A stretch of 64,000 bases of DNA from Minisyncoccota bacterium (GTDB lineage: Bacteria > Patescibacteriota > Minisyncoccia > Phycocordibacterales > JABAAK01), in NCBI GenBank assembly GCA_963668425.1, contig OY764332.1, positions 41,241 through 105,240 of the forward strand, written 5' to 3'. Positions 1 through 64,000 of the stretch are shown piece by piece. The stretch's first letter is position 1. Each line of letters starts with the position of its first letter. The notes beneath the pieces are model-generated. The model was not told the origin of the DNA, did no database searches, and worked only from the letters and a program-made list of their open reading frames with translations. The translations under genes and the position numbers were made by a program.

Positions 1-3000
1 CATGAAAATTCAGTAACAAACCGTGTCCCACCAGTAAAGTGTTTTGCAATATCTCGCCTACGAATAAGTCCAACGCGGTTACGTCCGTCGTCTTCCGGAA
101 CATCACTCACCACAGGAGCAATAGTGTCTTGCGTTAATTTGATCGGCGCAGAGAACACGGTAGGAAGGCCGCCTGTTTGGACTTGAACGCAGATATAGTG
201 GTCACCGTCCTTGGTAAGTGATGTGGCAGTCGGAGCAGTAGCGCTATAGGTGGCAAAAGATGCATCACAGGAAGAAATAGCACCGGCAGAGTGTTTCATT
301 GCATAGGTAGCTGTTGTAGCGGGAAAGGTGACAGGAGCGGAGACAAAGGCGACGCTATTTTTTACCTCTTCCGTATTTATCCATCCATCTTCCGCATCAT
401 TTATAAGTTTTGATGGAGTTATGACAGTAATCACAGCATCGGTAACCGTAAGAGCGATTGTGATTTCGGTACTGTTCCCTGCCGCGTCAAATCCGGTAAC
501 AACGATTTTTGTGTTGCCTTTTGCGACACCTGTAATAATTAACGTTGTTAGTGATAAACTGGCGGTAGCAACCTCGGTCTCAGTGGGGCTTTCCGCGCTG
601 AAATGCACTGCTTCATCAGTAAACAGAGAAGTAGTGGCAATGGTTTCAGATCTGCCGGCAATCACAAAAAGGGTGCTGGGAGCATCCGCCGAAACAGAAG
701 GATCAGAAGTGTCACGCACTACCTTCAAAGGAGTGTGGTATGAAATGAGATTTGTTCCCTTCTTACTGCGAACACAAATATAGTGGTCACCGTCCTTGGC
801 AAGTGATGCAGCAGTCGGAGCAGTAGCGCTATAGGTGGCAAAAGATGCATCACAGGCAGAAATAGTGTTGGTAGAGTGTTTCACCGCGTACTCAGTCGTA
901 GTGGTAGGCGTGGTTACTGCCGCAGAGACAAGAGCGGTCGTATTCGTTGACTCATCCTCATTGATATACCCATCTTCTGCATCATTTATAAGCGTTACCG
1001 GTGTTGTAATGGTAATTGTGGATACGGTCACGTTGACTGTGAAGATGCCCCGTATGCTGTTTCCTGCTTGGTCAAATCCGGTAACTGTAATGGTAGAGGT
1101 GCCACTCGTGTTGCCAATTCCTGTGAGTGTAAGATTCGGTGACTCAAACGCGGTAGTGAGTATAGCAGTGTCTGAAGGAGTGCCAGCCGCGTATGTCACC
1201 GCATCATTTGAGAAAATGGTTGACAGATCAATGGTGACAGGAGTGATGGTATTGACCGCGTGGACAAGCTTTGCTCCTTGAGCAATGGTTGGCGCAACGG
1301 TATCACGAACAATCACAAGAGGGCTACTGTAGTGCGCATCGTATCTTTCTTTTTCCGCCCGAGCACAGAGTGAATACATGCCGTCTTTGGTAAGTGCTGT
1401 TGTGGTTGGAAGTGCTGATGCATATGTACCTGAGGAAGCGTCACAAATAGAAAGTGCATCGGTTGCATGGTAGTGCAATGCGTAGGTGATCGTTGTATCC
1501 TGAGTAGTTTCTGCGGCGGCGACAAGGGCAAATGCTGCTTTTCTCAGTTCAGAAGCATTCACATACCCATCAACAGCATCGTTTGCAAGTGCAGGTTGAC
1601 TGGTAAAGGTAAGTGTGAAGAGAGAGACGGTTACCGTTATCGTTGCTTCAGTGCTATTGCCGGCAGTGTCTGTTGCAGAAATGACAATGGTACTCTCCCC
1701 TTTTCCGACTGCATTAAAGGTAAGTTCTGGGGTGCTGAAGGAAGTGCTGATGACACTGCTATCACTTGGTGCTCCCACACTGTAGGTGACTGCGCCAGTG
1801 AAGATGTCGCTGAGATCAATGGTTCTTTCATCTTCAATGGTATGTGCATAGGTAAGAGGAGTATCTGCGACAATGCTAGGTGCGACGGTGTCTCTGACTA
1901 CTTTGAGTGGTGTGGTGTAGATGGTGATGTAGCCCTTCTTTTCAGAGAGCGCACAAAGGTAGTGATCGCCATCTTTGCTGAGATCTACTGCGGTAGGAAC
2001 CGTAGTGCTGTAGGTACCGAATGTTGCATCACATGTGGTGATAGCTGTACTTGAGTGTTTCACCGCATACTTTGCTATTGCTGCCGGAGTAGTAACAGGA
2101 GCGGAGACAAGCGCAGTCGTCTCTGTTGATTCTTTAAGCGTAATGAAGCCATCTGTCGCATCATTGAGTAGTGTTGGGGCTGTTTTTGCAGTAAGTGCGA
2201 GAGAGGAAACCTCAAGGGTAAGCGTAACGTCATGACTGTTCCCCGCACTGTCACGCCCTGTTACTACAATGCTGCTGGTACCGCTGTCAATAGGAGTAAT
2301 AGTGAGTGTTGGACTGGTAAAGGAGGCAGTAACAACATTGGTGTCTGTTGGGTCAGCAACGGCATATTCAGTAGCACCGGCAAAGAGTGTGTCTACAGAG
2401 ATGGTGGCAGGGGTGGTAACAGTAAGGGTGTAGGAGGTTTTTGCACCAATAGCGCTTTGCGGCGCAATGCTGTCACGAGTAACTTTCAGAGGAGTGGAGT
2501 ACAGAGGAGCATACTTAGTTTTTATAGCACGGATACAGATATAGTAGGTGCCATCACTGGTCAATGATGCTACTGTTGGACGAGTGCTGGTATATGTTCC
2601 AAAGTCCGCATCACACGTTGCAATTGCACTGGATGACTGTTTCAGAGCATAGGTAAATGCTACATCAGCATTAGCGCTAGTGGCAACAAGAGAAGTAGTG
2701 GCGCTACTCTCTTGAGCATTCACATACCCATCAACAGCATCGTTTGCAAGTGTAGGTTGACTGGTAAAGGTAAGTGTGAAGAGAGAGACGGTTACCGTTA
2801 TCGTTGCTTCAGTGCTATTGCCGGCAGTGTCTGTTGCAGAAATGACAATGGTACTCTCCCCTTTTCCGACTGCATTAAAGGTAAGTTCTGGGGTGCTGAA
2901 GGAAGTGCTGATGACACTGCTATCACTTGGTGCTCCCACACTGTAGGTGACTGCGCCAGTGAAGATGTCGCTGAGATCAATGGTTCTTTCATCTTCAATG

Positions 3001-6000
3001 GTATGTGCATAGGTAAGAGGAGTATCTGCGACAATGCTAGGTGCGACGGTGTCTCTGACTACTTTGAGTGGTGTGGTGTAGATGGTGATGTAGCCCTTCT
3101 TTTCAGAGAGCGCACAAAGGTAGTGATCGCCATCTTTGCTGAGATCTACTGCGGTAGGAACCGTAGTGCTGTAGGTACCGAATGTTGCATCACATGTGGT
3201 GATAGCTGTACTTGAGTGTTTCACCGCATACTTTGCTATTGCTGCCGGAGTAGTAACAGGAGCGGAGACAAGCGCAGTCGTCTCTGTTGATTCTTTAAGC
3301 GTAATGAAGCCATCTGTCGCATCATTGAGTAGTGTTGGGGCTGTTTTTGCAGTAAGTGCGAGAGAGGAAACCTCAAGGGTAAGCGTAACGTCATGACTGT
3401 TCCCCGCACTGTCACGCCCTGTTACTACAATGCTGCTGGTACCGCTGTCAATAGGAGTAATAGTGAGTGTTGGACTGGTAAAGGAGGCAGTAACAACATT
3501 GGTGTCTGTTGGGTCAGCAACGGCATATTCAGTAGCACCGGCAAAGAGTGTGTCTACAGAGATGGTGGCAGGGGTGGTAACAGTAAGGGTGTAGGAGGTT
3601 TTTGCAGAAGTGAGGAGCTCGGGAACAGTGGTATCGCGAACAAGGGTAACTGGTTCAGAGTATTGTGTAGTAAGCCCGGCAGTTGCAGCCATAACACAGA
3701 TATAGTAGGTGCCATCACTGGTCAATGATGCTACTGTTGGACGAGTGCTGGTATATGTTCCAAAGTCCGCATCACATGTTGTGATAGCGGTAGTAGATGT
3801 TTTTAGTGCGTATTGAACTTTTGCGAAGAAGGGCGAAACGATAGGAGCTGTAATCAGAGCACTCTTTTTAGTAGATTCTGGAGCGCTGATATACCCATCT
3901 GTTGCATCATTTGTAAGCACCGATTTGGTAATAAACTTAATACGAGAAGCAAAGACGACAACACTCACAACCTCAGAAACTGAATTACCTGCCACATCAT
4001 GTCCGGTGATCTCAACTGTGGCAGACCCTTCATCAATACCGCTGATATGCAACATGTCTAATGAAGAAATGGAGGCACTTATCACCCTTTCGTCACTTGG
4101 TGTCCCTACTGTGTAGCGAACCGCATCATTAAAGACATCAGTGAGAGGGAGAGTAACGGGTGTCCCAGTGGTAATGGCGTAGGAAAGAGTAGCATCAGGC
4201 ACAATAGTAGGTATCACCGTGTCCCGACGAATACGACGCGGAGGAAGATACTCAACTGCATCCACATCACCAGAGAGGCGACGAGTACCACGAACACAAA
4301 GATAGTAATCACCGTCTTGTTTGAGATCTGTAATGCGAGGAAGAGCCGCCTTAAACAAAGTAGAAAATCCAGTTTCGCAGGAAGTAATAGGATCGGCTGA
4401 GTGCTTGAGTGCATACGCAACAGTGGTATTAGGAGAAAAAGGTTTTACTGCAGCAAGGAGTGTGTTACTTGAACGAGATTCCTCAAGGGAGATATACCTA
4501 TCTGATGCCTCAGAAGAAAGTGGTAGTGACGAAGAGCGTCCATACACCTCCACTATTCCTGTGTTCCCTTCTCTGTCTGCAAAAAAGAAACAAAGCGTTC
4601 TTCCTATGAGAGAAACAGCATGTTCTGGAGTCGCACTAAGAGTAAGCGCGCGCGACACAGAGGCAATACCCTCAAAGGAGGTAGTAGTATCAGAAAATTC
4701 TGAAACGGTAGCAGGACATGTTGTGTATGTAGGAACAACGTCAATAAGTAAGCGATCCACTCCTGTTCCTATTGTAGTACCACCATCAAACGTATCCGTA
4801 GACGTGACATATATTGTATCGGAAAACACATTGTTATACAGCCCAGAAGTGCGCGAACCATTTGCAGGGGCTCTATATGCAGCTGTAAAGGTGTCAGATT
4901 TTAGACCGCTGGTTTGCAGTCCTTCAGCTTTTCCGTTCTCTTGATATATTATTATTGACGGAGCGCTGGTATCCTCATCATCAAGGAATGACTCAGGAAA
5001 AGTCACTGCTGTCTCAAATGCTATGACTTCATTTTCTGCAATATCACGCAATGGCGCAATAGAAGGGGGTGTGTAGGAGAGGCGAAGAGCGCCTCTTGTA
5101 CCCCAATGCACTGAAAGAGGTAGTGTTACCGTATTACCAGAAATAGCAACAGAGGTAAGGTAGGAAACCGCAGATCCATCAAGTGCACGAGCAGTGTGAT
5201 TTAAGGAGAATGCGGAAACAGAAGGAGAAGTAGTAGTCAGTGGTTCACTAAAGGTAAGTGTAATAGCGGAGCTATCTTCTGCAAGGGTTGCGCGCTCAAG
5301 AGTAGGAATAGTTGTATCAATAGTACCAAAAGGGATGGCGGCACTCTCTAGTACAGGAGGTGTGGGGGTGTTGTCATTACCATCCTCAACAAGTATGCAA
5401 AATGTGTGCCTAGAAAGATCTGTAGTAATCTCTACAACTGCCTCTGTGGGAAGAGAGGCGTACTTTGAAGAAAGTACTATCTCTCCCGTGGTAAGAGTGC
5501 CGTCCTTGAGCGCAGTAGCAGAAGGACACGTGTCATCCTCAGGGATAAGTGCAGCAATAACCTGATCAACACCTGAAACAAGCACTTCCCCAGAGACCCT
5601 ATCACGAACAACGACATAGAAAGTTTGCTCTGCTCGTACAGGAATTTTTTTAACAATCTCTCCTGCTACAGAAGAGTAAAAAAGGTGGTCTGTAGACACC
5701 CCTTCTTTCTGTAGTCCGGCACGACGAGCACTTTCGGCATAGATACGAACTTCAGGCGCTATGGTATCAGAAGAAGGTGTTGCCACATCCTCAATGAGAA
5801 TGGTAAAGCTTCCTACACGCGCACCGCTTGTATTCTGTAGTGTTGTGCCCGAAGAAGGGGCGGTATATGTAAGCGTTACCGTATCACCAAACGTCCAATA
5901 TGTACGTAGAGGGAGTGATATGATTGATCCATCAACTGTAATAGCGCCATCAGGGTCAATGTGAGACACGCTCTCACCTTCACCATCAATTGCAGTAACA

Positions 6001-9000
6001 CTCAAAGAAAAGGCAGAGCTAAGTAATGCTGAAACAGCACTCTCAGGAGCAATATCTTCTTTAAACGAAAGCACGATACGATCTCCTGAAGGAGGAATCT
6101 CTGCGCCGGTAGCAGAGAACATATCTGTTGCTTTGAAAATAAAGGAGCTTGTAGTACTTCTTCCAAAGGCGTCAGTTGCGCGCACATCTACAATGACAGA
6201 GATAGGACTGAGAAAACGGATAGCTAATAACGAGTTTTCGGTAATAGTGTGAATCTGTACGGCACTATCCAAACGTACAGAAGAATCAGATGAGCGAAGC
6301 GTGACGGCATATGTAATCGGAGAAGTATCTTCAAAGAAATTGGCGAGCTGAGCATATCCAGTGTCTACTTGTGCCGAAGAAAGTAATTTTGAATGTTCTG
6401 GAATAGGGTCAACGACAAGACGAGGCGCGCTAAGATCAATGGCAACAGGGATATCAGAGACACGCACAGCAATGTTCCCTACGCGATCTTGAAGAACACG
6501 ACAAAGGTACTTACCATTCTGTGACTCATCAGGCACTTGAGGAATCTCGGTTGTAACACTGCCAGTAAGCCAAGCACCTTCGCCCTCTATCGAGCTGTGC
6601 AATGGGAGAAATGATGCGGTGTCAATAGTAGCAATACAATCACCCGGATCTGCAACAAATCCGTACACGTTATGAGACCATACACCGCTGCCAACATCCA
6701 TTACCTCTCCTGCATCTGTTGCAGGAAGAGTCGTGCCCGACACGCCACTGTTCAACCCAACAATACTTGGAAACGCGGGATTGCTTGGTGCCGACTTGTC
6801 AGCCCCAAACCGAAAAATAAAATGTGGTTGATTACCGATATCATTTCCTGTAAGGATTAACACTTCTTTACGTTGCGAACTTGACTTACCTGTTTCCAAG
6901 ACAAACTGAAAGCCACCATTACCGAGAGCTTCACGGGAAGAAGGGACGACGCGACACTCATCACAGCGAGAAAGATCAATAGTTAGAGCGTGAGGGGAGA
7001 CAGGGTCAGTAATCAAAACGGTGAGGTGCTCAGCAGTAGTCCATTCTCCATTAACAAATACTTCCCCGTCTGGCAAGGTTACCTCTGCGGTAAGTGTGGA
7101 GGAGCGGATGGGGATGATACGGGATTGCGTATATGATATATTCCCTGCATTATCAGCAACTTCATAACAGACCCTCTTATTATTTCGAGCATACACCATG
7201 TAGGCAGGAGTAGTAAATTGTGCACGTGTATCGGAGGAAATATCCTGCTTATCATCAAACCTCTCTGTGGTGCTGTCACATCTATCGGAAGCATCAATAA
7301 GAGCCACACGATAGTATGAGAGCCCTGAGGTGGTATCCTCAAACACTGCGGTTATATCGTGTGACAGTGCTGTAGCAGAAGGCGCGCTAACGTCTGAAAT
7401 GGTAGGAGATTTGGTGTCACGAAGCATTATAAGGGGTCCAAAAAATGAAGGTGGGAAATTGCCTTTAAATACCTGCACGCAGAGAGAATACGTACCATCC
7501 GTTGAAAACGACAATGCGCTTGGAGGAGTGTGCTGATAGGTGCCAGAGGAGAGAGCGCATTCTTCCGGTGGAGTGGAGGAAGGAATAACCGCATACGTGA
7601 TAGTAGGAGAAGCAACGTGTGTGGCAATCCCGCCAATAATTGCTTGTCCGGAATCTGATTCTGAGTTTTTAATAAATCCATCAGAGGCAACACCAAGCAA
7701 CCGTGGTGGCATCTTGAACAACACATCGGAAGATACAGCAATGCGTAACGGAGCAGAATAGACAGGACTAAGAGGTGAGTTTGCAGCTTTAACACAAAGG
7801 TAATAGATGCCGTCAGAAACGAAAGAGACAGCATTTGGAACGGTTTCTTTGTATGTGCCTGTGGAAGCAGTGCAGGTTGTCACAGGAGTGGTTGAGAGAA
7901 CCATTGCGTATGAAAAGGCGGTAGATTCCAATGAAACAACGATGCCGTTAATCACCGGATCTTCACTAAAGCGCTCTGCAAGAGTAATTTTGCCGTCAGA
8001 GGCAACACCACTGAGACGTGGCTCTTTTGTGATAACAATTTCAGAGGAAACAACAAGAGAAAGCTGGCGGGTAGTAGTGTTCCCTGCAACATCAGCTGCC
8101 TGTATTGATACAGATGTTTTTCCTTCCTTTAGAGCGGCAAAAGAAAGAGTGGTGCCATCATCTGAGAGTGACACAGTGGCAATTTCACTATCCTCCACTG
8201 AAGAAAGAGTGAAGTGAGAAGGAGTGGATTCTTTGACAAAGAACTTATGAGGAGAGAGGGTGAAGGAACCCCCTTTCGCCATAGCGACTTGAGAGGAACG
8301 AGCGGTTTTCTTTGGAGCGGTAGTATCTCTCATTATGAAAAATCGAGGTGCATGCCATGTAACAAACCCCGGTTTTGAAAACTCAATACATAGCGCAACG
8401 AGTCCGTTTTTAGTTATGCTGGTAGTGGTAGGGATGTCGGTGCTATATTGATGGTTACTGGACCTTACAAAAGAACACGAAGCGTTTCTATCAGTGCGGG
8501 AGTTAACACTTGAAGCCCTAAAGCGAACAGTAACCCCTTCAGTATCTGCCTTCCCTGAAGTTAGTAGAGGAAGATCAGCGACAACATCAGCAGTACTAAT
8601 ATACCCATCAGCAACGACAGGAGTAAGCGCAGGGTGTTCAGCAATGACAACACGAGGAGCCGTAACAAAAATTGAAATTCTCCTCTTGCTTCTACCAGGA
8701 TTACCGGCAATATCAGTTGCTGCAATCTCCAAAACTGCAGTCCCTAATTGTGAAGAAGGAAGGGCGGCAAGCGTGAGCTGTGACCCAACAAGTGAGATGG
8801 TAACTCTGGCACTCCCCGAAAGCTGCACTACCTTGAAAGTGGATGGCTCGTTAAATTCTCCTGAAATATCAAAAGAAATGGTATCCCCTTTTTCTACACT
8901 ATAGCGTGAAAGAAGTTTCTGCACGGATTGTGGATGCACTGAGTCAAGAATAATCTTGAGAGGTTGAGAATAGGCAGGAGCATACCCTTTCTGAGAGGCA

Positions 9001-9980
9001 CGAGCGCAGAGGTAGTATGTACCACCCTCTTCGTCAACAATTGGAGTAAGAAAATGAGGGGTAGGAACACGAAACTGATATATACTAATCCCCTCATCGC
9101 ACTCAGTAATCTCAGAAGGAGAATAGTGTATGGCATATGCAAACGCTGCCCCTGAAGAAGAGGCAGTGGGAGCTCTCATAAGAGGGATATTTCGTTGTAG
9201 CCGCTCTGCCGCATTGATATACCCATCAGCAGCGCTGTTAATAAGGGTGGGTTGGGTGGTAATAGAGAGTTTGGGGAGAAGAGAGAGTATCTGTACGGTA
9301 AACGTGGCAGTAGCACTATTCCCCGCTTTGTCAGAAGCAGATACTTTAACGGTTGTATTTCCGGGCTTGATCCCCTTCAAAAGAAGACCTCGAGGTGCGA
9401 TGGAGGCAGAGACAAGCGCAGGGTTTGCCGGCGCTGAAACAGTAAATTTTAACGAGTTACCCTCGGAAAAAGCATTTTTTATAGGGATAACGGAAGAAGC
9501 ATTAGCATGAACACTGTGACGCAAGTCACTCCACAGAAGATTTGGTGACAGGATGTCTCTCTTTATAGCATGCGGACGAGAGATGTATAGAGTTTCTGCC
9601 CCCTGTTTACGAAACCGAACACAGACAAAATACACACCGTCACCTTCAAGGCCTCTGAAAAGATTTATGGTAGTAGGCACAGAAGCACTATAGTTAGTGA
9701 GCGTGCTACAGTTGATAAACGTGGTACTAGGACTTGGAGATTTTTGTACAGCATATTCAACCGTCACTCCGTTGGTTGCGACAACCGGCGTAGAGAGTAA
9801 AATCTTATTTGACAAAATCTCTGACCGGTTGATATACCCATCTTCTGCGGGACCGGTAAGTTCTGCATGGGTAGTAACAACAATGCTTTCAGGAGATTGG
9901 GCAAAGGCAATAAGAGAGAAGCTGCCAAGAGCGCACAGTAACAATACAAAAAACAATGTAAATGTGTGTTTATACCCCAT
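1..9980 (-). CDS. Giant secreted repetitive surface/adhesin-like protein, partial (more than 3326 codons; the C-terminus lies beyond the window start). N-terminal signal peptide, then many Ig-like modules.
   Basis: Reverse-complement reading from an ATG at 9978-9980 opens with MGYKHTFTLFFVLLLCALGSFSLIAFAQSP. The first in-frame upstream stop is at 9999-10001. No stop was seen in this frame down to position 1. The recurring motif (A/T)xDGYI(N/S)xxE is followed by TCxxxxGTY...DG.YYxCV and DxAGN(S/T) about every 130-200 aa (for example near 9840, 9215, 8600, 3890, 2730, 1570 and 990). All plus-strand ORFs in the track over this span are low-complexity V/T/S/A-rich antisense translations. The ORF track appears to omit ORFs that lack a stop inside the window. 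Confidence 0.72.
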   Translation of the reverse strand, partial: MGYKHTFTLFFVLLLCALGSFSLIAFAQSPESIVVTTHAELTGPAEDGYINRSEILSNKILLSTPVVATNGVTVEYAVQKSPSPSTTFINCSTLTNYSASVPTTINLFRGLEGDGVYFVCVRFRKQGAETLYISRPHAIKRDILSPNLLWSDLRHSVHANASSVIPIKNAFSEGNSLKFTVSAPANPALVSASIAPRGLLLKGIKPGNTTVKVSASDKAGNSATATFTVQILSLLPKLSITTQPTLINSAADGYINAAERLQRNIPLMRAPTASSSGAAFAYAIHYSPSEITECDEGISIYQFRVPTPHFLTPIVDEEGGTYYLCARASQKGYAPAYSQPLKIILDSVHPQSVQKLLSRYSVEKGDTISFDISGEFNEPSTFKVVQLSGSARVTISLVGSQLTLAALPSSQLGTAVLEIAATDIAGNPGRSKRRISIFVTAPRVVIAEHPALTPVVADGYISTADVVADLPLLTSGKADTEGVTVRFRASSVNSRTDRNASCSFVRSSNHQYSTDIPTTTSITKNGLVALCIEFSKPGFVTWHAPRFFIMRDTTAPKKTARSSQVAMAKGGSFTLSPHKFFVKESTPSHFTLSSVEDSEIATVSLSDDGTTLSFAALKEGKTSVSIQAADVAGNTTTRQLSLVVSSEIVITKEPRLSGVASDGKITLAERFSEDPVINGIVVSLESTAFSYAMVLSTTPVTTCTASTGTYKETVPNAVSFVSDGIYYLCVKAANSPLSPVYSAPLRIAVSSDVLFKMPPRLLGVASDGFIKNSESDSGQAIIGGIATHVASPTITYAVIPSSTPPEECALSSGTYQHTPPSALSFSTDGTYSLCVQVFKGNFPPSFFGPLIMLRDTKSPTISDVSAPSATALSHDITAVFEDTTSGLSYYRVALIDASDRCDSTTERFDDKQDISSDTRAQFTTPAYMVYARNNKRVCYEVADNAGNISYTQSRIIPIRSSTLTAEVTLPDGEVFVNGEWTTAEHLTVLITDPVSPHALTIDLSRCDECRVVPSSREALGNGGFQFVLETGKSSSQRKEVLILTGNDIGNQPHFIFRFGADKSAPSNPAFPSIVGLNSGVSGTTLPATDAGEVMDVGSGVWSHNVYGFVADPGDCIATIDTASFLPLHSSIEGEGAWLTGSVTTEIPQVPDESQNGKYLCRVLQDRVGNIAVRVSDIPVAIDLSAPRLVVDPIPEHSKLLSSAQVDTGYAQLANFFEDTSPITYAVTLRSSDSSVRLDSAVQIHTITENSLLAIRFLSPISVIVDVRATDAFGRSTTSSFIFKATDMFSATGAEIPPSGDRIVLSFKEDIAPESAVSALLSSAFSLSVTAIDGEGESVSHIDPDGAITVDGSIISLPLRTYWTFGDTVTLTYTAPSSGTTLQNTSGARVGSFTILIEDVATPSSDTIAPEVRIYAESARRAGLQKEGVSTDHLFYSSVAGEIVKKIPVRAEQTFYVVVRDRVSGEVLVSGVDQVIAALIPEDDTCPSATALKDGTLTTGEIVLSSKYASLPTEAVVEITTDLSRHTFCILVEDGNDNTPTPPVLESAAIPFGTIDTTIPTLERATLAEDSSAITLTFSEPLTTTSPSVSAFSLNHTARALDGSAVSYLTSVAISGNTVTLPLSVHWGTRGALRLSYTPPSIAPLRDIAENEVIAFETAVTFPESFLDDEDTSAPSIIIYQENGKAEGLQTSGLKSDTFTAAYRAPANGSRTSGLYNNVFSDTIYVTSTDTFDGGTTIGTGVDRLLIDVVPTYTTCPATVSEFSDTTTSFEGIASVSRALTLSATPEHAVSLIGRTLCFFFADREGNTGIVEVYGRSSSLPLSSEASDRYISLEESRSSNTLLAAVKPFSPNTTVAYALKHSADPITSCETGFSTLFKAALPRITDLKQDGDYYLCVRGTRRLSGDVDAVEYLPPRRIRRDTVIPTIVPDATLSYAITTGTPVTLPLTDVFNDAVRYTVGTPSDERVISASISSLDMLHISGIDEGSATVEITGHDVAGNSVSEVVSVVVFASRIKFITKSVLTNDATDGYISAPESTKKSALITAPIVSPFFAKVQYALKTSTTAITTCDADFGTYTSTRPTVASLTSDGTYYICVMAATAGLTTQYSEPVTLVRDTTVPELLTSAKTSYTLTVTTPATISVDTLFAGATEYAVADPTDTNVVTASFTSPTLTITPIDSGTSSIVVTGRDSAGNSHDVTLTLEVSSLALTAKTAPTLLNDATDGFITLKESTETTALVSAPVTTPAAIAKYAVKHSSTAITTCDATFGTYSTTVPTAVDLSKDGDHYLCALSEKKGYITIYTTPLKVVRDTVAPSIVADTPLTYAHTIEDERTIDLSDIFTGAVTYSVGAPSDSSVISTSFSTPELTFNAVGKGESTIVISATDTAGNSTEATITVTVSLFTLTFTSQPTLANDAVDGYVNAQESSATTSLVATSANADVAFTYALKQSSSAIATCDADFGTYTSTRPTVASLTSDGTYYICIRAIKTKYAPLYSTPLKVTRDSIAPQSAIGAKTSYTLTVTTPATISVDTLFAGATEYAVADPTDTNVVTASFTSPTLTITPIDSGTSSIVVTGRDSAGNSHDVTLTLEVSSLALTAKTAPTLLNDATDGFITLKESTETTALVSAPVTTPAAIAKYAVKHSSTAITTCDATFGTYSTTVPTAVDLSKDGDHYLCALSEKKGYITIYTTPLKVVRDTVAPSIVADTPLTYAHTIEDERTIDLSDIFTGAVTYSVGAPSDSSVISTSFSTPELTFNAVGKGESTIVISATDTAGNSTEATITVTVSLFTLTFTSQPALANDAVDGYVNASELRKAAFALVAAAETTQDTTITYALHYHATDALSICDASSGTYASALPTTTALTKDGMYSLCARAEKERYDAHYSSPLVIVRDTVAPTIAQGAKLVHAVNTITPVTIDLSTIFSNDAVTYAAGTPSDTAILTTAFESPNLTLTGIGNTSGTSTITVTGFDQAGNSIRGIFTVNVTVSTITITTPVTLINDAEDGYINEDESTNTTALVSAAVTTPTTTTEYAVKHSTNTISACDASFATYSATAPTAASLAKDGDHYICVRSKKGTNLISYHTPLKVVRDTSDPSVSADAPSTLFVIAGRSETIATTSLFTDEAVHFSAESPTETEVATASLSLTTLIITGVAKGNTKIVVTGFDAAGNSTEITIALTVTDAVITVITPSKLINDAEDGWINTEEVKNSVAFVSAPVTFPATTATYAMKHSAGAISSCDASFATYSATAPTATSLTKDGDHYICVQVQTGGLPTVFSAPIKLTQDTIAPVVSDVPEDDGRNRVGLIRRRDIAKHFTGGTRFVTEFS
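1556..3778. repeat. Two tandem copies of a 1161-bp (387-codon) unit inside the giant gene. They are near-identical at the nucleotide level except for an ~75-bp divergent patch.
   Basis: ORF-track pairs 1637..1873 and 2798..3034, 2035..2235 and 3196..3396, and 1467..2054 and 2712..3215 have identical translations offset by exactly 1161 bp. Direct comparison shows 1556-2459 equals 2717-3620. The copies diverge at 2460-2533 versus 3621-3694, then match again at 2534-2614 versus 3695-3775. Confidence 0.9.
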
Positions 9981-10103
9981 ACAAAAGAAGGAACTATTTC
10001 AAGTGTAGCATGTACTGAAAGAGAGATTAAAAAAAACGGATGTGGAAAACTGCATATGTGCCATCTGACTCCCCTTCTTTTTTGTTAGGTTAGGGATTGG
10101 TGC

Positions 10104-10136
10104 AAAAAAACACACCTCGTAAAAGAGGTGTGTTTT
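10104..10136 (-). terminator. Rho-independent terminator for the 731-aa gene. It is bidirectional in form (A-tract, stem, loop, stem, T-tract) and separates that gene from the giant gene.
   Basis: aaaaaaa CACACCTC gtaaaa GAGGTGTG tttt. On the minus strand the perfect 8-bp stem is followed by a 7-nt T-run. It lies 85 bp after the stop at 10221. Confidence 0.6.
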
Positions 10137-10220
10137 AACTTTAACCTTCACGTAGTGCTGATAGGATTAGTGAGGGTTAAGGAGGAATAGGAAATCCCCT
10201 CCCCCTTACCTTTCAGGTGC

Positions 10221-12416
10221 CTATTTGCAGATATCTAACCGATCAGGAATGAACTGGACGCGGTTATTGTGCGGGTGTATTATGTTGGCATTATAGACTG
10301 CACCCTGAAACTCAATATAACTATCAGGATTGGCTGCGCAGTTGGAATCACCTGCATGATCAATTTCTATAGTCATGGTCTTATAAGCCCCGGACACACT
10401 ACCAATAGCATTTGTTTGCAGAATAGGGTAAAACTTAGATGGATCGCTTCCAACGTAGGATTGACCAGCAGCTATCGCTCTAACACTATATTTAGAATTG
10501 GTTATTGATCCTATGGGTGCTCCTTTAGTACGAGTAAGATCGGTTACTTTGAACATCTCGCGCCCGGTCTCTAAAGTCACATACGCTTTTCCACCCCGTC
10601 GTTCAATTGAGGTATAGATGTAGTTCCAATCATCGTTGTTGATGATGAATATGTCGACGCTCTGGGTCACGCCGTCAATTTGATCCCTGCTGATCAATGC
10701 CCGCTTTCGGAGTATATTATCATCCTTTATCCCTCCGGAATAAGAAAGAAGGCCGTTCTTAATGCTATAACTGATATCTTCGTATGTGGCCGTGTGGCTT
10801 GTCCTGATGCCGTCAGCTATCTTGACAGTGCTGGGAATCTCACACTTACCTTCTACCCACTCGTCGGACTCATTAAAGACAATAGGCAGTTCGCAAAACG
10901 CTCTTATGAGAATTATATTAAACGGAGTAAACCTATGGACTCTTGTCCAACCTTCTGGTCTGTGCATTCGTATTGCATAGATTCCAACATCCCCATTTGG
11001 ATCAGTTATCATAGTTCCTGAGATGTCAAATATCTTCTCACCCAAGTCATAGACACAACCTCCTATAGAACATCTATCAAATACCCACATACTTTGATCG
11101 GGAGTGAATACACCATTGGAATATGTGCCGTTATACCAGGTAAATTCAGCTCCCCATGCTTCTAATTCAGAAATACCTTCAATTCTGAATGGCGCCTGTG
11201 GAGGAATCTGTTTAACGGATATATCTAGTGTATTCCAGGTCAACCCAAATGACCCCCTAAATTCTTCACCCTCCCTTACGGCAATATTATCGTTCGCAAT
11301 CGGCCCGCCCCCAAATCTTCCGACAATTTCATCGTCAGTGGTTTGGATAAACAGCTGACCTTGAAGGGCGGCAGGAAGATTTACCTCGTGCCTATTCCCG
11401 TCAGTGTATATTTCGTCATTATGATTCCCGAAGACAATCCTGATAGCGCCAGAAGGTTCATCGCCAACTGATGGACGTATGATGATTCTATTAGGATCAG
11501 TGTTACCGTAAGTGATATGAATACCACCGCCAGTGCCAAGTGAGTTACTCCATGCAGTTGATGGAGAATTGAAGAAACAAACTACCCTACCCGCACTCTC
11601 TGGTACGGTAATCGTGTAGACAGGAGTGCCACCAGAAGTCCGCGAAGCAGTCACCTGATTGCAGTTGCCACTAGTATTGCCGGGATTATCTATAACTGTA
11701 AATGGTGCCCCATTCTGTTGCTGTTGCTGTTGTTGTGCTTGCGGCGCTTGGTCAACTACAACGACTTCTGGTGTGGGGTCAGGAGTTGGGTCGGCTTGTG
11801 GCGCAGGATCAGGAGTAGGTTGCGGAATTGGGTCTGCTGTGGCTGCGGCTTTTGCCTTCATACACAGAATGGCGTCAACTACGGCATCCCATCTACCAGA
11901 AGAGTTATGGACTTTCTGGAGTCGCTTTGCCTCGTCAAGAGTAACCACAGTAGCGTCGCTTGCTTGTCCATTAAGGGTGTCGCGGACGCGTGTCCAGCGT
12001 TCAACATGCTCTGCACCGTTTTGGGTCTCGTCAATGTAGCTCTGTACGTTGGCTAGCAGTTCATCGGAGACACAAGAGCCGTTGGCGTTCAAACACAACA
12101 TGGAGCCCAGTACTGGGTCCCATCTCGCTGCCGAAAAGCGACTCCACATGTTGCGAGCTTCGCTTAGCGTGGTTGGTGTTTGGCCGTTGTCCTCGCCGAA
12201 TGCTGCCAGAACTTTCATCCACCTAGCGACATGAACAGGTCCGTGTTGTACCTCTCCCGCCCATGATTTTACATCAGATATCAAGCCATTTGCTACACAT
12301 TGCTGAGTAGGTTGCTGAGTAGAGGCCGAAGTAGGAATTAATAAAGCAAAGAAAGCAAGAGTAATGATAAGCACGGTTGTTACGCTTGCTAACCGCCATG
12401 TTTTTAAATTTTTCAT
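10221..12416 (-). CDS. Secreted hypothetical protein (731 aa): signal peptide, two ~70-aa Trp/Arg-containing repeats, a Pro/Gln-rich linker with a Q7 run, and a ~480-aa C-terminal domain of unknown function.
   Basis: N-terminus MKNLKTWRLASVTTVLIITLAFFALLIPTSAST. Repeats of the form ...HV.RW..V....G........T..EA......S..RWD.V... occur at about residues 45-115 and 120-190. The linker reads PIPQPTPDPAPQADPTPDPTPE...QAQQQQQQQ (CAA/CAG repeat at 11716-11740). No family was recognised by eye. Confidence 0.65.
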   Translation of the reverse strand: MKNLKTWRLASVTTVLIITLAFFALLIPTSASTQQPTQQCVANGLISDVKSWAGEVQHGPVHVARWMKVLAAFGEDNGQTPTTLSEARNMWSRFSAARWDPVLGSMLCLNANGSCVSDELLANVQSYIDETQNGAEHVERWTRVRDTLNGQASDATVVTLDEAKRLQKVHNSSGRWDAVVDAILCMKAKAAATADPIPQPTPDPAPQADPTPDPTPEVVVVDQAPQAQQQQQQQNGAPFTVIDNPGNTSGNCNQVTASRTSGGTPVYTITVPESAGRVVCFFNSPSTAWSNSLGTGGGIHITYGNTDPNRIIIRPSVGDEPSGAIRIVFGNHNDEIYTDGNRHEVNLPAALQGQLFIQTTDDEIVGRFGGGPIANDNIAVREGEEFRGSFGLTWNTLDISVKQIPPQAPFRIEGISELEAWGAEFTWYNGTYSNGVFTPDQSMWVFDRCSIGGCVYDLGEKIFDISGTMITDPNGDVGIYAIRMHRPEGWTRVHRFTPFNIILIRAFCELPIVFNESDEWVEGKCEIPSTVKIADGIRTSHTATYEDISYSIKNGLLSYSGGIKDDNILRKRALISRDQIDGVTQSVDIFIINNDDWNYIYTSIERRGGKAYVTLETGREMFKVTDLTRTKGAPIGSITNSKYSVRAIAAGQSYVGSDPSKFYPILQTNAIGSVSGAYKTMTIEIDHAGDSNCAANPDSYIEFQGAVYNANIIHPHNNRVQFIPDRLDICK

Positions 12417-12490
12417 ACGTTAATTTTTTATGCTATATAATGTTTTATAATCCAATTTTATTATACTGCAGGTTCATTTTTTTTCGTTTA

Positions 12491-12501
12491 CCCCCCCCCC
12501 C
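12491..12501. repeat. Homopolymeric C11 tract (G11 on the minus strand) in the promoter/5' region of the 731-aa secreted-protein gene.
   Basis: ttttcgttta ccccccccccc gacattgtg. It sits 75-85 bp upstream of the ATG at 12416 on the coding strand. Confidence 0.9.
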
Positions 12502-12744
12502 GACATTGTGGAAAACTTATTGAAAACTGTTCAGCATGCTATATACTCTTTGCTCTCTTTTTAGGGTATATTGCACTGAACAGTATGGGCGTAAGCAAAA
12601 TATCCTGTATATTGACAGCAATATGAATACCTTATATGATATAGTTACGATTTAGTAGTTATGACAATGATTTATTTTTATGTATGTCATATTTTACTTT
12701 TTTTTACACACGGACAAATTAGCAATTTTTCTATATAAGTAGGA

Positions 12745-13665
12745 CTAGTGTGGGCGGTAGACCACTATTCCTGGTTTGTTTTTGAGGTAGGTGAGGAAGT
12801 CGTCGTCAATGACCTGCTGTGCTTTTTCTCTGGAGGAAGCGTGGCGTAGGTATGTTCCCCTGCTGTTTTTGATAAAGATACCGGTGTGCGTCACATCAAG
12901 TCCGTCAATGTCTGTGTATATTCCAATGTAGTCACCGGTGCGAAGGTTCTTCATGCTCTCGTCGGTAATAGCAGTAGACGGTATGTAGTTGATTGTACGA
13001 GACAGTATCGGAATTCCTTCTAGAAAAACACTGCCGTCTTTTTTCTGATTTAATTGCTTTTTAACAGGTATCGCCACATTACCCCCGACCTCTTTTGTCA
13101 CATCAGATACTTGATCACTGTTATACTTCACCCAGTCAGAAAAGAAGTGGTTTCTGTATTGAAACTCTACAATTCCGGATTTATATCGGGTGTGCTGTAA
13201 TGCGTTCAGAAAGGTGTCATATGAATCTGACAGGCGGGCTGCTTCAACATAATCAATATACGTAAAGCAATCCAACCCGGCGAGATGGACGGTGAGCTTT
13301 TCACGTGTTTTTGCACTTCCTACGAGGGTGTTCCCTTCATACGGGGTGCCTAAAAATTTCTCTGAGATGTGAGTAATTTGTTCTCCGATATCAGATAGGT
13401 GTGTGGATCCCTGTATTACACCAGAGAGTGTTTTTTTGGTCCAATTGCCAAGGTTTGTCTGTATGGCGTTCCTTGCCATTAGTCGCTCTCTTGCATGCAC
13501 TCCTGCTGGTATTGGGTCACCATGTTCCTGTGGTTCTATCTTGGCAAGCATAGAGAGCATGCTATATGCTATCCAGCTGATACCAATCAACATGCCCACC
13601 ATTCCTAAAAGTATTACTTTTGCTTTCATACTTATAGCGTACACTATGCCTGTCTTACACTGCAT
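12745..13665 (-). CDS. Membrane-anchored putative cell-wall hydrolase, NlpC/P60-superfamily (DUF1460-like, Cys/His papain-like).
   Basis: N-terminal TM segment MKAKVILLGMVGMLIGISWIAY. A GLDCFTYIDYVEAARL segment (candidate catalytic Cys) and ...DVTHTGIFIKNSRGTYLRHAS (candidate His) resemble DUF1460/amidase-like proteins. The assignment is from memory of the family. Confidence 0.4.
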   Translation of the reverse strand: MQCKTGIVYAISMKAKVILLGMVGMLIGISWIAYSMLSMLAKIEPQEHGDPIPAGVHARERLMARNAIQTNLGNWTKKTLSGVIQGSTHLSDIGEQITHISEKFLGTPYEGNTLVGSAKTREKLTVHLAGLDCFTYIDYVEAARLSDSYDTFLNALQHTRYKSGIVEFQYRNHFFSDWVKYNSDQVSDVTKEVGGNVAIPVKKQLNQKKDGSVFLEGIPILSRTINYIPSTAITDESMKNLRTGDYIGIYTDIDGLDVTHTGIFIKNSRGTYLRHASSREKAQQVIDDDFLTYLKNKPGIVVYRPH

Positions 13666-13732
13666 ATATTCTGGTTTTAGATTGCTGTATACTGGTTTTG
13701 TTTGTTATTAAGATGCTATCGTACAGTTATAT

Positions 13733-14599
13733 ATGAAGAAGAATATTAGTATTTTTACTCACGCAAAAAAGATATTTTTTGTGACCTATGTTCGTATTGT
13801 TGCAATTTTGATTGTGAGTGTTGCAGCGACTTTTCTAGTGGGTATTGGATCGGTGTCTGAGTTATTCTACTATGTAACTGGTTTGAATTATTTTACACCT
13901 GACTTTTTCTCAGTTTTCTTGGACACGTCTTCAGGTGCTCCGTGGATGGTGCCACTTGGTATTAGTATTAGCATTCTTGCGATGTTTTTACTCTTACTTA
14001 TTACTTTCGTCACTTCTGCCACGACTGCTTTTGTGCTGGTTCGTAATACATCATTCCTGGAATCAATCAAGCTTGGGGTTACCAAGGGCTTGCGATCTAT
14101 TCCGGCGCAAGCGTTGTTTCTTGCTCTGCTGGTTGTGAGTAGTATACCGAGCTTTCTACTTATACTTCTTTCTTTGAGAATAGCAAATGATGCAAATGGC
14201 GCATTGGCGTTGTTCTGTATACTGTTAGGAGCGCTTCTTCTTCTTTTGCCGTTTTTTATTGGCTTGCGATCTGTATTTGTGGTATTTATTTGGCTGGAAA
14301 ATCAAAAAGCGAGGGCATGGTCTATTGTGAAAAAATCCTTTGTACTTACTCAAGGTACTGTTATTTGGATGATGGTGCTTGCTATTGTTTTGGCTGGAGC
14401 TGGAGCGATGATTATTCACCCGTTGCTTGTTTTACTGCTATCCACGCTGGCTGTGTTGCCGTCCGGAGACACGCTCTCGGCGATTGTTGATCAGATTATT
14501 TCTATCTTCCTTCTTACACCGATTATGTACGCATTATTCTACACGTTTTACGTGCAGGCAAAAAAACGAGCTGTCAGTATTAAGAAAAGGAGTGTATAG
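13733..14599 (+). CDS. Polytopic integral membrane protein, hypothetical.
   Basis: 288-aa ORF with six or more hydrophobic segments. Its stop (14597-14599) is 2 nt before the M16 peptidase start at 14602, which suggests an operon. Confidence 0.55.
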   Translation: MKKNISIFTHAKKIFFVTYVRIVAILIVSVAATFLVGIGSVSELFYYVTGLNYFTPDFFSVFLDTSSGAPWMVPLGISISILAMFLLLLITFVTSATTAFVLVRNTSFLESIKLGVTKGLRSIPAQALFLALLVVSSIPSFLLILLSLRIANDANGALALFCILLGALLLLLPFFIGLRSVFVVFIWLENQKARAWSIVKKSFVLTQGTVIWMMVLAIVLAGAGAMIIHPLLVLLLSTLAVLPSGDTLSAIVDQIISIFLLTPIMYALFYTFYVQAKKRAVSIKKRSV

Positions 14600-14601
14600 C
14601 T

Positions 14602-15876
14602 ATGACTGAAACACAGACATTAGAGAACGGTATTACCGTATTGTTGAGTCCGGATGATCGGGCGGAGACGGTTTGCGTGCTGGTTGGTGTGGCAATTGGC
14701 GCGAATCATGAGGCAGGAAATGAATATGGCTTGGCGCATTTTTTTGAGCATATGTGCTTTAAGGGGACAAAGACCTATCCTACCAATGCAGAGCTTGTAA
14801 CACGCATGGATGAATCTGGGATTGTGGCGAATGCGTATACTGGCAGAGAGTACACTGCCTATTATATGTCTGGGCGGGCGGAACGGCTTCAGGATATACT
14901 GTGCTTAACTGCTGATATTTTCTTGCACTCTTTGTTTCCTGCAAATGAGTTGGCTAAAGAAAAAAAAGTAATCACTGAAGAGATAGTGATGTATCGGGAT
15001 GATCCGCTATCACGAGCATTTGATGAGGTGAGTCAATTGCTATTTCATGGTACTGTAGCTGAACACCCTGTCTTGGGGACGGCAGAATCAGTTTCTTCAT
15101 TTTCCCGGGACGATTTTGTTCGCTTTTTACAAAAGCATTACACGACAGCAAACACTATTATCTCTATAGCTGGAAAATTTGATCGTGATGCCGTGTTGCA
15201 GGAGTTAGAAAAACTATATGATAGTGCGATAGTGGGTCAGCAGACCGCGCAGGTTGTTATACCGCCTGTTTTGCCAAAAGAAAACCACCGCTCTGTGGTG
15301 CGGAGTGACTTAGAACAAACTCACATTGTTATAGGTGGCTATGCGCCGTCGTACAACAGCGTGGATCGGTATACGGCTGAGGTGTTTGATGTGCTATTCG
15401 GTGGATCTATGAGCTCTAGGTTGTTTTTCCGGGTACGGGAAAAGTTGGGGGCGTGTTACACCATCAAGACCTACGTAGATTTTATGACCCATGCTGGAGA
15501 ATTTTCTATCTACACTGGTATTGCCGGCAGGAGGATGCCAGAGGTGCTGGAAGCAATTGCTGATGAATGTGCACTTATCAAAAAAACACCGGTGCCTGAC
15601 GCGGAGCTGCAAAAAGCAAAGGAGTTCCTTCTCGGGCTGTATGCGGTACAGCAGGAAAGTAAAAATAGTATTGCGACTGAGCAAATGCATGCCTGTGCGC
15701 AAGGTGGCAAGACGGAAGATGGTGAGGAGTATAAGCGGGATATTTTGTCTGTTACATCTGAGGATGTTCAGCGTGTCGCCACTACTATTTTAGATAGCAA
15801 AAAAATGAGCACTTGTTATGTGTCCAATAGTGCAATTGAAAAGTCCATTACTGAGAATTTCTATAGTGGATTTTGA
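14602..15876 (+). CDS. M16-family (pitrilysin/insulinase-like) zinc peptidase.
   Basis: GLAHFFEHMCFKGTKTY matches the inverted zinc-binding HxxEH motif of M16 peptidases. The 424-aa length is typical. Confidence 0.85.
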   Translation: MTETQTLENGITVLLSPDDRAETVCVLVGVAIGANHEAGNEYGLAHFFEHMCFKGTKTYPTNAELVTRMDESGIVANAYTGREYTAYYMSGRAERLQDILCLTADIFLHSLFPANELAKEKKVITEEIVMYRDDPLSRAFDEVSQLLFHGTVAEHPVLGTAESVSSFSRDDFVRFLQKHYTTANTIISIAGKFDRDAVLQELEKLYDSAIVGQQTAQVVIPPVLPKENHRSVVRSDLEQTHIVIGGYAPSYNSVDRYTAEVFDVLFGGSMSSRLFFRVREKLGACYTIKTYVDFMTHAGEFSIYTGIAGRRMPEVLEAIADECALIKKTPVPDAELQKAKEFLLGLYAVQQESKNSIATEQMHACAQGGKTEDGEEYKRDILSVTSEDVQRVATTILDSKKMSTCYVSNSAIEKSITENFYSGF

Positions 15877-15908
15877 TTGCTGTTGTTGCCCCTTGATCCC
15901 CCTCAATG

Positions 15909-16505
15909 CTACTGATTTTTGTGCACATCTTTCATCGCCATCATCCGTACCTTATCAATCCATTTTTGACGTATCTCATCTGATGACCCGCTGGTCGGAC
16001 CGAAACTGGTAACGGCAACTGGTTTCACGCCACAGGTGCGCAAAATTCCTTTTGATAGTTCATTTGTGTATGAGCCAATACTACACCAAAGCAAAAATGG
16101 ATGTGCTGAGCCGACGATATTGATAATCCGACCGCTCTTTCCTTTGAGCAGTGGCTTGAATGTGTTGTCTTCAAAGGAAAAAGCAAATTTCGGTAAAAAT
16201 GTCCGATCAAATAACCCTTTCATTTTTGCCGGCATAGTATTCCACCAGTTTGGATACACGAACACCAAATGATCTGCAAGACGAATTGCCTTTTGAAATT
16301 TAAGTAAATCTGGCTCTAACTCTTGAATTTCCTCATACCCCTTGTGTAGCACTGGGTCAAAATCCATCTCCTCAATGTTAAACCGCATTACTTTAGCACC
16401 TGCCTGCTCTGCTGCACTATGGTACGCATTGCTGCATGCGTATGAGAATGATGACGGCACTGGGTTTGCATTCAAAAGGAGAATTTTTTGTTTTTCCTCA
16501 TTCAT
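15909..16505 (-). CDS. Flavodoxin-fold NAD(P)H dehydrogenase (quinone)-like protein (Flavodoxin_2 / MdaB-KefF-like).
   Basis: KILLLNANPVPSSFSYACSNAYHSAAEQAG...HLVFVYPNWWNTMPAKMKGLFDRTF is typical of NAD(P)H:quinone oxidoreductase-like flavoproteins. Confidence 0.7.
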   Translation of the reverse strand: MNEEKQKILLLNANPVPSSFSYACSNAYHSAAEQAGAKVMRFNIEEMDFDPVLHKGYEEIQELEPDLLKFQKAIRLADHLVFVYPNWWNTMPAKMKGLFDRTFLPKFAFSFEDNTFKPLLKGKSGRIINIVGSAHPFLLWCSIGSYTNELSKGILRTCGVKPVAVTSFGPTSGSSDEIRQKWIDKVRMMAMKDVHKNQ

Positions 16506-16507
16506 GG

Positions 16508-17071
16508 TTATGCGGTGTCAGTGTTTTTATTATTACTCTTTTCATCCTCTTTATTGCTGATAGGGTGTATAAAGTATCGTAGTGCGAAAAATAGCAACTG
16601 GAAAATCCCTAACAATATGAGATACAGCACCATCGCGTCAATAATACCACTTGCCTGCACCCCTACTGCGCTGTAGTAGGAATGGTATGTTGCTAAAAAG
16701 TACCATCCTGCACCGATTGCCGGAGCGAAATGGTCAACAGGAAATATCTTGTGCCATCGTGCCATACCGAACGCTATGATTGCGTTTGCCATCAATACAA
16801 ATGCTTTAACGCCATACTCATACCACACCTCAGGAATGCCATCCATAATGCCAAATATAATAATGTACAGTGCCACTAAAATCGCGAGGAAAATATGAAA
16901 CAGGCGGAGGAGTGTATAGATGCTCTGAATCAGTACATTCCCTATCCCCTCCCGCGGGTACCCAAATCGCAAGCTGATACCGTATGAGATTACTGCGAGT
17001 GTAGATGCACCCAACAGTACTCCCATGATATAGTTTTCAGTCAATGAAAGAAGTGTAATTGGAATTTCCAT
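16508..17071 (-). CDS. Integral membrane protein, hypothetical. A 3-nt gap after the quinone reductase-like gene suggests an operon.
   Basis: 187 aa with five or six TM helices. No motif was recognised. Confidence 0.5.
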   Translation of the reverse strand: MEIPITLLSLTENYIMGVLLGASTLAVISYGISLRFGYPREGIGNVLIQSIYTLLRLFHIFLAILVALYIIIFGIMDGIPEVWYEYGVKAFVLMANAIIAFGMARWHKIFPVDHFAPAIGAGWYFLATYHSYYSAVGVQASGIIDAMVLYLILLGIFQLLFFALRYFIHPISNKEDEKSNNKNTDTA

Positions 17072-17074
17072 ACA

Positions 17075-17320
17075 TTATGTAGTATGCCGTATTTTTTTTA
17101 TCAATCCCTGCATTTCTGATTGATACTTCTGCATTACTGAAGCGGTGGCAAGCATTTCGTCCTGTCCGTTTTTTTTCTTCTCCTGCACTTCTTTTGCGAT
17201 TTTCTCAAACAGATCAGGATTTTCTTCAAACATCCGCATGAACAATTTTCGTTGCTCTTCTGGCATATTCTTTAGCTGCCTCTCCATCATTTTTTTTGTC
17301 AGAAACCCTTTTATCCCCAT
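17075..17320 (-). CDS. Small charged hypothetical protein (81 aa).
   Basis: ORF immediately downstream of the membrane-protein gene. The sequence MGIKGFLTKKMMERQLKNMPEEQRKLFMRMFEENPDLFEKIAKEVQEKKK is helical and Lys/Glu-rich. Confidence 0.3.
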   Translation of the reverse strand: MGIKGFLTKKMMERQLKNMPEEQRKLFMRMFEENPDLFEKIAKEVQEKKKNGQDEMLATASVMQKYQSEMQGLIKKIRHTT

Positions 17321-17393
17321 ACTCTTTTAGTATACTGTATAAACTTGTTGTGCTATGGTGTTGCCTATACTATGCTGTATAGTATAGGCATAG

Positions 17394-17468
17394 GGGCCCG
17401 TAGCTCAGTTGGCTTAGAGCACCGGTTTTGCACTCCGGAGGTCGCAGGTTCAAGTCCTGTCGGGTCCA
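17394..17468 (+). tRNA. tRNA-Ala (anticodon TGC), CCA not encoded.
   Basis: GGGCCCG-TA-GCTCAGTTGGCTTAGAGC-A-CCGGT-TTTGCAC-TCCGG-AGGTC-GCAGG-TTCAAGT-CCTGT-CGGGTCC-A. The cloverleaf can be drawn and the G3:U70 alanine identity pair is present. Confidence 0.85.
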
Positions 17469-17673
17469 CTAGATAGCATACGTGATGTATGTTCGCTATC
17501 GTTCATGCTATTGTTTTTTGATTTTTTTTGTACTATGACTTAGCCCCCTCTCCATGCTTGTTGTTGTGTTGCGGGACAGGTATACAGTATAAATAAAAAG
17601 TGGAAGGGGGTTATCCCTTCCACGATGTGTGTGCGAAGTGGTTTTGATATCTGGAGTAGATTGTCTCCCCTGC

Positions 17674-19104
17674 TTACTTAGTGATGCCAACTCCTTTGAA
17701 GAGGATGCGGCGCGCGCGATCCGTCAGAGGAGGAATGAAGTTGTGGGAGAATTTTCCAAAAAACCCTTGTTGCACTATTGCTTTTTGGTTTGAAAATGCT
17801 CTAAATCCAACCTTCCCTCCTTTATACCGACCCATCCCGCTGTACCCTACACCACCAAATCCCATAGTGTGAGATCCTGCGTGTAGTAAAAAATCGTTTA
17901 CTGTTACCCCGCCGGAAGAAGTGCGTGCAATTACTGCATTAATGTGATCTGTGCTCTTTCCAAAAATGTACAGTGCGAGCGGTTTTTCACCTTGATTAAT
18001 GTGGTTAATTGCGTCCTCAACGCTCTGATATGGGATGATAGGTAATAGCGGACCAAAAACTTCTTCCTGACACACTTTTGTGCTTTGCGGTGGATCTATC
18101 ACCAATGTCGGAGGAATTTTTCTGGTTTTTGCATCTGGCAACGCCTCATCGCGTGGAACAACAGAGATAACCTTTGCATTAAGGGTCTTGAGTTCTTGCA
18201 GATAGCTCTGTATTCGATCATACGCTCCGTCGCCTACCAAAGTGGTATATTGAGGGTTTGTCTGCAATGATGGATATGACACTTCAATTGCATCCTTCAC
18301 CAGATCAACAAAATGTGTGAGGTGTGCTTCCGGCACAAGCACATAATCACCTCTGATGCATACCTGTCCTCCGTTTAGAAGCATTACCTTTGCTACTTTT
18401 TTTGCCAGAAGAGCAAGATCGGCATCAGGGAGTACCACCACTGGTGACTTACCTCCTAATTCAAGCAGTACTGGAGTGAGGTTTGAAGCCGCTGCTGCCA
18501 TGATGTGTTTCGCTACTTCTGAGCCGCCGGTAAAGACAAGTTTGTCCCATGCCAAGGTTGAAAAATGTTTTGCTGTTTCTATGTCACCTGTGCAGATTGC
18601 GATAACGTCTTCACTGAAATATTGTTTCGCTAGAGTGCTCATCAACGTGCCTGTCTTTGGCATTGATTCAGGAAATCGCAACACCGTTGTGTTACCTGCT
18701 GCAATCGCATCAATCGCAGGGTCAAATGCTAAGCTTATCGGCGCGTTAAAAGGGGCAAGTATCCCCACAACACCGAGTGGCTCATTTCTAATGTAGGATT
18801 TTTGTCCCAATAGTCCTAGCCAGCCATCTGATTGTCGCTCGTCAGGAAGCCATGCTTTGAGATGCTTTCGTACATGTCGTACGTGATCAAGCACTGGATA
18901 GATATCCCCTAAAAAAGCCATGTCGTAATCTCTGGTGCCAAAATCTTCTTGAAGCGCCTTTATGATGTCTTCATACTGATCACGTATACACTGATCAATT
19001 TGATTGAGTGTGTGCATTCGTTGAGCATAGGAACGTCCATGACACTCTTTGTATGTAACGCTTTGCAAAGCAAATACACGGTCAAGTTCTTTGATATGAT
19101 TCAT
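17674..19104 (-). CDS. Aldehyde dehydrogenase (NAD(P)+), ALDH class-3/coniferyl-aldehyde-dehydrogenase-like.
   Basis: LELGGKSPVVV (the ELGGKSP ALDH motif), a catalytic-Cys region GGQVCIRGDYVLV, and EEVFGPLLPI. Length is 476 aa. Confidence 0.85.
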   Translation of the reverse strand: MNHIKELDRVFALQSVTYKECHGRSYAQRMHTLNQIDQCIRDQYEDIIKALQEDFGTRDYDMAFLGDIYPVLDHVRHVRKHLKAWLPDERQSDGWLGLLGQKSYIRNEPLGVVGILAPFNAPISLAFDPAIDAIAAGNTTVLRFPESMPKTGTLMSTLAKQYFSEDVIAICTGDIETAKHFSTLAWDKLVFTGGSEVAKHIMAAAASNLTPVLLELGGKSPVVVLPDADLALLAKKVAKVMLLNGGQVCIRGDYVLVPEAHLTHFVDLVKDAIEVSYPSLQTNPQYTTLVGDGAYDRIQSYLQELKTLNAKVISVVPRDEALPDAKTRKIPPTLVIDPPQSTKVCQEEVFGPLLPIIPYQSVEDAINHINQGEKPLALYIFGKSTDHINAVIARTSSGGVTVNDFLLHAGSHTMGFGGVGYSGMGRYKGGKVGFRAFSNQKAIVQQGFFGKFSHNFIPPLTDRARRILFKGVGITK

Positions 19105-19383
19105 GCTGTATATACCTCATTATATACTTAGAAGAATGTTGTTTAACCCTTTGTTTCCATGCACTTTCGGTTCTGACTGATATGACTTAGATCAAGAGTG
19201 AATACTATTTCTTAGACCTCCTTTGCTTTGATCTATTCTTTTTTTAGCATACCATCTTTTCTCCTTTTTGAGAATGCACAGAAACAAACTATTTTTTTAA
19301 GAAATATCATATGTTCATATTATATACAGCAACCTCTCCAAGATGTATGGTAATGTGTTGAAAGTTAAAGTGTAATAGAAGTA

Positions 19384-19406
19384 CCCCCCGCAAAAATGGG
19401 GGGGGG
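19384..19406 (-). other. C6 / 8-nt loop / G9 hairpin immediately 3' of the lipoprotein gene (terminator-like, but with no clear U-tract).
   Basis: CCCCCC gcaaaaat GGGGGGGGG. On the minus strand it reads C9 atttttgc G6. Confidence 0.3.
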
Positions 19407-19413
19407 TAAGGGA

Positions 19414-19839
19414 TTAACCAACAATTAGTTCATCGAGATATCCCTCAGGCGCATCCTCTCTCAGACCTTCTGTATCCATATCAAGTTCTGCCAAAAGAAC
19501 TCCAGGGAGGTTTTCAAGACCACTGAGTAACGGAGATGGATCAACATCTGACCCAAGGTATATCCTCTCTACGGAATATCCATTGTTCCAGTAATATGTC
19601 TTTATCACCCGTGAGCTATATCCTTCCTGAAGAAGAAATTCATTTACAACATCTACAGGAGTACAGTCATCGCTAGGAATAATTGAGTCGTACGTAATCC
19701 ACACAATGCCTGAATTGTTTTCGTCCAGATTATTTTCGTCCAGATTATTTTCAGATAGTTCAGAGCAACCACCCATAAACACACAGAACGTGGCAAGGAA
19801 AAACAAGATGCACAGACGATTCAAAATAAACACCTCCAT
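19414..19839 (-). CDS. Small lipoprotein, hypothetical.
   Basis: Signal peptide plus lipobox (...FCVFMGGCSE), then ENNLDENNLDENN, a 15-nt x 2 tandem repeat at 19719-19748. Length is 141 aa. Confidence 0.5.
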   Translation of the reverse strand: MEVFILNRLCILFFLATFCVFMGGCSELSENNLDENNLDENNSGIVWITYDSIIPSDDCTPVDVVNEFLLQEGYSSRVIKTYYWNNGYSVERIYLGSDVDPSPLLSGLENLPGVLLAELDMDTEGLREDAPEGYLDELIVG

Positions 19840-19930
19840 CTATACAGTATTAAAAAGAATCTTTCTTTACTAATTGTACCACATATTCTGTATTTGGCAA
19901 TAACTTCTGGACTGCACACTACATGCTATT

Positions 19931-21215
19931 TTCCATACTACCCTGCCCTCTGGACAGCACGTCTATTTGTATGATGTCGCTGTGTGTTATTTTTTAATCT
20001 ACTAGTAGGCACTATGTGCATAGAGCATGGTGCCGTGTTACACTTTAGGTACTACAAAGGAGTTTTTTTCTATGGCATTACGTACCACAAAACAATATGT
20101 TCTTTCTGTTGCACTACTTGTGCTTGTTGTTGGTGTGTTTCTTTTTTTCTCCCCTGCACAGGTTGTAAGAGATCCTTCTGTGTCTGAAGAGAGTTTGGTG
20201 CAATCATCTTTACCGAGTCGTGCACCTGAGGGATATGCAGTGCCTGCACGAGAGGTAGTCACTCTTCCCTTTACCCATGTCAGTGCTGATCGTCTTCGTC
20301 TTGGAGATGTTCGGGAGGTGGCTGAAGGAAGGTGGGTAACGGTCATAAATCCATCTGTTGATAATTACTACAATGTATCGCCTGATGGGCAATGGTCGTT
20401 ATTCACAGGATTAAATCTTTACATCACCAGAACCGATGGATCTGGTGAAGTGCGCGAACTCTTTGCAAGAGAAGCAAATGATTCTAGCAAAGGGTATATT
20501 TTTAGATCTGCTTTCATTCCAACCGCTTGGTCTTGGGATAGCAATCGTGTCTTTTACAAGATGATACGCAGATATTTGGTTGGTCAAAATTTTTTGAATG
20601 CTGAATACGAACAATGGATTGAGAGTGTTAACATTGAGACAGGTGAAGTTACTCGCCATCCTGACATTGGTTTTAGTGATAATCTTCATAGTCACGCTAC
20701 TGCTCGCTATCCTACTGACCCAATTCTGTTTGATGACAGACCTGATTACCGACTGCATGGTATCAAAACTCATGATGGCTCTGTCAGATGGGTAATTCCT
20801 GGTTTCAGCCCATTTTCTCTTTCACCGAATAAGCGATTGGTTCTAGGGCTTGAAGAAGGTGGCAAAATAATCGGTGAAACAGGATATATCATGCATTACC
20901 TTATTTATGCCGTTGATGGAACTGGTCCGCTATACAGTTTTTACGCTGCAGATACCCCCAAATGGTCCCCTGATAGCAGTAAGTTCGCCTATTACCATGT
21001 AACAGAACGTGAAGCTGATACTGGCATCCTTCTTGCCTCAGATATCTATCTTATGAACATAGACGGCACTGGTATAACTCAACTCACTGATACGCCTGAT
21101 ATTCCTGAGCGTCTCCATGGTTGGACCCCGGATGGTCGTCTTGTTTTTAGTATCGAAGAAGATTTGTATATCGCTGACCTTGTTACAGAATAATTGAAAG
21201 GAGAAAACTGATGAA
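19931..21215. repeat. Direct repeat copy 1 (~1.29 kb): promoter region, TolB-like gene, and the first 8 codons of the downstream amidase gene.
   Basis: 19931-20060 is about 97% identical to 24701-24830. The genes encode about 70% identical proteins over their 5' halves. The 3' ~420 nt are nucleotide-identical (20790-21215 versus 25560-25985). Copy 1 ends with atgaaacgagttttttgttgtg (MKRVFCC), the same start as the amidase gene at 25981. Confidence 0.9.
20027..21193 (+). CDS. Membrane-anchored TolB-like beta-propeller (PD40/WD40-like repeat) protein, paralog 1.
   Basis: N-terminal TM segment VALLVLVVGVFLFFSP. PD40-type repeats: YNVSPDGQWSL, KWSPDSSKFAYYH, HGWTPDGRLVF. The start may be the internal Met (MALRTTKQ) at 20072. 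Confidence 0.7.
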   Translation: MVPCYTLGTTKEFFSMALRTTKQYVLSVALLVLVVGVFLFFSPAQVVRDPSVSEESLVQSSLPSRAPEGYAVPAREVVTLPFTHVSADRLRLGDVREVAEGRWVTVINPSVDNYYNVSPDGQWSLFTGLNLYITRTDGSGEVRELFAREANDSSKGYIFRSAFIPTAWSWDSNRVFYKMIRRYLVGQNFLNAEYEQWIESVNIETGEVTRHPDIGFSDNLHSHATARYPTDPILFDDRPDYRLHGIKTHDGSVRWVIPGFSPFSLSPNKRLVLGLEEGGKIIGETGYIMHYLIYAVDGTGPLYSFYAADTPKWSPDSSKFAYYHVTEREADTGILLASDIYLMNIDGTGITQLTDTPDIPERLHGWTPDGRLVFSIEEDLYIADLVTE

Positions 21216-21329
21216 ACGAGTTTTTTGTTGTGCATGTATTTGACACAGGACTTGCAGCATGACATACTTTTTGCAGAGCCTATTATTGATTTGAAAGATT
21301 ACATATATACAGGAGGAAATGTAGTGAAA

Positions 21330-21620
21330 CATATGTTTACTGCAATTGTTATGCTGTTGCTGTGCATAATCGTTACTGGATGTGAAAAAGGTGTTGATAT
21401 ACTCACACCTGCTCTTTCTGAAGACCCGGTTCATATATCAGATGATGAGTCAGAAATAGCTGTATCTGATGATGTTGAGTGCTTTGACGATCCACAGGAT
21501 GTGCCTGAATGGTGGTATTCTGTTGTGAGCGTTCCAGATCCTGATGATGGTGTGCCGGATCATAATTTTATACTTTGCGATGAAGATCAGGAAGAAATCA
21601 TGGATGAGGATCTGGAGTAA
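21330..21620 (+). CDS. Small acidic lipoprotein, hypothetical (track ORF 21225..21620; start taken at the internal Met before the signal peptide).
   Basis: MFTAIVMLLLCIIVTGCEKG gives a lipobox. The C-terminal half is very Asp/Glu-rich (DDESEIAVSDDVECFDDPQDVPEWW...DEDQEEIMDEDLE). Confidence 0.4.
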   Translation, partial: HMFTAIVMLLLCIIVTGCEKGVDILTPALSEDPVHISDDESEIAVSDDVECFDDPQDVPEWWYSVVSVPDPDDGVPDHNFILCDEDQEEIMDEDLE

Positions 21621-21632
21621 CTTCTTTTAATA

Positions 21633-21660
21633 CCCCCCCCCGTATAATGGGGGGTTCTTT
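21633..21660 (+). terminator. Rho-independent terminator (C9 / gtataat / G6 hairpin followed by TTCTTTT).
   Basis: tacccccccccgtataatggggggttcttttatgg lies 13 bp after the stop of the 21330..21620 gene. Confidence 0.6.
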
Positions 21661-21770
21661 TATGGATAAGCAGCGAAAATATTAACCACGGTCAACAATA
21701 TTGCGGTAATTTTCATATTACAATTGTAACATAACCATAGATTTCAGCGCTTCGTTACTACTGTTTATTC

Positions 21771-23510
21771 TTATTTTGTATGTGTTCTTTCTTGAATTTT
21801 AGCTTTTATGATATCTGTCTCTAATCTGTACAATAGATGAGATATGCTACTTAATATATCTAGGCAATCTTTATCAGTAAAGATGTTTTTTGAGAAATCT
21901 ACTTCTTTTTTCTTAGTGGCTGTTTCATGATGACGGGTTATGTTTGCGGCGGCACAGCACCCTCTTGCTATACAGAAATTACTTTCCTCTAAATCATTTT
22001 TCACAGCTTTATCTAGTGGAACTTTTTCCAAACTTCCGCAATCTTTGCCATCTTTGCTATCTTTGCTAAGATATTCATTAATTAGTTTTGCGCCACTCAT
22101 ATTCTTCTCCCCACTGACCTTTTTTAACTCCATTTCATATATTTCCCATGCTTTCGTTAATGCGCTTGTGTAATCTTTCTTCTTGTAGTCTGCAAGAATT
22201 TTATTCTCCTTCTTCAATTTTTTATGGAGATAGCGCCAATGAAATTCTGCATATTCGGGAACAATCTCCAACACATCGCTCACTATTTTTTCTTCACGAT
22301 CTGGATGCTCTTCCGCAAGCAAAAACAATGATCGTAACGGTTCTTTTTTGTCATCAGGAATATTCTCTTGATACTTCTTAAAATCAATACTACTTAACTT
22401 TTCTGATATTTTTTTGGTAGCGCTCTCTTTCCTCATTTCACGCCACTTTTTTTCGGTACCGTTTATTATATCTTTCAAGCAATCTTCCAAAGGTTTTAAT
22501 TCTTCGTTATCCCAATCCAAAGTTCTCCTGTTCGTTGCGACCATGTCCTCTTCTTTATCCTCAATAAAGTCTATATGAATTTCTCCTGTAATGTATCTGA
22601 AGAAATTGCTTGAGGCACTGCCGAAGGCAGTCGGCTCATTAACCAATTTATTTCTTGCAAAGAGAGAAACACCTTGCATATCTTTCCGCGGTAGAGGCGA
22701 TCTTGCAGTTTTTATGATGCCTTTAATCTTACCCTTGAACACATTGTGTTGCTCAGGTATTTGTTCATCCCCTACTTGAAACTCGCCCTCTATATCAATT
22801 CCCTCAACTCTCAGTTTGTTGCTCAGAGTGTACTCATTACCATCTCCTTCTTTAACTACCACCAAAAAATCGTTGCCAAAGTTGACCCTCCTCGATAAAC
22901 TAACTGCAAGCTCTTTTACATCAATCTTTGTCTTTCTTTTGACCTCTGTAAGAGTGATTTTTGTTCCGCTACTCATCTGTGTATCAACGTCATTCTCTAT
23001 TAGCTTAAAAGAACACTTGTCGTCTTGAGATTTCTCAATATCTCTCCAATCCATTTGAAACATGTTCATTTTTCCATTTTTAATTGTTCTCACCTCAACA
23101 ATATTTGCTATACCGAACATAGCAAGCTTCCCCAACCCTTTTCTACCAGTAATTTTTCGTCCGTTTGGACTGGTATCGCCCTCCTCTTCTTTCCTTCTCT
23201 TTCTTCCGACTATGAGAAAGCGCTTTGCTAAATCTTCACGGCTCATGCCTAAACCATCGTCCTCAATCTCTATGCTCTTTACACTGTTCTTATCTTGCTG
23301 TATTGAAATCGTAATCTTTTTTGCATCTGCATCATATGCATTAGAAATACTCTCCACAAGCCCGTGTGGCAATCGTGTATACATCTTTATACCCAAATCA
23401 CCTATAGTCCTCGGGTCAAAAATTAATGGCAAACTGTCATTCATAGTAAATATTCTAAATCCACCCCTCTTTGTTAATGGAATGTTCTTTGAAGATAAAA
23501 TATAAAGCAA
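21771..23510 (-). CDS. GHKL-superfamily (HATPase_c_3 / MutL-MORC-like) ATPase, the likely second component of a restriction-modification or defence system with the adjacent cytosine methyltransferase.
   Basis: Bergerat-fold motifs: LVESISNAYDADA (N-box), IEIEDDGLGMS (G1 box), TGRKGLGKLAMFG (G2 box). The likely true start is MNDSLPLIFDPR. It lies 6 bp downstream of the methyltransferase on the same strand. The C-terminal ~300 aa is Lys/Glu-rich with scattered Cys and is unassigned. Confidence 0.7.
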   Translation of the reverse strand: MLYILSSKNIPLTKRGGFRIFTMNDSLPLIFDPRTIGDLGIKMYTRLPHGLVESISNAYDADAKKITISIQQDKNSVKSIEIEDDGLGMSREDLAKRFLIVGRKRRKEEEGDTSPNGRKITGRKGLGKLAMFGIANIVEVRTIKNGKMNMFQMDWRDIEKSQDDKCSFKLIENDVDTQMSSGTKITLTEVKRKTKIDVKELAVSLSRRVNFGNDFLVVVKEGDGNEYTLSNKLRVEGIDIEGEFQVGDEQIPEQHNVFKGKIKGIIKTARSPLPRKDMQGVSLFARNKLVNEPTAFGSASSNFFRYITGEIHIDFIEDKEEDMVATNRRTLDWDNEELKPLEDCLKDIINGTEKKWREMRKESATKKISEKLSSIDFKKYQENIPDDKKEPLRSLFLLAEEHPDREEKIVSDVLEIVPEYAEFHWRYLHKKLKKENKILADYKKKDYTSALTKAWEIYEMELKKVSGEKNMSGAKLINEYLSKDSKDGKDCGSLEKVPLDKAVKNDLEESNFCIARGCCAAANITRHHETATKKKEVDFSKNIFTDKDCLDILSSISHLLYRLETDIIKAKIQERTHTK

Positions 23511-23516
23511 GCATCC

Positions 23517-24575
23517 TCAAGTTACATGCCTGTGATGTTTTATTATAGCATCCCCCATTTTTTTTGCATAAAATGGTGGCACTGCATTGCCGATCATGCG
23601 GGCTATTTGGCTGATGCTGTCACCAATAAAAGTGTATTTTTTTGGAAACGTTTGCAAGGTTGCTCCCTCTCTTAGGGAAATGGCACGGTTCTCTTCTGGG
23701 TGAGCAAATCTACCGTTTGATATGCTAAAAAACTTTGTAGTGAGCGTGGGTGCTGGCCTGTTCCACGACATACGACCGTATGTGTCACTGAACGATGTAT
23801 TTCCATTCTTATGCTTATATGCGTTAATCTGTAAATCAGTATTTGCCCAGACATTTCGTGAACCGCCATCCTTTTTTGTCATTTTCAATCTCCTCAGATT
23901 TTCTTCGCTTAGTCCAGCCACTGTGTGAAGAAATCTTGTTGTATCTTTATGACCAGCAGAGATTTTTTTAAACCCGTTCTTTTCTCCTATAAAATCAGCA
24001 ACAACAGGCCTATTTTTTGTCTTTTTTGGAAAGACACTTTTGTCACTCACCCTATTGGCAATTAAAGAAAATCTTTTTCTCGTTTCTGGTACTCCATAGT
24101 GATGGAGGTTTACCACTTCATAATAAACTGTGTAACCACTTTTTTGCAATGATTGCACAAATATATCTAACCCACTTTCCTTGTATTTTTTTAATATACC
24201 AGGAACATTTTCAACGACAACATACCCAGGGTTATAATATTTTACAAAGCGGTGAAAATCATTCAAGAGATGCTTTGATTTTTTTGATCTGTTTTTATTG
24301 GTTCTGATTATTGTCCAGTATTGACAAGGACTGCATCCGACGAATATAAGATTATCATCATTTCTCTTGATGTTAATTTCTCTTGACAGGTAACTCTCTT
24401 TTAATTTTTTAATATCAGCTAGGATATATCTTGATCCCTTTATGTTTGCCTCATAGGTTTCTTGGCATTTTGGATCAATGTCAATACCAGCAAGAACATC
24501 AATACCTGCTTTTTGTAAGCCGAAACTCATTCCCCCGCCAGAACAAAAAAAATCAACTGCTTTTATTGCGTTCAT
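23517..24575 (-). CDS. DNA (cytosine-5)-methyltransferase.
   Basis: Motif I VDFFCSGGGMSFGL; motif IV GCSPCQYWT (PCQ); motif VI VVVENVPGIL (ENV); motif X RMIGNAVPPF. Length is 352 aa. Confidence 0.92.
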   Translation of the reverse strand: MNAIKAVDFFCSGGGMSFGLQKAGIDVLAGIDIDPKCQETYEANIKGSRYILADIKKLKESYLSREINIKRNDDNLIFVGCSPCQYWTIIRTNKNRSKKSKHLLNDFHRFVKYYNPGYVVVENVPGILKKYKESGLDIFVQSLQKSGYTVYYEVVNLHHYGVPETRKRFSLIANRVSDKSVFPKKTKNRPVVADFIGEKNGFKKISAGHKDTTRFLHTVAGLSEENLRRLKMTKKDGGSRNVWANTDLQINAYKHKNGNTSFSDTYGRMSWNRPAPTLTTKFFSISNGRFAHPEENRAISLREGATLQTFPKKYTFIGDSISQIARMIGNAVPPFYAKKMGDAIIKHHRHVT

Positions 24576-24700
24576 ACACTGTTATGGTAGCATCCTATAC
24601 TGCCTCAAAGGTTTCATGACCAATTATTGTAAAAATACCGTTATATTCATTATGACAGGCGATACAGGATTTTTCTGTAACTTTTATGTGTGCTACTTTC

Positions 24701-25985
24701 CATGCTACCCTGCCCTTTGGACAGCACGTCTATTTGTATGATGTCGCTGTGTGTTATTTTTTAACCTACTAGTAGGCACTATGTGCATAGAGCATGGTGC
24801 CGTGTTACACTTTAGGTACTACAAAGGAGTTTACTATGGCATTACTTAAGACAAAACGATATGTTTTTTCTGTTGCACTGCTTGTGCTTGTTGGTGGCGT
24901 TGTTTTTTTACTTGTTTCTCCTGCACAGGTTGTAAGAGAGTCCGCATTACCTGAAGAGAGCTTGGTGCAATCGTCTTTACCGAGTCGTGCACCGGTAGGG
25001 TATGAGGTACCTACACGACCTGTCGTTACCTTTCCCTTTACGCATGTTAGTGCTGATCGTCTTCGTCTTGGGAATATTCAAGAGGTGTCTGAAGGAAGGT
25101 GGGTAACGGTCATAAATCCATCTGTTGATAATTACTACAATGTATCGCCTGATGGGCAATGGTCGTTATCCAGAGGATTAAATCTTTACATCACCAGAAC
25201 CGATGGATCTGGTGAGAAGCGTGCACTGCTGACACACTCAAGAGATAATCCTGATGATATAATATATATCTCTACCAATCGAATTGTTTGGTCCTGGGAT
25301 AGCAGTCGCATTTTCTACCCATTTAGGCGACAATACTACCTTGATGCAGAAAGTCTAACTAGTGAATATGAACAATGGGTTGAGAGTGTTAACATTGAGA
25401 CAGGTGAAGTTACTCGTCATACTGATATTGGCTACTACGCCAATCTTCATAGTCACGCTACTGCTCGCTATCCTACTGACCCTGTTATATTTGACGATAG
25501 TTTTGATTACCCACCAGAAGGCCCTCGTGGTATCAAAACTCATGATGGCTCTGCCAGATGGGTAATTCCTGGCTTCAGACCATTTTCTCTTTCACCGAAT
25601 AAGCGATTGGTTCTAGGGCTTGAAGAAGGTGGCAAAATAATCGGTGAAACAGGATATATCATGCATTACCTTATTTATGCCGTTGATGGAACTGGTCCGC
25701 TATACAGTTTTTACGGTGCAGATACCCCCAAATGGTCCCCTGATAGCAGTAAGTTCGCCTATTACCATGTAACAGAACGTGAAGCTGATACTGGCATCCT
25801 TCTTGCCTCAGATATCTATCTTATGAACATAGACGGCACTGGTATAACTCAACTCACTGATACGCCTGATATTCCTGAGCGTCTCCATGGTTGGACCCCG
25901 GATGGTCGTCTTGTTTTTAGTATCGAAGAAGATTTGTATATCGCTGACCTTGTCACAGAATAATTAAAAGGAGGAAACTAATGAA
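24701..25985. repeat. Direct repeat copy 2 (~1.29 kb), partner of 19931-21215.
   Basis: See copy 1. The two copies bracket the small lipoprotein gene plus the methyltransferase/ATPase cassette. Confidence 0.9.
24794..25963 (+). CDS. Membrane-anchored TolB-like beta-propeller protein, paralog 2.
   Basis: 389 aa. Same architecture as 20027..21193. The C-terminal 140 aa are identical at both protein and nucleotide level. Confidence 0.7.
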   Translation: MVPCYTLGTTKEFTMALLKTKRYVFSVALLVLVGGVVFLLVSPAQVVRESALPEESLVQSSLPSRAPVGYEVPTRPVVTFPFTHVSADRLRLGNIQEVSEGRWVTVINPSVDNYYNVSPDGQWSLSRGLNLYITRTDGSGEKRALLTHSRDNPDDIIYISTNRIVWSWDSSRIFYPFRRQYYLDAESLTSEYEQWVESVNIETGEVTRHTDIGYYANLHSHATARYPTDPVIFDDSFDYPPEGPRGIKTHDGSARWVIPGFRPFSLSPNKRLVLGLEEGGKIIGETGYIMHYLIYAVDGTGPLYSFYGADTPKWSPDSSKFAYYHVTEREADTGILLASDIYLMNIDGTGITQLTDTPDIPERLHGWTPDGRLVFSIEEDLYIADLVTE

Positions 25986-27597
25986 ACGAGTTTTTTGTTG
26001 TGTAGGTGTGTTGTTGTGTTTTATGTTGCTACAGAGTGCTATTGCCCAGACCTATCGTATCTACATAGATCCAGGGCATTACAAGGGCAATGGTGCTAGT
26101 CATGTGCATGAGAAAACCGGGGAGCTGATACGTGAGGAGGATATATCTCTTGCAGTTGGCTTGAAGCTTCGTGCTCTTCTCATGAGTGACACCTTTACTG
26201 GTGTCACCTGGGATGTGCGGATGTCTCGCATGGGACCAGATTCACGTACTCGTGCACTGAGTGACCCAAAGAATAGAGCAGAAGATGCGATAGATTTTCG
26301 AGCAGGTATATTCATCAGCATCCACTGTAATAAAGGTAAGGGAGATGGTACTGAAACCTTTTGGGCTGACAGAAAGGATACTGATCTTGACAACAGAGGA
26401 ATACCGATAGGATTTGCATTCAAGAAACAAAGTGTCAACAATAAGAGTAAACGCCTTGCTGGACTTGTGCACAAGCACATGGTATCCCGTGGTAATTGGT
26501 CTAGTCGTTCTCATGATACAGAAAGTAGTGAGGGAGAAACTCTGGATCAAAAATATATGATTAACCGCACGGCTAAATTCTTTGAGGACGACACTCGATT
26601 CCCCGGCTTCGGAGGACATATTCCAATACTTCTGGCGCTTAAGGGTGTTCCCGGCTGCCTCAATGAGATAGGGTTTCTTGACAATCAGAAGAACTTGGAA
26701 AAGTTGGTGTCTCCGTACTGGCAACATCGGTTTGCTGAGGCGTATCGGGATGCTATTTTTGAGTATGTTGGATTAGAGATGCCAGAGTATCTCACTGTCT
26801 ATTTGGAGCCAGGTCAGAACATGATCTCTTGGCCTGGTATTCCTATTGGCACTGGTAGCAGAGGAGTCCTTATCAACAGTGAGCAGTTTCCAGCGACTCG
26901 AATACTGAGACGATGGAATCCTGAGAAAAAAGAACATGAACGAGTTAGTCAGGTTGTCTTTGGTGAAGGGTATCTACTGTACGTACCAGCACGAAGAGCG
27001 GAGGGAGAGTTACTAGATATTTCCTTTTTCCCTCAAACTTCTTACACACTACAGTTGAAAAGTGGGTTCAATATGATTGGTAGTGTTTCTGGCCATACCT
27101 TGTTCTCAACTATTGTAGATAGAGTGAATAGAGGAGGTGTACAGTGTCTTGACTCAACGTTCTTGATTTTGCGTAATGGGAGGTTGACCGTGGATAGTGA
27201 TGGTGTCATGCGACCAGGTGTTGGATATCTTGTGCGGGCATGTAAAGATGTTGAGATAACGGTGTCTGCTTCGTTGGCAGCACCTTCTGTGGTGTCTCTT
27301 CCTGCAGAGACCCAGCTGTTTGCTAACTTCCCTAACCCTTTCAATCCTGAGACGTGGATACCGTTTCATTTGCAGAATGCTGGGGAGGTTACTCTTTCTA
27401 TCTATGGTGTCTCAGGACACCTTGTTAGAACTATACCTCTTGGTCATCTTTCCTCAGGTTCCTATGATACCAAAGACACTGCTGCCTACTGGGATGGTAG
27501 GAATGAACACGGTACTCAGGTTGCCTCTGGTATCTACTTCTATACACTAGAGACACAAGGTGTTTCTTTTACTAGAAAGATGGTGGTGTTGAAGTAG
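25981..27597 (+). CDS. Secreted N-acetylmuramoyl-L-alanine amidase (Amidase_3 family) with a C-terminal beta-sandwich resembling the T9SS type-A sorting domain (FlgD-Ig-like).
   Basis: Signal peptide MKRVFCCVGVLLCFMLLQSAIA. Amidase_3 motifs RIYIDPGHYKGNGAS and IFISIHCNKGKGDGTETFW. The C-terminal 90 aa, FANFPNPFNPETWIPFHL...VTLSIYGVSGHLVRTIPLG...AAYWDGRNEHGTQVASGIYFYTLET...RKMVVLK, matches the consensus N[YF]PNPFNP..TI.F.L......V.L.IYd.sGrlVrtL....l.aG.....WDG.d..G..vasGvYfy.L.......KmvllK closely. Confidence 0.8.
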   Translation: MKRVFCCVGVLLCFMLLQSAIAQTYRIYIDPGHYKGNGASHVHEKTGELIREEDISLAVGLKLRALLMSDTFTGVTWDVRMSRMGPDSRTRALSDPKNRAEDAIDFRAGIFISIHCNKGKGDGTETFWADRKDTDLDNRGIPIGFAFKKQSVNNKSKRLAGLVHKHMVSRGNWSSRSHDTESSEGETLDQKYMINRTAKFFEDDTRFPGFGGHIPILLALKGVPGCLNEIGFLDNQKNLEKLVSPYWQHRFAEAYRDAIFEYVGLEMPEYLTVYLEPGQNMISWPGIPIGTGSRGVLINSEQFPATRILRRWNPEKKEHERVSQVVFGEGYLLYVPARRAEGELLDISFFPQTSYTLQLKSGFNMIGSVSGHTLFSTIVDRVNRGGVQCLDSTFLILRNGRLTVDSDGVMRPGVGYLVRACKDVEITVSASLAAPSVVSLPAETQLFANFPNPFNPETWIPFHLQNAGEVTLSIYGVSGHLVRTIPLGHLSSGSYDTKDTAAYWDGRNEHGTQVASGIYFYTLETQGVSFTRKMVVLK

Positions 27598-27654
27598 GTG
27601 TAGTAAAGTAAAGACCCACACCATGGTGTGGGTCTTTTTCATTTCTTCTGTTTC

Positions 27655-28350
27655 TTATTCCTGCTCTTCAATCAAGTCAAGATTGAGTTCATCAGGAACA
27701 AGAAAGGCGAATTTTCCACCAAATGCAAATGGATCATTGGGGTGAAAACCTCGTGCATCCTCGTCTATAAGTAATTCTAGTAGAAGTATCCAAAGGCCGA
27801 TGTTGGTGGCAGGGTCTGGATATGCGTCATCCCGTGTGATGACAGGCACCTTCGGGATGTCATTTTCAACACCGACAATCGGTGGATCAATTGCCACAAT
27901 AAACTCACCAAGACGATCTCCTGTGGAATAATCGGGCTGATCAAGGAACTGCTCCCGTAGTGCAAGAGCGACTTCAAATGTCATGGGTGCAAGCCCCATT
28001 GTTTCTGCCCTTTTAAGAATAGTATCGTACTGGACGATTTCATCTTCAGCGAATCCCATCTCCGGCATAGAGAGAACGACAACATGATACACTTCTCGCT
28101 TTCCGGAGAGTATGAGATGATCATTTATTGCTTCCTCTGTCCATCCGCTGACAGTAATATTACGTTCACGAAGACCACGAAATATATCCTCAGTGGTCTT
28201 ATGCACAGTAACAACAGTGAAATCAGGACGAAATTTTTCCAACTCTAATGCTTGCCCTTCATCTAATGGATTTTCACCTCCAGAGCAAGATAGTAGTGAT
28301 AGACAGACAAGACACAGTAGTAGTACCGTGAAAGAAAAGCGATGAAACAA
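27655..28350 (-). CDS. Lipoprotein, hypothetical.
   Basis: MFHRFSFTVLLLCLVCLSLLSCSGGENP contains a lipobox (LLSCSGG). Length is 231 aa. Confidence 0.5.
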   Translation of the reverse strand: MFHRFSFTVLLLCLVCLSLLSCSGGENPLDEGQALELEKFRPDFTVVTVHKTTEDIFRGLRERNITVSGWTEEAINDHLILSGKREVYHVVVLSMPEMGFAEDEIVQYDTILKRAETMGLAPMTFEVALALREQFLDQPDYSTGDRLGEFIVAIDPPIVGVENDIPKVPVITRDDAYPDPATNIGLWILLLELLIDEDARGFHPNDPFAFGGKFAFLVPDELNLDLIEEQE

Positions 28351-28504
28351 AATATGTTTGCCTCCTTTTGTAATTTGAGTTTTAGGGTATGTGCCCCAAG
28401 ACGATTATATAGGAGAAAAATGGTATATGCAAAAACAGATTCCGGCTATACAACTCTTGTTAGAGGAAGAACAGCCCTCAACGATCTCCCATTGTCGTGT
28501 ACTG

Positions 28505-29485
28505 TTACAATCTTGGTGTCTGCGTACCTTTTGCAAGGTAGTAGTACTTCCCTCTTTTTTCAATTACTCCTTCGGTGAGGAGTCCTGTTAGCCCTTCGTT
28601 AATTCGCTCTACTTGCACTGTCTGCAGTTGTTTTTTTGAGATACCTTTTTCAGTACTGATGAAAAGGCGTAGCAGTGCGCCACGTGCCTGACGGATTGAT
28701 CCGTCAAACTTGCTTTGTTTGGTGTAATGCTTACTCCGTGCATTTGTTCGTACTCCTTGTGATTTCAGGTGTGCACCGTAGTCCATCATTGCGGAATAAA
28801 ATATCCGAGGGCTCACTTTGCGCTCAAGAGCATTTTGTAGTAGTCGTTTGACAAAAACACTAATCGTCTTATCCGCAACCTCTTTCTTTTTTTGGATGCA
28901 GTGATGCAGTAGGACAGTGCGAATATTTGTTTCAATAATAATGACCGGTCTGTTGTATGCGAACGCTAACACGGCACCAGCGGTATACTCACCAACACCG
29001 GGTAGGGTGAGTAATGTTTCTTTATTTTCTGGCACTACGCTGTCATGCTCGGCGACAAGTATCTTTGCCGCATCGTGTAGCGCGGTTGCCCGTCTGTTGT
29101 ACCCAAGCCCACTCCATAGTGTGAGTACTTCTTTTCGTGTGCTTGAGGCGAGCGCTGTAACCTTTGGAAACTTTTTTAAAAAGGAAATATATTTTGGCAC
29201 CACTCGATCTGCCTGTGTTTGCTGTAGCATGTATTCTGAGATTAAGATGTGATACGGATTATCTGTTTCTCGCCACGGAAGTGTTCGCTGATTGTTTTTG
29301 TAATGCAGTAGTACATGAGAGAGAACGTCATTACTTTTTTCCTTGGATATCTTAGAAGGCATAAAAAATGAAAATATGAAAAACCCCCGGCAGACCAAAG
29401 GAAAGATATTGAGGTCAGCCGAGGGGTTATGGTTGTGCTTTGCTTGGATGAGTTGCCGGATCCATGGCAATCTTACATCCTGCAC
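28505..29485 (-). CDS. HhH-GPD DNA glycosylase of the MutY/Nth family (A/G-specific adenine glycosylase-like), apparently lacking the 4Fe-4S cluster cysteines.
   Basis: RTLPWRETDNPYHILISEYMLQQTQADRVVPKY...LWSGLGYNRRATALHDAAK...LLTLPGVGEYTAGAVLAFAYN follows the MutY N-domain pattern. Only one Cys follows the HhH motif. The start is more likely the internal Met (MPSKISK) near 29359. Confidence 0.72.
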   Translation of the reverse strand: MQDVRLPWIRQLIQAKHNHNPSADLNIFPLVCRGFFIFSFFMPSKISKEKSNDVLSHVLLHYKNNQRTLPWRETDNPYHILISEYMLQQTQADRVVPKYISFLKKFPKVTALASSTRKEVLTLWSGLGYNRRATALHDAAKILVAEHDSVVPENKETLLTLPGVGEYTAGAVLAFAYNRPVIIIETNIRTVLLHHCIQKKKEVADKTISVFVKRLLQNALERKVSPRIFYSAMMDYGAHLKSQGVRTNARSKHYTKQSKFDGSIRQARGALLRLFISTEKGISKKQLQTVQVERINEGLTGLLTEGVIEKRGKYYYLAKGTQTPRL

Positions 29486-30038
29486 TTAGTGCGATGCATA
29501 CAACGGTACCCAGAGGTATGCAGCACTACTGTACGGCATTAGACCGCACCTTAAGGAACAGACATAATAAAAAAAATTATTATGTTGTTATTTGCATCAA
29601 CTTAGAGATTGATGCTTGACGGTCCCCCACGACCACACAAAACAATTCAAAGATCATATACCCTGCAAATCGCTCAGCGACTTGGGTTAAGTCGTCCGGT
29701 GTCATCGATGTCAATATCTCCCGAAAGCTCTGAGCGAGATATCAACATTCAAAGACCAAAAACGAAACTGGCACAGCGTCTTCCTTTCAGAAAGAAACGT
29801 ACACGGTTCAGATTTGAAAAAAAGTATCGGCAATTCTGCGCATATATTTTTATGATTATCAACATCGCACAAGATTTCATCTTATGCGAACACCAAAAAG
29901 ATTTTCGATCTCTCTTGGTGAGTTTTTTTTCAAATCATCTTCTTAATGCTTCGTTCTGCTTTTATGATACCATGGTCTAATAAAAAACATTGCCTTGAAA
30001 TATCTGTGTGGATAAATTGAAAGATTCTACGTTAGATG

Positions 30039-30632
30039 TTATGCCCTCCCGAGTAGATTTCCTAAGAAACTCCGACGATGAATCGGACTTGGTCCATGTT
30101 CTTTGATCATCTCCCTATGGTGTTTAGTGGCATATCCTTTATGTCGTTCAAAGCCGTATGCAGGAAACTGCTCGCTCATCTTGCACATCGTGTTATCACG
30201 AGATTCTTTGGCAATGATTGAGGCAAGTGAAATAAGTTGATTTTTTTCATCACCTTTGATGATGTGTGTTGTGTCGTATTCTTCTGGAATAGGTAATCCG
30301 TAATCAGCATATATATGCTTTATCGGTGTGCAGTATTGTAATTTAAGTAATGCTTCAGTTGATGCGGTGTGTAGCGCTCGACTAATACCACATGCGTCTA
30401 TTTCTCCTGCGGAAACAGAAAACACTGCACAATGAAAACTGTTTTTTTCCATTGTGTTTATCGCACGTATCAACCACTCTTGTCGTTTTTTCTGTGAAAG
30501 TTTTTTAGAGTCACGAATACCGGTTAATATTTTTTCTGGCATTTCACTATCTAGCCACTGCACCGCACATACGGTTACTGGACCTGCTAATGGTCCTCTC
30601 CCCACTTCATCTATTCCGACGCATCCTTTCAT
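30039..30632 (-). CDS. rnhB: Ribonuclease HII.
   Basis: MKGCVGIDEVGRGPLAGPVTVCAV matches the RNase HII signature. Length is 197 aa. Confidence 0.9.
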   Translation of the reverse strand: MKGCVGIDEVGRGPLAGPVTVCAVQWLDSEMPEKILTGIRDSKKLSQKKRQEWLIRAINTMEKNSFHCAVFSVSAGEIDACGISRALHTASTEALLKLQYCTPIKHIYADYGLPIPEEYDTTHIIKGDEKNQLISLASIIAKESRDNTMCKMSEQFPAYGFERHKGYATKHHREMIKEHGPSPIHRRSFLGNLLGRA

Positions 30633-30759
30633 ATACTTTATTCTACACTATTATATTTGAAATTGATGTGTTGCTGTACATACTTCTCCTGTAGATGTTT
30701 TTAGAAAAGATTATCAGTATATAGTCAAGTGTTATAGGTAACCCGCACTTTGACTTGCA

Positions 30760-33700
30760 GTGCAACATATGGCGCACGGACAAAAAATGCTACACTGCTT
30801 GTACATGTTCGGCTATCTCAATACTCACAGTCACTATTCATTATTACGAGGAATAGCGAAGGTGCCGGCGTTATTGGAAAAAGCAAAGGCGACAGGATGT
30901 GATGCGATTGCGTTGACTGATACACATAATCTTTACGGTGCAATTGAGTTTTACAAAGAAGCGCGGGATGTGGGCATTCGTCCGATCTTAGGAGTTACAC
31001 TATTCATTCGTACTGCCGACACCGCACAACACACACCCATTGTCTTGCTCGCACAAAATAAACAAGGGTATCAGAATATCTTGGCGTTAACTACACAGGC
31101 ACATTTTGCAGAAGGAAAAATACCCGTCCTCACTTTAGAGAAAATTGATGCTTGTAAGAAAGGTATCATTGCACTTCTTCCTGCGTTGCACAACCCGGTA
31201 CAACAGTCGCTCATTCACCAAGATACGGCGACAGCGACGAGGCATCTCACTGCCTATAAAACTATCTTTGGGGAAAATCTTTTTATCGGCATCTCACCGC
31301 AAAACCCAACACCTAAAGATGGTACCGCTGTTGCTGCTCCAACAGAGGAGCTTGTTGCACTTGCGCGAGAGCACGCTGTCAGTGTTATTCCTGCTCCGTT
31401 GATTTATCTCTTAGAAGAAAGTGATAAAGAAGCGCGAGATGTTCTTCTCCGCATTCAGCGCACCACCTTGTCTAACCTTGAGGAAGAGGTGTTTGAAGAT
31501 GCACTCCTTTTCCCAAGTCGCGATCAGATAGAAGTATGGTGTCAGACCGCATGTCCTGAGGCAATGCAAAATCTTTCTGATCTCATAGAAAGTATTGATT
31601 GGGAATTGGAACTCGGGAATTGGGTCTTCCCTGACCCGCCAGTCGGTGATGATGCCCGCGATCATGAGGAGATTCTTCGTGACTACGTGGAGCAAGGATT
31701 TGCTCGTCGCGAGATTCAAAAAACAAAGGAAATAGAAGAACGAATTGCATTTGAACTCGGTGTCATTACCGAGCGTGGCTATACTGATTACTTCCTTTCA
31801 GTGATTAATCTCATTCATTATATGCATGACCATGGCATTCTTACTACCACACGCGGATCTGCCGCTGGTTCTATGGTGTCGTACTTGGCAGGCATCACGA
31901 ATGTCAACCCAATAGAATACCAACTTCCTTTTGAACGATTTCTCAATCCATTTCGCCCTTCCCCGCCTGATATTGATATGGATATTGCTGATAATCGCCG
32001 AAATGAAGTTATTGATTATATCTTACGTTGTTTTGGTAAAGAAAAGGTTGCACAAATTGGTACGCTCGGAACGATGATGGCGCGTGCTGCGGTACGTGAC
32101 ACTGCGCGTGCGCTTGGTTATTCATATATGACTGGCGACCGCATTGCCAAACTCATTCCGCCCGGTGCGCAAGGTGCGCCCATGTACATAGACACCGCGC
32201 TTGAGCAGGAAAAGGACTTGCGTGACTTGCATAATGGTGATGAAACCGTACAGCATATTATTCGTGTTGCTAAAAAAATAGAAGGTAACGCCCGGCATAT
32301 CTCGGTACATGCTGCCGGTGTGGTTATCTCTCCGAATACTGTGGCTGCCTATACCCCACTCGAGCGTGATCCGAAAGGTGTGACCAATCGCCCTATCACT
32401 CAATATGATATGCATGCAGTGGAGGATGCAGGACTGCTCAAGTTTGATATTCTCGGACTTACAAACCTTGCTATTCTTGCTGGTGCTGTGAAACTAACAC
32501 AGCAGGATAAGGATATTGCTGTTGATGTTGAGAAGATACCTGTTGATGATCGAAGGACCTATGAGATGATCGGCAAGGGGTACACTATCGGCGTGTTTCA
32601 GCTTGGCGGTGCTGGCATGACCTCTGTGCTCAAGCGTATGAAACCGACTTCTATGTATGACATCGCTGCGATTGTCGCGCTATATCGTCCAGGTCCGATG
32701 GGTAATATAGATGAGTATATCGCACGCAAGCAAGGTAAAAAGCCGGCTTCTTATATTCACCCCAAAATGGAATCATACCTTAAAAATTCTTATGGTGTAT
32801 TGGTGTATCAGGATGACCTTCTCTACACTGCTATTGAACTTGCTGGATATGACTGGAAGGAGGTGGATGTTTTCAGAAAAGCAGTTGGTAAAAAGATTCC
32901 TGAACTCATGGCGGAACAAGAAAAAATATTTAAAAAACGTGTGATAGAAATTAGTGGGCTTACAGATGCGCAGGCAAATAAATTGTGGGACTTGTTTGAG
33001 CCGTTCAAGGGCTATGGCTTTAATAAAGCACATGCGATGAGCTACGCGAAAGTTGCTTATCAAACGGCATATATGAAAGCACATTACCCCGCACAGTATA
33101 TGACCGCACACCTTACCGCCGTCTCAGGAGAAACAGATAATGTGGCAGAGTTGGTATATGAATCAAAACGTATTGGGCTTACCATACTGGCACCTGAATT
33201 AAATGAATCCGCTGTGTCGTTTAGCACTGAAAAAAATGCTACTGACAAAGAATCTATCCGCATCGGATTAGAAACCATTAAGCAGGTTGGTGGTGCTGTT
33301 GCACAGGCGATTGTTTCAGAGCGAGAAAAAAATGGTCATTACACCACATTGGAAGATTTCTTTATCCGTATTGGCTCGTATGGTGTCATTAGCAAACGTA
33401 GCTTGGAAGCACTTATCAAAACTGGTGTGTTTGATTCGTTTGATAAGCGTGATGTGCTGTTGGAGAATATATCGTTACTATTAGAATGCACTAAAGACAC
33501 CAAGGGCGCTGAACAGCAGCATGCTCTTTTTGATACTACGGCAACTATCTCACTGGAGTTGCAACCTGCAAAAATGCCGATTAGCAAAGCACAAGAGCTG
33601 TATTGGGAAAAAGAACTTCTCGGTGTGTATGTTTCTGGTCACCCACTTGACCTCTGTCAGCGAGAAGGATTGCATTTGCAGGATATCCAGCGCAGAGAAA

Positions 33701-34095
33701 AGAAAAAGAAAGTTATGGTTACTGCCGTCATCAGCGACATCAAACCATTCAGAAGCAAATCGGGCAGAAAAATGTATTTTGTCACTCTTGAAGATGATCA
33801 CAACAATAAACTAGAGGCCGTCTACTTCTTTCCAGAAAATAAAGAAGAGGCAGAAAAAGCAGAAGAGCAATACGAACCTCTGCTTGCCCTGTATCGCCCC
33901 GTTAAAATTCGCGGCATTACTTCATTCAGAAACAATGAAATTACTATTCGTATAGATAGTATAGAAAATCCGATACCGGTGGTGAATGAGCAAGTGGTCA
34001 CGCCGCACATGAGCCAGCACCGTGCTTCTGCACATACTTTTGATGATACTCCTCTGCCTCATGAAACTGCACAGCCGGTACAACATCCGTCATAA
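30760..34095 (+). CDS. dnaE: DNA polymerase III alpha subunit (DnaE).
   Basis: PHP domain NTHSHYSLLRGIAKV...LTDTHNLYGAIEFYK; polymerase core with PDIDMDIAD...; full-length ~1100 aa architecture. The start is probably the internal Met (MFGYLNTHSHY) near 30805. Confidence 0.95.
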   Translation: MQHMAHGQKMLHCLYMFGYLNTHSHYSLLRGIAKVPALLEKAKATGCDAIALTDTHNLYGAIEFYKEARDVGIRPILGVTLFIRTADTAQHTPIVLLAQNKQGYQNILALTTQAHFAEGKIPVLTLEKIDACKKGIIALLPALHNPVQQSLIHQDTATATRHLTAYKTIFGENLFIGISPQNPTPKDGTAVAAPTEELVALAREHAVSVIPAPLIYLLEESDKEARDVLLRIQRTTLSNLEEEVFEDALLFPSRDQIEVWCQTACPEAMQNLSDLIESIDWELELGNWVFPDPPVGDDARDHEEILRDYVEQGFARREIQKTKEIEERIAFELGVITERGYTDYFLSVINLIHYMHDHGILTTTRGSAAGSMVSYLAGITNVNPIEYQLPFERFLNPFRPSPPDIDMDIADNRRNEVIDYILRCFGKEKVAQIGTLGTMMARAAVRDTARALGYSYMTGDRIAKLIPPGAQGAPMYIDTALEQEKDLRDLHNGDETVQHIIRVAKKIEGNARHISVHAAGVVISPNTVAAYTPLERDPKGVTNRPITQYDMHAVEDAGLLKFDILGLTNLAILAGAVKLTQQDKDIAVDVEKIPVDDRRTYEMIGKGYTIGVFQLGGAGMTSVLKRMKPTSMYDIAAIVALYRPGPMGNIDEYIARKQGKKPASYIHPKMESYLKNSYGVLVYQDDLLYTAIELAGYDWKEVDVFRKAVGKKIPELMAEQEKIFKKRVIEISGLTDAQANKLWDLFEPFKGYGFNKAHAMSYAKVAYQTAYMKAHYPAQYMTAHLTAVSGETDNVAELVYESKRIGLTILAPELNESAVSFSTEKNATDKESIRIGLETIKQVGGAVAQAIVSEREKNGHYTTLEDFFIRIGSYGVISKRSLEALIKTGVFDSFDKRDVLLENISLLLECTKDTKGAEQQHALFDTTATISLELQPAKMPISKAQELYWEKELLGVYVSGHPLDLCQREGLHLQDIQRREKKKKVMVTAVISDIKPFRSKSGRKMYFVTLEDDHNNKLEAVYFFPENKEEAEKAEEQYEPLLALYRPVKIRGITSFRNNEITIRIDSIENPIPVVNEQVVTPHMSQHRASAHTFDDTPLPHETAQPVQHPS

Positions 34096-34471
34096 TTGGT
34101 GATTTGTATACACCCACATCCTGCAGTGCTTGTTTTGATTTCTCTGCCGCTTCTTTTTGCGCGTCAGTGTGATAAAAGATAACTGAGTGGTACTGCTCTC
34201 CGATATCAAGCCCCTGACGGTTTGCTGTTGTTGGATCGTGTATGCTCCAAAATGTTTTCAGCAATTGCTCGTATGTTATTTGCTCGGGGTCAAATACAAC
34301 CTCAACTGCCTCTTTGTGTCCAGTATCGCCATTGCATACCATTTCATACGTTGGGCTCTTGGCACTGCCTCCAGCATATCCAACTCGTGTCTTTAGCACT
34401 CCAGGTAGTTTCATAAATGTATTCTCTACACCCCAAAAACACCCTGCTGCAAATGTTGCTTTCTCTTCCAT
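33998..34471 (-). CDS. msrA: Peptide methionine sulfoxide reductase A.
   Basis: ATFAAGCFWGVE (GCFWG active-site motif). Length is 157 aa. Confidence 0.92.
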   Translation of the reverse strand: MEEKATFAAGCFWGVENTFMKLPGVLKTRVGYAGGSAKSPTYEMVCNGDTGHKEAVEVVFDPEQITYEQLLKTFWSIHDPTTANRQGLDIGEQYHSVIFYHTDAQKEAAEKSKQALQDVGVYKSPIMTDVVPAVQFHEAEEYHQKYVQKHGAGSCAA

Positions 34472-34621
34472 ATACCATGCAGTGTACGATACTTCTCAGA
34501 TGTTATATCAAATCGTATATTGTAAAGAATAAAAAATATGGCCACCCTCATCACCTTGTCACTTTCTTTTTCAATTATTCCTACTGCCCTTTTCACTCTT
34601 CATGGAATGTAAAGGGTGCTT

Positions 34622-34697
34622 TGGTGGACTGTAGCGGGATTGAACCGCTGACCTCTCGCATGCCATGCGAGCGCTCTACCAGCTGAGCTAACAGCCC
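34622..34697 (-). tRNA. tRNA-Ala (anticodon GGC), CCA encoded.
   Basis: The reverse complement GGGCTGT-TA-GCTC-AGCTGGTA-GAGC-G-CTCGC-ATGGCAT-GCGAG-AGGTC-AGCGG-TTCAATC-CCGCT-ACAGTCC-A-CCA has a G3:U70 pair. Confidence 0.85.
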
Positions 34698-34706
34698 TTG
34701 CCCCAG

Positions 34707-34777
34707 TCGGACTGCCGGGAATCGAACCCGGACCACACGCACCCCATGCGTGCACACTACCACTATGCTACAGTCCG
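34707..34777 (-). tRNA. tRNA-Pro (anticodon GGG), CCA not encoded.
   Basis: The reverse complement CGGACTG-TA-GCAT-AGTGGTA-GTGT-G-CACGC-ATGGGGT-GCGTG-TGGT-CCGGG-TTCGATT-CCCGG-CAGTCCG-A lies 9 nt upstream of tRNA-Ala on the same strand. Confidence 0.8.
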
Positions 34778-34897
34778 TGTCGCTTTCATGCTACTAGTAT
34801 ACAGAATCTTTCTCTCACTTCTGCTTTTTTGGCACTGTTGCTCTTTTGGCAATATTTTTATTTGATTACATATTATCTGTGCTATACTATCTTACAC

Positions 34898-35128
34898 ATG
34901 GAGCATGATACTCAGAAAAAATTTGCGGATGGACTTTTTTTCAGCAGAAATAATAATGCACCTGATTTTGTTGTAGGGTCGCTTGGCATACAAGTTGAAA
35001 AGGCGGTCGCATGGATCGGGCAGCAAAAGCAGAAGGAAAATGGTTTTATTAATGTTGATATTAAAAAGTCCCGAGAAGGAAAATACTACCTTGAACTGAA
35101 TGACTTTGAACCAAAACGGGGGCAATAA
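34898..35128 (+). CDS. Small hypothetical protein (76 aa from the internal Met; track ORF 34829..35128).
   Basis: MEHDTQKKFADGLFFSRNNNAPDFVVGSLGIQVEKAVAWIGQQKQKENGFINVDIKKSREGKYYLELNDFEPK. No recognised motif. Confidence 0.3.
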   Translation: MEHDTQKKFADGLFFSRNNNAPDFVVGSLGIQVEKAVAWIGQQKQKENGFINVDIKKSREGKYYLELNDFEPKRGQ

Positions 35129-35186
35129 GAGGGGTGTCTGTTGGTTGCTGGTAGGATCTGCCTATTAATGCGGTATAGTTACAGTA

Positions 35187-36674
35187 ATGCCTCAGAGACA
35201 GGAAACATACATTGAAGCGAAAGATATTATTGCTGCTATGCAGCAGAGGTCTACTATGCAGGAGAGAAAAATGATTGAGCGAGCATGTGCGTTCGCTCAA
35301 AAAAAACATGCAGGACAGACACGCTATTCAGGAGAGCCGTATTATACACACCCGCTAGAAGTTGGACGGCTTCTTGCGGAGGTTGGCATGTCTGCAGAAG
35401 TAGTTGTTGCCGGCATTCTGCATGACACACTTGAAGACACTGATACCTCTGCTAAAGAATTAGAAAAAGAATTCACTAAAAAGGTGGCATTTTTTGTTGG
35501 CGGTGTGAGTAATCTTGGTAAGGTGCGGTACCAAGGACTTGATGCACGAGTAAAATCTTTGCAAAAGCTCCTTGTCGCAACCTCAAAAGACATTCGTGTT
35601 ATTATTATCAAGCTGATGGACCGACTTCACAACATGCGCACTCTTGGCGCTGTCCCAAAAACTAAACAAAAACGTATTGCCAAAGAGACACAACAGGTGT
35701 ATGCGCCGATTGCCGATCGCCTCGGTATGGGAATGCTGAAAACAGAATTGGAAGAGCTTGCCTTTAAGCATCTTGACCCCTCAACCTACACTGATCTTAA
35801 GAAAGAGATTGATACTGCTATCGGCTCAATCTCAATGCCCGCTATAGAGAAGAAGGTAAAAAAGATACTTGCTGATATGGATATCACTGACAGCATCATT
35901 ACTTCTCGAATAAAAAGTGTGTACAGCACCTATATGAAAATGCGGTACAAAAAATACACCCTTGAGCAGATACAGGACTTGGCAGCTCTGCGTATCTTAG
36001 TCCATACTGTGCCGGACGCATACAGCGTGTTAGGTATTTTACATGCAGAATGGCGATCTATCCCTGGGGCACTTAAAGATTACATCTCTCTTCCGAAGCC
36101 GAATGGTTACCAATCACTTCATACTCGGATACTCATAGATAAACATATTCTTGAAGTGCAAATACTCACCCATGAAATGTATCGGCATGCACAGTTTGGT
36201 ATTGCTGCGCATTTCTCGTATAAAGATAAACGACATGGAATAGTGAGTTTGGAGCTGGAATGGTTTGATACATTGCTTGCCAATAAAAAAGGTGCGAAAC
36301 GGATACCGTGGTCAGAGAGAATTGCTACAACACAGCAGAAAATCGCCGATGACCCTGATTTTATGGATACTATGCAGTCGGATTTTTTACAGGAGCGAAT
36401 GTTTATTTTTACCCCGAAGGGTGAAGTGGTTGACCTGCCTCAAAAAGCAACTCCTGTTGATTTTGCGTTTGCTATTCATGGCGATATTGGCAAACACGCC
36501 GAAGGTGCATTTGTTAATGGCAAATATGTATCCCTTCGTCATGAATTGCAGAATGGTGATGTGGTTACTATTAAAGTTGGCAAGAAAGCGACTGTAAACA
36601 AAAAATGGCTTGATTGGGTTAAAACAACTGAGGCACGTGCTCGTATTCGTAACCTTACAAAGAAAAATTCTTAA
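35187..36674 (+). CDS. rel: Bifunctional (p)ppGpp synthetase/hydrolase, short RelA/SpoT homolog.
   Basis: HD hydrolase motif AGILHDTLEDT, synthetase-domain motif RIKSVYSTYMKMRYKK, and a TGS-like C-terminus. Length is 495 aa; the ACT region is absent. Confidence 0.88.
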   Translation: MPQRQETYIEAKDIIAAMQQRSTMQERKMIERACAFAQKKHAGQTRYSGEPYYTHPLEVGRLLAEVGMSAEVVVAGILHDTLEDTDTSAKELEKEFTKKVAFFVGGVSNLGKVRYQGLDARVKSLQKLLVATSKDIRVIIIKLMDRLHNMRTLGAVPKTKQKRIAKETQQVYAPIADRLGMGMLKTELEELAFKHLDPSTYTDLKKEIDTAIGSISMPAIEKKVKKILADMDITDSIITSRIKSVYSTYMKMRYKKYTLEQIQDLAALRILVHTVPDAYSVLGILHAEWRSIPGALKDYISLPKPNGYQSLHTRILIDKHILEVQILTHEMYRHAQFGIAAHFSYKDKRHGIVSLELEWFDTLLANKKGAKRIPWSERIATTQQKIADDPDFMDTMQSDFLQERMFIFTPKGEVVDLPQKATPVDFAFAIHGDIGKHAEGAFVNGKYVSLRHELQNGDVVTIKVGKKATVNKKWLDWVKTTEARARIRNLTKKNS

Positions 36675-37683
36675 AATTGTACATCTCGTCTTCGGTTCCT
36701 TCTGTCTCCCCAATATCCTCTTCCTCTTCAAGAGTGATGGTTGTCACTGCGTCTGTACTGGTACTACCCTGCTCTGCTCCAGATGCATCTTCTAGTTTAT
36801 TGATAATGCCTTCCAAATCTTGTCCAGAGAAATAATCAATTACGATTTTGCCACCGGTCTCTCCTTGTGAGCGGATATGCACTCGTGTCTCTAGAAAACC
36901 TTCCAATACTGATTGTGCTTTTTGTACATATGGATCATGCTCAATTTTTCGTGCGCGGTTTTTTGCTTGCCGTCGCGCGATGAGCTCTGAATCCCGCACT
37001 GTTATTCTTCGATTTACAATTTCGTCAAATAATGCTCGTTGATCATCGGGGGTCTCCACCAACATTAGCAATGGTCTGGTATGCCCTTCCGATATTTTTT
37101 TATCCGTTACCGCCTGAATCATGTCCTCTGGCAGTGTTAGGAGGCGTATACTGTTTGATATGTATTCCCTACTACGACTCATCCGCTGCGCTACTTCGGT
37201 GTGCGTCATATTAAAATCTTCAATGAGCTGCTTGAATGCACGTGCTCGATCAATAGGGTTCAAATCATCCCGTTCAAGGTTTTCTATCATTGCTAATTCA
37301 AGTCGTATGTTATTTTCAGATATATCAACCCTGATTACTGCTGGCACTTCGGAGAGCCCGGCGATTTTTGATGCACGCAATCGTCGCTCTCCTGCGATAA
37401 GTTCGTATCGGGCTGACATATCACCTGTATCAGCAACGTCCTCTTTTTTTGTGACCACTAATGGCTGCAATACTCCATATCGCCGAATTGATTGTGCTAA
37501 GCTTTGTAATTTACCATCTTCAAACTCTTTTCTAGGTTGAAACGGATTTGGGTCAATTTTGTCAACTGATAGCCAGAATACTGACGGCTGGCTGTTATTA
37601 CCTGTATTCTGCACTATACTTTCCTCCATATAGTATGCAGTATACAGTATTCTTGTTATTCGTATATTGCTGGGCGGACACAA
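36655..37683 (-). CDS. parB: ParB/Spo0J-family partition protein. No adjacent parA.
   Basis: ParB box LIAGERRLRASKIAGLSEVPAVIRV, HTH region, and an acidic C-terminal tail. The start is probably an internal Met (MEESIVQ). The 3' end overlaps the rel 3' end by 20 bp (convergent). Confidence 0.85.
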   Translation of the reverse strand: MCPPSNIRITRILYTAYYMEESIVQNTGNNSQPSVFWLSVDKIDPNPFQPRKEFEDGKLQSLAQSIRRYGVLQPLVVTKKEDVADTGDMSARYELIAGERRLRASKIAGLSEVPAVIRVDISENNIRLELAMIENLERDDLNPIDRARAFKQLIEDFNMTHTEVAQRMSRSREYISNSIRLLTLPEDMIQAVTDKKISEGHTRPLLMLVETPDDQRALFDEIVNRRITVRDSELIARRQAKNRARKIEHDPYVQKAQSVLEGFLETRVHIRSQGETGGKIVIDYFSGQDLEGIINKLEDASGAEQGSTSTDAVTTITLEEEEDIGETEGTEDEMYNFKNFSL

Positions 37684-37819
37684 GAGGCATTCATTCTATA
37701 CTACCGATCTTCCGTTTATCCCTACCTACTTCCCTGCGTTATTTCTTTCCTGTGGTGCTGTATACTGCTCTGTGTAGGATTGTTCCTATAACAAATTATT
37801 AAGATATGATATTTAACCT

Positions 37820-38464
37820 ATGTTACAATTAAAAAATAGACAGTTGTTGTACGCTGGGATTGGTGTTACGCTTGCGTTTGTTGTTTCTATGCTGTTCGTG
37901 CTTACCTTGTACGCTGAAAATGAGGTTCACTCCAAGCGAAGTATGCACTCATCGGAAACCAAAAGTGCAATTCACACAGCATTTGAGGATAATGACTACG
38001 ATGCTTATGTTATGGCTGTTACTGAGAAAAATAAGCAATCTATACTAACTGAAGAAGAGTTCAATAGTCATGTTCAAAAAATTGCTAAAAAACAGCAGAT
38101 TCGGGATGCGCTTACCGCTGACGACTATGATGCCTACCTTAAGCTTACTGACGGAAGTATGCACCAGTTATCTGAAGCAGCATTTACCAAGAAATCAAAA
38201 ATGCTTGCGCTGAAAGAAGAGATCAAAACAGCACTAGAAGGTCGCGATTATACCTCTTTCACACAAAAGAAACAGGCATTGCAAGAGTTGCTTGGTGATG
38301 AATATGTAAGTCATAAAGGTCATGGTGACTCAGAGGAGATAACTGAAGAGCGGTTCGGCATGCTTGCTGATAGAGCTGAACAGCATGGTACTGAAGGTTT
38401 TGCTGGAAAAAAGCAGCAAGGTTATCACAACAAGTGCGGACACTCGTCCTACCACTCTTGGTAA
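37820..38464 (+). CDS. Membrane-anchored hypothetical protein with DYDAY-type repeats.
   Basis: N-terminal TM segment, then repeated ...(D/N)DYDAY... segments. Length is 214 aa. Confidence 0.45.
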   Translation: MLQLKNRQLLYAGIGVTLAFVVSMLFVLTLYAENEVHSKRSMHSSETKSAIHTAFEDNDYDAYVMAVTEKNKQSILTEEEFNSHVQKIAKKQQIRDALTADDYDAYLKLTDGSMHQLSEAAFTKKSKMLALKEEIKTALEGRDYTSFTQKKQALQELLGDEYVSHKGHGDSEEITEERFGMLADRAEQHGTEGFAGKKQQGYHNKCGHSSYHSW

Positions 38465-38514
38465 CTGAACACAAAGATGAAACGCAAAAAATATTTTTTG
38501 CGCGACATCATAAG

Positions 38515-38560
38515 AAAAACCCACCACGTTCCGTAAAAAGAATGTGGTGGTTTTCTTTTG
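38515..38560 (+). terminator. Rho-independent terminator.
   Basis: CCACCAC gttccgtaaaaagaat GTGGTGG ttttctttt follows the 37820..38464 gene. An AT palindrome gcaaaaaatattttttgc (38484-38501) lies just before it. Confidence 0.45.
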
Positions 38561-38638
38561 AGTACAGTAGTGCGGACATATTATTTTTTATCTCTGTGTG
38601 CTGGCAAGGAGAAAGTGCTCAAACCATTGTAGTAAATA

Positions 38639-39538
38639 TTAGTATGCTTTCACACACGCCACAACTTCGCTATCAGGTCCTATGTTGTACGATGATCCTT
38701 GGACAAGAGGATTGACATCATACATGTTTAAATATTTTAATATCTTGATAAGATCAAAACTTTCAGTTTGTGAGTACACTGTACTTACGGAATTTATAAA
38801 AGATCCACTGTTTCTTTGTGGCAACATAAAATCCTCTGAGAGACAATTCTTTTCTAATATATTCTTATTAAAATACTCAACTGTCTTTTTATGTATATCA
38901 GTATATAACACCTCACCTTCACGCTGATCTCCATGCGCTAATTGATTTCTCATTTTCCAGGCCTTATCTTTGAGATCTTTTCCCAAAATTTCTTTAAGTA
39001 TCTCATCTTTATCTCCCTTACTCTTCGCCAGTGCTTCTAATGCAAAGAACATCAACGATAATTTTCCAATATAATTGTGTGTCATTGATGCATCTGCCCA
39101 ATATAAATAAAACTCCTCTGACACTCTCTGCTCACTCAATTCTTTCAATATAGGGAGAGTTGTGAGGTGGTTGAAGCTATTCCCAACGTTTCTATATAGC
39201 GCCCTCCAAAGAATTGCATGACCTGCTCCCTCTTTATAACAGACAGTTCCATACTGTTTTTCCACGGATGTTTGTGCTATGAATATTATTTTTGGCAACC
39301 ACTGATCCACCTCTTTAGAAAATTCCTTTAGTGCCATCTTGTGATTTTCTCCTTTAAATTCACCGAAAACTGCAATCCTATTTTTAGATATTGAGCAAAA
39401 GTTAAGATTGCCAATGGGCAATACGCTTTTAGGGTCAGGAGCATTTTTATAGCTTTGGTAATTTTCTCCACAGAAGTCAATCGAGCTCTGGTAACTTCGT
39501 GCAATACGATATGTATTCATATTTTTATACTGTACCAC
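38639..39538 (-). CDS. Hypothetical protein with a HEPN-like Rx4H motif (Abi-like candidate).
   Basis: ...KAWKMRNQLAHGDQREGE contains R-x4-H-G. The protein is predicted helical and lies in the defence islet next to the restriction-modification genes. Confidence 0.35.
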   Translation of the reverse strand: MVQYKNMNTYRIARSYQSSIDFCGENYQSYKNAPDPKSVLPIGNLNFCSISKNRIAVFGEFKGENHKMALKEFSKEVDQWLPKIIFIAQTSVEKQYGTVCYKEGAGHAILWRALYRNVGNSFNHLTTLPILKELSEQRVSEEFYLYWADASMTHNYIGKLSLMFFALEALAKSKGDKDEILKEILGKDLKDKAWKMRNQLAHGDQREGEVLYTDIHKKTVEYFNKNILEKNCLSEDFMLPQRNSGSFINSVSTVYSQTESFDLIKILKYLNMYDVNPLVQGSSYNIGPDSEVVACVKAY

Positions 39539-39588
39539 ACAGTACTCTATTTTTTATTTGCTAAAAGATAAATGAAGATGTTATTACA

Positions 39589-40014
39589 CTACTCCAAACG
39601 TTTTGAGTTTATTGACTTATGTAACTCTATGTACTCACTAACTGGACCAATTTTCATTTCCAAACCTTCTGTTCCTGCTGTACTTAGGTATATTCTGGCA
39701 ACGCCAAGCATTCTTTCTGCAACATTTTGTTTATAATAAACGTTTTTAATATCTGAATAATTCGTGTCAACAAAATCTCTTGATACAAAACTAAATAACC
39801 TACTCACTCTCTTGTTCGTTACTGCAAAATGAGTACATCGCACCTGTACTTCTATCACAATCACAATTATTAGCGGAATAATGATTGTCCAGCAGAGGAC
39901 TATTGCAATAAGATATCGCACCCAAAAAATCCTTCGTGGATGTTTGTATATTTTTTCAATTTTTTCACCGTCAACAAGATGTTTTTTAATACAATCTGGT
40001 ATATCTTTTTTCAT
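39589..40014 (-). CDS. Membrane protein with a bacterial PH domain (bPH_2 / YdbS-YdbT-like).
   Basis: EKIEKIYKHPRRIFWVRYLIAIVLCWTIIIPLIIVIVI is a TM hairpin, followed by ...THFAVTNKRV...IKNVYYKQNVAERMLGVARIY. This is the characteristic DUF304/bPH_2 layout. Confidence 0.6.
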   Translation of the reverse strand: MKKDIPDCIKKHLVDGEKIEKIYKHPRRIFWVRYLIAIVLCWTIIIPLIIVIVIEVQVRCTHFAVTNKRVSRLFSFVSRDFVDTNYSDIKNVYYKQNVAERMLGVARIYLSTAGTEGLEMKIGPVSEYIELHKSINSKRLE

Positions 40015-40117
40015 ACTGTACTACTATTGTACACATTAAATCTGAAGCTCTTCAGCACAATAAGTTTTACAGGTCTTTGCAAATAATATATAAGTAGGAG
40101 ATTGTACTACATATCAA

Positions 40118-40951
40118 CTACAGAATCACTTTTTGTTTTTCGTAGAGCATTGGGAGAGTATTTTGCCTCATGCGGAATTTGGTGCCGTGGTTGTGTCTGG
40201 TACGAGCATCAAAATCAATAAGTATCTTCCCCTCTTCCAGCGCTTTCAGAAATCCTGTGAAAGTGAATTTCTGCAACATCATAATTTTTGTATAATGGTA
40301 GTGTTCTTTGTTGCGTATCTTTTTTACTTCCGCCTGTACATAAAAAGTATTGAGCAGTTTTGTCCCAGCTGTATGCTCTAAGTCGTCAAACCCCCAATAC
40401 GGTTGCGGGTCAAACTCATCTAGTCCTGCGCGTTTTTTGACGGATGCAAGCCATTGTTTATGCCGAACGTCAACACTCCCAGCATCAAAAGAAACAGCTA
40501 CTTTCTGGTTTTTTCGATCAATCTTCACCATAAACCCACGATCGCTACGTGATTGACCATGTATGGTCACACGAAAACTCATCTCATTTTTTGGGTACCT
40601 TCCGCCGCTTTCCCTGTGTCTCCAGCCGTATAAGGGGAGGAGTACTTGTGGCACAAGTCGTAGTGCGCGAGGTGATGGTTCACAATGAAACAGTGTTGTA
40701 AGCGAGGAGGAATTGACACGTTGCGTCTTTAATTCCCACTCTGCAGCATTTGGTATAGGCAAATTATTCTCTTCAATGCCGAGCAAGTCCTCAAGCGTGT
40801 TGCCAACACCGCCATCGTTACCGTGCCGCGTGTTTGGTACCCACTCCATTTCTACAATCTTTTTTAACTTTTCTGTTAGCCCTCTTTTTGTATATATCTT
40901 TTGCTTTTTTACTCTCATACCTGAAGAAGGAGTTTTGGTTGAGATTGACAT
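40118..40951 (-). CDS. Putative type II restriction endonuclease, MutH/MvaI/BcnI-like PD-(D/E)xK fold.
   Basis: ...VGNTLEDLLGIEENNLPIPNAAEWELKTQR gives D...ExK, like the MutH DLGD...ELK catalytic segment. It overlaps the upstream methyltransferase by 37 bp on the same strand. Length is 277 aa. Confidence 0.45.
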   Translation of the reverse strand: MSISTKTPSSGMRVKKQKIYTKRGLTEKLKKIVEMEWVPNTRHGNDGGVGNTLEDLLGIEENNLPIPNAAEWELKTQRVNSSSLTTLFHCEPSPRALRLVPQVLLPLYGWRHRESGGRYPKNEMSFRVTIHGQSRSDRGFMVKIDRKNQKVAVSFDAGSVDVRHKQWLASVKKRAGLDEFDPQPYWGFDDLEHTAGTKLLNTFYVQAEVKKIRNKEHYHYTKIMMLQKFTFTGFLKALEEGKILIDFDARTRHNHGTKFRMRQNTLPMLYEKQKVIL

Positions 40952-41664
40952 TGTTTGATTCTTTGTTTTGCCATCTCACAGTATTCTGGGGAAATATCAA
41001 TGCCGATATAATCTCTTTGTAAATTTACTGCTGAAACTGCCACTGTACCTGAACCCATAAATGGATCTAAGACAACTTGTGCGCTGGTTGAGGATATAAT
41101 ACGTTCTATTAAGCCAGATGGAAACGCAGCTGGATGGCCATTCTTCATTTCTTGAGTAAACTCCCACACATCACCACATCCGTTTGCTTTTGGCAGTAAT
41201 TTGAACTCTGGCTTTGCGATGAGGTAGATTACTTCGTAGGTAGGTAAGAAGTATCCTGGATTAAAATTAAAACCGCCCTTTCTACGCCAGATAATGATTT
41301 GGCGAACTGGAAAACCTGCTACAATATCTTGCCGATCCTGTAGTAAACCGCCCTGCACACGCCACTTATGGTTATAGAAAATTGCACCATCTTCAGGAAT
41401 AAGCCGCATCATCTCAGCTAGGCAGTTTCGTTGCCACTGTACATATTTCTCATGAGGCATACAGTCATCGTAATGCGAGTAACCATTTTGTAGTTTGGCA
41501 TTTGCCCATTTACCACCATTACCATTTTTTAGACCGTTGCCAGTAGAGTTTTTGATGTTGTATGGTGGCGAAGTGACCACCAAATCAATCGATTCGCTTG
41601 GTATTTGTTTCATAGCATCCAACACATCACCGCAAATAATGGTATTTAAAAACTTCTTTTTCAT
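40915..41664 (-). CDS. Beta-class amino-DNA methyltransferase (N4-cytosine or N6-adenine; the SPPY motif favours N4C).
   Basis: Motif IV DLVVTSPPYN precedes motif I VLDPFMGSGTVAV (beta permutation). C-terminal ...DYIGIDISPEYCEMAKQRI. Length is 249 aa. Confidence 0.9.
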   Translation of the reverse strand: MKKKFLNTIICGDVLDAMKQIPSESIDLVVTSPPYNIKNSTGNGLKNGNGGKWANAKLQNGYSHYDDCMPHEKYVQWQRNCLAEMMRLIPEDGAIFYNHKWRVQGGLLQDRQDIVAGFPVRQIIIWRRKGGFNFNPGYFLPTYEVIYLIAKPEFKLLPKANGCGDVWEFTQEMKNGHPAAFPSGLIERIISSTSAQVVLDPFMGSGTVAVSAVNLQRDYIGIDISPEYCEMAKQRIKQCQSQPKLLLQV

Positions 41665-41856
41665 GTTAGTTTTGACTATCTCTTATGTATTTTAGTATAC
41701 CAGTATCACTGAAGCACTCTGTACTGCCGGCAGAATTTTAATATTTTTGGAGGAATACTTAATCAAAATTTACTTGGGCTAGGGATTGCCTATATTGTTG
41801 GAGCAAATAATGTGAGAAAACAACTGCTATGGAATATTACTTACTATGAGATTGTG

Positions 41857-41927
41857 TGCGGGTAGGGAGAATCGAACTCCCGTTTTGGCCTTGGGAAGGC
41901 CACGTCATACCACTAAACCATACCCGC
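41857..41927 (-). tRNA. tRNA-Gly (anticodon CCC), CCA not encoded.
   Basis: Reverse complement GCGGGTA-TG-GTTT-AGTGGTA-TGAC-G-TGGCC-TTCCCAA-GGCCA-AAAC-GGGAG-TTCGATT-CTCCC-TACCCGC-A. Confidence 0.8.
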
Positions 41928-42024
41928 GTAATGAGCAAACAAATCAAGAAACGAATGTTTTTTGTTTGCGCTGCGAATGAACAATTACTATCAGTATATC
42001 GCCTGTTTTTTAAGATGCTACTGC

Positions 42025-42909
42025 TTATTCTGTAGTGGTGAGCAGGTGCTGCTTGAAAAAGTCAGAGCAGGCAGTGCCACTGTTGCAGATGAGCAGGTAC
42101 TCAAGATTGTTATCCTGCAATAGCTTTGGAGTGGATTGTGGTGGTGTCGCGCAGGCGATAGTTGCAAAAACATCGGCTGCCAGTGCAGTTTCTGCAATGA
42201 TGTGAGCGGATATCTCACTGGTGTGTTCAGCAATGATGTGATGGTGTGCTGTGTCGGATTTGCGCCAACGGCGTTTATGTGTGCTTGAGCCGGCGAACCC
42301 CTGGTTTGTAAGAGGCACTTTTGCAATGCTGTTTTTTTGTTTAGTCGGATGTTCAATGAAAACGTCAATAGGAGAGTTATCAGGAAGTGTGGTTGCATAT
42401 ATATCACCACCACCGTTTACTAGGAAGTGTTTGATTCTAAGGTCTGTCTGTAGCATATTGGCTACCTCATCAATAAGCCACCCTTTTCCAAAACCGCCAA
42501 GGTCAACAGATCCCCGATGTAGTGTGATTTGTTTTTTATCTATTATGAGATCAATGTCTGGATTTGCAGGTGCTGTGCTGTCATTTGAGCGTACTGTTTG
42601 TGATGCCCCATACCCACGAGCAACTTGTGTGTGGGCAGATAGGAAATTGAACATGCCTTTTGTGTCTTTGTAGAGTTTTTTCCCGAATTGCAACAGAGCG
42701 ATAAGTTCGTCAGTAGGATTTTCAAGAATGCCTGTTCTGTTGAGTTTCCCTATAAAGGAAGTATTTAAAAAGCGTGAGTATTGCTTCTCAAAAACAGTAA
42801 GGCGTTTTGTGATGCAGTCAGTAACTTCCTTTTCTCTTTCCTCTGGTGCATCAAATAGGTCAAACCACCACAGTGTTCCTAGTGCCGCGATTTCTTTAAT
42901 TCGTATCAT
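42025..42909 (-). CDS. apbE: FAD:protein FMN transferase (ApbE family).
   Basis: SVDLGGFGKGWLIDEVA matches the ApbE DLGG(I/F)xKGxxxD signature. Length is 294 aa. It is the last gene of a three-gene minus-strand operon; the upstream gene ends 1 bp inside it. Confidence 0.75.
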   Translation of the reverse strand: MIRIKEIAALGTLWWFDLFDAPEEREKEVTDCITKRLTVFEKQYSRFLNTSFIGKLNRTGILENPTDELIALLQFGKKLYKDTKGMFNFLSAHTQVARGYGASQTVRSNDSTAPANPDIDLIIDKKQITLHRGSVDLGGFGKGWLIDEVANMLQTDLRIKHFLVNGGGDIYATTLPDNSPIDVFIEHPTKQKNSIAKVPLTNQGFAGSSTHKRRWRKSDTAHHHIIAEHTSEISAHIIAETALAADVFATIACATPPQSTPKLLQDNNLEYLLICNSGTACSDFFKQHLLTTTE

Positions 42910-43424
42910 TATAGAGATGCGTCTGATGCAATATCTGCTAATGCTTCATTAAAGGCAACAGTGGTCAGTGATGCGCCACCGACCCGTGCTAGGTCAAGAT
43001 CGTCTATCTCTACACCAAGTACCAGTTGCTCATATGCCCCATCAAACCCTGTGTGGCTAGGTGTTTTTGCCTCCGCGTCATCGTAGAGCACATCTGCTGC
43101 GGTGATGACATCGTTATTGATAGTCAATGTAACAGAGATATTGTGCTGTACACGTTTTGGTGTGAAATATGCTGCGTCTGCGGTGTATGTGCCGTTGTTA
43201 TAGGTGTTTTTTTCTGCGGAGATGGTGTCTGCTTCCCTGTCGGACGTGGTTGTGTATTCTACCGGCGGATCTAGGGGCTGATCTATGGGCGATTGCTTGT
43301 TTGGAAATACAAAAAATAGGAGGCCGGCAGCTGCGCCAATGATAACGATGATAATGAGTGCGATGGGCATATGCGATATATGACTGTGTGATGTAGTATA
43401 CCACGGAAAAGTTGTTGCAGTCAT
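42909..43424 (-). CDS. Extracytoplasmic FMN-binding-domain protein (NqrC/RnfG-like FMN_bind), a candidate ApbE flavinylation substrate.
   Basis: N-terminal TM/signal MPIALIIIVIIGAAAGLLFFVF. C-terminal ...AYEQLVLGVEIDDLDLARVGGASLTTVAFNEALADI carries a [ST]GA[ST]-like flavinylation-type motif (GGAS). Confidence 0.6.
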   Translation of the reverse strand: MTATTFPWYTTSHSHISHMPIALIIIVIIGAAAGLLFFVFPNKQSPIDQPLDPPVEYTTTSDREADTISAEKNTYNNGTYTADAAYFTPKRVQHNISVTLTINNDVITAADVLYDDAEAKTPSHTGFDGAYEQLVLGVEIDDLDLARVGGASLTTVAFNEALADIASDASL

Positions 43425-44938
43425 GCCAGTCCCGGGAAAAAGTCACGTATGATGTTTTCTTTTGACACCTTACTATTTTTGAGCAGCAGTGAATATGCAC
43501 GCACCATTTCGGACGGCCCTGAAAGATACCATACTCGCTCTTGATAGTCGGGGGTATGCTCTTTAATACTGCCTTCCGTGAGAAATCCATGCATGTACCC
43601 GCTTCTCTTCTCTTCTGCTAACACATGCACTACCTTGCACCATCCAGCATCAGCAAGTGAGGTGAAGATCTCTCGGTATGCGATGTCCTCGTAGGTGTTG
43701 TTACAGTAGAACAAAACGATATCTCGTGGAATATTCTGTTGCTTGATATGACTGAAATGACTCAGAAATGGAGTAATGCCGATGCCGCCTGCGACAAACG
43801 CAAGCTTTGCCTTGGTATCTTTTGGTAAAAGAAAATCACCGGCACGTTGACTGCCAATGATGTGATCTCCTGGTTTTAGTTTTTGCAGTGCTTGCTTGTA
43901 TGTGCTTCCTTTTTCAGAAAACCGTACCGCCATGCGCAGAGTACTTTCATGTGGTGCGGAGGCAATAGTAAAGTAACGTCTGATACCACGGCTATCTGGC
44001 TTTTTATGAGGTAGTGTCCATTCAAGATACTGTCCGGCATGAAACTGCATATCAGCCGGTTTTCTAAAAATAAATTCTTTTGTGTTTTTAGTAATTTCTT
44101 TTACTTTGATGAGCGCTGGGTGTATTTTTTGGCGTAGAGAAAATGGATAGAAGGCGAGGTTGCCGATAATTAGTGCGAGTTCTGGAGACATTGCTATATA
44201 CGGTGCAAAAAAAGTGGCGCTGGATAATCCGCCGACCAGTGCACCATACCACCGTTGCAATTTCTTGGTTGGCGGGGTGGTAAATGGCTCGGTCAGCATA
44301 AAAAATGCAAGGAACAATATTGGCCATGAGGTAAAGAAGGTTGGTATAGCAGAGAACGTGTTAGTACCAAGTCGCCATGCTTCAAATATATATACAACAA
44401 ATGCAGTGCCCACACACCAGCACACGAGGTTCCACCGTCGTATCTTCATTACCACAAGAGACCCTGCTGCCAGCAGTGGTACAAATAGCCATGGAGTCCC
44501 TATCCACCATGTCGCCTCAACAATTCCAGGTGCACTCAGTGCAAGCGCGCCAAATGCTGCAGGGTTAAAAATGTGCTGCTTTTTCCATGCAAAGAGAAAT
44601 TTTGAACCGATCGCAATGAAGGTAACAGCACTGATGACCCATTGTCCAGACAGTGTGGGTGCAGGGACAAAAAGGAAAAAGATAATCAGTGCTGTTATTA
44701 TTGCCGAGCCATGATTTGCGGATACACGCCATAGCCGAGCAAGTGCTACATTACTTATCATAGCAACACCAAGCGCAGTAGCAAGTGAAGCTGTCTGATC
44801 AATGAAACTGTACGGCACTTTCCCTATCACTCCAAACACTAAACTTGTTGCGACTAAAAAATACAGCGCGAGTGTAACTGTGCGGTACATACCTACCCCG
44901 TCTAACCGCTTTCGTATGGTGTGTGCAATAGCAATCAT
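43421..44938 (-). CDS. Membrane oxidoreductase: N-terminal polytopic NQR2/RnfD-like domain fused to a C-terminal FNR-like FAD/NAD(P)H-binding domain.
   Basis: Eight or more TM helices carrying KKQHIFNPAAFGAL (RnfD/NqrB-like FNPA segment). The C-terminal part has RRYFTIASAP (RxYS FAD-binding motif) and KLAFVAGGIGITPF (NAD(P)H-binding GGxGxxP). It overlaps the FMN-binding gene by 4 bp. Confidence 0.65.
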   Translation of the reverse strand: MIAIAHTIRKRLDGVGMYRTVTLALYFLVATSLVFGVIGKVPYSFIDQTASLATALGVAMISNVALARLWRVSANHGSAIITALIIFFLFVPAPTLSGQWVISAVTFIAIGSKFLFAWKKQHIFNPAAFGALALSAPGIVEATWWIGTPWLFVPLLAAGSLVVMKIRRWNLVCWCVGTAFVVYIFEAWRLGTNTFSAIPTFFTSWPILFLAFFMLTEPFTTPPTKKLQRWYGALVGGLSSATFFAPYIAMSPELALIIGNLAFYPFSLRQKIHPALIKVKEITKNTKEFIFRKPADMQFHAGQYLEWTLPHKKPDSRGIRRYFTIASAPHESTLRMAVRFSEKGSTYKQALQKLKPGDHIIGSQRAGDFLLPKDTKAKLAFVAGGIGITPFLSHFSHIKQQNIPRDIVLFYCNNTYEDIAYREIFTSLADAGWCKVVHVLAEEKRSGYMHGFLTEGSIKEHTPDYQERVWYLSGPSEMVRAYSLLLKNSKVSKENIIRDFFPGLA

Positions 44939-45241
44939 GCTATTTGTAGTATAGCGTTATAGGAAGGTTTGAATTTACTATAAAGAAGATGTATACTACT
45001 AGAGAAGAGGTATTGCATATTCTATGATTTTTTCTTTTTGGAAGGATAAAAATGGTGGTAAAAAGGATGGTGGAGCAATATCACCTGCAGAGTAGGCATC
45101 TAGGGATTTTGTAAATATGACGGCAAGAGATCATAAAAAATTGATGAAGAAAGTTATCAGAAAGGCCTCAGAGGATCAAATGAAAATTTTGAGGAGTTAG
45201 CATGAAGTGGGTAATAGCATTGTGGTACCATATCAAATGAT

Positions 45242-45315
45242 GCTGGCGTAGCTCAGTTGGTTAGAGCGTAGGACTCATAAACCTAAGGTCGGTGGTTCAA
45301 ATCCACCCGTCAGCA
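45242..45315 (+). tRNA. tRNA with CAT anticodon (elongator Met or lysidine-Ile; not initiator, since the 1-72 pair is G-C), CCA not encoded.
   Basis: GCTGGCG-TA-GCTC-AGTTGGTTA-GAGC-G-TAGGA-CTCATAA-ACCTA-AGGTC-GGTGG-TTCAAAT-CCACC-CGTCAGC-A. Confidence 0.8.
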
Positions 45316-45353
45316 CTACAGTGTTGTATGGAGCAGGAAGTATTTTTTTCTTG

Positions 45354-47189
45354 TTAACCATCAAGATAGTCAATGTCTCTCTGGAATATTCTTGCGTTGG
45401 ATGCAACTGCGTTGCAGTAGTTTAATGCGTGCTGTTTGTATCTTCCCAGTCGCCACCCTGGTCCGGCATAGTAGCTTGCCGCTGCATTACATTCATCCTT
45501 TGTGGCGCCAAGTTTTTGTAGATATGTCGCGGAAGCAAAAAAGGCATCTCGTGGATTCCATGGGTTGGATGGTCGGTGATTAGCTGCTTTTGCTCGTATG
45601 ATATCTTTATCCGCCCTATACTGCCATGGTCCAGAGTAAAAATGTAGTTGATTAATGGCATTTCTTGTTGAGTTGCCGACTATGCCGGTGCCACGAGTGT
45701 ACCCGTACGGATGTAAAATCCTGCTTGCGTATTTCTCTTGAAATCTACTTACCGCTGCTGCTGTTTTACTGGCGTAGCGACTACTCTCATTTCCAGGACT
45801 ACCCTCTCCGCTTGTCGCGATGGTGAATCCGTTTTGATTTAAAAACTGCTGCAATCGCTTTACATCTGCACCAGTGCTTCCCACCTGCAATGTGCGTGTT
45901 GTTTGTATAAGTTTTCTTCCGGGTGCGCTTGTGCCGGTTTTTGTGTTTATCAACCCCCCAAACTGAACCCATGTTGACGGTATAAACTGTGCCGGACCCA
46001 TTGCACCACCCCAACCAAACCCTGGATTTGCGGATACTTTTAGCTCGTTTGGATTGTTGAATCCAAGCAACTTTGCGATATACGGAAAAATCGGCGCATC
46101 CCGAGTCGGGTGCATGTCAGTTATGTAGTTTCCGGTTCCAACATTCTTCCCAAGGTCGGACTCATTTTTAATCAAGCCGAGCAAAAAGGCAGGTCGCACG
46201 CCGGTTGCTCGTTGCGCCTCTTGGGCATACTGCACCGCCTGACCAAATGAAATATCACCGCTTCCGCGCAATTCAAATAAGCGATTTTGTATTTCTGCAA
46301 CCCTGCTTTCATATCCACTTAATTTTTCCACTGTTTGTTTTTCTTGGGTCACTTGCAAATCAAGCAAACGCTCTTTTTCTTTTCTTTGATATTGCACTTG
46401 ACTTACCGTTGCCTGTTGCTGTTGTCGTGCTGATCCGCGCTGATCTTTTCTTTGCTGCAGGTCATCAATATTTGCTGCGAAACGCTTTTGTAATACCTCC
46501 ACTTTTTGTATAGAATCTTCCATTGTCTCCCGCAATGATTGATATTCATTAATACGGTTAAAGAATGAAGAAAGGGTTGCGTTTGAGAACAGAAACCTGG
46601 CAAACCCTTGTTGCTCTGATTCGTTGATGCGCTGCAGCAATGTACGCAAAAATTGCTGATTTTCAGAAAGCTGTTGAGCAAGGTTTTCAATTGTGCTCTC
46701 TTTAGTATTAATCTCTTCCCCTAATGCTTCGATGGCTGTATCAATTTGGCGAATGCGAACTAATCCTCTGTTAATCTCGTTGTTTATTAATAAAATATCA
46801 GATTCGGTACCCTTCCGCGCATTCGCTTGCTCTTGCAATATCTTTTCATTTTTTTCAATTTGTGCCTGACACTCCGCAAGCGCTTTCTCCAGCGCCTTCC
46901 GACTAGTATCAAGATTGGTAAAGCATTCTTCCGCAGATGTTGTGAGCGGATGCTGTACTACCAATGTTACCAAGCAAAGCAAAAAAACACTGCAAAGAGT
47001 GCCTGCTCTTATAGAAATGCTTTCTCTATTCCTCTGTGGAGGTATCTTCTTTGTCGCCGTCTTCGGTGGCTTCTTCCTCCTTCTTACCGCCTTTTCCGGT
47101 AACTTCAATTTTTGATAGGTAATCTTCATCGGTTTCTGTTCCTTGTTCTTCCTCTTGAGATTCTTCCATAATGGACACGATAATCTCAT
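45354..47189 (-). CDS. Secreted lytic murein transglycosylase (MltB/SLT_2-like) with an N-terminal coiled-coil and a PG_binding_1 domain. The true start is probably downstream of the annotated ATG.
   Basis: Catalytic region LIKNESDLG...GAMGPAQFIPSTW. Peptidoglycan-binding repeat TLQVGSTGADVKRLQQFLNQNGF. A ~250-aa coiled-coil precedes these. The first 55 codons overlap rplY (47026-47189), and the only in-frame ATG (47129) is also inside rplY. The start is unresolved. Confidence 0.7.
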   Translation of the reverse strand: MRLSCPLWKNLKRKNKEQKPMKITYQKLKLPEKAVRRRKKPPKTATKKIPPQRNRESISIRAGTLCSVFLLCLVTLVVQHPLTTSAEECFTNLDTSRKALEKALAECQAQIEKNEKILQEQANARKGTESDILLINNEINRGLVRIRQIDTAIEALGEEINTKESTIENLAQQLSENQQFLRTLLQRINESEQQGFARFLFSNATLSSFFNRINEYQSLRETMEDSIQKVEVLQKRFAANIDDLQQRKDQRGSARQQQQATVSQVQYQRKEKERLLDLQVTQEKQTVEKLSGYESRVAEIQNRLFELRGSGDISFGQAVQYAQEAQRATGVRPAFLLGLIKNESDLGKNVGTGNYITDMHPTRDAPIFPYIAKLLGFNNPNELKVSANPGFGWGGAMGPAQFIPSTWVQFGGLINTKTGTSAPGRKLIQTTRTLQVGSTGADVKRLQQFLNQNGFTIATSGEGSPGNESSRYASKTAAAVSRFQEKYASRILHPYGYTRGTGIVGNSTRNAINQLHFYSGPWQYRADKDIIRAKAANHRPSNPWNPRDAFFASATYLQKLGATKDECNAAASYYAGPGWRLGRYKQHALNYCNAVASNARIFQRDIDYLDG

Positions 47190-47694
47190 CTGTATTCGTT
47201 ACCAGTGTAACATTCTCTGGAAGTGGTATGGCAGATGCTGTTAGGCGGGAGCCGATCTCTTGGAGATCGCTGACATCAGCAATAACTTGGCTCGGGATGT
47301 GTTGTGGCAGAGCACGCACTTCAATTTTGTCCAGTGTTACTAACACCTGTCCTCCATATGCTTTCTCTGCTGGTGCCTCACCTTCAATGTGTACCGGCAC
47401 TTCGTGTGTCACCTCTTGTGTTGCATCAACAAACAAAAAATCAACATGGAGTGGCTCCTCAGTGATAGGATGATATGCGACATCCTGTACCATTACTTGC
47501 TTTTCTGATACATCACCGTCTATCTCAAATACCATTTTATCAGATGTTAATGCTGTTTTTAATGTTTTTGTATTGACTGTATATGACTGTGGCTTTTCCT
47601 GATTGCCGTAGCAGACAACTGGTGTCTGTCCTTGTGCACGCAGACCCGCAACCTTTTTACCTACCACTTCCCTTTTCAAAAATGCTATTTTCAT
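47026..47694 (-). CDS. rplY: Ribosomal protein L25 / general stress protein Ctc form, with an acidic C-terminal tail.
   Basis: MKIAFLKREVVGKKVAGLRAQGQTPVVCYGNQEKPQSYTVNTKTLK...; 222 aa; Glu/Asp-rich tail. Confidence 0.9.
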   Translation of the reverse strand: MKIAFLKREVVGKKVAGLRAQGQTPVVCYGNQEKPQSYTVNTKTLKTALTSDKMVFEIDGDVSEKQVMVQDVAYHPITEEPLHVDFLFVDATQEVTHEVPVHIEGEAPAEKAYGGQVLVTLDKIEVRALPQHIPSQVIADVSDLQEIGSRLTASAIPLPENVTLVTNTDEIIVSIMEESQEEEQGTETDEDYLSKIEVTGKGGKKEEEATEDGDKEDTSTEE

Positions 47695-47929
47695 ACTATA
47701 TATATTACCTTATATGTTTTAAGTGCGCAATGCACACATCACTGTGCAAATGCCGCCAAACAAATATCACCCAACCCATACATGAGCGGTACACGTTGAA
47801 CATACAATGAGTTTGCGGTACGGAACAATTTTCTTTTGCTGAGGGTTTCTGTATATCTCCCTCTGCAAAAGAAAGATTGTGGAGTGCCGCTTATGGCAAA
47901 AGGTGTGTACAACGGATACCCAAGCCAAG

Positions 47930-48002
47930 AGCCACCTGTCGGATTTGAACCGACGACCTACGCGTTACGAGTGCGTTGCTCTACCGACTGAGCTAAGGTG
48001 GC
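47930..48002 (-). tRNA. tRNA-Thr (anticodon CGT), CCA not encoded.
   Basis: Reverse complement GCCACCT-TA-GCTC-AGTCGGTA-GAGC-A-ACGCA-CTCGTAA-CGCGT-AGGTC-GTCGG-TTCAAAT-CCGAC-AGGTGGC-T. Confidence 0.78.
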
Positions 48003-48070
48003 GGATACCTGTACTATACCAGCAACATACTATATATCTCGCCTTGCTCATACTGTTACTCAAGTGGTGC

Positions 48071-50224
48071 TTACCACTTCTCAACGATGAGGAGTTTTTG
48101 TGTTTTATACGCTCCTTCTGGGATATGTTGCCAAATGGTTTCGGTGATAAACGGCATAAACGGGTGTAGTGCCTTGAGCGAGTTAGCGTAGAGATACAGC
48201 AGTAATGATTGTCGCGACTGCTTAATGTCGGCACTGCTGTCTGAGAAAATCTTTTTACTTTCTTCAATAATATTGTCCGCGAAGGTGTGCCATGTATACT
48301 GGTAGATTTTTTCAGCGGCAAGGTGATATCTATGCTGCTCCATATCGTCTGTTATCTCTTGCAGGAGTGTGTCAAATGAATTTTTGTGCTCTTTGTCTTG
48401 CTTTGTAATAGCATTTGTATATACACACCCATTTGTTTCAGTCAAGATAAACCGTCCGATATTCCATACCTTGTTTGCGAATTTTTTATATCCACGAATT
48501 TTATCCAAAGAGAAATTAATATGTTCTCCGGGTACGTTGCCGACAATGTATGCCATACGCATTGCATCCGTGCCGTACTCTTTTGCCACCTCAGTCGGAT
48601 CAATGACATTACCTTTTGACTTACTCATCTTCTCTCCCTTACTATCCCGCACCAATCCGTGTAAATACACTTCCTTAAACGGCGCTTTGCCGGTACGGTA
48701 GAGTCCTAGCAATATCATTCGCACTACCCAAAAAAATAAGATATCATTTCCGGTTTCCATCATGTCTGTTGGGTAAAAAGTGTCGTACTCTTTTCCATCT
48801 GGGTATCCAAGGGTAATAAATGGCCACTGTCCAGAGGAGAACCATGTGTCAAATGTGTCAGGGTCCTGTTCAACAGCACCGCCACATTTTGTGCATTGTG
48901 TTATCGTGTTTTCAATGTCAACCATGCCATGATCACACTGTGTGCAGATTTTTGCCGGTATCGGTATGCCCCACACAATCTGTCGTGATATGTTCCAATC
49001 TTGTATTTGTGAAAGCCAGTGCAGTGCAACTCGCCTGTGCCGCTCTGTTACAAATACTACTTCTTTGTTGTTAATTGCCGTGATTGCCTGCTCTGCCAAT
49101 GGCTTCATCTTAATAAACCACTGCTTTTTGAGTTGTGGCTCAATTTCTTTTCCACACTTATAACATACTGATACTGCATGCGTATACTCCTTGTCAATTC
49201 GTACTATTAACCCCATTTTCCCCATTTTTTCCACAATTTTTCCACGAGCATCCATACTTTTCATGCCGGCAAATTCCCCTGCAATTGGCAATAGTTTCCC
49301 ACGTTCGTCAATAATCTGCTCCACCTCCAGATTGTGGCGTTGTGCTATTTCCCAGTCAATTTTTGAATGCCATGGTGTGATGGTCATTGCACCAGTTCCT
49401 TTTTCAGGGTCCCCCGCTTCGTCTTTTATCACCGTTGCCTCTACAGTGCCGTTAATCCAATTGATAGATATTTTTTGTCCGTGCTTGTACGCTTTGTACC
49501 GCTCATCGTCTGGATGTACTACCACATACTTATCACTGAATTTTGTTTCCGGTCGTACTGTACCGATAACGAAGGGTCCGTATTGAAGATAGTAAAATGG
49601 GTCTTTTCGCTCTACATGCTCTAACTCTAAATCAGAGAAACCTGTTTGATGTTTTGGACACCAGTGTACCGAGCGTAGAGAGCGATACAATAACCCATCT
49701 TTTTCCAGTTGCGCGAATGTCGCATACACCTGTTCTTTTACACGATCATCAAGCGTGAATAGCATTCGTGACCAATCACAACTTGCCCCAAGCGAGCGCA
49801 GCTGTCTTTCCATGTGTGATTTGTTTTCTTTTGTGAACGCCAATATTTCGGAGTACAACTCTTCTCGTGACATATCAAACCGTGATCGTTTCTCCTTTGC
49901 TAATTTTTTTTCATATACTACCTGTGTTTCAAATCCAGCATGATCTGCTCCGGGTACCCACAATGCTTTTTTACCTCGCATACGTTGATATCGCGCCATC
50001 ATGTCTTCTAATGTTACAAACAGTGCGTGTCCCGCATGCAATGAGCCGTTTGCATTTGGTGGTGGCATGATTATGGTATATGCTTTTTTTCGTTCTCCCG
50101 GCAGGTTGTCAGGATTAAAAAAACCACTTTCCTCCCACAATGTATATATCTTTTTCTCATTCTCTTCATGATTATACGGAGAGAGAAAAGTATTCGGAAT
50201 ATCAGGTGTAGTATTCATACCCAT
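48071..50224 (-). CDS. valS: Valine--tRNA ligase (short form, 717 aa).
   Basis: HIGH-region PPPNANGSLHAGHAL and KMSKS-region KMSKSKGNVIDP are both of the ValS type. The C-terminal coiled-coil domain is absent. Confidence 0.85.
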   Translation of the reverse strand: MGMNTTPDIPNTFLSPYNHEENEKKIYTLWEESGFFNPDNLPGERKKAYTIIMPPPNANGSLHAGHALFVTLEDMMARYQRMRGKKALWVPGADHAGFETQVVYEKKLAKEKRSRFDMSREELYSEILAFTKENKSHMERQLRSLGASCDWSRMLFTLDDRVKEQVYATFAQLEKDGLLYRSLRSVHWCPKHQTGFSDLELEHVERKDPFYYLQYGPFVIGTVRPETKFSDKYVVVHPDDERYKAYKHGQKISINWINGTVEATVIKDEAGDPEKGTGAMTITPWHSKIDWEIAQRHNLEVEQIIDERGKLLPIAGEFAGMKSMDARGKIVEKMGKMGLIVRIDKEYTHAVSVCYKCGKEIEPQLKKQWFIKMKPLAEQAITAINNKEVVFVTERHRRVALHWLSQIQDWNISRQIVWGIPIPAKICTQCDHGMVDIENTITQCTKCGGAVEQDPDTFDTWFSSGQWPFITLGYPDGKEYDTFYPTDMMETGNDILFFWVVRMILLGLYRTGKAPFKEVYLHGLVRDSKGEKMSKSKGNVIDPTEVAKEYGTDAMRMAYIVGNVPGEHINFSLDKIRGYKKFANKVWNIGRFILTETNGCVYTNAITKQDKEHKNSFDTLLQEITDDMEQHRYHLAAEKIYQYTWHTFADNIIEESKKIFSDSSADIKQSRQSLLLYLYANSLKALHPFMPFITETIWQHIPEGAYKTQKLLIVEKW

Positions 50225-50370
50225 AGTGTATCATCTCCTTCTGGTGAAAAAGTAGTTTGTCTTTAAAAAAATTAGGCGGTATACGTTACTGGATATTTTT
50301 GAAAAAGAATGCCTTGGTGCTATTTTCGTCTGTCTGTATTACATCCTACGAGGTTGTCACTAACTACCTG

Positions 50371-50961
50371 TTACTTACTCTCTTCAGCATTTCGCCACAC
50401 GATATACAGCGGGTTTATAATCAGCCCTGCCACTACAAGCACGACGCCGATGGCTGTCAAGACAGCAAGTGCAGCTGCCGTCTCATTGTTTGACTCTGCA
50501 AATTTTGTTATTTCTGTGTGTAAGATAATTGTTCCTATCATTATGCCGAGTACTGCATATATCCGAGATCCCCATCGTAGCAGTGCTTGCCATAGTGGTT
50601 GTCTATTTTTAAGGAGTAAAAATAGCGCTGTGCCGGCGAGGAGTGGAATATACACCTGCTTTAGATAAAACACTATAGCTTCGGGGATGGATAGAGAGCC
50701 GTAGGAGCGATGCATTAAAGATGGAACACTTAACACGAGTAGAATAACACTGAAGGCAATTGCAATCCGTTGGTGTCCATGCAGATCCAGCATTGAGAAT
50801 ATCGCTAATGCCGTTGCTGTTGCGAGTGCTATGGTTAGGAGCAGTCCGTACCATGGCATATCAGTTAAATTGCCGTTGAACCATGCTAGCATAAAAATCA
50901 AAAATGACAGTACTATTGATCCATAATCAAACAATGTTATGTATGTTTTCCTTCCTTTCAT
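50371..50961 (-). CDS. Integral membrane protein, hypothetical.
   Basis: 196 aa with five or six TM helices. Confidence 0.5.
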   Translation of the reverse strand: MKGRKTYITLFDYGSIVLSFLIFMLAWFNGNLTDMPWYGLLLTIALATATALAIFSMLDLHGHQRIAIAFSVILLVLSVPSLMHRSYGSLSIPEAIVFYLKQVYIPLLAGTALFLLLKNRQPLWQALLRWGSRIYAVLGIMIGTIILHTEITKFAESNNETAAALAVLTAIGVVLVVAGLIINPLYIVWRNAEESK

Positions 50962-51039
50962 GTATATGCATAGTATACAGTATGCGAGATATGCTGTTCT
51001 ACGTTTTTAACATGCTGGTGGTCAAAGGGTTGTCAGGCA

Positions 51040-52695
51040 CTAATACATGCCACCGCCCATAGCCGCCGCCGGATCCATCTCTGGCTTATTTTCTTTTTCA
51101 GGAATATCAGTTACTGCCGCTTCAGTTGTCAAAAAGATACCAACTGTTGAAACTGCATGCTGCAAGCCACCACGTGCAACCTTTACTGGATCAATAATAC
51201 CGGCAGAAAACATGTCGTCAACATACAACTGCTTCAGTGCATTATACCCCGCTGTTTTACTTGCTGCATCCTGCACTTTTCGCACAACTGCTTTTCCTTC
51301 GCCATCGCCAATAGCATTCTCAACAATCCGCATCAATGGTGCTTCAAGTGCATCTGTAACGATTGCATATCCCTTTTCTTCGTACTCGTCATTCCACTGT
51401 ATATTTGCTCTCTGATCCCTTAGGTGTTTTGCGATATGCACGAATGCTGCGCCGCCGCCGGCAATCACCCCTTCTTCAAGTGCCGCCTTTGTTGCGTTTA
51501 CTGCATCTTCTATCTTCAGTTTCAGGTATTTCATCTCTGCCTCAGTTGCTGCACCAACACGGATAACTGCCACACCTCCGGAAAGTTTTGCGATTCTCTC
51601 TTGTAATTTTTCTTTTTCAAATGACTGATCTGTCTCTTCAAGCGTTGCCTCAAGCGAGCGAATACGTTCATCAACTGCCGGTTTCACATCAGATGCGCCT
51701 ACAATAATTGTGCTGTCTTTTTTTGCGACAACACGGGATGCCCTGCCGAGTACCTCGGTACCGATATTTTCAAAAGACATGCCGGCATCTTTAGAGACAA
51801 CCTGCGCTCCGATTGTTGTTGCTATGTCACCAAGCACATCTTTCTTCTGGTCACCAAACCCAGGTGCTTTTATCGCAAGCACATTAAAGGTGCCACGCAG
51901 TTTGTTTAGGACAAATGTGGTTAATGCTTCACCCTCAACATCTTCGGCAATAATCACTAAATCTTTAGTCCCCATTTGTGTCAGTTTTTCAAGGAATGGC
52001 AAAATTTCTTTCACGCCGGAGATTTTTTCGGTTGTTATTAACACTGGTACATCTTTGTACTCTGCTTCAAGGCGGTCTGGATTAGTCATCATGTATGGCG
52101 AGATATACCCGTTATCTATCTCCAAACCTTCCACGACCTCTGACTCAATGCCGAATGATTGCGATTCCTCAACGGTAACAACTCCTTTGTTGCCGACTTT
52201 TTGCACGGTTTCGGCGATGATTTTTCCAAACTCCTCTGATTCGGCGGACACTGATGCAATATGCGCTACTTCAGCATCATTAGAGATGTTCCGCTTCATC
52301 TGTGTTAACTGCTCTTCAGCCATTTTATGCGCTCGTTCCATACCTCGCCGCACAGACATTGCGTTTACCCCCTTGTCAATTTGCTTTAGCCCTTCATCAA
52401 CCATAGATTGTGCCAACACTACTGAAGTGCTGGTTCCGTCCCCCGCTAATTCATTGGTCTTATTGGCAACTTCTTTGATGATGTCAGCACCGATGTTTTC
52501 AAATGGGTCCTCAAGAGAAATTTCCTTTGCAATAGAAACACCGTCATTGGTAATAGTCGGCCCGCCAAATGACTTTTGTAGAGCGACATTCCGCCCGAAC
52601 GGTCCGATAGTAACCCCGACCGCTTTTGCAACAGCATCAACACCCTTTTTTACTTTGGCGCGTGCTTCTTCGTGAAATATAATTTGTTTAGCCAT
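51040..52695 (-). CDS. groL: Chaperonin GroEL (Cpn60).
   Basis: MAKQIIFHEEARAKVKKGVD..., AGDGTSTSVVLA, and a C-terminal GGM repeat (AAAMGGGMY). Length is 551 aa. Confidence 0.97.
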   Translation of the reverse strand: MAKQIIFHEEARAKVKKGVDAVAKAVGVTIGPFGRNVALQKSFGGPTITNDGVSIAKEISLEDPFENIGADIIKEVANKTNELAGDGTSTSVVLAQSMVDEGLKQIDKGVNAMSVRRGMERAHKMAEEQLTQMKRNISNDAEVAHIASVSAESEEFGKIIAETVQKVGNKGVVTVEESQSFGIESEVVEGLEIDNGYISPYMMTNPDRLEAEYKDVPVLITTEKISGVKEILPFLEKLTQMGTKDLVIIAEDVEGEALTTFVLNKLRGTFNVLAIKAPGFGDQKKDVLGDIATTIGAQVVSKDAGMSFENIGTEVLGRASRVVAKKDSTIIVGASDVKPAVDERIRSLEATLEETDQSFEKEKLQERIAKLSGGVAVIRVGAATEAEMKYLKLKIEDAVNATKAALEEGVIAGGGAAFVHIAKHLRDQRANIQWNDEYEEKGYAIVTDALEAPLMRIVENAIGDGEGKAVVRKVQDAASKTAGYNALKQLYVDDMFSAGIIDPVKVARGGLQHAVSTVGIFLTTEAAVTDIPEKENKPEMDPAAAMGGGMY

Positions 52696-52803
52696 ATTTA
52701 GTACTGTAATACCACCTTAAGATTAATAATAAGTATTTTCATTATAATGAAAACGGCAAAAAAAATCAAATCTTGGCTTTTTTGCTGCCTTATTTTGGCT
52801 GTC

Positions 52804-53106
52804 TTACCCTGTCCCTAAGATGCCGAGCAAACTGCTTTCACCGACCAAGTGGTATTCTTTTCCCTCAATTTCTACCTTTTCGCCCCATGAAAATACAACT
52901 CTTTGTCCAATCTCCACTTTTGGCTTGATAACTGTTCCATTGTCAGTTTCTCGTCCGTCACCAACTGCAATAACTTTGCCTATAGTAGTAGCACCACCGC
53001 CTTCTTCGGAGTTTTTTGGGATAATGATGCCGGATCGCGTCTCTTCACCCTTTTCTTCAGCTTCAACAAGGACACGATCACCTAATGGTTTGATTGCTAT
53101 ACTCAT
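52804..53106 (-). CDS. groS: Co-chaperonin GroES (Cpn10).
   Basis: MSIAIKPLGDRVLVEAEEKGEETRSGIIIP; 100 aa; upstream of groL on the same strand. Confidence 0.95.
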   Translation of the reverse strand: MSIAIKPLGDRVLVEAEEKGEETRSGIIIPKNSEEGGGATTIGKVIAVGDGRETDNGTVIKPKVEIGQRVVFSWGEKVEIEGKEYHLVGESSLLGILGTG

Positions 53107-53290
53107 ACTAAATTAATTTATTAAAAAATTAAATAATACCTACGTAACCTTTAAATAAATTGATTACCTTTTAAGTATGACACAAAAACTACTTAAATGC
53201 AAAACTTTTGATCCGCCGGCTCATTTTTTATGCTTTTCTGATTGCTATTTGCGTATACTCCATCATCATTGTGCGGTATAGTACTGCTAT

Positions 53291-54727
53291 ATGCTTACGT
53301 CGTTACTTTCTACTGTGCTATCGCGCAAAAAAAAGGCCTACTTTATCGGTATTGCTGGTGCGGGAATGAGTGCAGTCGCCCAGCTTTTAAAAACGCGTGG
53401 CTGGAAGGTGAGTGGCTCCGATGAGGGCGCATACCCACCGATCACCACATATCTTGAACAGCACAATATTCCGTATACCAAAACTCACAGCAAGGACTCC
53501 GTGCCGAGGGACGCTGATTTGGTGGTTGTCGGCAAGCATGCTGGGCTCACTAGAGAAGAAAATGAAGAGGTTGCTTTTGTCTATGATAATAACTTTACCA
53601 TTCAGTCGTTTCCAGAAGTGCTGCATGACCTTACACAGCACACCCGCAATATTATATGCGCGGGTAGCCATGGTAAATCAACCTGCACAGGTTTGCTGAC
53701 GTGGTGCCTTCTTGAGCAAGGTCCCAGTTTTTTCATTGGCGCCCTTCCTTATAATCTTGATACAAATGCGCGCTCAGGTAAGGGAGACCTGTTTATTCTT
53801 GAAGGAGATGAATACCCCGCATCAAATACTGACACTACGTCAAAATTTCTTTACTATAACGCGAGTGATGTGCTTATCACCTCATTGGAACATGATCATC
53901 TCAACGTATTCAACACTCAAGAAGCGTACACAGCACCCTTTCTTCAGCTTATAGATTCACTGCCGACTGATGGGTGGCTGGTTATGAGTGGTGAAGATGA
54001 GCACATACAAAAAACACTGCCACGTATATCAAGAAAGATAGTAACCTACAGCACTGATCAACGATTTGAAACTGATTGGTATGCGAGAGATATCACCTAT
54101 GGGGAGGAGACCCATTTTGATCTGTATCGCAATGGTGATCATGTTACCCATCTTGCTACTACCCTACTTGGGCGACACAACGTAGAAAACATCATCGGCG
54201 TCTCTGCTTTATTACTGGAAAAAAATCTTCTAACAGCGGAGACACTGCAGCAAAAAGTGCGTTCGTTTACCGGCATCAGACGCCGACTAGATAAAAAAAC
54301 AGAACAATCGTCAGTTTTATTGTATGAGGGCTTTGGCTCATCACACAGTAAGGCACAATCCGCTATTGTTGCAATGAAAACACATTTTCCTGAAAGACGA
54401 TTATTGATTATTTTTGAGCCGCATTCACTTTCATGGCGTAGAAAAGAATATCTTAAGCACTATCAAGGGCTTTTTGATGACGCGGCAAAGGTGTTTGTCC
54501 ATATTGATTCTGTGCCTGTACCAAAAGATGGCACTACCGTATCTGGTGAGGATTTATTTGCTCATATTAAAGATAGTGGTGTTGCTGCGGTACGCCTCAA
54601 GAGCGATCTTGCGCCAGTCCTTGAGGAAGTTCAAAAAGATGATGTCATCCTCTGTCTCTCTTCTGGTGACATAGGTGGCATTCTCCCGACTCTCACGCAA
54701 GCATTAGAACAGCGGTTTTCTGGTTAA
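53291..54727 (+). CDS. Mur ligase family protein, Mpl-like (UDP-MurNAc:L-Ala-gamma-D-Glu-meso-DAP ligase) or MurC-like.
   Basis: N-terminal YFIGIAGAGMSAVAQLLKTRGWKVSGSDEGAYPPI has the GSDxxxYPP(M/I) feature typical of Mpl. The ATP site reads ICAGSHGKSTCTGLLTW. Length is 478 aa. Confidence 0.75.
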   Translation: MLTSLLSTVLSRKKKAYFIGIAGAGMSAVAQLLKTRGWKVSGSDEGAYPPITTYLEQHNIPYTKTHSKDSVPRDADLVVVGKHAGLTREENEEVAFVYDNNFTIQSFPEVLHDLTQHTRNIICAGSHGKSTCTGLLTWCLLEQGPSFFIGALPYNLDTNARSGKGDLFILEGDEYPASNTDTTSKFLYYNASDVLITSLEHDHLNVFNTQEAYTAPFLQLIDSLPTDGWLVMSGEDEHIQKTLPRISRKIVTYSTDQRFETDWYARDITYGEETHFDLYRNGDHVTHLATTLLGRHNVENIIGVSALLLEKNLLTAETLQQKVRSFTGIRRRLDKKTEQSSVLLYEGFGSSHSKAQSAIVAMKTHFPERRLLIIFEPHSLSWRRKEYLKHYQGLFDDAAKVFVHIDSVPVPKDGTTVSGEDLFAHIKDSGVAAVRLKSDLAPVLEEVQKDDVILCLSSGDIGGILPTLTQALEQRFSG

Positions 54728-54856
54728 CGTAAAGAGCTGTATATGATACGTGTACTAATTGCAACTGGTGACTAATTGTTTCTTTTTTCTATCTTAAAAA
54801 ATATGCCACCCACCTTATACTATTGTAGTAAGGATGGGTGGCGTGTTAGTAGTTAG

Positions 54857-55918
54857 CTATTCTTTTTTGTTGTGCTGGACTATTCCGTGTTGGACTACTC
54901 CTGCTCCAACTATAATAAACTTGAGATGCCCGCCGGTTATTACATTGCCCTGAAGGACGACTGCCGTCTTTCCTTCTTTGATGGACTCTTCTACGCCAGC
55001 TTTGTATGCACTGGCTGAAGCCATCGTTTTAGCAATTTTCTCACTATAGTCCTCAGCAATCTGCGCTCTTATACTGTCAATTTTGCTGAAATCTGAGACC
55101 TGGTACCTTCCCTTAGGGAGAGTAGATACCCGGAAATATACCTCTTCTTCAGACACAACGAACTTAAGATACCCACCGATTAGTCGGCTGCCCTGCAGAG
55201 TTGCTACAATTCGTCCTTCTTTGACGGACTCTTCTACACCGGCCTTGTATACACCGAATGAAGTCATCGTTTCGGCAACTCTCTCACCATAGTCCTCAGC
55301 AATCTGCGCTCTTATGTTGTCAATCTTGCTTATATCCGATATCTTGTAGACATTGCTGGGAGTAGTGGGTACTACTGCAACAGGTGTTTGATTTACCTGA
55401 GGTTTCTGAGTTCCCTGCTGTTTAAGAGGGCTTGAGTGTGCACCTCGGAGTCCGACTGCCTTGAATCCACGAATTGCTGGTACGGTACGGGTTACCTGTC
55501 TTCGAATTGTTATCCGTTTGGTACTGGAACCCTGAGCTTGATTGACTGGATACTTTTCAAGTAGCATTTCCAGCAATCCTATTGTTGCTCCGTCCTCAAG
55601 GTACTCTTTTCCTTCCTGCTTTGCTTGTAGGATCCTAACGCCAACCTCTTGGGCTTTTGGATTATCTTTCCCAAGATCTCTTCCTGTCAGATCAGACGCA
55701 TACTCCAGTGCTTCCTCTAATGGGATCTTGTAGCCATCGTTGTCACTCTCGGTAGTAACGAATGTTGGCTCTATTGACCGAACAGGTTCTTTATCACTAG
55801 GATTTGCATCTGCAAAACTATGTGTCATGCATACGACAACAATGGTCGCTATAATGACTAATCGTTTCATTTTCTCTCCTCCTGAGAATGTGCCACCCAC
55901 CTTATACCATGGTAGCAA
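54857..55918 (-). CDS. Secreted hypothetical protein with an internal tandem ~70-aa repeat; paralog of 61925..62566.
   Basis: Signal peptide MKRLVIIATIVVVCMTHSFA. A conserved N-domain ...LTGRDLGKDNPKAQEVGVRILQAKQEGKEYLEDGATIGLLEMLLEKYPVN is shared with 61925..62566. Two repeats follow: Y(K/Q)(I/V)SD(I/F)SKID(N/S)IRAQIAEDY...KAGVEES(V/I)KEG...LQG...GG(Y/H)LKF. Confidence 0.55.
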   Translation of the reverse strand: MLPWYKVGGTFSGGEKMKRLVIIATIVVVCMTHSFADANPSDKEPVRSIEPTFVTTESDNDGYKIPLEEALEYASDLTGRDLGKDNPKAQEVGVRILQAKQEGKEYLEDGATIGLLEMLLEKYPVNQAQGSSTKRITIRRQVTRTVPAIRGFKAVGLRGAHSSPLKQQGTQKPQVNQTPVAVVPTTPSNVYKISDISKIDNIRAQIAEDYGERVAETMTSFGVYKAGVEESVKEGRIVATLQGSRLIGGYLKFVVSEEEVYFRVSTLPKGRYQVSDFSKIDSIRAQIAEDYSEKIAKTMASASAYKAGVEESIKEGKTAVVLQGNVITGGHLKFIIVGAGVVQHGIVQHNKKE

Positions 55919-55930
55919 GGTTGCGTGACG

Positions 55931-56170
55931 TTAGTAGTCAACTACTTTTTTGCTGTACTTAAGAACAAGCCCCTCTTGAGGTCTATTTTTCAGTATATCA
56001 CAGAGTGCCTCTACCCATGATGCGGAACTCTTTTTCTGATGCGCGCTCAAAAATGTTATCCTGTTGCTTCTGTGCTTTCTGGTGCCCCCCATAGAAATTT
56101 GCATTGGAATATTATCTTTCTCTGGTTCAAATTTTTCATTCGGCTGAAATTCTTTTACTAGTAGCAGCAC
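55931..56170 (-). CDS. Small hypothetical protein (79 aa), 12 bp downstream of ychF.
   Basis: ORF only. No motif recognised. Confidence 0.2.
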   Translation of the reverse strand: MLLLVKEFQPNEKFEPEKDNIPMQISMGGTRKHRSNRITFLSAHQKKSSASWVEALCDILKNRPQEGLVLKYSKKVVDY

Positions 56171-56181
56171 GTTATGGTGAA

Positions 56182-57264
56182 TTATCCATGCCGAAATACA
56201 ATAACGTCTCCGTCTTGGACAATGTATTCCTTTCCTTCCAGTCGCAAGTCACCGCTATCTCGTGCTGAGGCATATGAGCCGGCACTGATGAGGGTGTCAT
56301 GCATGACGACTTCGGCGCGGATAAAATTCTTTTCAAAGTCAGTGTGAATCACTCCTCCTGCCTGTGGTGCTGTAGAGCCGGCAGGTATGCTCCACGCCTT
56401 GGTTTCTTTTTCGCCGGTAGTAAAAAATGTGATATAGCCCAGCGTTTTGTATGCCGACTGTATAATTGCATCAAGTCCACCGCCTGCGACCGCCAACTCT
56501 TTGCGCATATCTTTTGCCTCCTGCGGATCAAGTACGGATAGCTCTTGTTCAGTTAGTGCAGATATCGTAACTACTTCGCTTCCCGTTCGTGTTGCGCATT
56601 CCTGCACCTGCTCTACACTTTTCTCATCATAGTGTGTCCCAATGTTACACACATACATCACGGGTTTGACTGTGAGAAGACCTAATTCGCATAATTGTTT
56701 TGTTTTATCTTCTGTGAGTGAAAGTGATGCTACCATCCGCCCAGTTTGTAGCATTTTCACCACTTCCTCCAGTAGCGCTTTTTCGGCTATTGCCACCTTA
56801 TCACCCCGTTTCACCTCTTTTTCAATTTTCTCTAATCGTCGTTCGGTGAGCTGCATGTCTGCCAATAGTAATTCTGTTTCTATTACTTCAATATCTCGTG
56901 TTGGATTGATATCGCCGTCTACGTGCGTTACTGCATCGTCAAGAAAACAGCGGACTGTATGCGCAATGGCATCCACTTCGCGAATGTGCGAAAGAAATGC
57001 ATTACCCAGCCCTTCGCCAACTGAGGCACCGCGCACTAGCCCTGCGATGTCAACAAATTCAATCACTGTCGGTATAACCTTTTCAGATGCAGACATCTTT
57101 GCGAGTGTGGCAAGCCGCTCATCTGGCACTGCCACTACTCCGACAGACGGATCAATCGTGCAAAATGGGAAATTTTCTGCCGGTACTGATTTCTTTGTTA
57201 GTGCATTAAATAAGGTGCTTTTTCCTGTATTTGGTAATCCAACGATACCTATTGCTATGTTCAT
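56182..57264 (-). CDS. ychF: Ribosome-binding ATPase YchF (Obg family).
   Basis: MNIAIGIVGLPNTGKSTLFNALTK (P-loop), a coiled-coil insert, and a C-terminal TGS domain ...AWSIPAGSTAPQAGGVIHTDFEKNFIRAEVV. Confidence 0.9.
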   Translation of the reverse strand: MNIAIGIVGLPNTGKSTLFNALTKKSVPAENFPFCTIDPSVGVVAVPDERLATLAKMSASEKVIPTVIEFVDIAGLVRGASVGEGLGNAFLSHIREVDAIAHTVRCFLDDAVTHVDGDINPTRDIEVIETELLLADMQLTERRLEKIEKEVKRGDKVAIAEKALLEEVVKMLQTGRMVASLSLTEDKTKQLCELGLLTVKPVMYVCNIGTHYDEKSVEQVQECATRTGSEVVTISALTEQELSVLDPQEAKDMRKELAVAGGGLDAIIQSAYKTLGYITFFTTGEKETKAWSIPAGSTAPQAGGVIHTDFEKNFIRAEVVMHDTLISAGSYASARDSGDLRLEGKEYIVQDGDVIVFRHG

Positions 57265-57328
57265 ATTGTACTTGGCAGTATACCACCCAAACCTTGTGCA
57301 TTAGCGGGTATTTTAAGGTAAGAAATCC

Positions 57329-57877
57329 TTATACAGATGCCTTTGTGTGCACCTTGTTTTCTTTTTGCTGTATTATTTTATCCCGCAGAGTAAGGGCAAG
57401 CACTGAGTATATTTGCGTTATAGGGAATCCGTGTTCATAGAGAGCGTCTTTTGCTATTCTCTGTGTTTTTTCGTCTAATTCCTCATAGATGTCTCGACTA
57501 ACCTCTCGTGCTTTTTCTTCTATGTCCAATTTTATATCTAGGATGGAAAAGTGTTCGGCAGACAATCTCTCTAACCTGTCTTCTATTATCTTTTCGGCGT
57601 TTATTTTCTCTGCAATGTCTCTGCCGGCTTTGCTCAATCTTACTGGGCTGTTTGATTCTTCTGTGCCACCTCCCTCTTTTTGTGAAAGCATCTGTACAGC
57701 TACCTCAAGCCTAAAAATAGATTTTTGTATGTTAGATAGTTCTTTTTTAATGGCATCTACAACTTTTTCCTTCTCCTCCCACTTGCCCGCAAAAAAGGCA
57801 ACTTTGTACACGGCAGCAATGCAGGTAGCAACTACCGTAATACCACCACCGATTGATGCAAACTCTAACCATGTCAT
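57329..57877 (-). CDS. Membrane-anchored coiled-coil protein, hypothetical.
   Basis: N-terminal TM segment MTWLEFASIGGGITVVATCIAAVYKV. The remainder is charged and helical. Confidence 0.45.
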   Translation of the reverse strand: MTWLEFASIGGGITVVATCIAAVYKVAFFAGKWEEKEKVVDAIKKELSNIQKSIFRLEVAVQMLSQKEGGGTEESNSPVRLSKAGRDIAEKINAEKIIEDRLERLSAEHFSILDIKLDIEEKAREVSRDIYEELDEKTQRIAKDALYEHGFPITQIYSVLALTLRDKIIQQKENKVHTKASV

Positions 57878-58041
57878 AGTAATAATGTACCATCAGTGTA
57901 CATTCTTGTGTCAGGTTGTCAAGAAATACACCCCAGGCATGCCGTGGGGAGAGGCGTTGATCGGCATCGCATCAAAATACCTAAAATCCCCCTTATTCTT
58001 GCATATCTTGGTATACTGTTATTATTCACTATGACACAAAT

Positions 58042-59514
58042 ATGACACAAAAACGCCCGCCAATTATTGCTGTAGTAGGTCATATAGACCATGGAAAGTC
58101 AACCCTTCAGCATGCGCTTCGTAAAGCAGATGATGACCTGTCTGAAGCAGGTGACATTACCCAGCACATTGGTGCATATGAATTGCATGCCCGATATGAA
58201 GGTGCGGAACGTAGGGCAACCATTATAGACACCCCTGGTCATGAGGCATTTTCTATGGTGCGAGAACATGGACTTGATCTTGCTGATATCGCTCTTTTGG
58301 TTATCTCCTCGGAAGAGGGGTGGAAAGAGCAAACTGCAGAAGCGTATGCCACGATACAGGAGAAGCAATTGCCGCATATTATTGTGTTTACCATGATTGA
58401 CAAGTCGCAGGCGAATATAGAGCGTGCGAAGCAGACCGTGATGCAGGCAGGGGTGCTTCTTGAGGGGCTTGGTGGCTCAGTGCCGTGGATTGGGGTCTCA
58501 TCAATCACTGCCGAAGGTATCAGTGACTTAGTAGAGCTCATATTCCTTACGACTGATGTATATGAAATTATAGAAGACCGAAAAGATGGTTCGGTCGGTA
58601 TTCTTGTTGAGGCAGTGGTTGACTCAAAAATTGGCATAACCGGCACTGTTATTGTATTGCAAGGGGTGCTGGAGCAGAGTAAGTATATTCGTGTTGGTGA
58701 CACTATCGCCCCGTTGCGCATTATGAAAGATGATAAAGGAGGAATGATCTCTGCCGCAAAGCCGTCTATGCCAGTACAAGTTGCCGGCTTTAATGCTATC
58801 CCACTGGTTGGCACTTCGGTGTTTCTGTATACGACAAAAAAAGAGGCGCTTGAAGCGATAGAGAAACATCAATCGCTCAGTAGTCAAAAGGATACTGCAG
58901 ATGAGACAAAAAAGGTTGTTATCCCCCTTGTTTTGCGATCAGACACTGCATCTGGACTCTCCTCCATACAACAGGCGATTGATACGGTTGCCTCGGATGG
59001 TGTGCAATTTACGATCATCAAAAGTAGCGTGGGAAATATAACTGAAGAGGATGTTCGTCTCGCCCTTGCCCAGTCGGGCGGACAGGTGCTTGGTTTTCAT
59101 ACCCAAGCCGATCAACGGGCAAAGCATCTCGCCGAGCGGAGTAGTATTTCTATTAACCTCTTCCCTACTATCTATGAAGTGGTGCAATGGGCAACGCTAC
59201 TTTCAACACAAAAACAAGAAGCGTATGAGATACAAAATCCGACTGGCACTGCAGACATTATTCGTATTTTTGAAGAACAGCAAGCGCAAAACATCTACAT
59301 TGTTGGCGCACAAATACAGAATGGCTCTTTTTCTGTGGAACAGCATATCGCTATTCTCAGAAATAAAGACATTGTTGGGCGGTTTGTCGTTGAGTCCATT
59401 GAGCAGCGAAATAGTACACAGGAGATGGCATCTGGTGAAAAAACACAGTTTGCAATGCGTATTCGTGGCACTGGTGAGGTGAAGGTGAGTGACACTGCAT
59501 TTGCACTTCCTTAA
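58042..59514 (+). CDS. infB: Translation initiation factor IF-2, short form lacking the N-terminal domains.
   Basis: G1 motif AVVGHIDHGKSTL; G3 motif DTPGHEAF; C-terminal beta-barrel domains. rbfA follows 24 bp downstream, as in infB-rbfA operons. Length is 490 aa. Confidence 0.85.
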   Translation: MTQKRPPIIAVVGHIDHGKSTLQHALRKADDDLSEAGDITQHIGAYELHARYEGAERRATIIDTPGHEAFSMVREHGLDLADIALLVISSEEGWKEQTAEAYATIQEKQLPHIIVFTMIDKSQANIERAKQTVMQAGVLLEGLGGSVPWIGVSSITAEGISDLVELIFLTTDVYEIIEDRKDGSVGILVEAVVDSKIGITGTVIVLQGVLEQSKYIRVGDTIAPLRIMKDDKGGMISAAKPSMPVQVAGFNAIPLVGTSVFLYTTKKEALEAIEKHQSLSSQKDTADETKKVVIPLVLRSDTASGLSSIQQAIDTVASDGVQFTIIKSSVGNITEEDVRLALAQSGGQVLGFHTQADQRAKHLAERSSISINLFPTIYEVVQWATLLSTQKQEAYEIQNPTGTADIIRIFEEQQAQNIYIVGAQIQNGSFSVEQHIAILRNKDIVGRFVVESIEQRNSTQEMASGEKTQFAMRIRGTGEVKVSDTAFALP

Positions 59515-59538
59515 AAGCAACGTACTATATTTACCACT

Positions 59539-59844
59539 ATGCAAAAGAACCCATTTCGCACCGGTAGAGCACATACCGTACTACATCAGGCAATAGCCAA
59601 TTTTCTCAAAGAAAATGCTAATGATGAGCCATTTATTACTATATCGTATATTGACCTCAACAAAGCAGGAACAACCGTTACGGTCTATTGCTCTGTCTTC
59701 CCAAAAGAGCAACAAGAGTCAGTGCTCACTTTTCTTAAACGTAAAGAATCTCATTGTCGTGATCATCTTAAGAAACACACTGCCTTACGTATAGCCCCTG
59801 CCGTTCGCTTCGTCCTTGCAAAAGAGGTTTCTTTTGATGCTTGA
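59539..59844 (+). CDS. rbfA: Ribosome-binding factor A.
   Basis: 101 aa; ...RAHTVLHQAIANFLKEN...ITISYIDLNKAGTTVTVY... (KH-like RbfA pattern). Position is directly after infB. Confidence 0.82.
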   Translation: MQKNPFRTGRAHTVLHQAIANFLKENANDEPFITISYIDLNKAGTTVTVYCSVFPKEQQESVLTFLKRKESHCRDHLKKHTALRIAPAVRFVLAKEVSFDA

Positions 59845-60067
59845 ATCACCGATGGCATCCTGTTTGCTTTAAGATGGTACTTGTTGCCATGGTGGCAAAT
59901 AAAAAAAGCGGTAATGCCTAGGCATTACCGCTTCCTAATGAACAAAACAACTAGCGAATGAACAAAAAACATGGAACTGTCCGAGGACAGTTTCGCCACC
60001 ATGCTTTTCATTCCATTCATTACCAGTGTACCGCCATCACCACTTTCAAGCAAGAGGATATTTTCAG

Positions 60068-60139
60068 AGGCGTGGGCGGGAATCGAACCCGCGTATAGAG
60101 GTTTTGCAAACCCCTGCCTTACCACTTGGCTACCACGCC
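60068..60139 (-). tRNA. tRNA-Cys (anticodon GCA), CCA not encoded.
   Basis: Reverse complement GGCGTGG-TA-GCC-AAGTGGTAA-GGC-A-GGGGT-TTGCAAA-ACCTC-TATAC-GCGGG-TTCGATT-CCCGC-CCACGCC-T. Confidence 0.8.
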
Positions 60140-60203
60140 AGTACTGGTATTCTGCCATAGAAAAATAAAAACAGCACACCGTTTTATAACGGTATGCTGT
60201 TAG

Positions 60204-60824
60204 CTAAAGATCACCCACCTTTTTTGCCGCTCGCTTTTGCCCGGCGGCTTTTAACTTTTTCTCCACACTCTTTTTTGCAGATTTATACTGCTGCTCAGTG
60301 AGTGTGCTGAGCCACACATCAACACCATCCTTCCCAACAGAGAACCGGTAGATATGCATGCCTTTCTTTCCCATGAAAAGCACTATACCCATTTTTGTTT
60401 CATCTCCCCTGCTCTCTTGGAACTTGCCACTGATTACCTTCCCTTTTAGATTGAGAAGAAACGTGTCAGCGGACTTGCCAAACGCTCTTTCAGAGATTAG
60501 CAGTGAAGGGGCTCTCTGCTCTCCATGCATTGCTTCATCTGCGACCATCGCTGGCAGAGAAAGCGTCTTGGTTGCAACCGCTTTTTCTCTTCCCAGTAGC
60601 AATCGCAACTTTCGGCTGAGTGGGCGTAGGTAGAGATTGTTTCCTCTGTACAGCGCAACCATCTCAACCTCTTCTGCTTCAAACACCACTCCAATTTTCT
60701 TTTCAAACCCGGGAAGGGAAAGAAAAACTGCGCTTTCTTCTTTATCAGAATCAGAATTTGCGGCTGCATCCGTAAAGGATAGCAAGCATATCACTACCCT
60801 TGCTATCAGCAAAACTTTCTTCAC
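60204..60824 (-). CDS. Secreted hypothetical protein.
   Basis: Signal peptide MKKVLLIARVVICLLSFTDAAANS. Length is 206 aa. Confidence 0.5.
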   Translation of the reverse strand: MKKVLLIARVVICLLSFTDAAANSDSDKEESAVFLSLPGFEKKIGVVFEAEEVEMVALYRGNNLYLRPLSRKLRLLLGREKAVATKTLSLPAMVADEAMHGEQRAPSLLISERAFGKSADTFLLNLKGKVISGKFQESRGDETKMGIVLFMGKKGMHIYRFSVGKDGVDVWLSTLTEQQYKSAKKSVEKKLKAAGQKRAAKKVGDL

Positions 60825-60957
60825 AATTCACCTCTCCAAATCCAATCAAAATCAAAATATCAACTTACTATATATTATACCCCATTTCTTCTATTTTGAC
60901 AAGTTCTTGATAGCACCTTTAAGGTTTACTACACCACCAGTCAATTTTTGAAATAAG

Positions 60958-61043
<86 letters not shown>

Positions 61044-61044
61044 G

Positions 61045-61117
61045 TCCGCCCACTAGGGCTCGAACCTAGGACCTACCGGTTAAGAGCCGGTTGCTCTACC
61101 AACTGAGCTATGGGCGG
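61045..61117 (-). tRNA. tRNA-Lys (anticodon CTT), CCA not encoded; 3 nt upstream of tRNA-Leu(TAG).
   Basis: Reverse complement CCGCCCA-TA-GCTC-AGTTGGTA-GAGC-A-ACCGG-CTCTTAA-CCGGT-AGGTC-CTAGG-TTCGAGC-CCTAG-TGGGCGG-A. The C1-G72 first pair is unusual but fully paired. Confidence 0.72.
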
Positions 61118-61535
61118 AGTGAGCAGACAGTAAAAGAATACCACAGTATTCTTTTGTTTCTGCGAACGACAAGTTTATCAAACTACGGCTTGATATGGGC
61201 GGAGTGAGCAGACAGTAAAAGAATACCACAGTATTCTTTTGTTTCTGCGAACGACAAGTTTATCAAACTACGGCTTGATATGGGCGGAGTGAGCAGACAG
61301 TAAAAGAATACCACAGTATTCTTTTGTTTCTGCGAACGACAAGTTTATCAAACTACGGCTTGATATGGGCGGAGTGAGCAGACAGTAAAAGAATACCACA
61401 GTATTCTTTTGTTTCTGCGAACGACAAGTTTATCAAACTACGGCTTGATATGGGCGGAGTGAGCAGACAGTAAAAGAATACCACAGTATTCTTTTGTTTC
61501 TGCGAACGACAAGTTTATCAAACTACGGTCTGATC
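61111..61535. repeat. Perfect tandem array of 5 x 85 bp (the last unit diverged at its end). Unit 1 begins inside the 5' end of tRNA-Lys, and each unit carries an A4-stem-loop-stem-T4 hairpin.
   Basis: Unit: tgggcggagtgagcagacagtaaaagaataccacagtattcttttgtttctgcgaacgacaagtttatcaaactacggcttgata. Copies start at 61111, 61196, 61281, 61366 and 61451. tgggcgg is the reverse complement of the tRNA-Lys 5' acceptor strand. Hairpin: AAAAGAATAC-caca-GTATTCTTTT. Confidence 0.95.
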
Positions 61536-61614
61536 TTGGCAATGAATGGGTGTTTTATAGTATACCGCAAAAGACAGTTACAATTTCCGCATACTTGCTA
61601 TACTGAATGCATAA

Positions 61615-61696
61615 GCCGGAGTGGCGGAATTGGTATACGCGCACGACTTAAAATCGTGTATCGCAAGATATGTGGGTTCAAGTCCCACCTCCGGCA
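61615..61696 (+). tRNA. tRNA-Leu (anticodon TAA), long variable arm, CCA not encoded.
   Basis: GCCGGAG-TG-GCGG-AATTGGTAT-ACGC-G-CACGA-CTTAAAA-TCGTG-TATCGCAAGATAT-GTGGG-TTCAAGT-CCCAC-CTCCGGC-A. Confidence 0.85.
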
Positions 61697-61748
61697 CAAA
61701 AAATTCTGCCTCCTCGTGGCGTCTACTAGTCAGCGTCAATCAGAGATT

Positions 61749-61822
61749 GCCGGCATTGGTATACGCACTGGTCTTATAGCAGTGAGGTTACACCCATGGA
61801 GGTTCAAGTCCTCTCCTCGGCA
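61749..61822 (+). pseudogene. Degenerate tRNA-Leu(TAG)-like copy. It has a 5' acceptor/D-arm deletion and a disrupted anticodon stem, so it is a probable tRNA pseudogene or integration remnant.
   Basis: GCCGGCATTGGTATACGCACTGGTCTTATAGCAGTGAGGTTACACCCATGGAGGTTCAAGTCCTCTCCTCGGCA. The 3' 50 nt are identical to tRNA-Leu(TAG) at 60958-61041. The 5' part lacks about 9 nt of acceptor/D-stem, and the anticodon-stem 3' half is replaced (GCAGTG versus ACCAG). Confidence 0.5.
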
Positions 61823-61834
61823 CTAAACACAATT

Positions 61835-61868
61835 CCGCCACCCTATTGGGTGGCGGTCGTTTATTTTT
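61835..61868 (+). terminator. Rho-independent terminator after the plus-strand tRNA pair.
   Basis: CCGCCACCC tatt GGGTGGCGG tcgtttattttt. Confidence 0.6.
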
Positions 61869-61924
61869 AATAAAAAAATTGGCACCGATTCATTGCTGAA
61901 TCAGTGCCTGAGTTAAAAGATCAA

Positions 61925-62566
61925 TTATCGGCGCAATCCTCGGAACCTTCGACGCTCCTGCCACTCATGTGAGTGGTTTGAGTGGTGCGTCCCGAGGGCA
62001 CGAAACCCTATGATTGCCGGCCGAGTGCGGCGAACTTCTTCCCGTACTAGAAATCTCTTGGTGCCGGCCGACCCTTCCAAGGAGATTATGGGGGCGTTAT
62101 AATGCACCGTCATATCTCCTCCGGCAGTGTGGGCAACACCACTGTTTCCTACGGAGGTAACAGTCCGGGATTTGTTCACCGGGTACTTCTCAAGAAGCTT
62201 CTCCAGCAACGCAATGGTTGCTACGTCTTCCAGTTTTTCCTTCCCTTCCTCCTTCGCTTGGAGGACCTCAAGGGCTACCTCCTGGACCTCTGGGTTGTCT
62301 TCCCCGAGGTCCTGCCCTGTCAGTCCAGCCACCCACTCCAGGACCCCTTCTAGGCTGATATGTTTTGGTAGCCCTACTATCCTGGCGTTGGAGCCAATGT
62401 CTGTCCCCAGATCAACCTTTACGGTCAAATCTGTCTCTAGAGCCTGCCCTTTTTTTAATGCCGGATCAGGACGATGCCCAAGGCGGAATACCTCGTCGGC
62501 ATTAGCAAGTGTAACATTAGCCACCACAGTGAAAGCAAACATAACAAACAATTTTAAAAATTTCAT
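61925..62566 (-). CDS. Secreted hypothetical protein, shorter paralog of 54857..55918 (track ORF 61925..62662; start taken at the Met preceding the signal peptide).
   Basis: MKFLKLFVMFAFTVVANVTLANA signal. ...LTGQDLGEDNPEVQEVALEVLQAKEEGKEKLEDVATIALLEKLLEKYPVN and ...RRTRPAIIGFRALG parallel the paralog. The local GC is visibly higher than the window average. Confidence 0.5.
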   Translation of the reverse strand: MKFLKLFVMFAFTVVANVTLANADEVFRLGHRPDPALKKGQALETDLTVKVDLGTDIGSNARIVGLPKHISLEGVLEWVAGLTGQDLGEDNPEVQEVALEVLQAKEEGKEKLEDVATIALLEKLLEKYPVNKSRTVTSVGNSGVAHTAGGDMTVHYNAPIISLEGSAGTKRFLVREEVRRTRPAIIGFRALGTHHSNHSHEWQERRRFRGLRR

Positions 62567-62850
62567 TTCCTTTTCCTTTCCTGGCAAAATGCCAGGGTAA
62601 AAATTGAGTTTTTCATCAGAACCTCTGATGATTATTTTTCGGGCACATAGCCCGCATAACATGACTAAAAACTATCACGTTATGTGGACTATGTTTCCTT
62701 TTAAGATTTTCAATGTGTCTCTATTTCGTCCTACCATGGACTCATCAGGTAAACGGTATCAGTTTACGATAGAGGGAGTTTTTTAATAGAACTCCTTGGA
62801 AAACTATAACAGATTCTGTTCACACGCTCTGTTGGACGTGTAAATGTTCG

Positions 62851-63909
62851 CTATTCTGGCACTACGCTTAGTGCCAATCCATCTCTTGATACGTCAAGTT
62901 GAACGTATCCCCCCACAATCTTCTTTCCGTCCAGCTTGACGGGGATACCCTCTCTCTTAATGAAATCTGTTGCCGCCTGCTTGTATGCGGCAGTATTTAG
63001 AGGGATACTGACTTCGTGATCCTTATAAATTAAATCCTTTACCTTTTTCACGGACTTATCACTTATCTCTCTGAGTCCGTATGATCCCAGGATTCCGGGA
63101 TCGGCAGAGGCAGTTTCCTTGGCAGTGGCGGTTTTTCCATCTTCCTCCTCCACCTTCTGAAACATGACTACTTGCCTTACGGCGTAGTCATATCCCATAT
63201 AACAGGGAAAAGCATTAGATGGGTTTTCAAACCCATTTTGATACTGAGAGAAGACCTCCATGATCTCCTTTCTTCCCTGCAGACATCCATACCCGAAATG
63301 GGTTTCTTTCGGGTCTTGATCCAGGACCCTTTGAATCACCGCCTGGAGCTGTGCCCGATTCTTAATTTCCATTGGAATCAGCTCGCGGACATTTCGGTAG
63401 GACAACACTTTTGGTTCTGTCCCAGACTTGCTTTCCCGAGTCAATCTTACGAATTTATTGGGAAATTCCGAGTGTTGGTAGATCCTCTGACCTTTTACAT
63501 CCTCATACAGACCAAGCTGGTCGAGGATGTGGGTTTCCAGATCGTCTATGGAGACCTGGGTCCCGAGCAGTGCTGATCCGACCCTGTAAGACTCCCTCCA
63601 TAGATCTTCTGGGCTTAATACCCTTATATCTACGTCTGTTTTCACAGACGGCACCTCTACTGTCAGCTTTGACCTGTGAGGCCAATAGCTGACAAGTGCC
63701 CGACGAGTGTTCGTCTCCTTGACAATCTCTTCAATCGCCTCTTGGAGGCGATCTGGATCTAGGTCCAATGCCTCGGCAAACTTATTCCGTCTTTCCTGGT
63801 GGACCGGGTGGGTACTTACTGCTCTACGCTCCATGTAGGGCAGGAACCGAACAGAAGGCATACTCTGTTCAGACCCTTTCTTATATGCCCACCACACTTT
63901 GGCGGACAT
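62851..63909 (-). CDS. Hypothetical protein (352 aa from the ATG at 63909; the reading frame stays open upstream to the window edge, so the gene may be longer).
   Basis: ORF with no recognised motifs. The in-frame upstream sequence to 64000 (...SADKEAILEAAQKGFESDLKFFEIQATPGI-MSAKVWW) has no stop. The region has higher GC than the rest of the window. Confidence 0.45.
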   Translation of the reverse strand: MSAKVWWAYKKGSEQSMPSVRFLPYMERRAVSTHPVHQERRNKFAEALDLDPDRLQEAIEEIVKETNTRRALVSYWPHRSKLTVEVPSVKTDVDIRVLSPEDLWRESYRVGSALLGTQVSIDDLETHILDQLGLYEDVKGQRIYQHSEFPNKFVRLTRESKSGTEPKVLSYRNVRELIPMEIKNRAQLQAVIQRVLDQDPKETHFGYGCLQGRKEIMEVFSQYQNGFENPSNAFPCYMGYDYAVRQVVMFQKVEEEDGKTATAKETASADPGILGSYGLREISDKSVKKVKDLIYKDHEVSIPLNTAAYKQAATDFIKREGIPVKLDGKKIVGGYVQLDVSRDGLALSVVPE

Positions 63910-64000
63910 AATCCCTGGAGTTGCCTGGATCTCAAAAAATTTGAGATCTGACTCAAATCCTTTTTGAGCTGCTTCCAGGATTGCCTCTTTGTCAGCCGAT

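Follow-up and report, generated by a model that had tools for sequence, protein, structure and literature searches.

Genes and features of the tRNA locus

The DNA analysed here (the window, 64 kb in its entirety) comes from a CPR (Patescibacteria) bacterium, Kaiserbacteria-like, and carries a tandem array of 85-bp units at 61109-61534. The array sits between a tRNA-Lys/tRNA-Leu(TAG) pair and a tRNA-Leu(TAA) gene transcribed divergently from it. A preliminary description of this DNA had placed the array against tRNA-Lys(CTT) on the opposite strand, and this gene is confirmed at 61044-61117 on the minus strand (ARAGORN; Rfam tRNA, 71.6 bits). The second gene of its transcription unit, tRNA-Leu(TAG), follows 2 nt downstream (60957-61041, minus strand; ARAGORN; Rfam tRNA, 58.3 bits). 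On the plus strand, tRNA-Leu(TAA) occupies 61615-61697 (ARAGORN; Rfam, 63 bits) and is preceded by a promoter-like site at 61577-61604, identified by promoter and motif scans, in which GTTACA is separated by 16 nt from TATACT with TG (TGCTATACT at 61596-61604); this -10 block is kept in all relatives.

Downstream of tRNA-Leu(TAA), positions 61698-61830 hold a conserved linker and a degenerate, 5'-truncated copy of the tRNA-Leu(TAG) type, both delimited by repeat search and by comparison with relatives. The degenerate copy, which the preliminary description had already noticed, spans 61745-61830, and the linker contains a small hairpin, CAATC-AGA-GATTG, at 61727-61739. A GC-rich hairpin followed by a T-run (CCGCCACCCTATTGGGTGGCGG TCGTTTATTT; 61835-61856, plus strand) was called by the terminator scan and resembles an intrinsic terminator closing the tRNA-Leu(TAA) unit. 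The surrounding genes are housekeeping genes, encoding YchF, IF-2, RbfA, a class I aaRS, GroEL and a Mur ligase. A hammerhead ribozyme was also observed near the array.

Structure and uniqueness of the 85-bp array

TRF reported a single array at 61109-61528, with a period of 85, 4.9 copies, 100% matches and a score of 840, which makes it by far the strongest repeat of the window, and an independent repeat search returned the same register. Four units (61110-61194, 61195-61279, 61280-61364 and 61365-61449) are 100% identical across 61110-61449, and the fifth (61450-61534) differs from them at two positions of its distal end, where GGCTTGAT is replaced by GGTCTGAT. The array had been described as five perfect units; its existence stands, but because of these two distal mismatches it is more accurately "4.9 perfect". 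A 72-nt core has exactly five occurrences in the 64 kb, all of them in the array, where 100 shuffles predict zero; blastn with a word size of 7 likewise places the unit nowhere else in the window. Across 1.3 Mb of related loci, matches to the unit are confined to the orthologous locus. No genome-wide recurrence of the unit is seen across the window and these related loci, and an interspersed repeat or MITE family is rejected on the same sequences, as the unit is present at one locus only.

Each unit comprises nucleotides 1-9 of tRNA-Lys(CTT) (61117->61109, TATGGGCGG), the leader and about 76 nt of upstream sequence, so that the overlap with the tRNA (61109-61117) is 9 nt and not the 7 nt first proposed. 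The units abut with no unique sequence between them, in agreement with the earlier view that this is not a CRISPR array. Minisatellites and VNTRs consist of head-to-tail repeats with a unit of about 10 to 100 bp or more, and the array has this form. A coding repeat was rejected: the 85-bp period is not divisible by 3, and the only open frames, of 43-49 aa, are unsupported, so that with only 43-aa frames open the array contains no plausible ORF. The Rfam search of the array gave no family match at E <= 1; matches to the Rfam family 'Plastid-ycf2' were below threshold and were discarded as antisense tRNA matches.

The 100% identity of four units also raises the question of whether the copy number is an assembly artefact, with one or two true units and an assembler that over-traversed the repeat loop or otherwise mis-set the count. 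Short reads would be unable to resolve the array, because its 425 bp exceed a typical read length. However, long reads would span 425 bp trivially, the DNA probably comes from one contig of 696,550 bp, as is typical of long-read assembly, and the contig names of the relatives suggest long-read assemblies as well. In addition, the sequence on either side of the array is unique within the window, the distal unit is slightly diverged, as in natural arrays, and an independent related genome (L090, on a contig labelled circular at 465x) has the same architecture with 2.4 identical copies. An artefact is thus very unlikely.

Promoter-like motifs within the unit

A motif scan identified two extended -10-like motifs per unit on the tRNA strand. 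The first, P1 (TGGTATTCT; 61135-61143, minus strand), ends 17 nt upstream of the tRNA-Lys 5' end, recurs with minus-strand starts at 61228, 61313, 61398 and 61483, and is conserved in L088 (as TGGTATTAT) and L090. The second, P2 (TGATAAACT; 61172-61180, minus strand), lies 37 nt further upstream within the conserved sequence TTTGATAAACTTGTCGTTCGC, is conserved across five species, and has further starts at 61265, 61350, 61435 and 61520. The TTGATA previously noted on the minus strand is present at 61181->61176 and at each 85-nt step, but rather than a -35-like element it is better read as part of the extended -10-like motif TTTGATAAACT. A canonical promoter with TTGATA as its -35 was rejected, as the key T is missing from AACAAA, the hexamer found 17 nt downstream. 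On the minus strand of the array, the sigma-70 scan detected no promoter, and there is no convincing -35 at canonical spacing from P1 or P2.

The consensus TGnTAnnnT is found 15-24 nt upstream of four of the eight tRNA transcription units (background 0.0017 per position; binomial p about 3e-4), and each 85-bp unit contains two instances of it on the tRNA strand. At the level of motifs, each unit thus carries what a tandem promoter would need, namely a -10 that is preceded by TG and placed at a usable distance from the gene. The TGnTAnnnT extended -10 is a candidate definition of the tRNA promoter for this lineage.

Between the array and tRNA-Leu(TAA) lies a non-repeated part of the spacer (61535-61614), delimited by local alignments and by comparison with the spacers of L087, L001, L085, L086, L088 and L090. 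It contains a degenerate unit restart, CTTGGCAATGAATGGGTG, and, on the minus strand, GGTATACT (AGTATACC, 61559-61566), which is the probable ancestral -10 of tRNA-Lys. A derivation of the unit from the whole ancestral spacer, duplicated by recombination between similar CGGAGTG motifs in tRNA-Lys (antisense) and tRNA-Leu(TAA), was unsupported; alignment of the second half of the unit with the distal spacer was not significant (p 0.3-0.96).

The hairpin and its palindromic core

RNA folding and alignment folds place a long hairpin of 18-20 bp in every unit. In unit 1 it spans 61123-61163 (GCAGA-C-AGTAAAAGAATAC / CACA / GTATTCTTTTGTT-TCTGC), and it repeats at +85, +170, +255 and +340, with fold z-scores of -3.5 to -4.5. 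Its core is a perfect 24-nt palindrome, AAAAGAATAC-CACA-GTATTCTTTT, at 61132-61155 and at each 85-nt step, as had been reported for each unit. As RNA, the palindrome has a predicted dG of -8.4 kcal/mol on the minus strand and -9.2 kcal/mol on the plus strand (z about -4), includes only two G-C pairs, and has its T-run within the stem.

The preliminary description had considered this palindrome a weak bidirectional terminator. With two G-C pairs only, it is not called by the terminator scan, which made no call within 61111-61535, and the proposal is not upheld. An intrinsic (rho-independent) terminator was rejected in the array, the hairpin being without a G+C-rich stem and a free U tract.

In per-species and alignment folds, the hairpin is conserved among five sequences with two compensatory pairs. 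The plus strand, which is antisense to tRNA-Lys, folds better than the minus strand in the alignment folds, and the patterns of G.U pairs also favour the plus strand. This better plus-strand fold is unexplained by a promoter reading of the unit.

Copy number and conservation at orthologous loci

The spacer between tRNA-Lys and tRNA-Leu(TAA) varies widely among related genomes. In the window it is 497 nt long with five units, the count being that of the assembly; in L090 it is 242 nt, with two identical 84-bp units and a 36-nt third (2.4 copies). The spacers of L085 (159 nt), L086 (158 nt) and L088 (162 nt) each hold one unit with a partial restart, and subtraction of 4 x 85 from the window spacer leaves 157 nt. 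The spacers of L087 and L001 (from spacer comparison) and of L092 (from tRNA coordinates) are 75-80 nt long and have zero units. In L091, a small ORF is inserted in place of the unit, and L089 was left out, as its tRNA cluster is absent. In local alignments, the unit restarts are significant in L086, L088 and L090.

The repeat phase is the same at all unit-bearing loci (TATGGGCGG ... TGAT), and a single origin of the duplication is therefore indicated. Copy number also differs among related genomes in the manner of a minisatellite, at 0, 1 plus a partial, 2.4 and 5, these being differences between species. The hypervariable minisatellite named among the first explanations for the array is supported in the same sense, by orthologous loci of different species that share one phase and carry 0 to 5 copies.

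The closest relative is L085, with an IF-2 identity of 97.3% at the nucleotide level and 93.6% at 4-fold sites. L085 and L086 are the only members of the IF-2 cluster of the window, and when metagenomes were scanned for the conserved tRNA-Leu linker, only other species were recovered. L085 has one unit, identical to that of the window at 84 of 85 positions, and the expansion in the window is therefore likely to be recent. More distant units remain similar as well, with 95% unit identity versus 67% at 4-fold sites in L086, 85% versus 58% in L090, and 75% versus 50% in L088. By these sequence comparisons, the unit is far more conserved than neutral sites.

Such constraint could mean that the array is a selected cis-regulatory or structural element and not a by-product of slippage. 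The palindrome would then serve as the operator of a dimeric DNA-binding protein, or as a structured plus-strand RNA or ssDNA element. With 85 bp corresponding to about 8 helical turns, five phased copies would then assemble a nucleoprotein complex or adjust the activity of the divergent tRNA promoters. Apart from the strong constraint on the unit, this fits the retention of the hairpin with compensatory changes and G.U patterns that favour the plus strand, the overlap of the palindrome with a -10-like motif, and the persistence of at least one unit across deeply diverged genomes. However, three relatives (L087, L001 and L092) are without any unit, copy number ranges from 0 to 5 with no preferred number evident, and the structure is backed by five sequences with two compensatory pairs only. 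The lack of an Rfam match in the array at E <= 1 also counts against it, and we know of no candidate binding protein. Selection for the array as such is thus considered unlikely.

Integration and the tRNA-Leu-derived repeats

Repeated partial integration at the tRNA, as an attB-type target, had been put forward in the preliminary description, with the degenerate tRNA-Leu copy and GC-richer DNA beyond it as support. If the array consisted of scars of repeated site-specific integration and excision (att-site accretion), then repeats of the tRNA 3' portion flanking cargo, an adjacent integrase and a region absent from relatives are expected; none of these is found within the 64-kb window. The copied portion is instead the tRNA 5' end (nucleotides 1-9), with 76 nt and no cargo between copies, and the content of the unit is the conserved native region upstream of tRNA-Lys in relatives. 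A Pfam domain scan of every ORF of at least 110 aa at 48-57 kb and of seven plausible ORFs at 56-64 kb detected no integrase, recombinase or transposase domain. Neither viral contigs nor phage genomes contained a match that would point to a phage or mobile origin. Synteny with L085, L086 and L088 extends to the downstream genes o245 and o352, and because relatives keep this gene order past the tRNA cluster, the region is not an island. GC content is undistinctive: it is 0.46-0.48 at 61-64 kb and 0.35-0.48 across the window, so that the DNA beyond is at most marginally richer than the first 10 kb (0.45-0.48), a negligible difference that lends integration no support.

On the other side, tRNA genes are well-known sites of integration, the array has a degenerate tRNA-Leu copy in its vicinity, the tRNA block has been inverted when compared with L085, and tandem elements of 220-241 bp in relatives each contain 14 nt from the 3' end of a tRNA-Leu. 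The tRNA-Leu copy belongs to a separate family of truncated tandem tRNA-Leu copies, which is present in all relatives with no element between copies. Overall, att-site accretion is highly improbable as the source of the array.

In the relatives, each tRNA-Leu isoacceptor seen (TAA, TAG, CAG and CAA) is followed by up to five tandem, D-arm-truncated tRNA-Leu copies. Two hairpins link the copies, namely a GC hairpin and a small one of 8 bp whose loop has 3 nt (mostly AGA) and whose stem covaries (CACCAATC/GATTGGTG, CGTCAATC/GATTGACG and CAGCGGTC/GACCGCTG). The degenerate copy in the window (61745-61830) is the single surviving member of these tRNA-Leu-derived arrays. The truncated copies are called tRNAs by ARAGORN in relatives but are probably pseudo-tRNAs, and annotators and assemblers should treat them with caution.

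A further, rather improbable reading would make the 85-bp array part of a repeat system that is specific to the clade and under selection at the tRNA-Lys/tRNA-Leu cluster; it would draw on the covarying stems of these linkers and on the conserved, covarying hairpin of the tRNA-Lys unit. Such a system could involve a dedicated recombination or structured-RNA mechanism (for example, sites for a hairpin-recognising recombinase) or the expression of tRNA-like decoy RNAs, which would both produce and exploit such arrays. If so, copy number might tune tRNA supply or defence in reduced genomes.

Origin and possible effect of the array

Taken together, the array is likely to be a locus-specific minisatellite formed by tandem amplification of the promoter/leader module of tRNA-Lys(CTT). 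Serial duplication of the tRNA promoter/leader had been among the first suggestions, and the makeup of the unit (tRNA-Lys 5' end, leader and upstream sequence with tRNA-type promoter-like motifs) agrees with it. Read on the tRNA strand, one unit begins with about 49 nt of conserved upstream sequence bearing the extended -10-like motif TTTGATAAACT, continues with the long AT-rich hairpin, the 3' arm of which bears a second extended -10-like motif, TGTGGTATTCT, and finishes with a 17-nt leader and tRNA nucleotides 1-9.

The ancestor of the subclade presumably had one unit with a partial restart, that is, a direct repeat of 10-36 nt flanking 85 bp. We infer that replication slippage or unequal homologous recombination between such direct repeats could then expand or collapse the array, possibly helped by the hairpin, and because of this expansion and collapse units would be identical within a genome and copy number would differ between genomes. 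The inverted tRNA block, compared with L085, and the tRNA-Leu-derived tandem arrays of relatives point to recombination activity at this locus. A recent expansion would have produced the five units in the genome of the window. This would place five extra promoter modules in series upstream of the tRNA-Lys/tRNA-Leu(TAG) unit, beside the older distal promoter, and transcripts from upstream units would have longer 5' leaders, to be removed by RNase P. The array probably raises or modulates the supply of two single-copy tRNAs, or is nearly neutral.

A purely neutral minisatellite, with extra units that are transcriptionally irrelevant, is a less likely alternative. Under neutrality, extra units would be tolerated because RNase P trims any leader, and the perfect homogeneity of the units would imply a very recent, possibly transient expansion; the variable copy number, zero included, and the absence of a canonical -35 are also in keeping with it. 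However, each unit is a full copy of a constrained native upstream region with promoter-like motifs, and transcriptional silence of the extra copies is therefore hard to expect.

If amplification of the promoter/leader module is correct, the locus provides a clean comparative case, from an uncultivated CPR bacterium with a reduced genome, of copy-number change in the promoter region of a single-copy tRNA operon. It would represent a cheap evolutionary route to altered tRNA supply without gene duplication, and as a recombination-prone locus it could serve as a strain-typing marker. In other respects the array is a fairly ordinary minisatellite and opens no long-standing question.

Comparison with known systems

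A literature search on tRNA-associated tandem repeats in CPR bacteria found nothing relevant. Several arrays and promoter arrangements known elsewhere are nevertheless similar in part. The nearest is the tyrT-tyrV (rttR/tpr) region of Escherichia coli, where tandem units also begin inside a tRNA gene: computed here, that repeat is 178 bp long with 3.1 copies at 95% identity and reaches 19 nt into tyrV, compared with 9 nt into tRNA-Lys. The tyrT-tyrV repeats have reportedly been ascribed to unequal recombination. They show that tandem repeats starting inside a tRNA gene occur in bacteria, but they lie downstream and copy the tRNA 3' end, and over part of their length an sRNA (rttR) and a small ORF (tpr) are annotated. 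In contrast, the 85-bp array is upstream, copies the 5' end together with the promoter/leader, is perfectly homogeneous and has no plausible ORF. Because the 5' end and not the 3' end is copied, it is an analogue of the tyrT repeats and not a homologue.

The attL and attR sites of tRNA-targeted elements similarly repeat a partial tRNA copy beside an intact gene, but they involve the tRNA 3' part, kilobases of cargo and an integrase, none of which is found at the 85-bp array. The repeats of animal mitochondrial control regions start in a flanking tRNA gene, form hairpins and vary by slipped-strand mispairing. The 85-bp units resemble them in starting inside a tRNA gene, in their hairpin sequence and in their variable copy number, whereas the mitochondrial arrays belong to another type of genome with another replication mode and are tied to an origin or termination of replication, not to a bacterial promoter.

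In rrn operons, the P1 and P2 promoters stand in series upstream of a stable-RNA gene and their leaders are removed by processing. The putative promoters of the array are likewise in series upstream of a stable-RNA gene; however, the rrn promoters are distinct and differently regulated, and the 85-bp units are identical, recent duplicates that are promoter-like at the level of motifs. Finally, mycobacterial MIRU-VNTR loci consist of intergenic head-to-tail units of 40-100 bp that differ in copy number, which is ascribed to slippage or recombination. The array shares their head-to-tail intergenic units in a small genome, its variation being between species. MIRUs are dispersed at many loci, between the genes of operons, whereas the 85-bp unit is found at one locus and consists of a promoter/leader with a gene fragment.

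Structure and position of the array

The array spans 61109-61528 according to Tandem Repeats Finder (period 85, 4.9 copies, 100% matches, score 840), the remaining tandem repeats in the 64-kb window score ≤71, and an independent repeat search of the window yielded an identical 85-bp register. The 72-nt core of the unit occurs exactly five times, never outside the array, with 0 matches in 100 shuffles. Sensitive blastn likewise finds no unit copies elsewhere in the window. The preliminary description had counted five perfect units; this holds for the four at 61110-61449, which are identical, but not for the fifth (61450-61534), which has two adjacent mismatches near its distal end. The array occupies most of the divergent spacer between two tRNA transcription units, namely tRNA-Lys(CTT) (61044-61117, minus strand), followed 2 nt downstream by tRNA-Leu(TAG) (60957-61041), and tRNA-Leu(TAA) (61615-61697, plus strand), all identified by ARAGORN and Rfam. 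Comparison of tRNA and array coordinates places the repeat start 9 nt inside tRNA-Lys: the first 9 nt of the repeat, TATGGGCGG, are tRNA-Lys nt 1-9, rather than the 7 nt first described. No Rfam family matches the array. Matches to the Rfam family Plastid-ycf2 5'UTR (37.9 and 22 bits, below gathering) at 61044-61117 (plus) and 61615-61697 (minus) coincide exactly with the antisense strands of tRNA genes, are also present in related loci L086 and L091, and are evidently antisense-tRNA cross-matches.

Copy number in related genomes

Homologues of IF-2 and of a nearby 206-aa ORF led to orthologous loci in eight related genomes, and the spacers between tRNA-Lys and tRNA-Leu(TAA) were compared. The window spacer is 497 nt (five units and a distal part). 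That of L090 is 242 nt (two identical 84-bp units and a 36-nt third), those of L085, L086, and L088 are 159, 158, and 162 nt (one unit and a partial restart), and those of L087, L001, and L092 are 75, 78, and 80 nt, without a unit; in L091, a small ORF is inserted in place of the unit. Removal of four units from the window spacer leaves 157 nt, in agreement with the one-unit genomes. The copy-number comparison suggested in the preliminary description thus gives 0, 1 plus restart, 2.4, and 5 units, and this variation from 0 to 5 at orthologous loci supports its minisatellite reading. In all unit-bearing genomes the unit has an identical phase, from TATGGGCGG to ...TGAT, and therefore the array is a tandem duplication, of single origin, of a tRNA-Lys promoter/leader/5'-end module.

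The window unit is 98.8% identical to that of L085, 95% to L086, 85% to L090, and 75% to L088. Copy number differs among related genomes while units are homogenised within them, and identity within but not between genomes is the pattern left by recent, repeated growth and shrinkage of an array. The five-unit expansion is recent, because the very close L085 (IF-2 97.3% identical in nucleotides, 93.6% at 4-fold sites) has one unit. Genomes with a single unit have 10-36 nt of a new unit directly after it (L085, ATGTGGCGGAGTG; L086, GAGTGAGCAG; L088, ATGGGCGGAGTGAGCAGGTA), and the restarts of L086, L088, and L090 reach significance. Such a restart is just the kind of direct repeat on which slippage or unequal recombination depends, both for expansion and for deletion to the short form. 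It is unlikely that the copy number is an artefact of assembly: the independent L090 shares the structure, with 2.4 copies, and its contig is labelled circular at 465x; names and sizes of contigs in the clade point to long-read assemblies; and the unit at the edge has diverged, as natural arrays show.

Content of the unit

Unit identity exceeds that of IF-2 4-fold sites in L086 (95% vs 67%), L090 (85% vs 58%), and L088 (75% vs 50%), and because it is conserved far above neutral sites, the unit content is functional sequence. An extended -10 motif, TGnTAnnnT, recurs in the window 15-24 nt ahead of mature tRNA 5' ends (Thr, TGGTATAGT; Leu-TAA, TGCTATACT; Met, TGGTACCAT; Lys, TGGTATTCT), upstream of four of the eight tRNA transcription units (background 0.0017 per position; binomial p ~3e-4). 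On the tRNA-Lys strand, every unit carries two motifs of this type: TGGTATTCT, 17 nt from the tRNA start and within the palindrome's 3' arm, and TGATAAACT, within the conserved block TTTGATAAACTTGTCGTTCGC. Counterparts are present in L088 (TGGTATTAT and TGATATGGT) and also in L090. An GGTATACT element is kept by the short-spacer genomes and by the distal part of the window spacer, and is probably the ancestral tRNA-Lys -10; the array thus adds five further promoter-like modules in series. The combination of tRNA-Lys 5' end, leader, and promoter-like motifs fits the promoter/leader duplication previously listed among the explanations.

The palindrome noted earlier is found in every unit, where it forms the centre of a longer hairpin (61123-61163 + 85n). 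This hairpin significantly exceeds shuffled sequences in stability (z -3.5 to -4.5) and is kept in five of five species with two compensatory pairs. Its consensus is more stable on the plus strand (-21.1 vs -15.1 kcal/mol on the minus strand), with fewer broken pairs. The hairpin is not terminator-like by the criteria of a terminator scan, which does not support the suggested weak bidirectional terminator. In view of sequence constraint and covariation, a selected operator or structured-RNA array keeps a low probability.

Genomic neighbourhood and the question of integration

Adjoining ORFs encode YchF, a short IF-2, and RbfA, with a class I aminoacyl-tRNA synthetase, GroEL, and a Mur ligase further upstream. 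All IF-2 relatives are from Patescibacteria/CPR, the nearest named being a Candidatus Kaiserbacteria MAG (83% amino acid identity). Repeated integration at the tRNA, as an attB-type target, had been favoured initially, with reference to GC-richer DNA beyond the cluster. However, GC past the tRNA cluster is 0.46-0.48, inside the normal range of the window; L085, L086, and L088 have homologues of ORFs 61925-62662 and 62851-63909 in syntenic positions; and no integrase, recombinase, or transposase domains were found in the ORFs scanned (48-64 kb). The DNA past the tRNAs is therefore native and not an island. Additionally, there are no matches in viral contigs or phage genomes, and integration scars are not supported.

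Three hypothetical proteins without Pfam domains flank the tRNA cluster (60204-60824, 61925-62662, and 62851-63909, all minus). They share 82%, 64%, and 51% amino acid identity with L085, compared to 97% for IF-2, a far higher rate of evolution than that of the housekeeping genes nearby. Further along, ORFs in related loci weakly match the Pfam family T4SS pilin (PF18895). A perfect 14+14-nt palindrome with T-runs (AAGCGGTAATGCCT/AGGCATTACCGCTT, 59903-59936), downstream of rbfA and before tRNA-Cys, is likely a bidirectional terminator, and an overlapping Rfam L20_leader match (E 0.088) is probably spurious. Between two conserved hypothetical genes, o352 and o245, and 1.2 kb from the array, is a type III hammerhead ribozyme motif (62718-62775, minus; L086 2299-2356, plus), which is kept in three relatives (L085, L086, and L001). 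It scores 40.3 bits (E 2.7e-6), below the Rfam gathering score of 48.5, and has an intact catalytic core (CUGAUGAG ... CGAAA), a UC cleavage site, and a compensatory change in stem I (GUAAAC/GUUUAC vs GCAAAC/GUUUGC).

Rearrangements and other repeats at the tRNA cluster

When the window (60956-61697) is compared with L085 (4482-4885), its closest relative, the block tRNA-Leu(TAG)-tRNA-Lys-spacer-tRNA-Leu(TAA) is inverted with respect to its own flanks, with breakpoints within the two inverted tRNA-Leu genes. Because of this inversion, a Leu(TAG)-type pseudo-copy lies beside tRNA-Leu(TAA) in the window. The inverted block and the truncated tRNA-Leu arrays on both sides of the cluster in relatives mark the locus as recombination-prone.

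These tandem arrays (period ~125-129 bp, up to five extra copies) consist of D-arm/5'-truncated tRNA-Leu and are located at L001 4280-5085, L088 12942-14366, L087 13958-14536, L092 12684-13391 and 1539-1807, and L081 3444-3652. The degenerate tRNA-Leu copy already recognised in the window (61698-61830) is a single decayed member of this type. Truncated copies follow every tRNA-Leu isoacceptor seen (TAA, TAG, CAG, and CAA) and are linked by two hairpins, a GC one (GCCAC-NNN-GTGGC) and one of 8 bp whose loop has 3 nt and whose stem covaries (CACCAATC/GATTGGTG, CGTCAATC/GATTGACG, CAGCGGTC/GACCGCTG). ARAGORN calls them tRNAs with degenerate acceptor stems, and the anticodon is mutated to TAC in some arrays. 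With their covarying linkers, they are more unusual than the window array. A further element of 220-241 bp, absent from the window and without an Rfam match, is present in 2.1 tandem copies at L086 3280-3734 (95% identical) and L091 14527-15023 (100%). Each copy holds the last ~14 nt of tRNA-Leu, which would fit an insertion at the T-loop. The element, possibly a miniature insertion element, adjoins both Leu(TAA) and Leu(TAG) contexts.

Proposed mechanism and comparison with known systems

Overall, the initial observation holds after small corrections, and its interpretation is supported in part: for promoter/leader duplication and a minisatellite, but not for integration. Direct repeats would let the array expand and contract through replication slippage or unequal homologous recombination, with the hairpin perhaps as a promoting factor; the recombination-prone locus supports this mechanism. 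Extra units may add promoters to the tRNA-Lys/tRNA-Leu(TAG) unit, the longer leaders being trimmed by RNase P. As a net outcome, tRNA supply could be raised or altered, or the array could be nearly neutral. A purely neutral minisatellite is the null version of this explanation.

The array does not have the defining features of a CRISPR array, as was noted from the start, nor those of an att site, terminator, or interspersed repeat. It fits the class of bacterial intergenic, MIRU-VNTR-like minisatellites, although it is confined to a single locus. The nearest classical analogue is the distal repeat of E. coli tyrT/tyrV, which was checked here (178 bp x 3.1, reaching 19 nt into the tRNA gene). 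However, the tyrT/tyrV repeat occupies the 3' side, with partial expression as rttR/tpr, whereas the window array occupies the 5' side and comprises promoter and leader.
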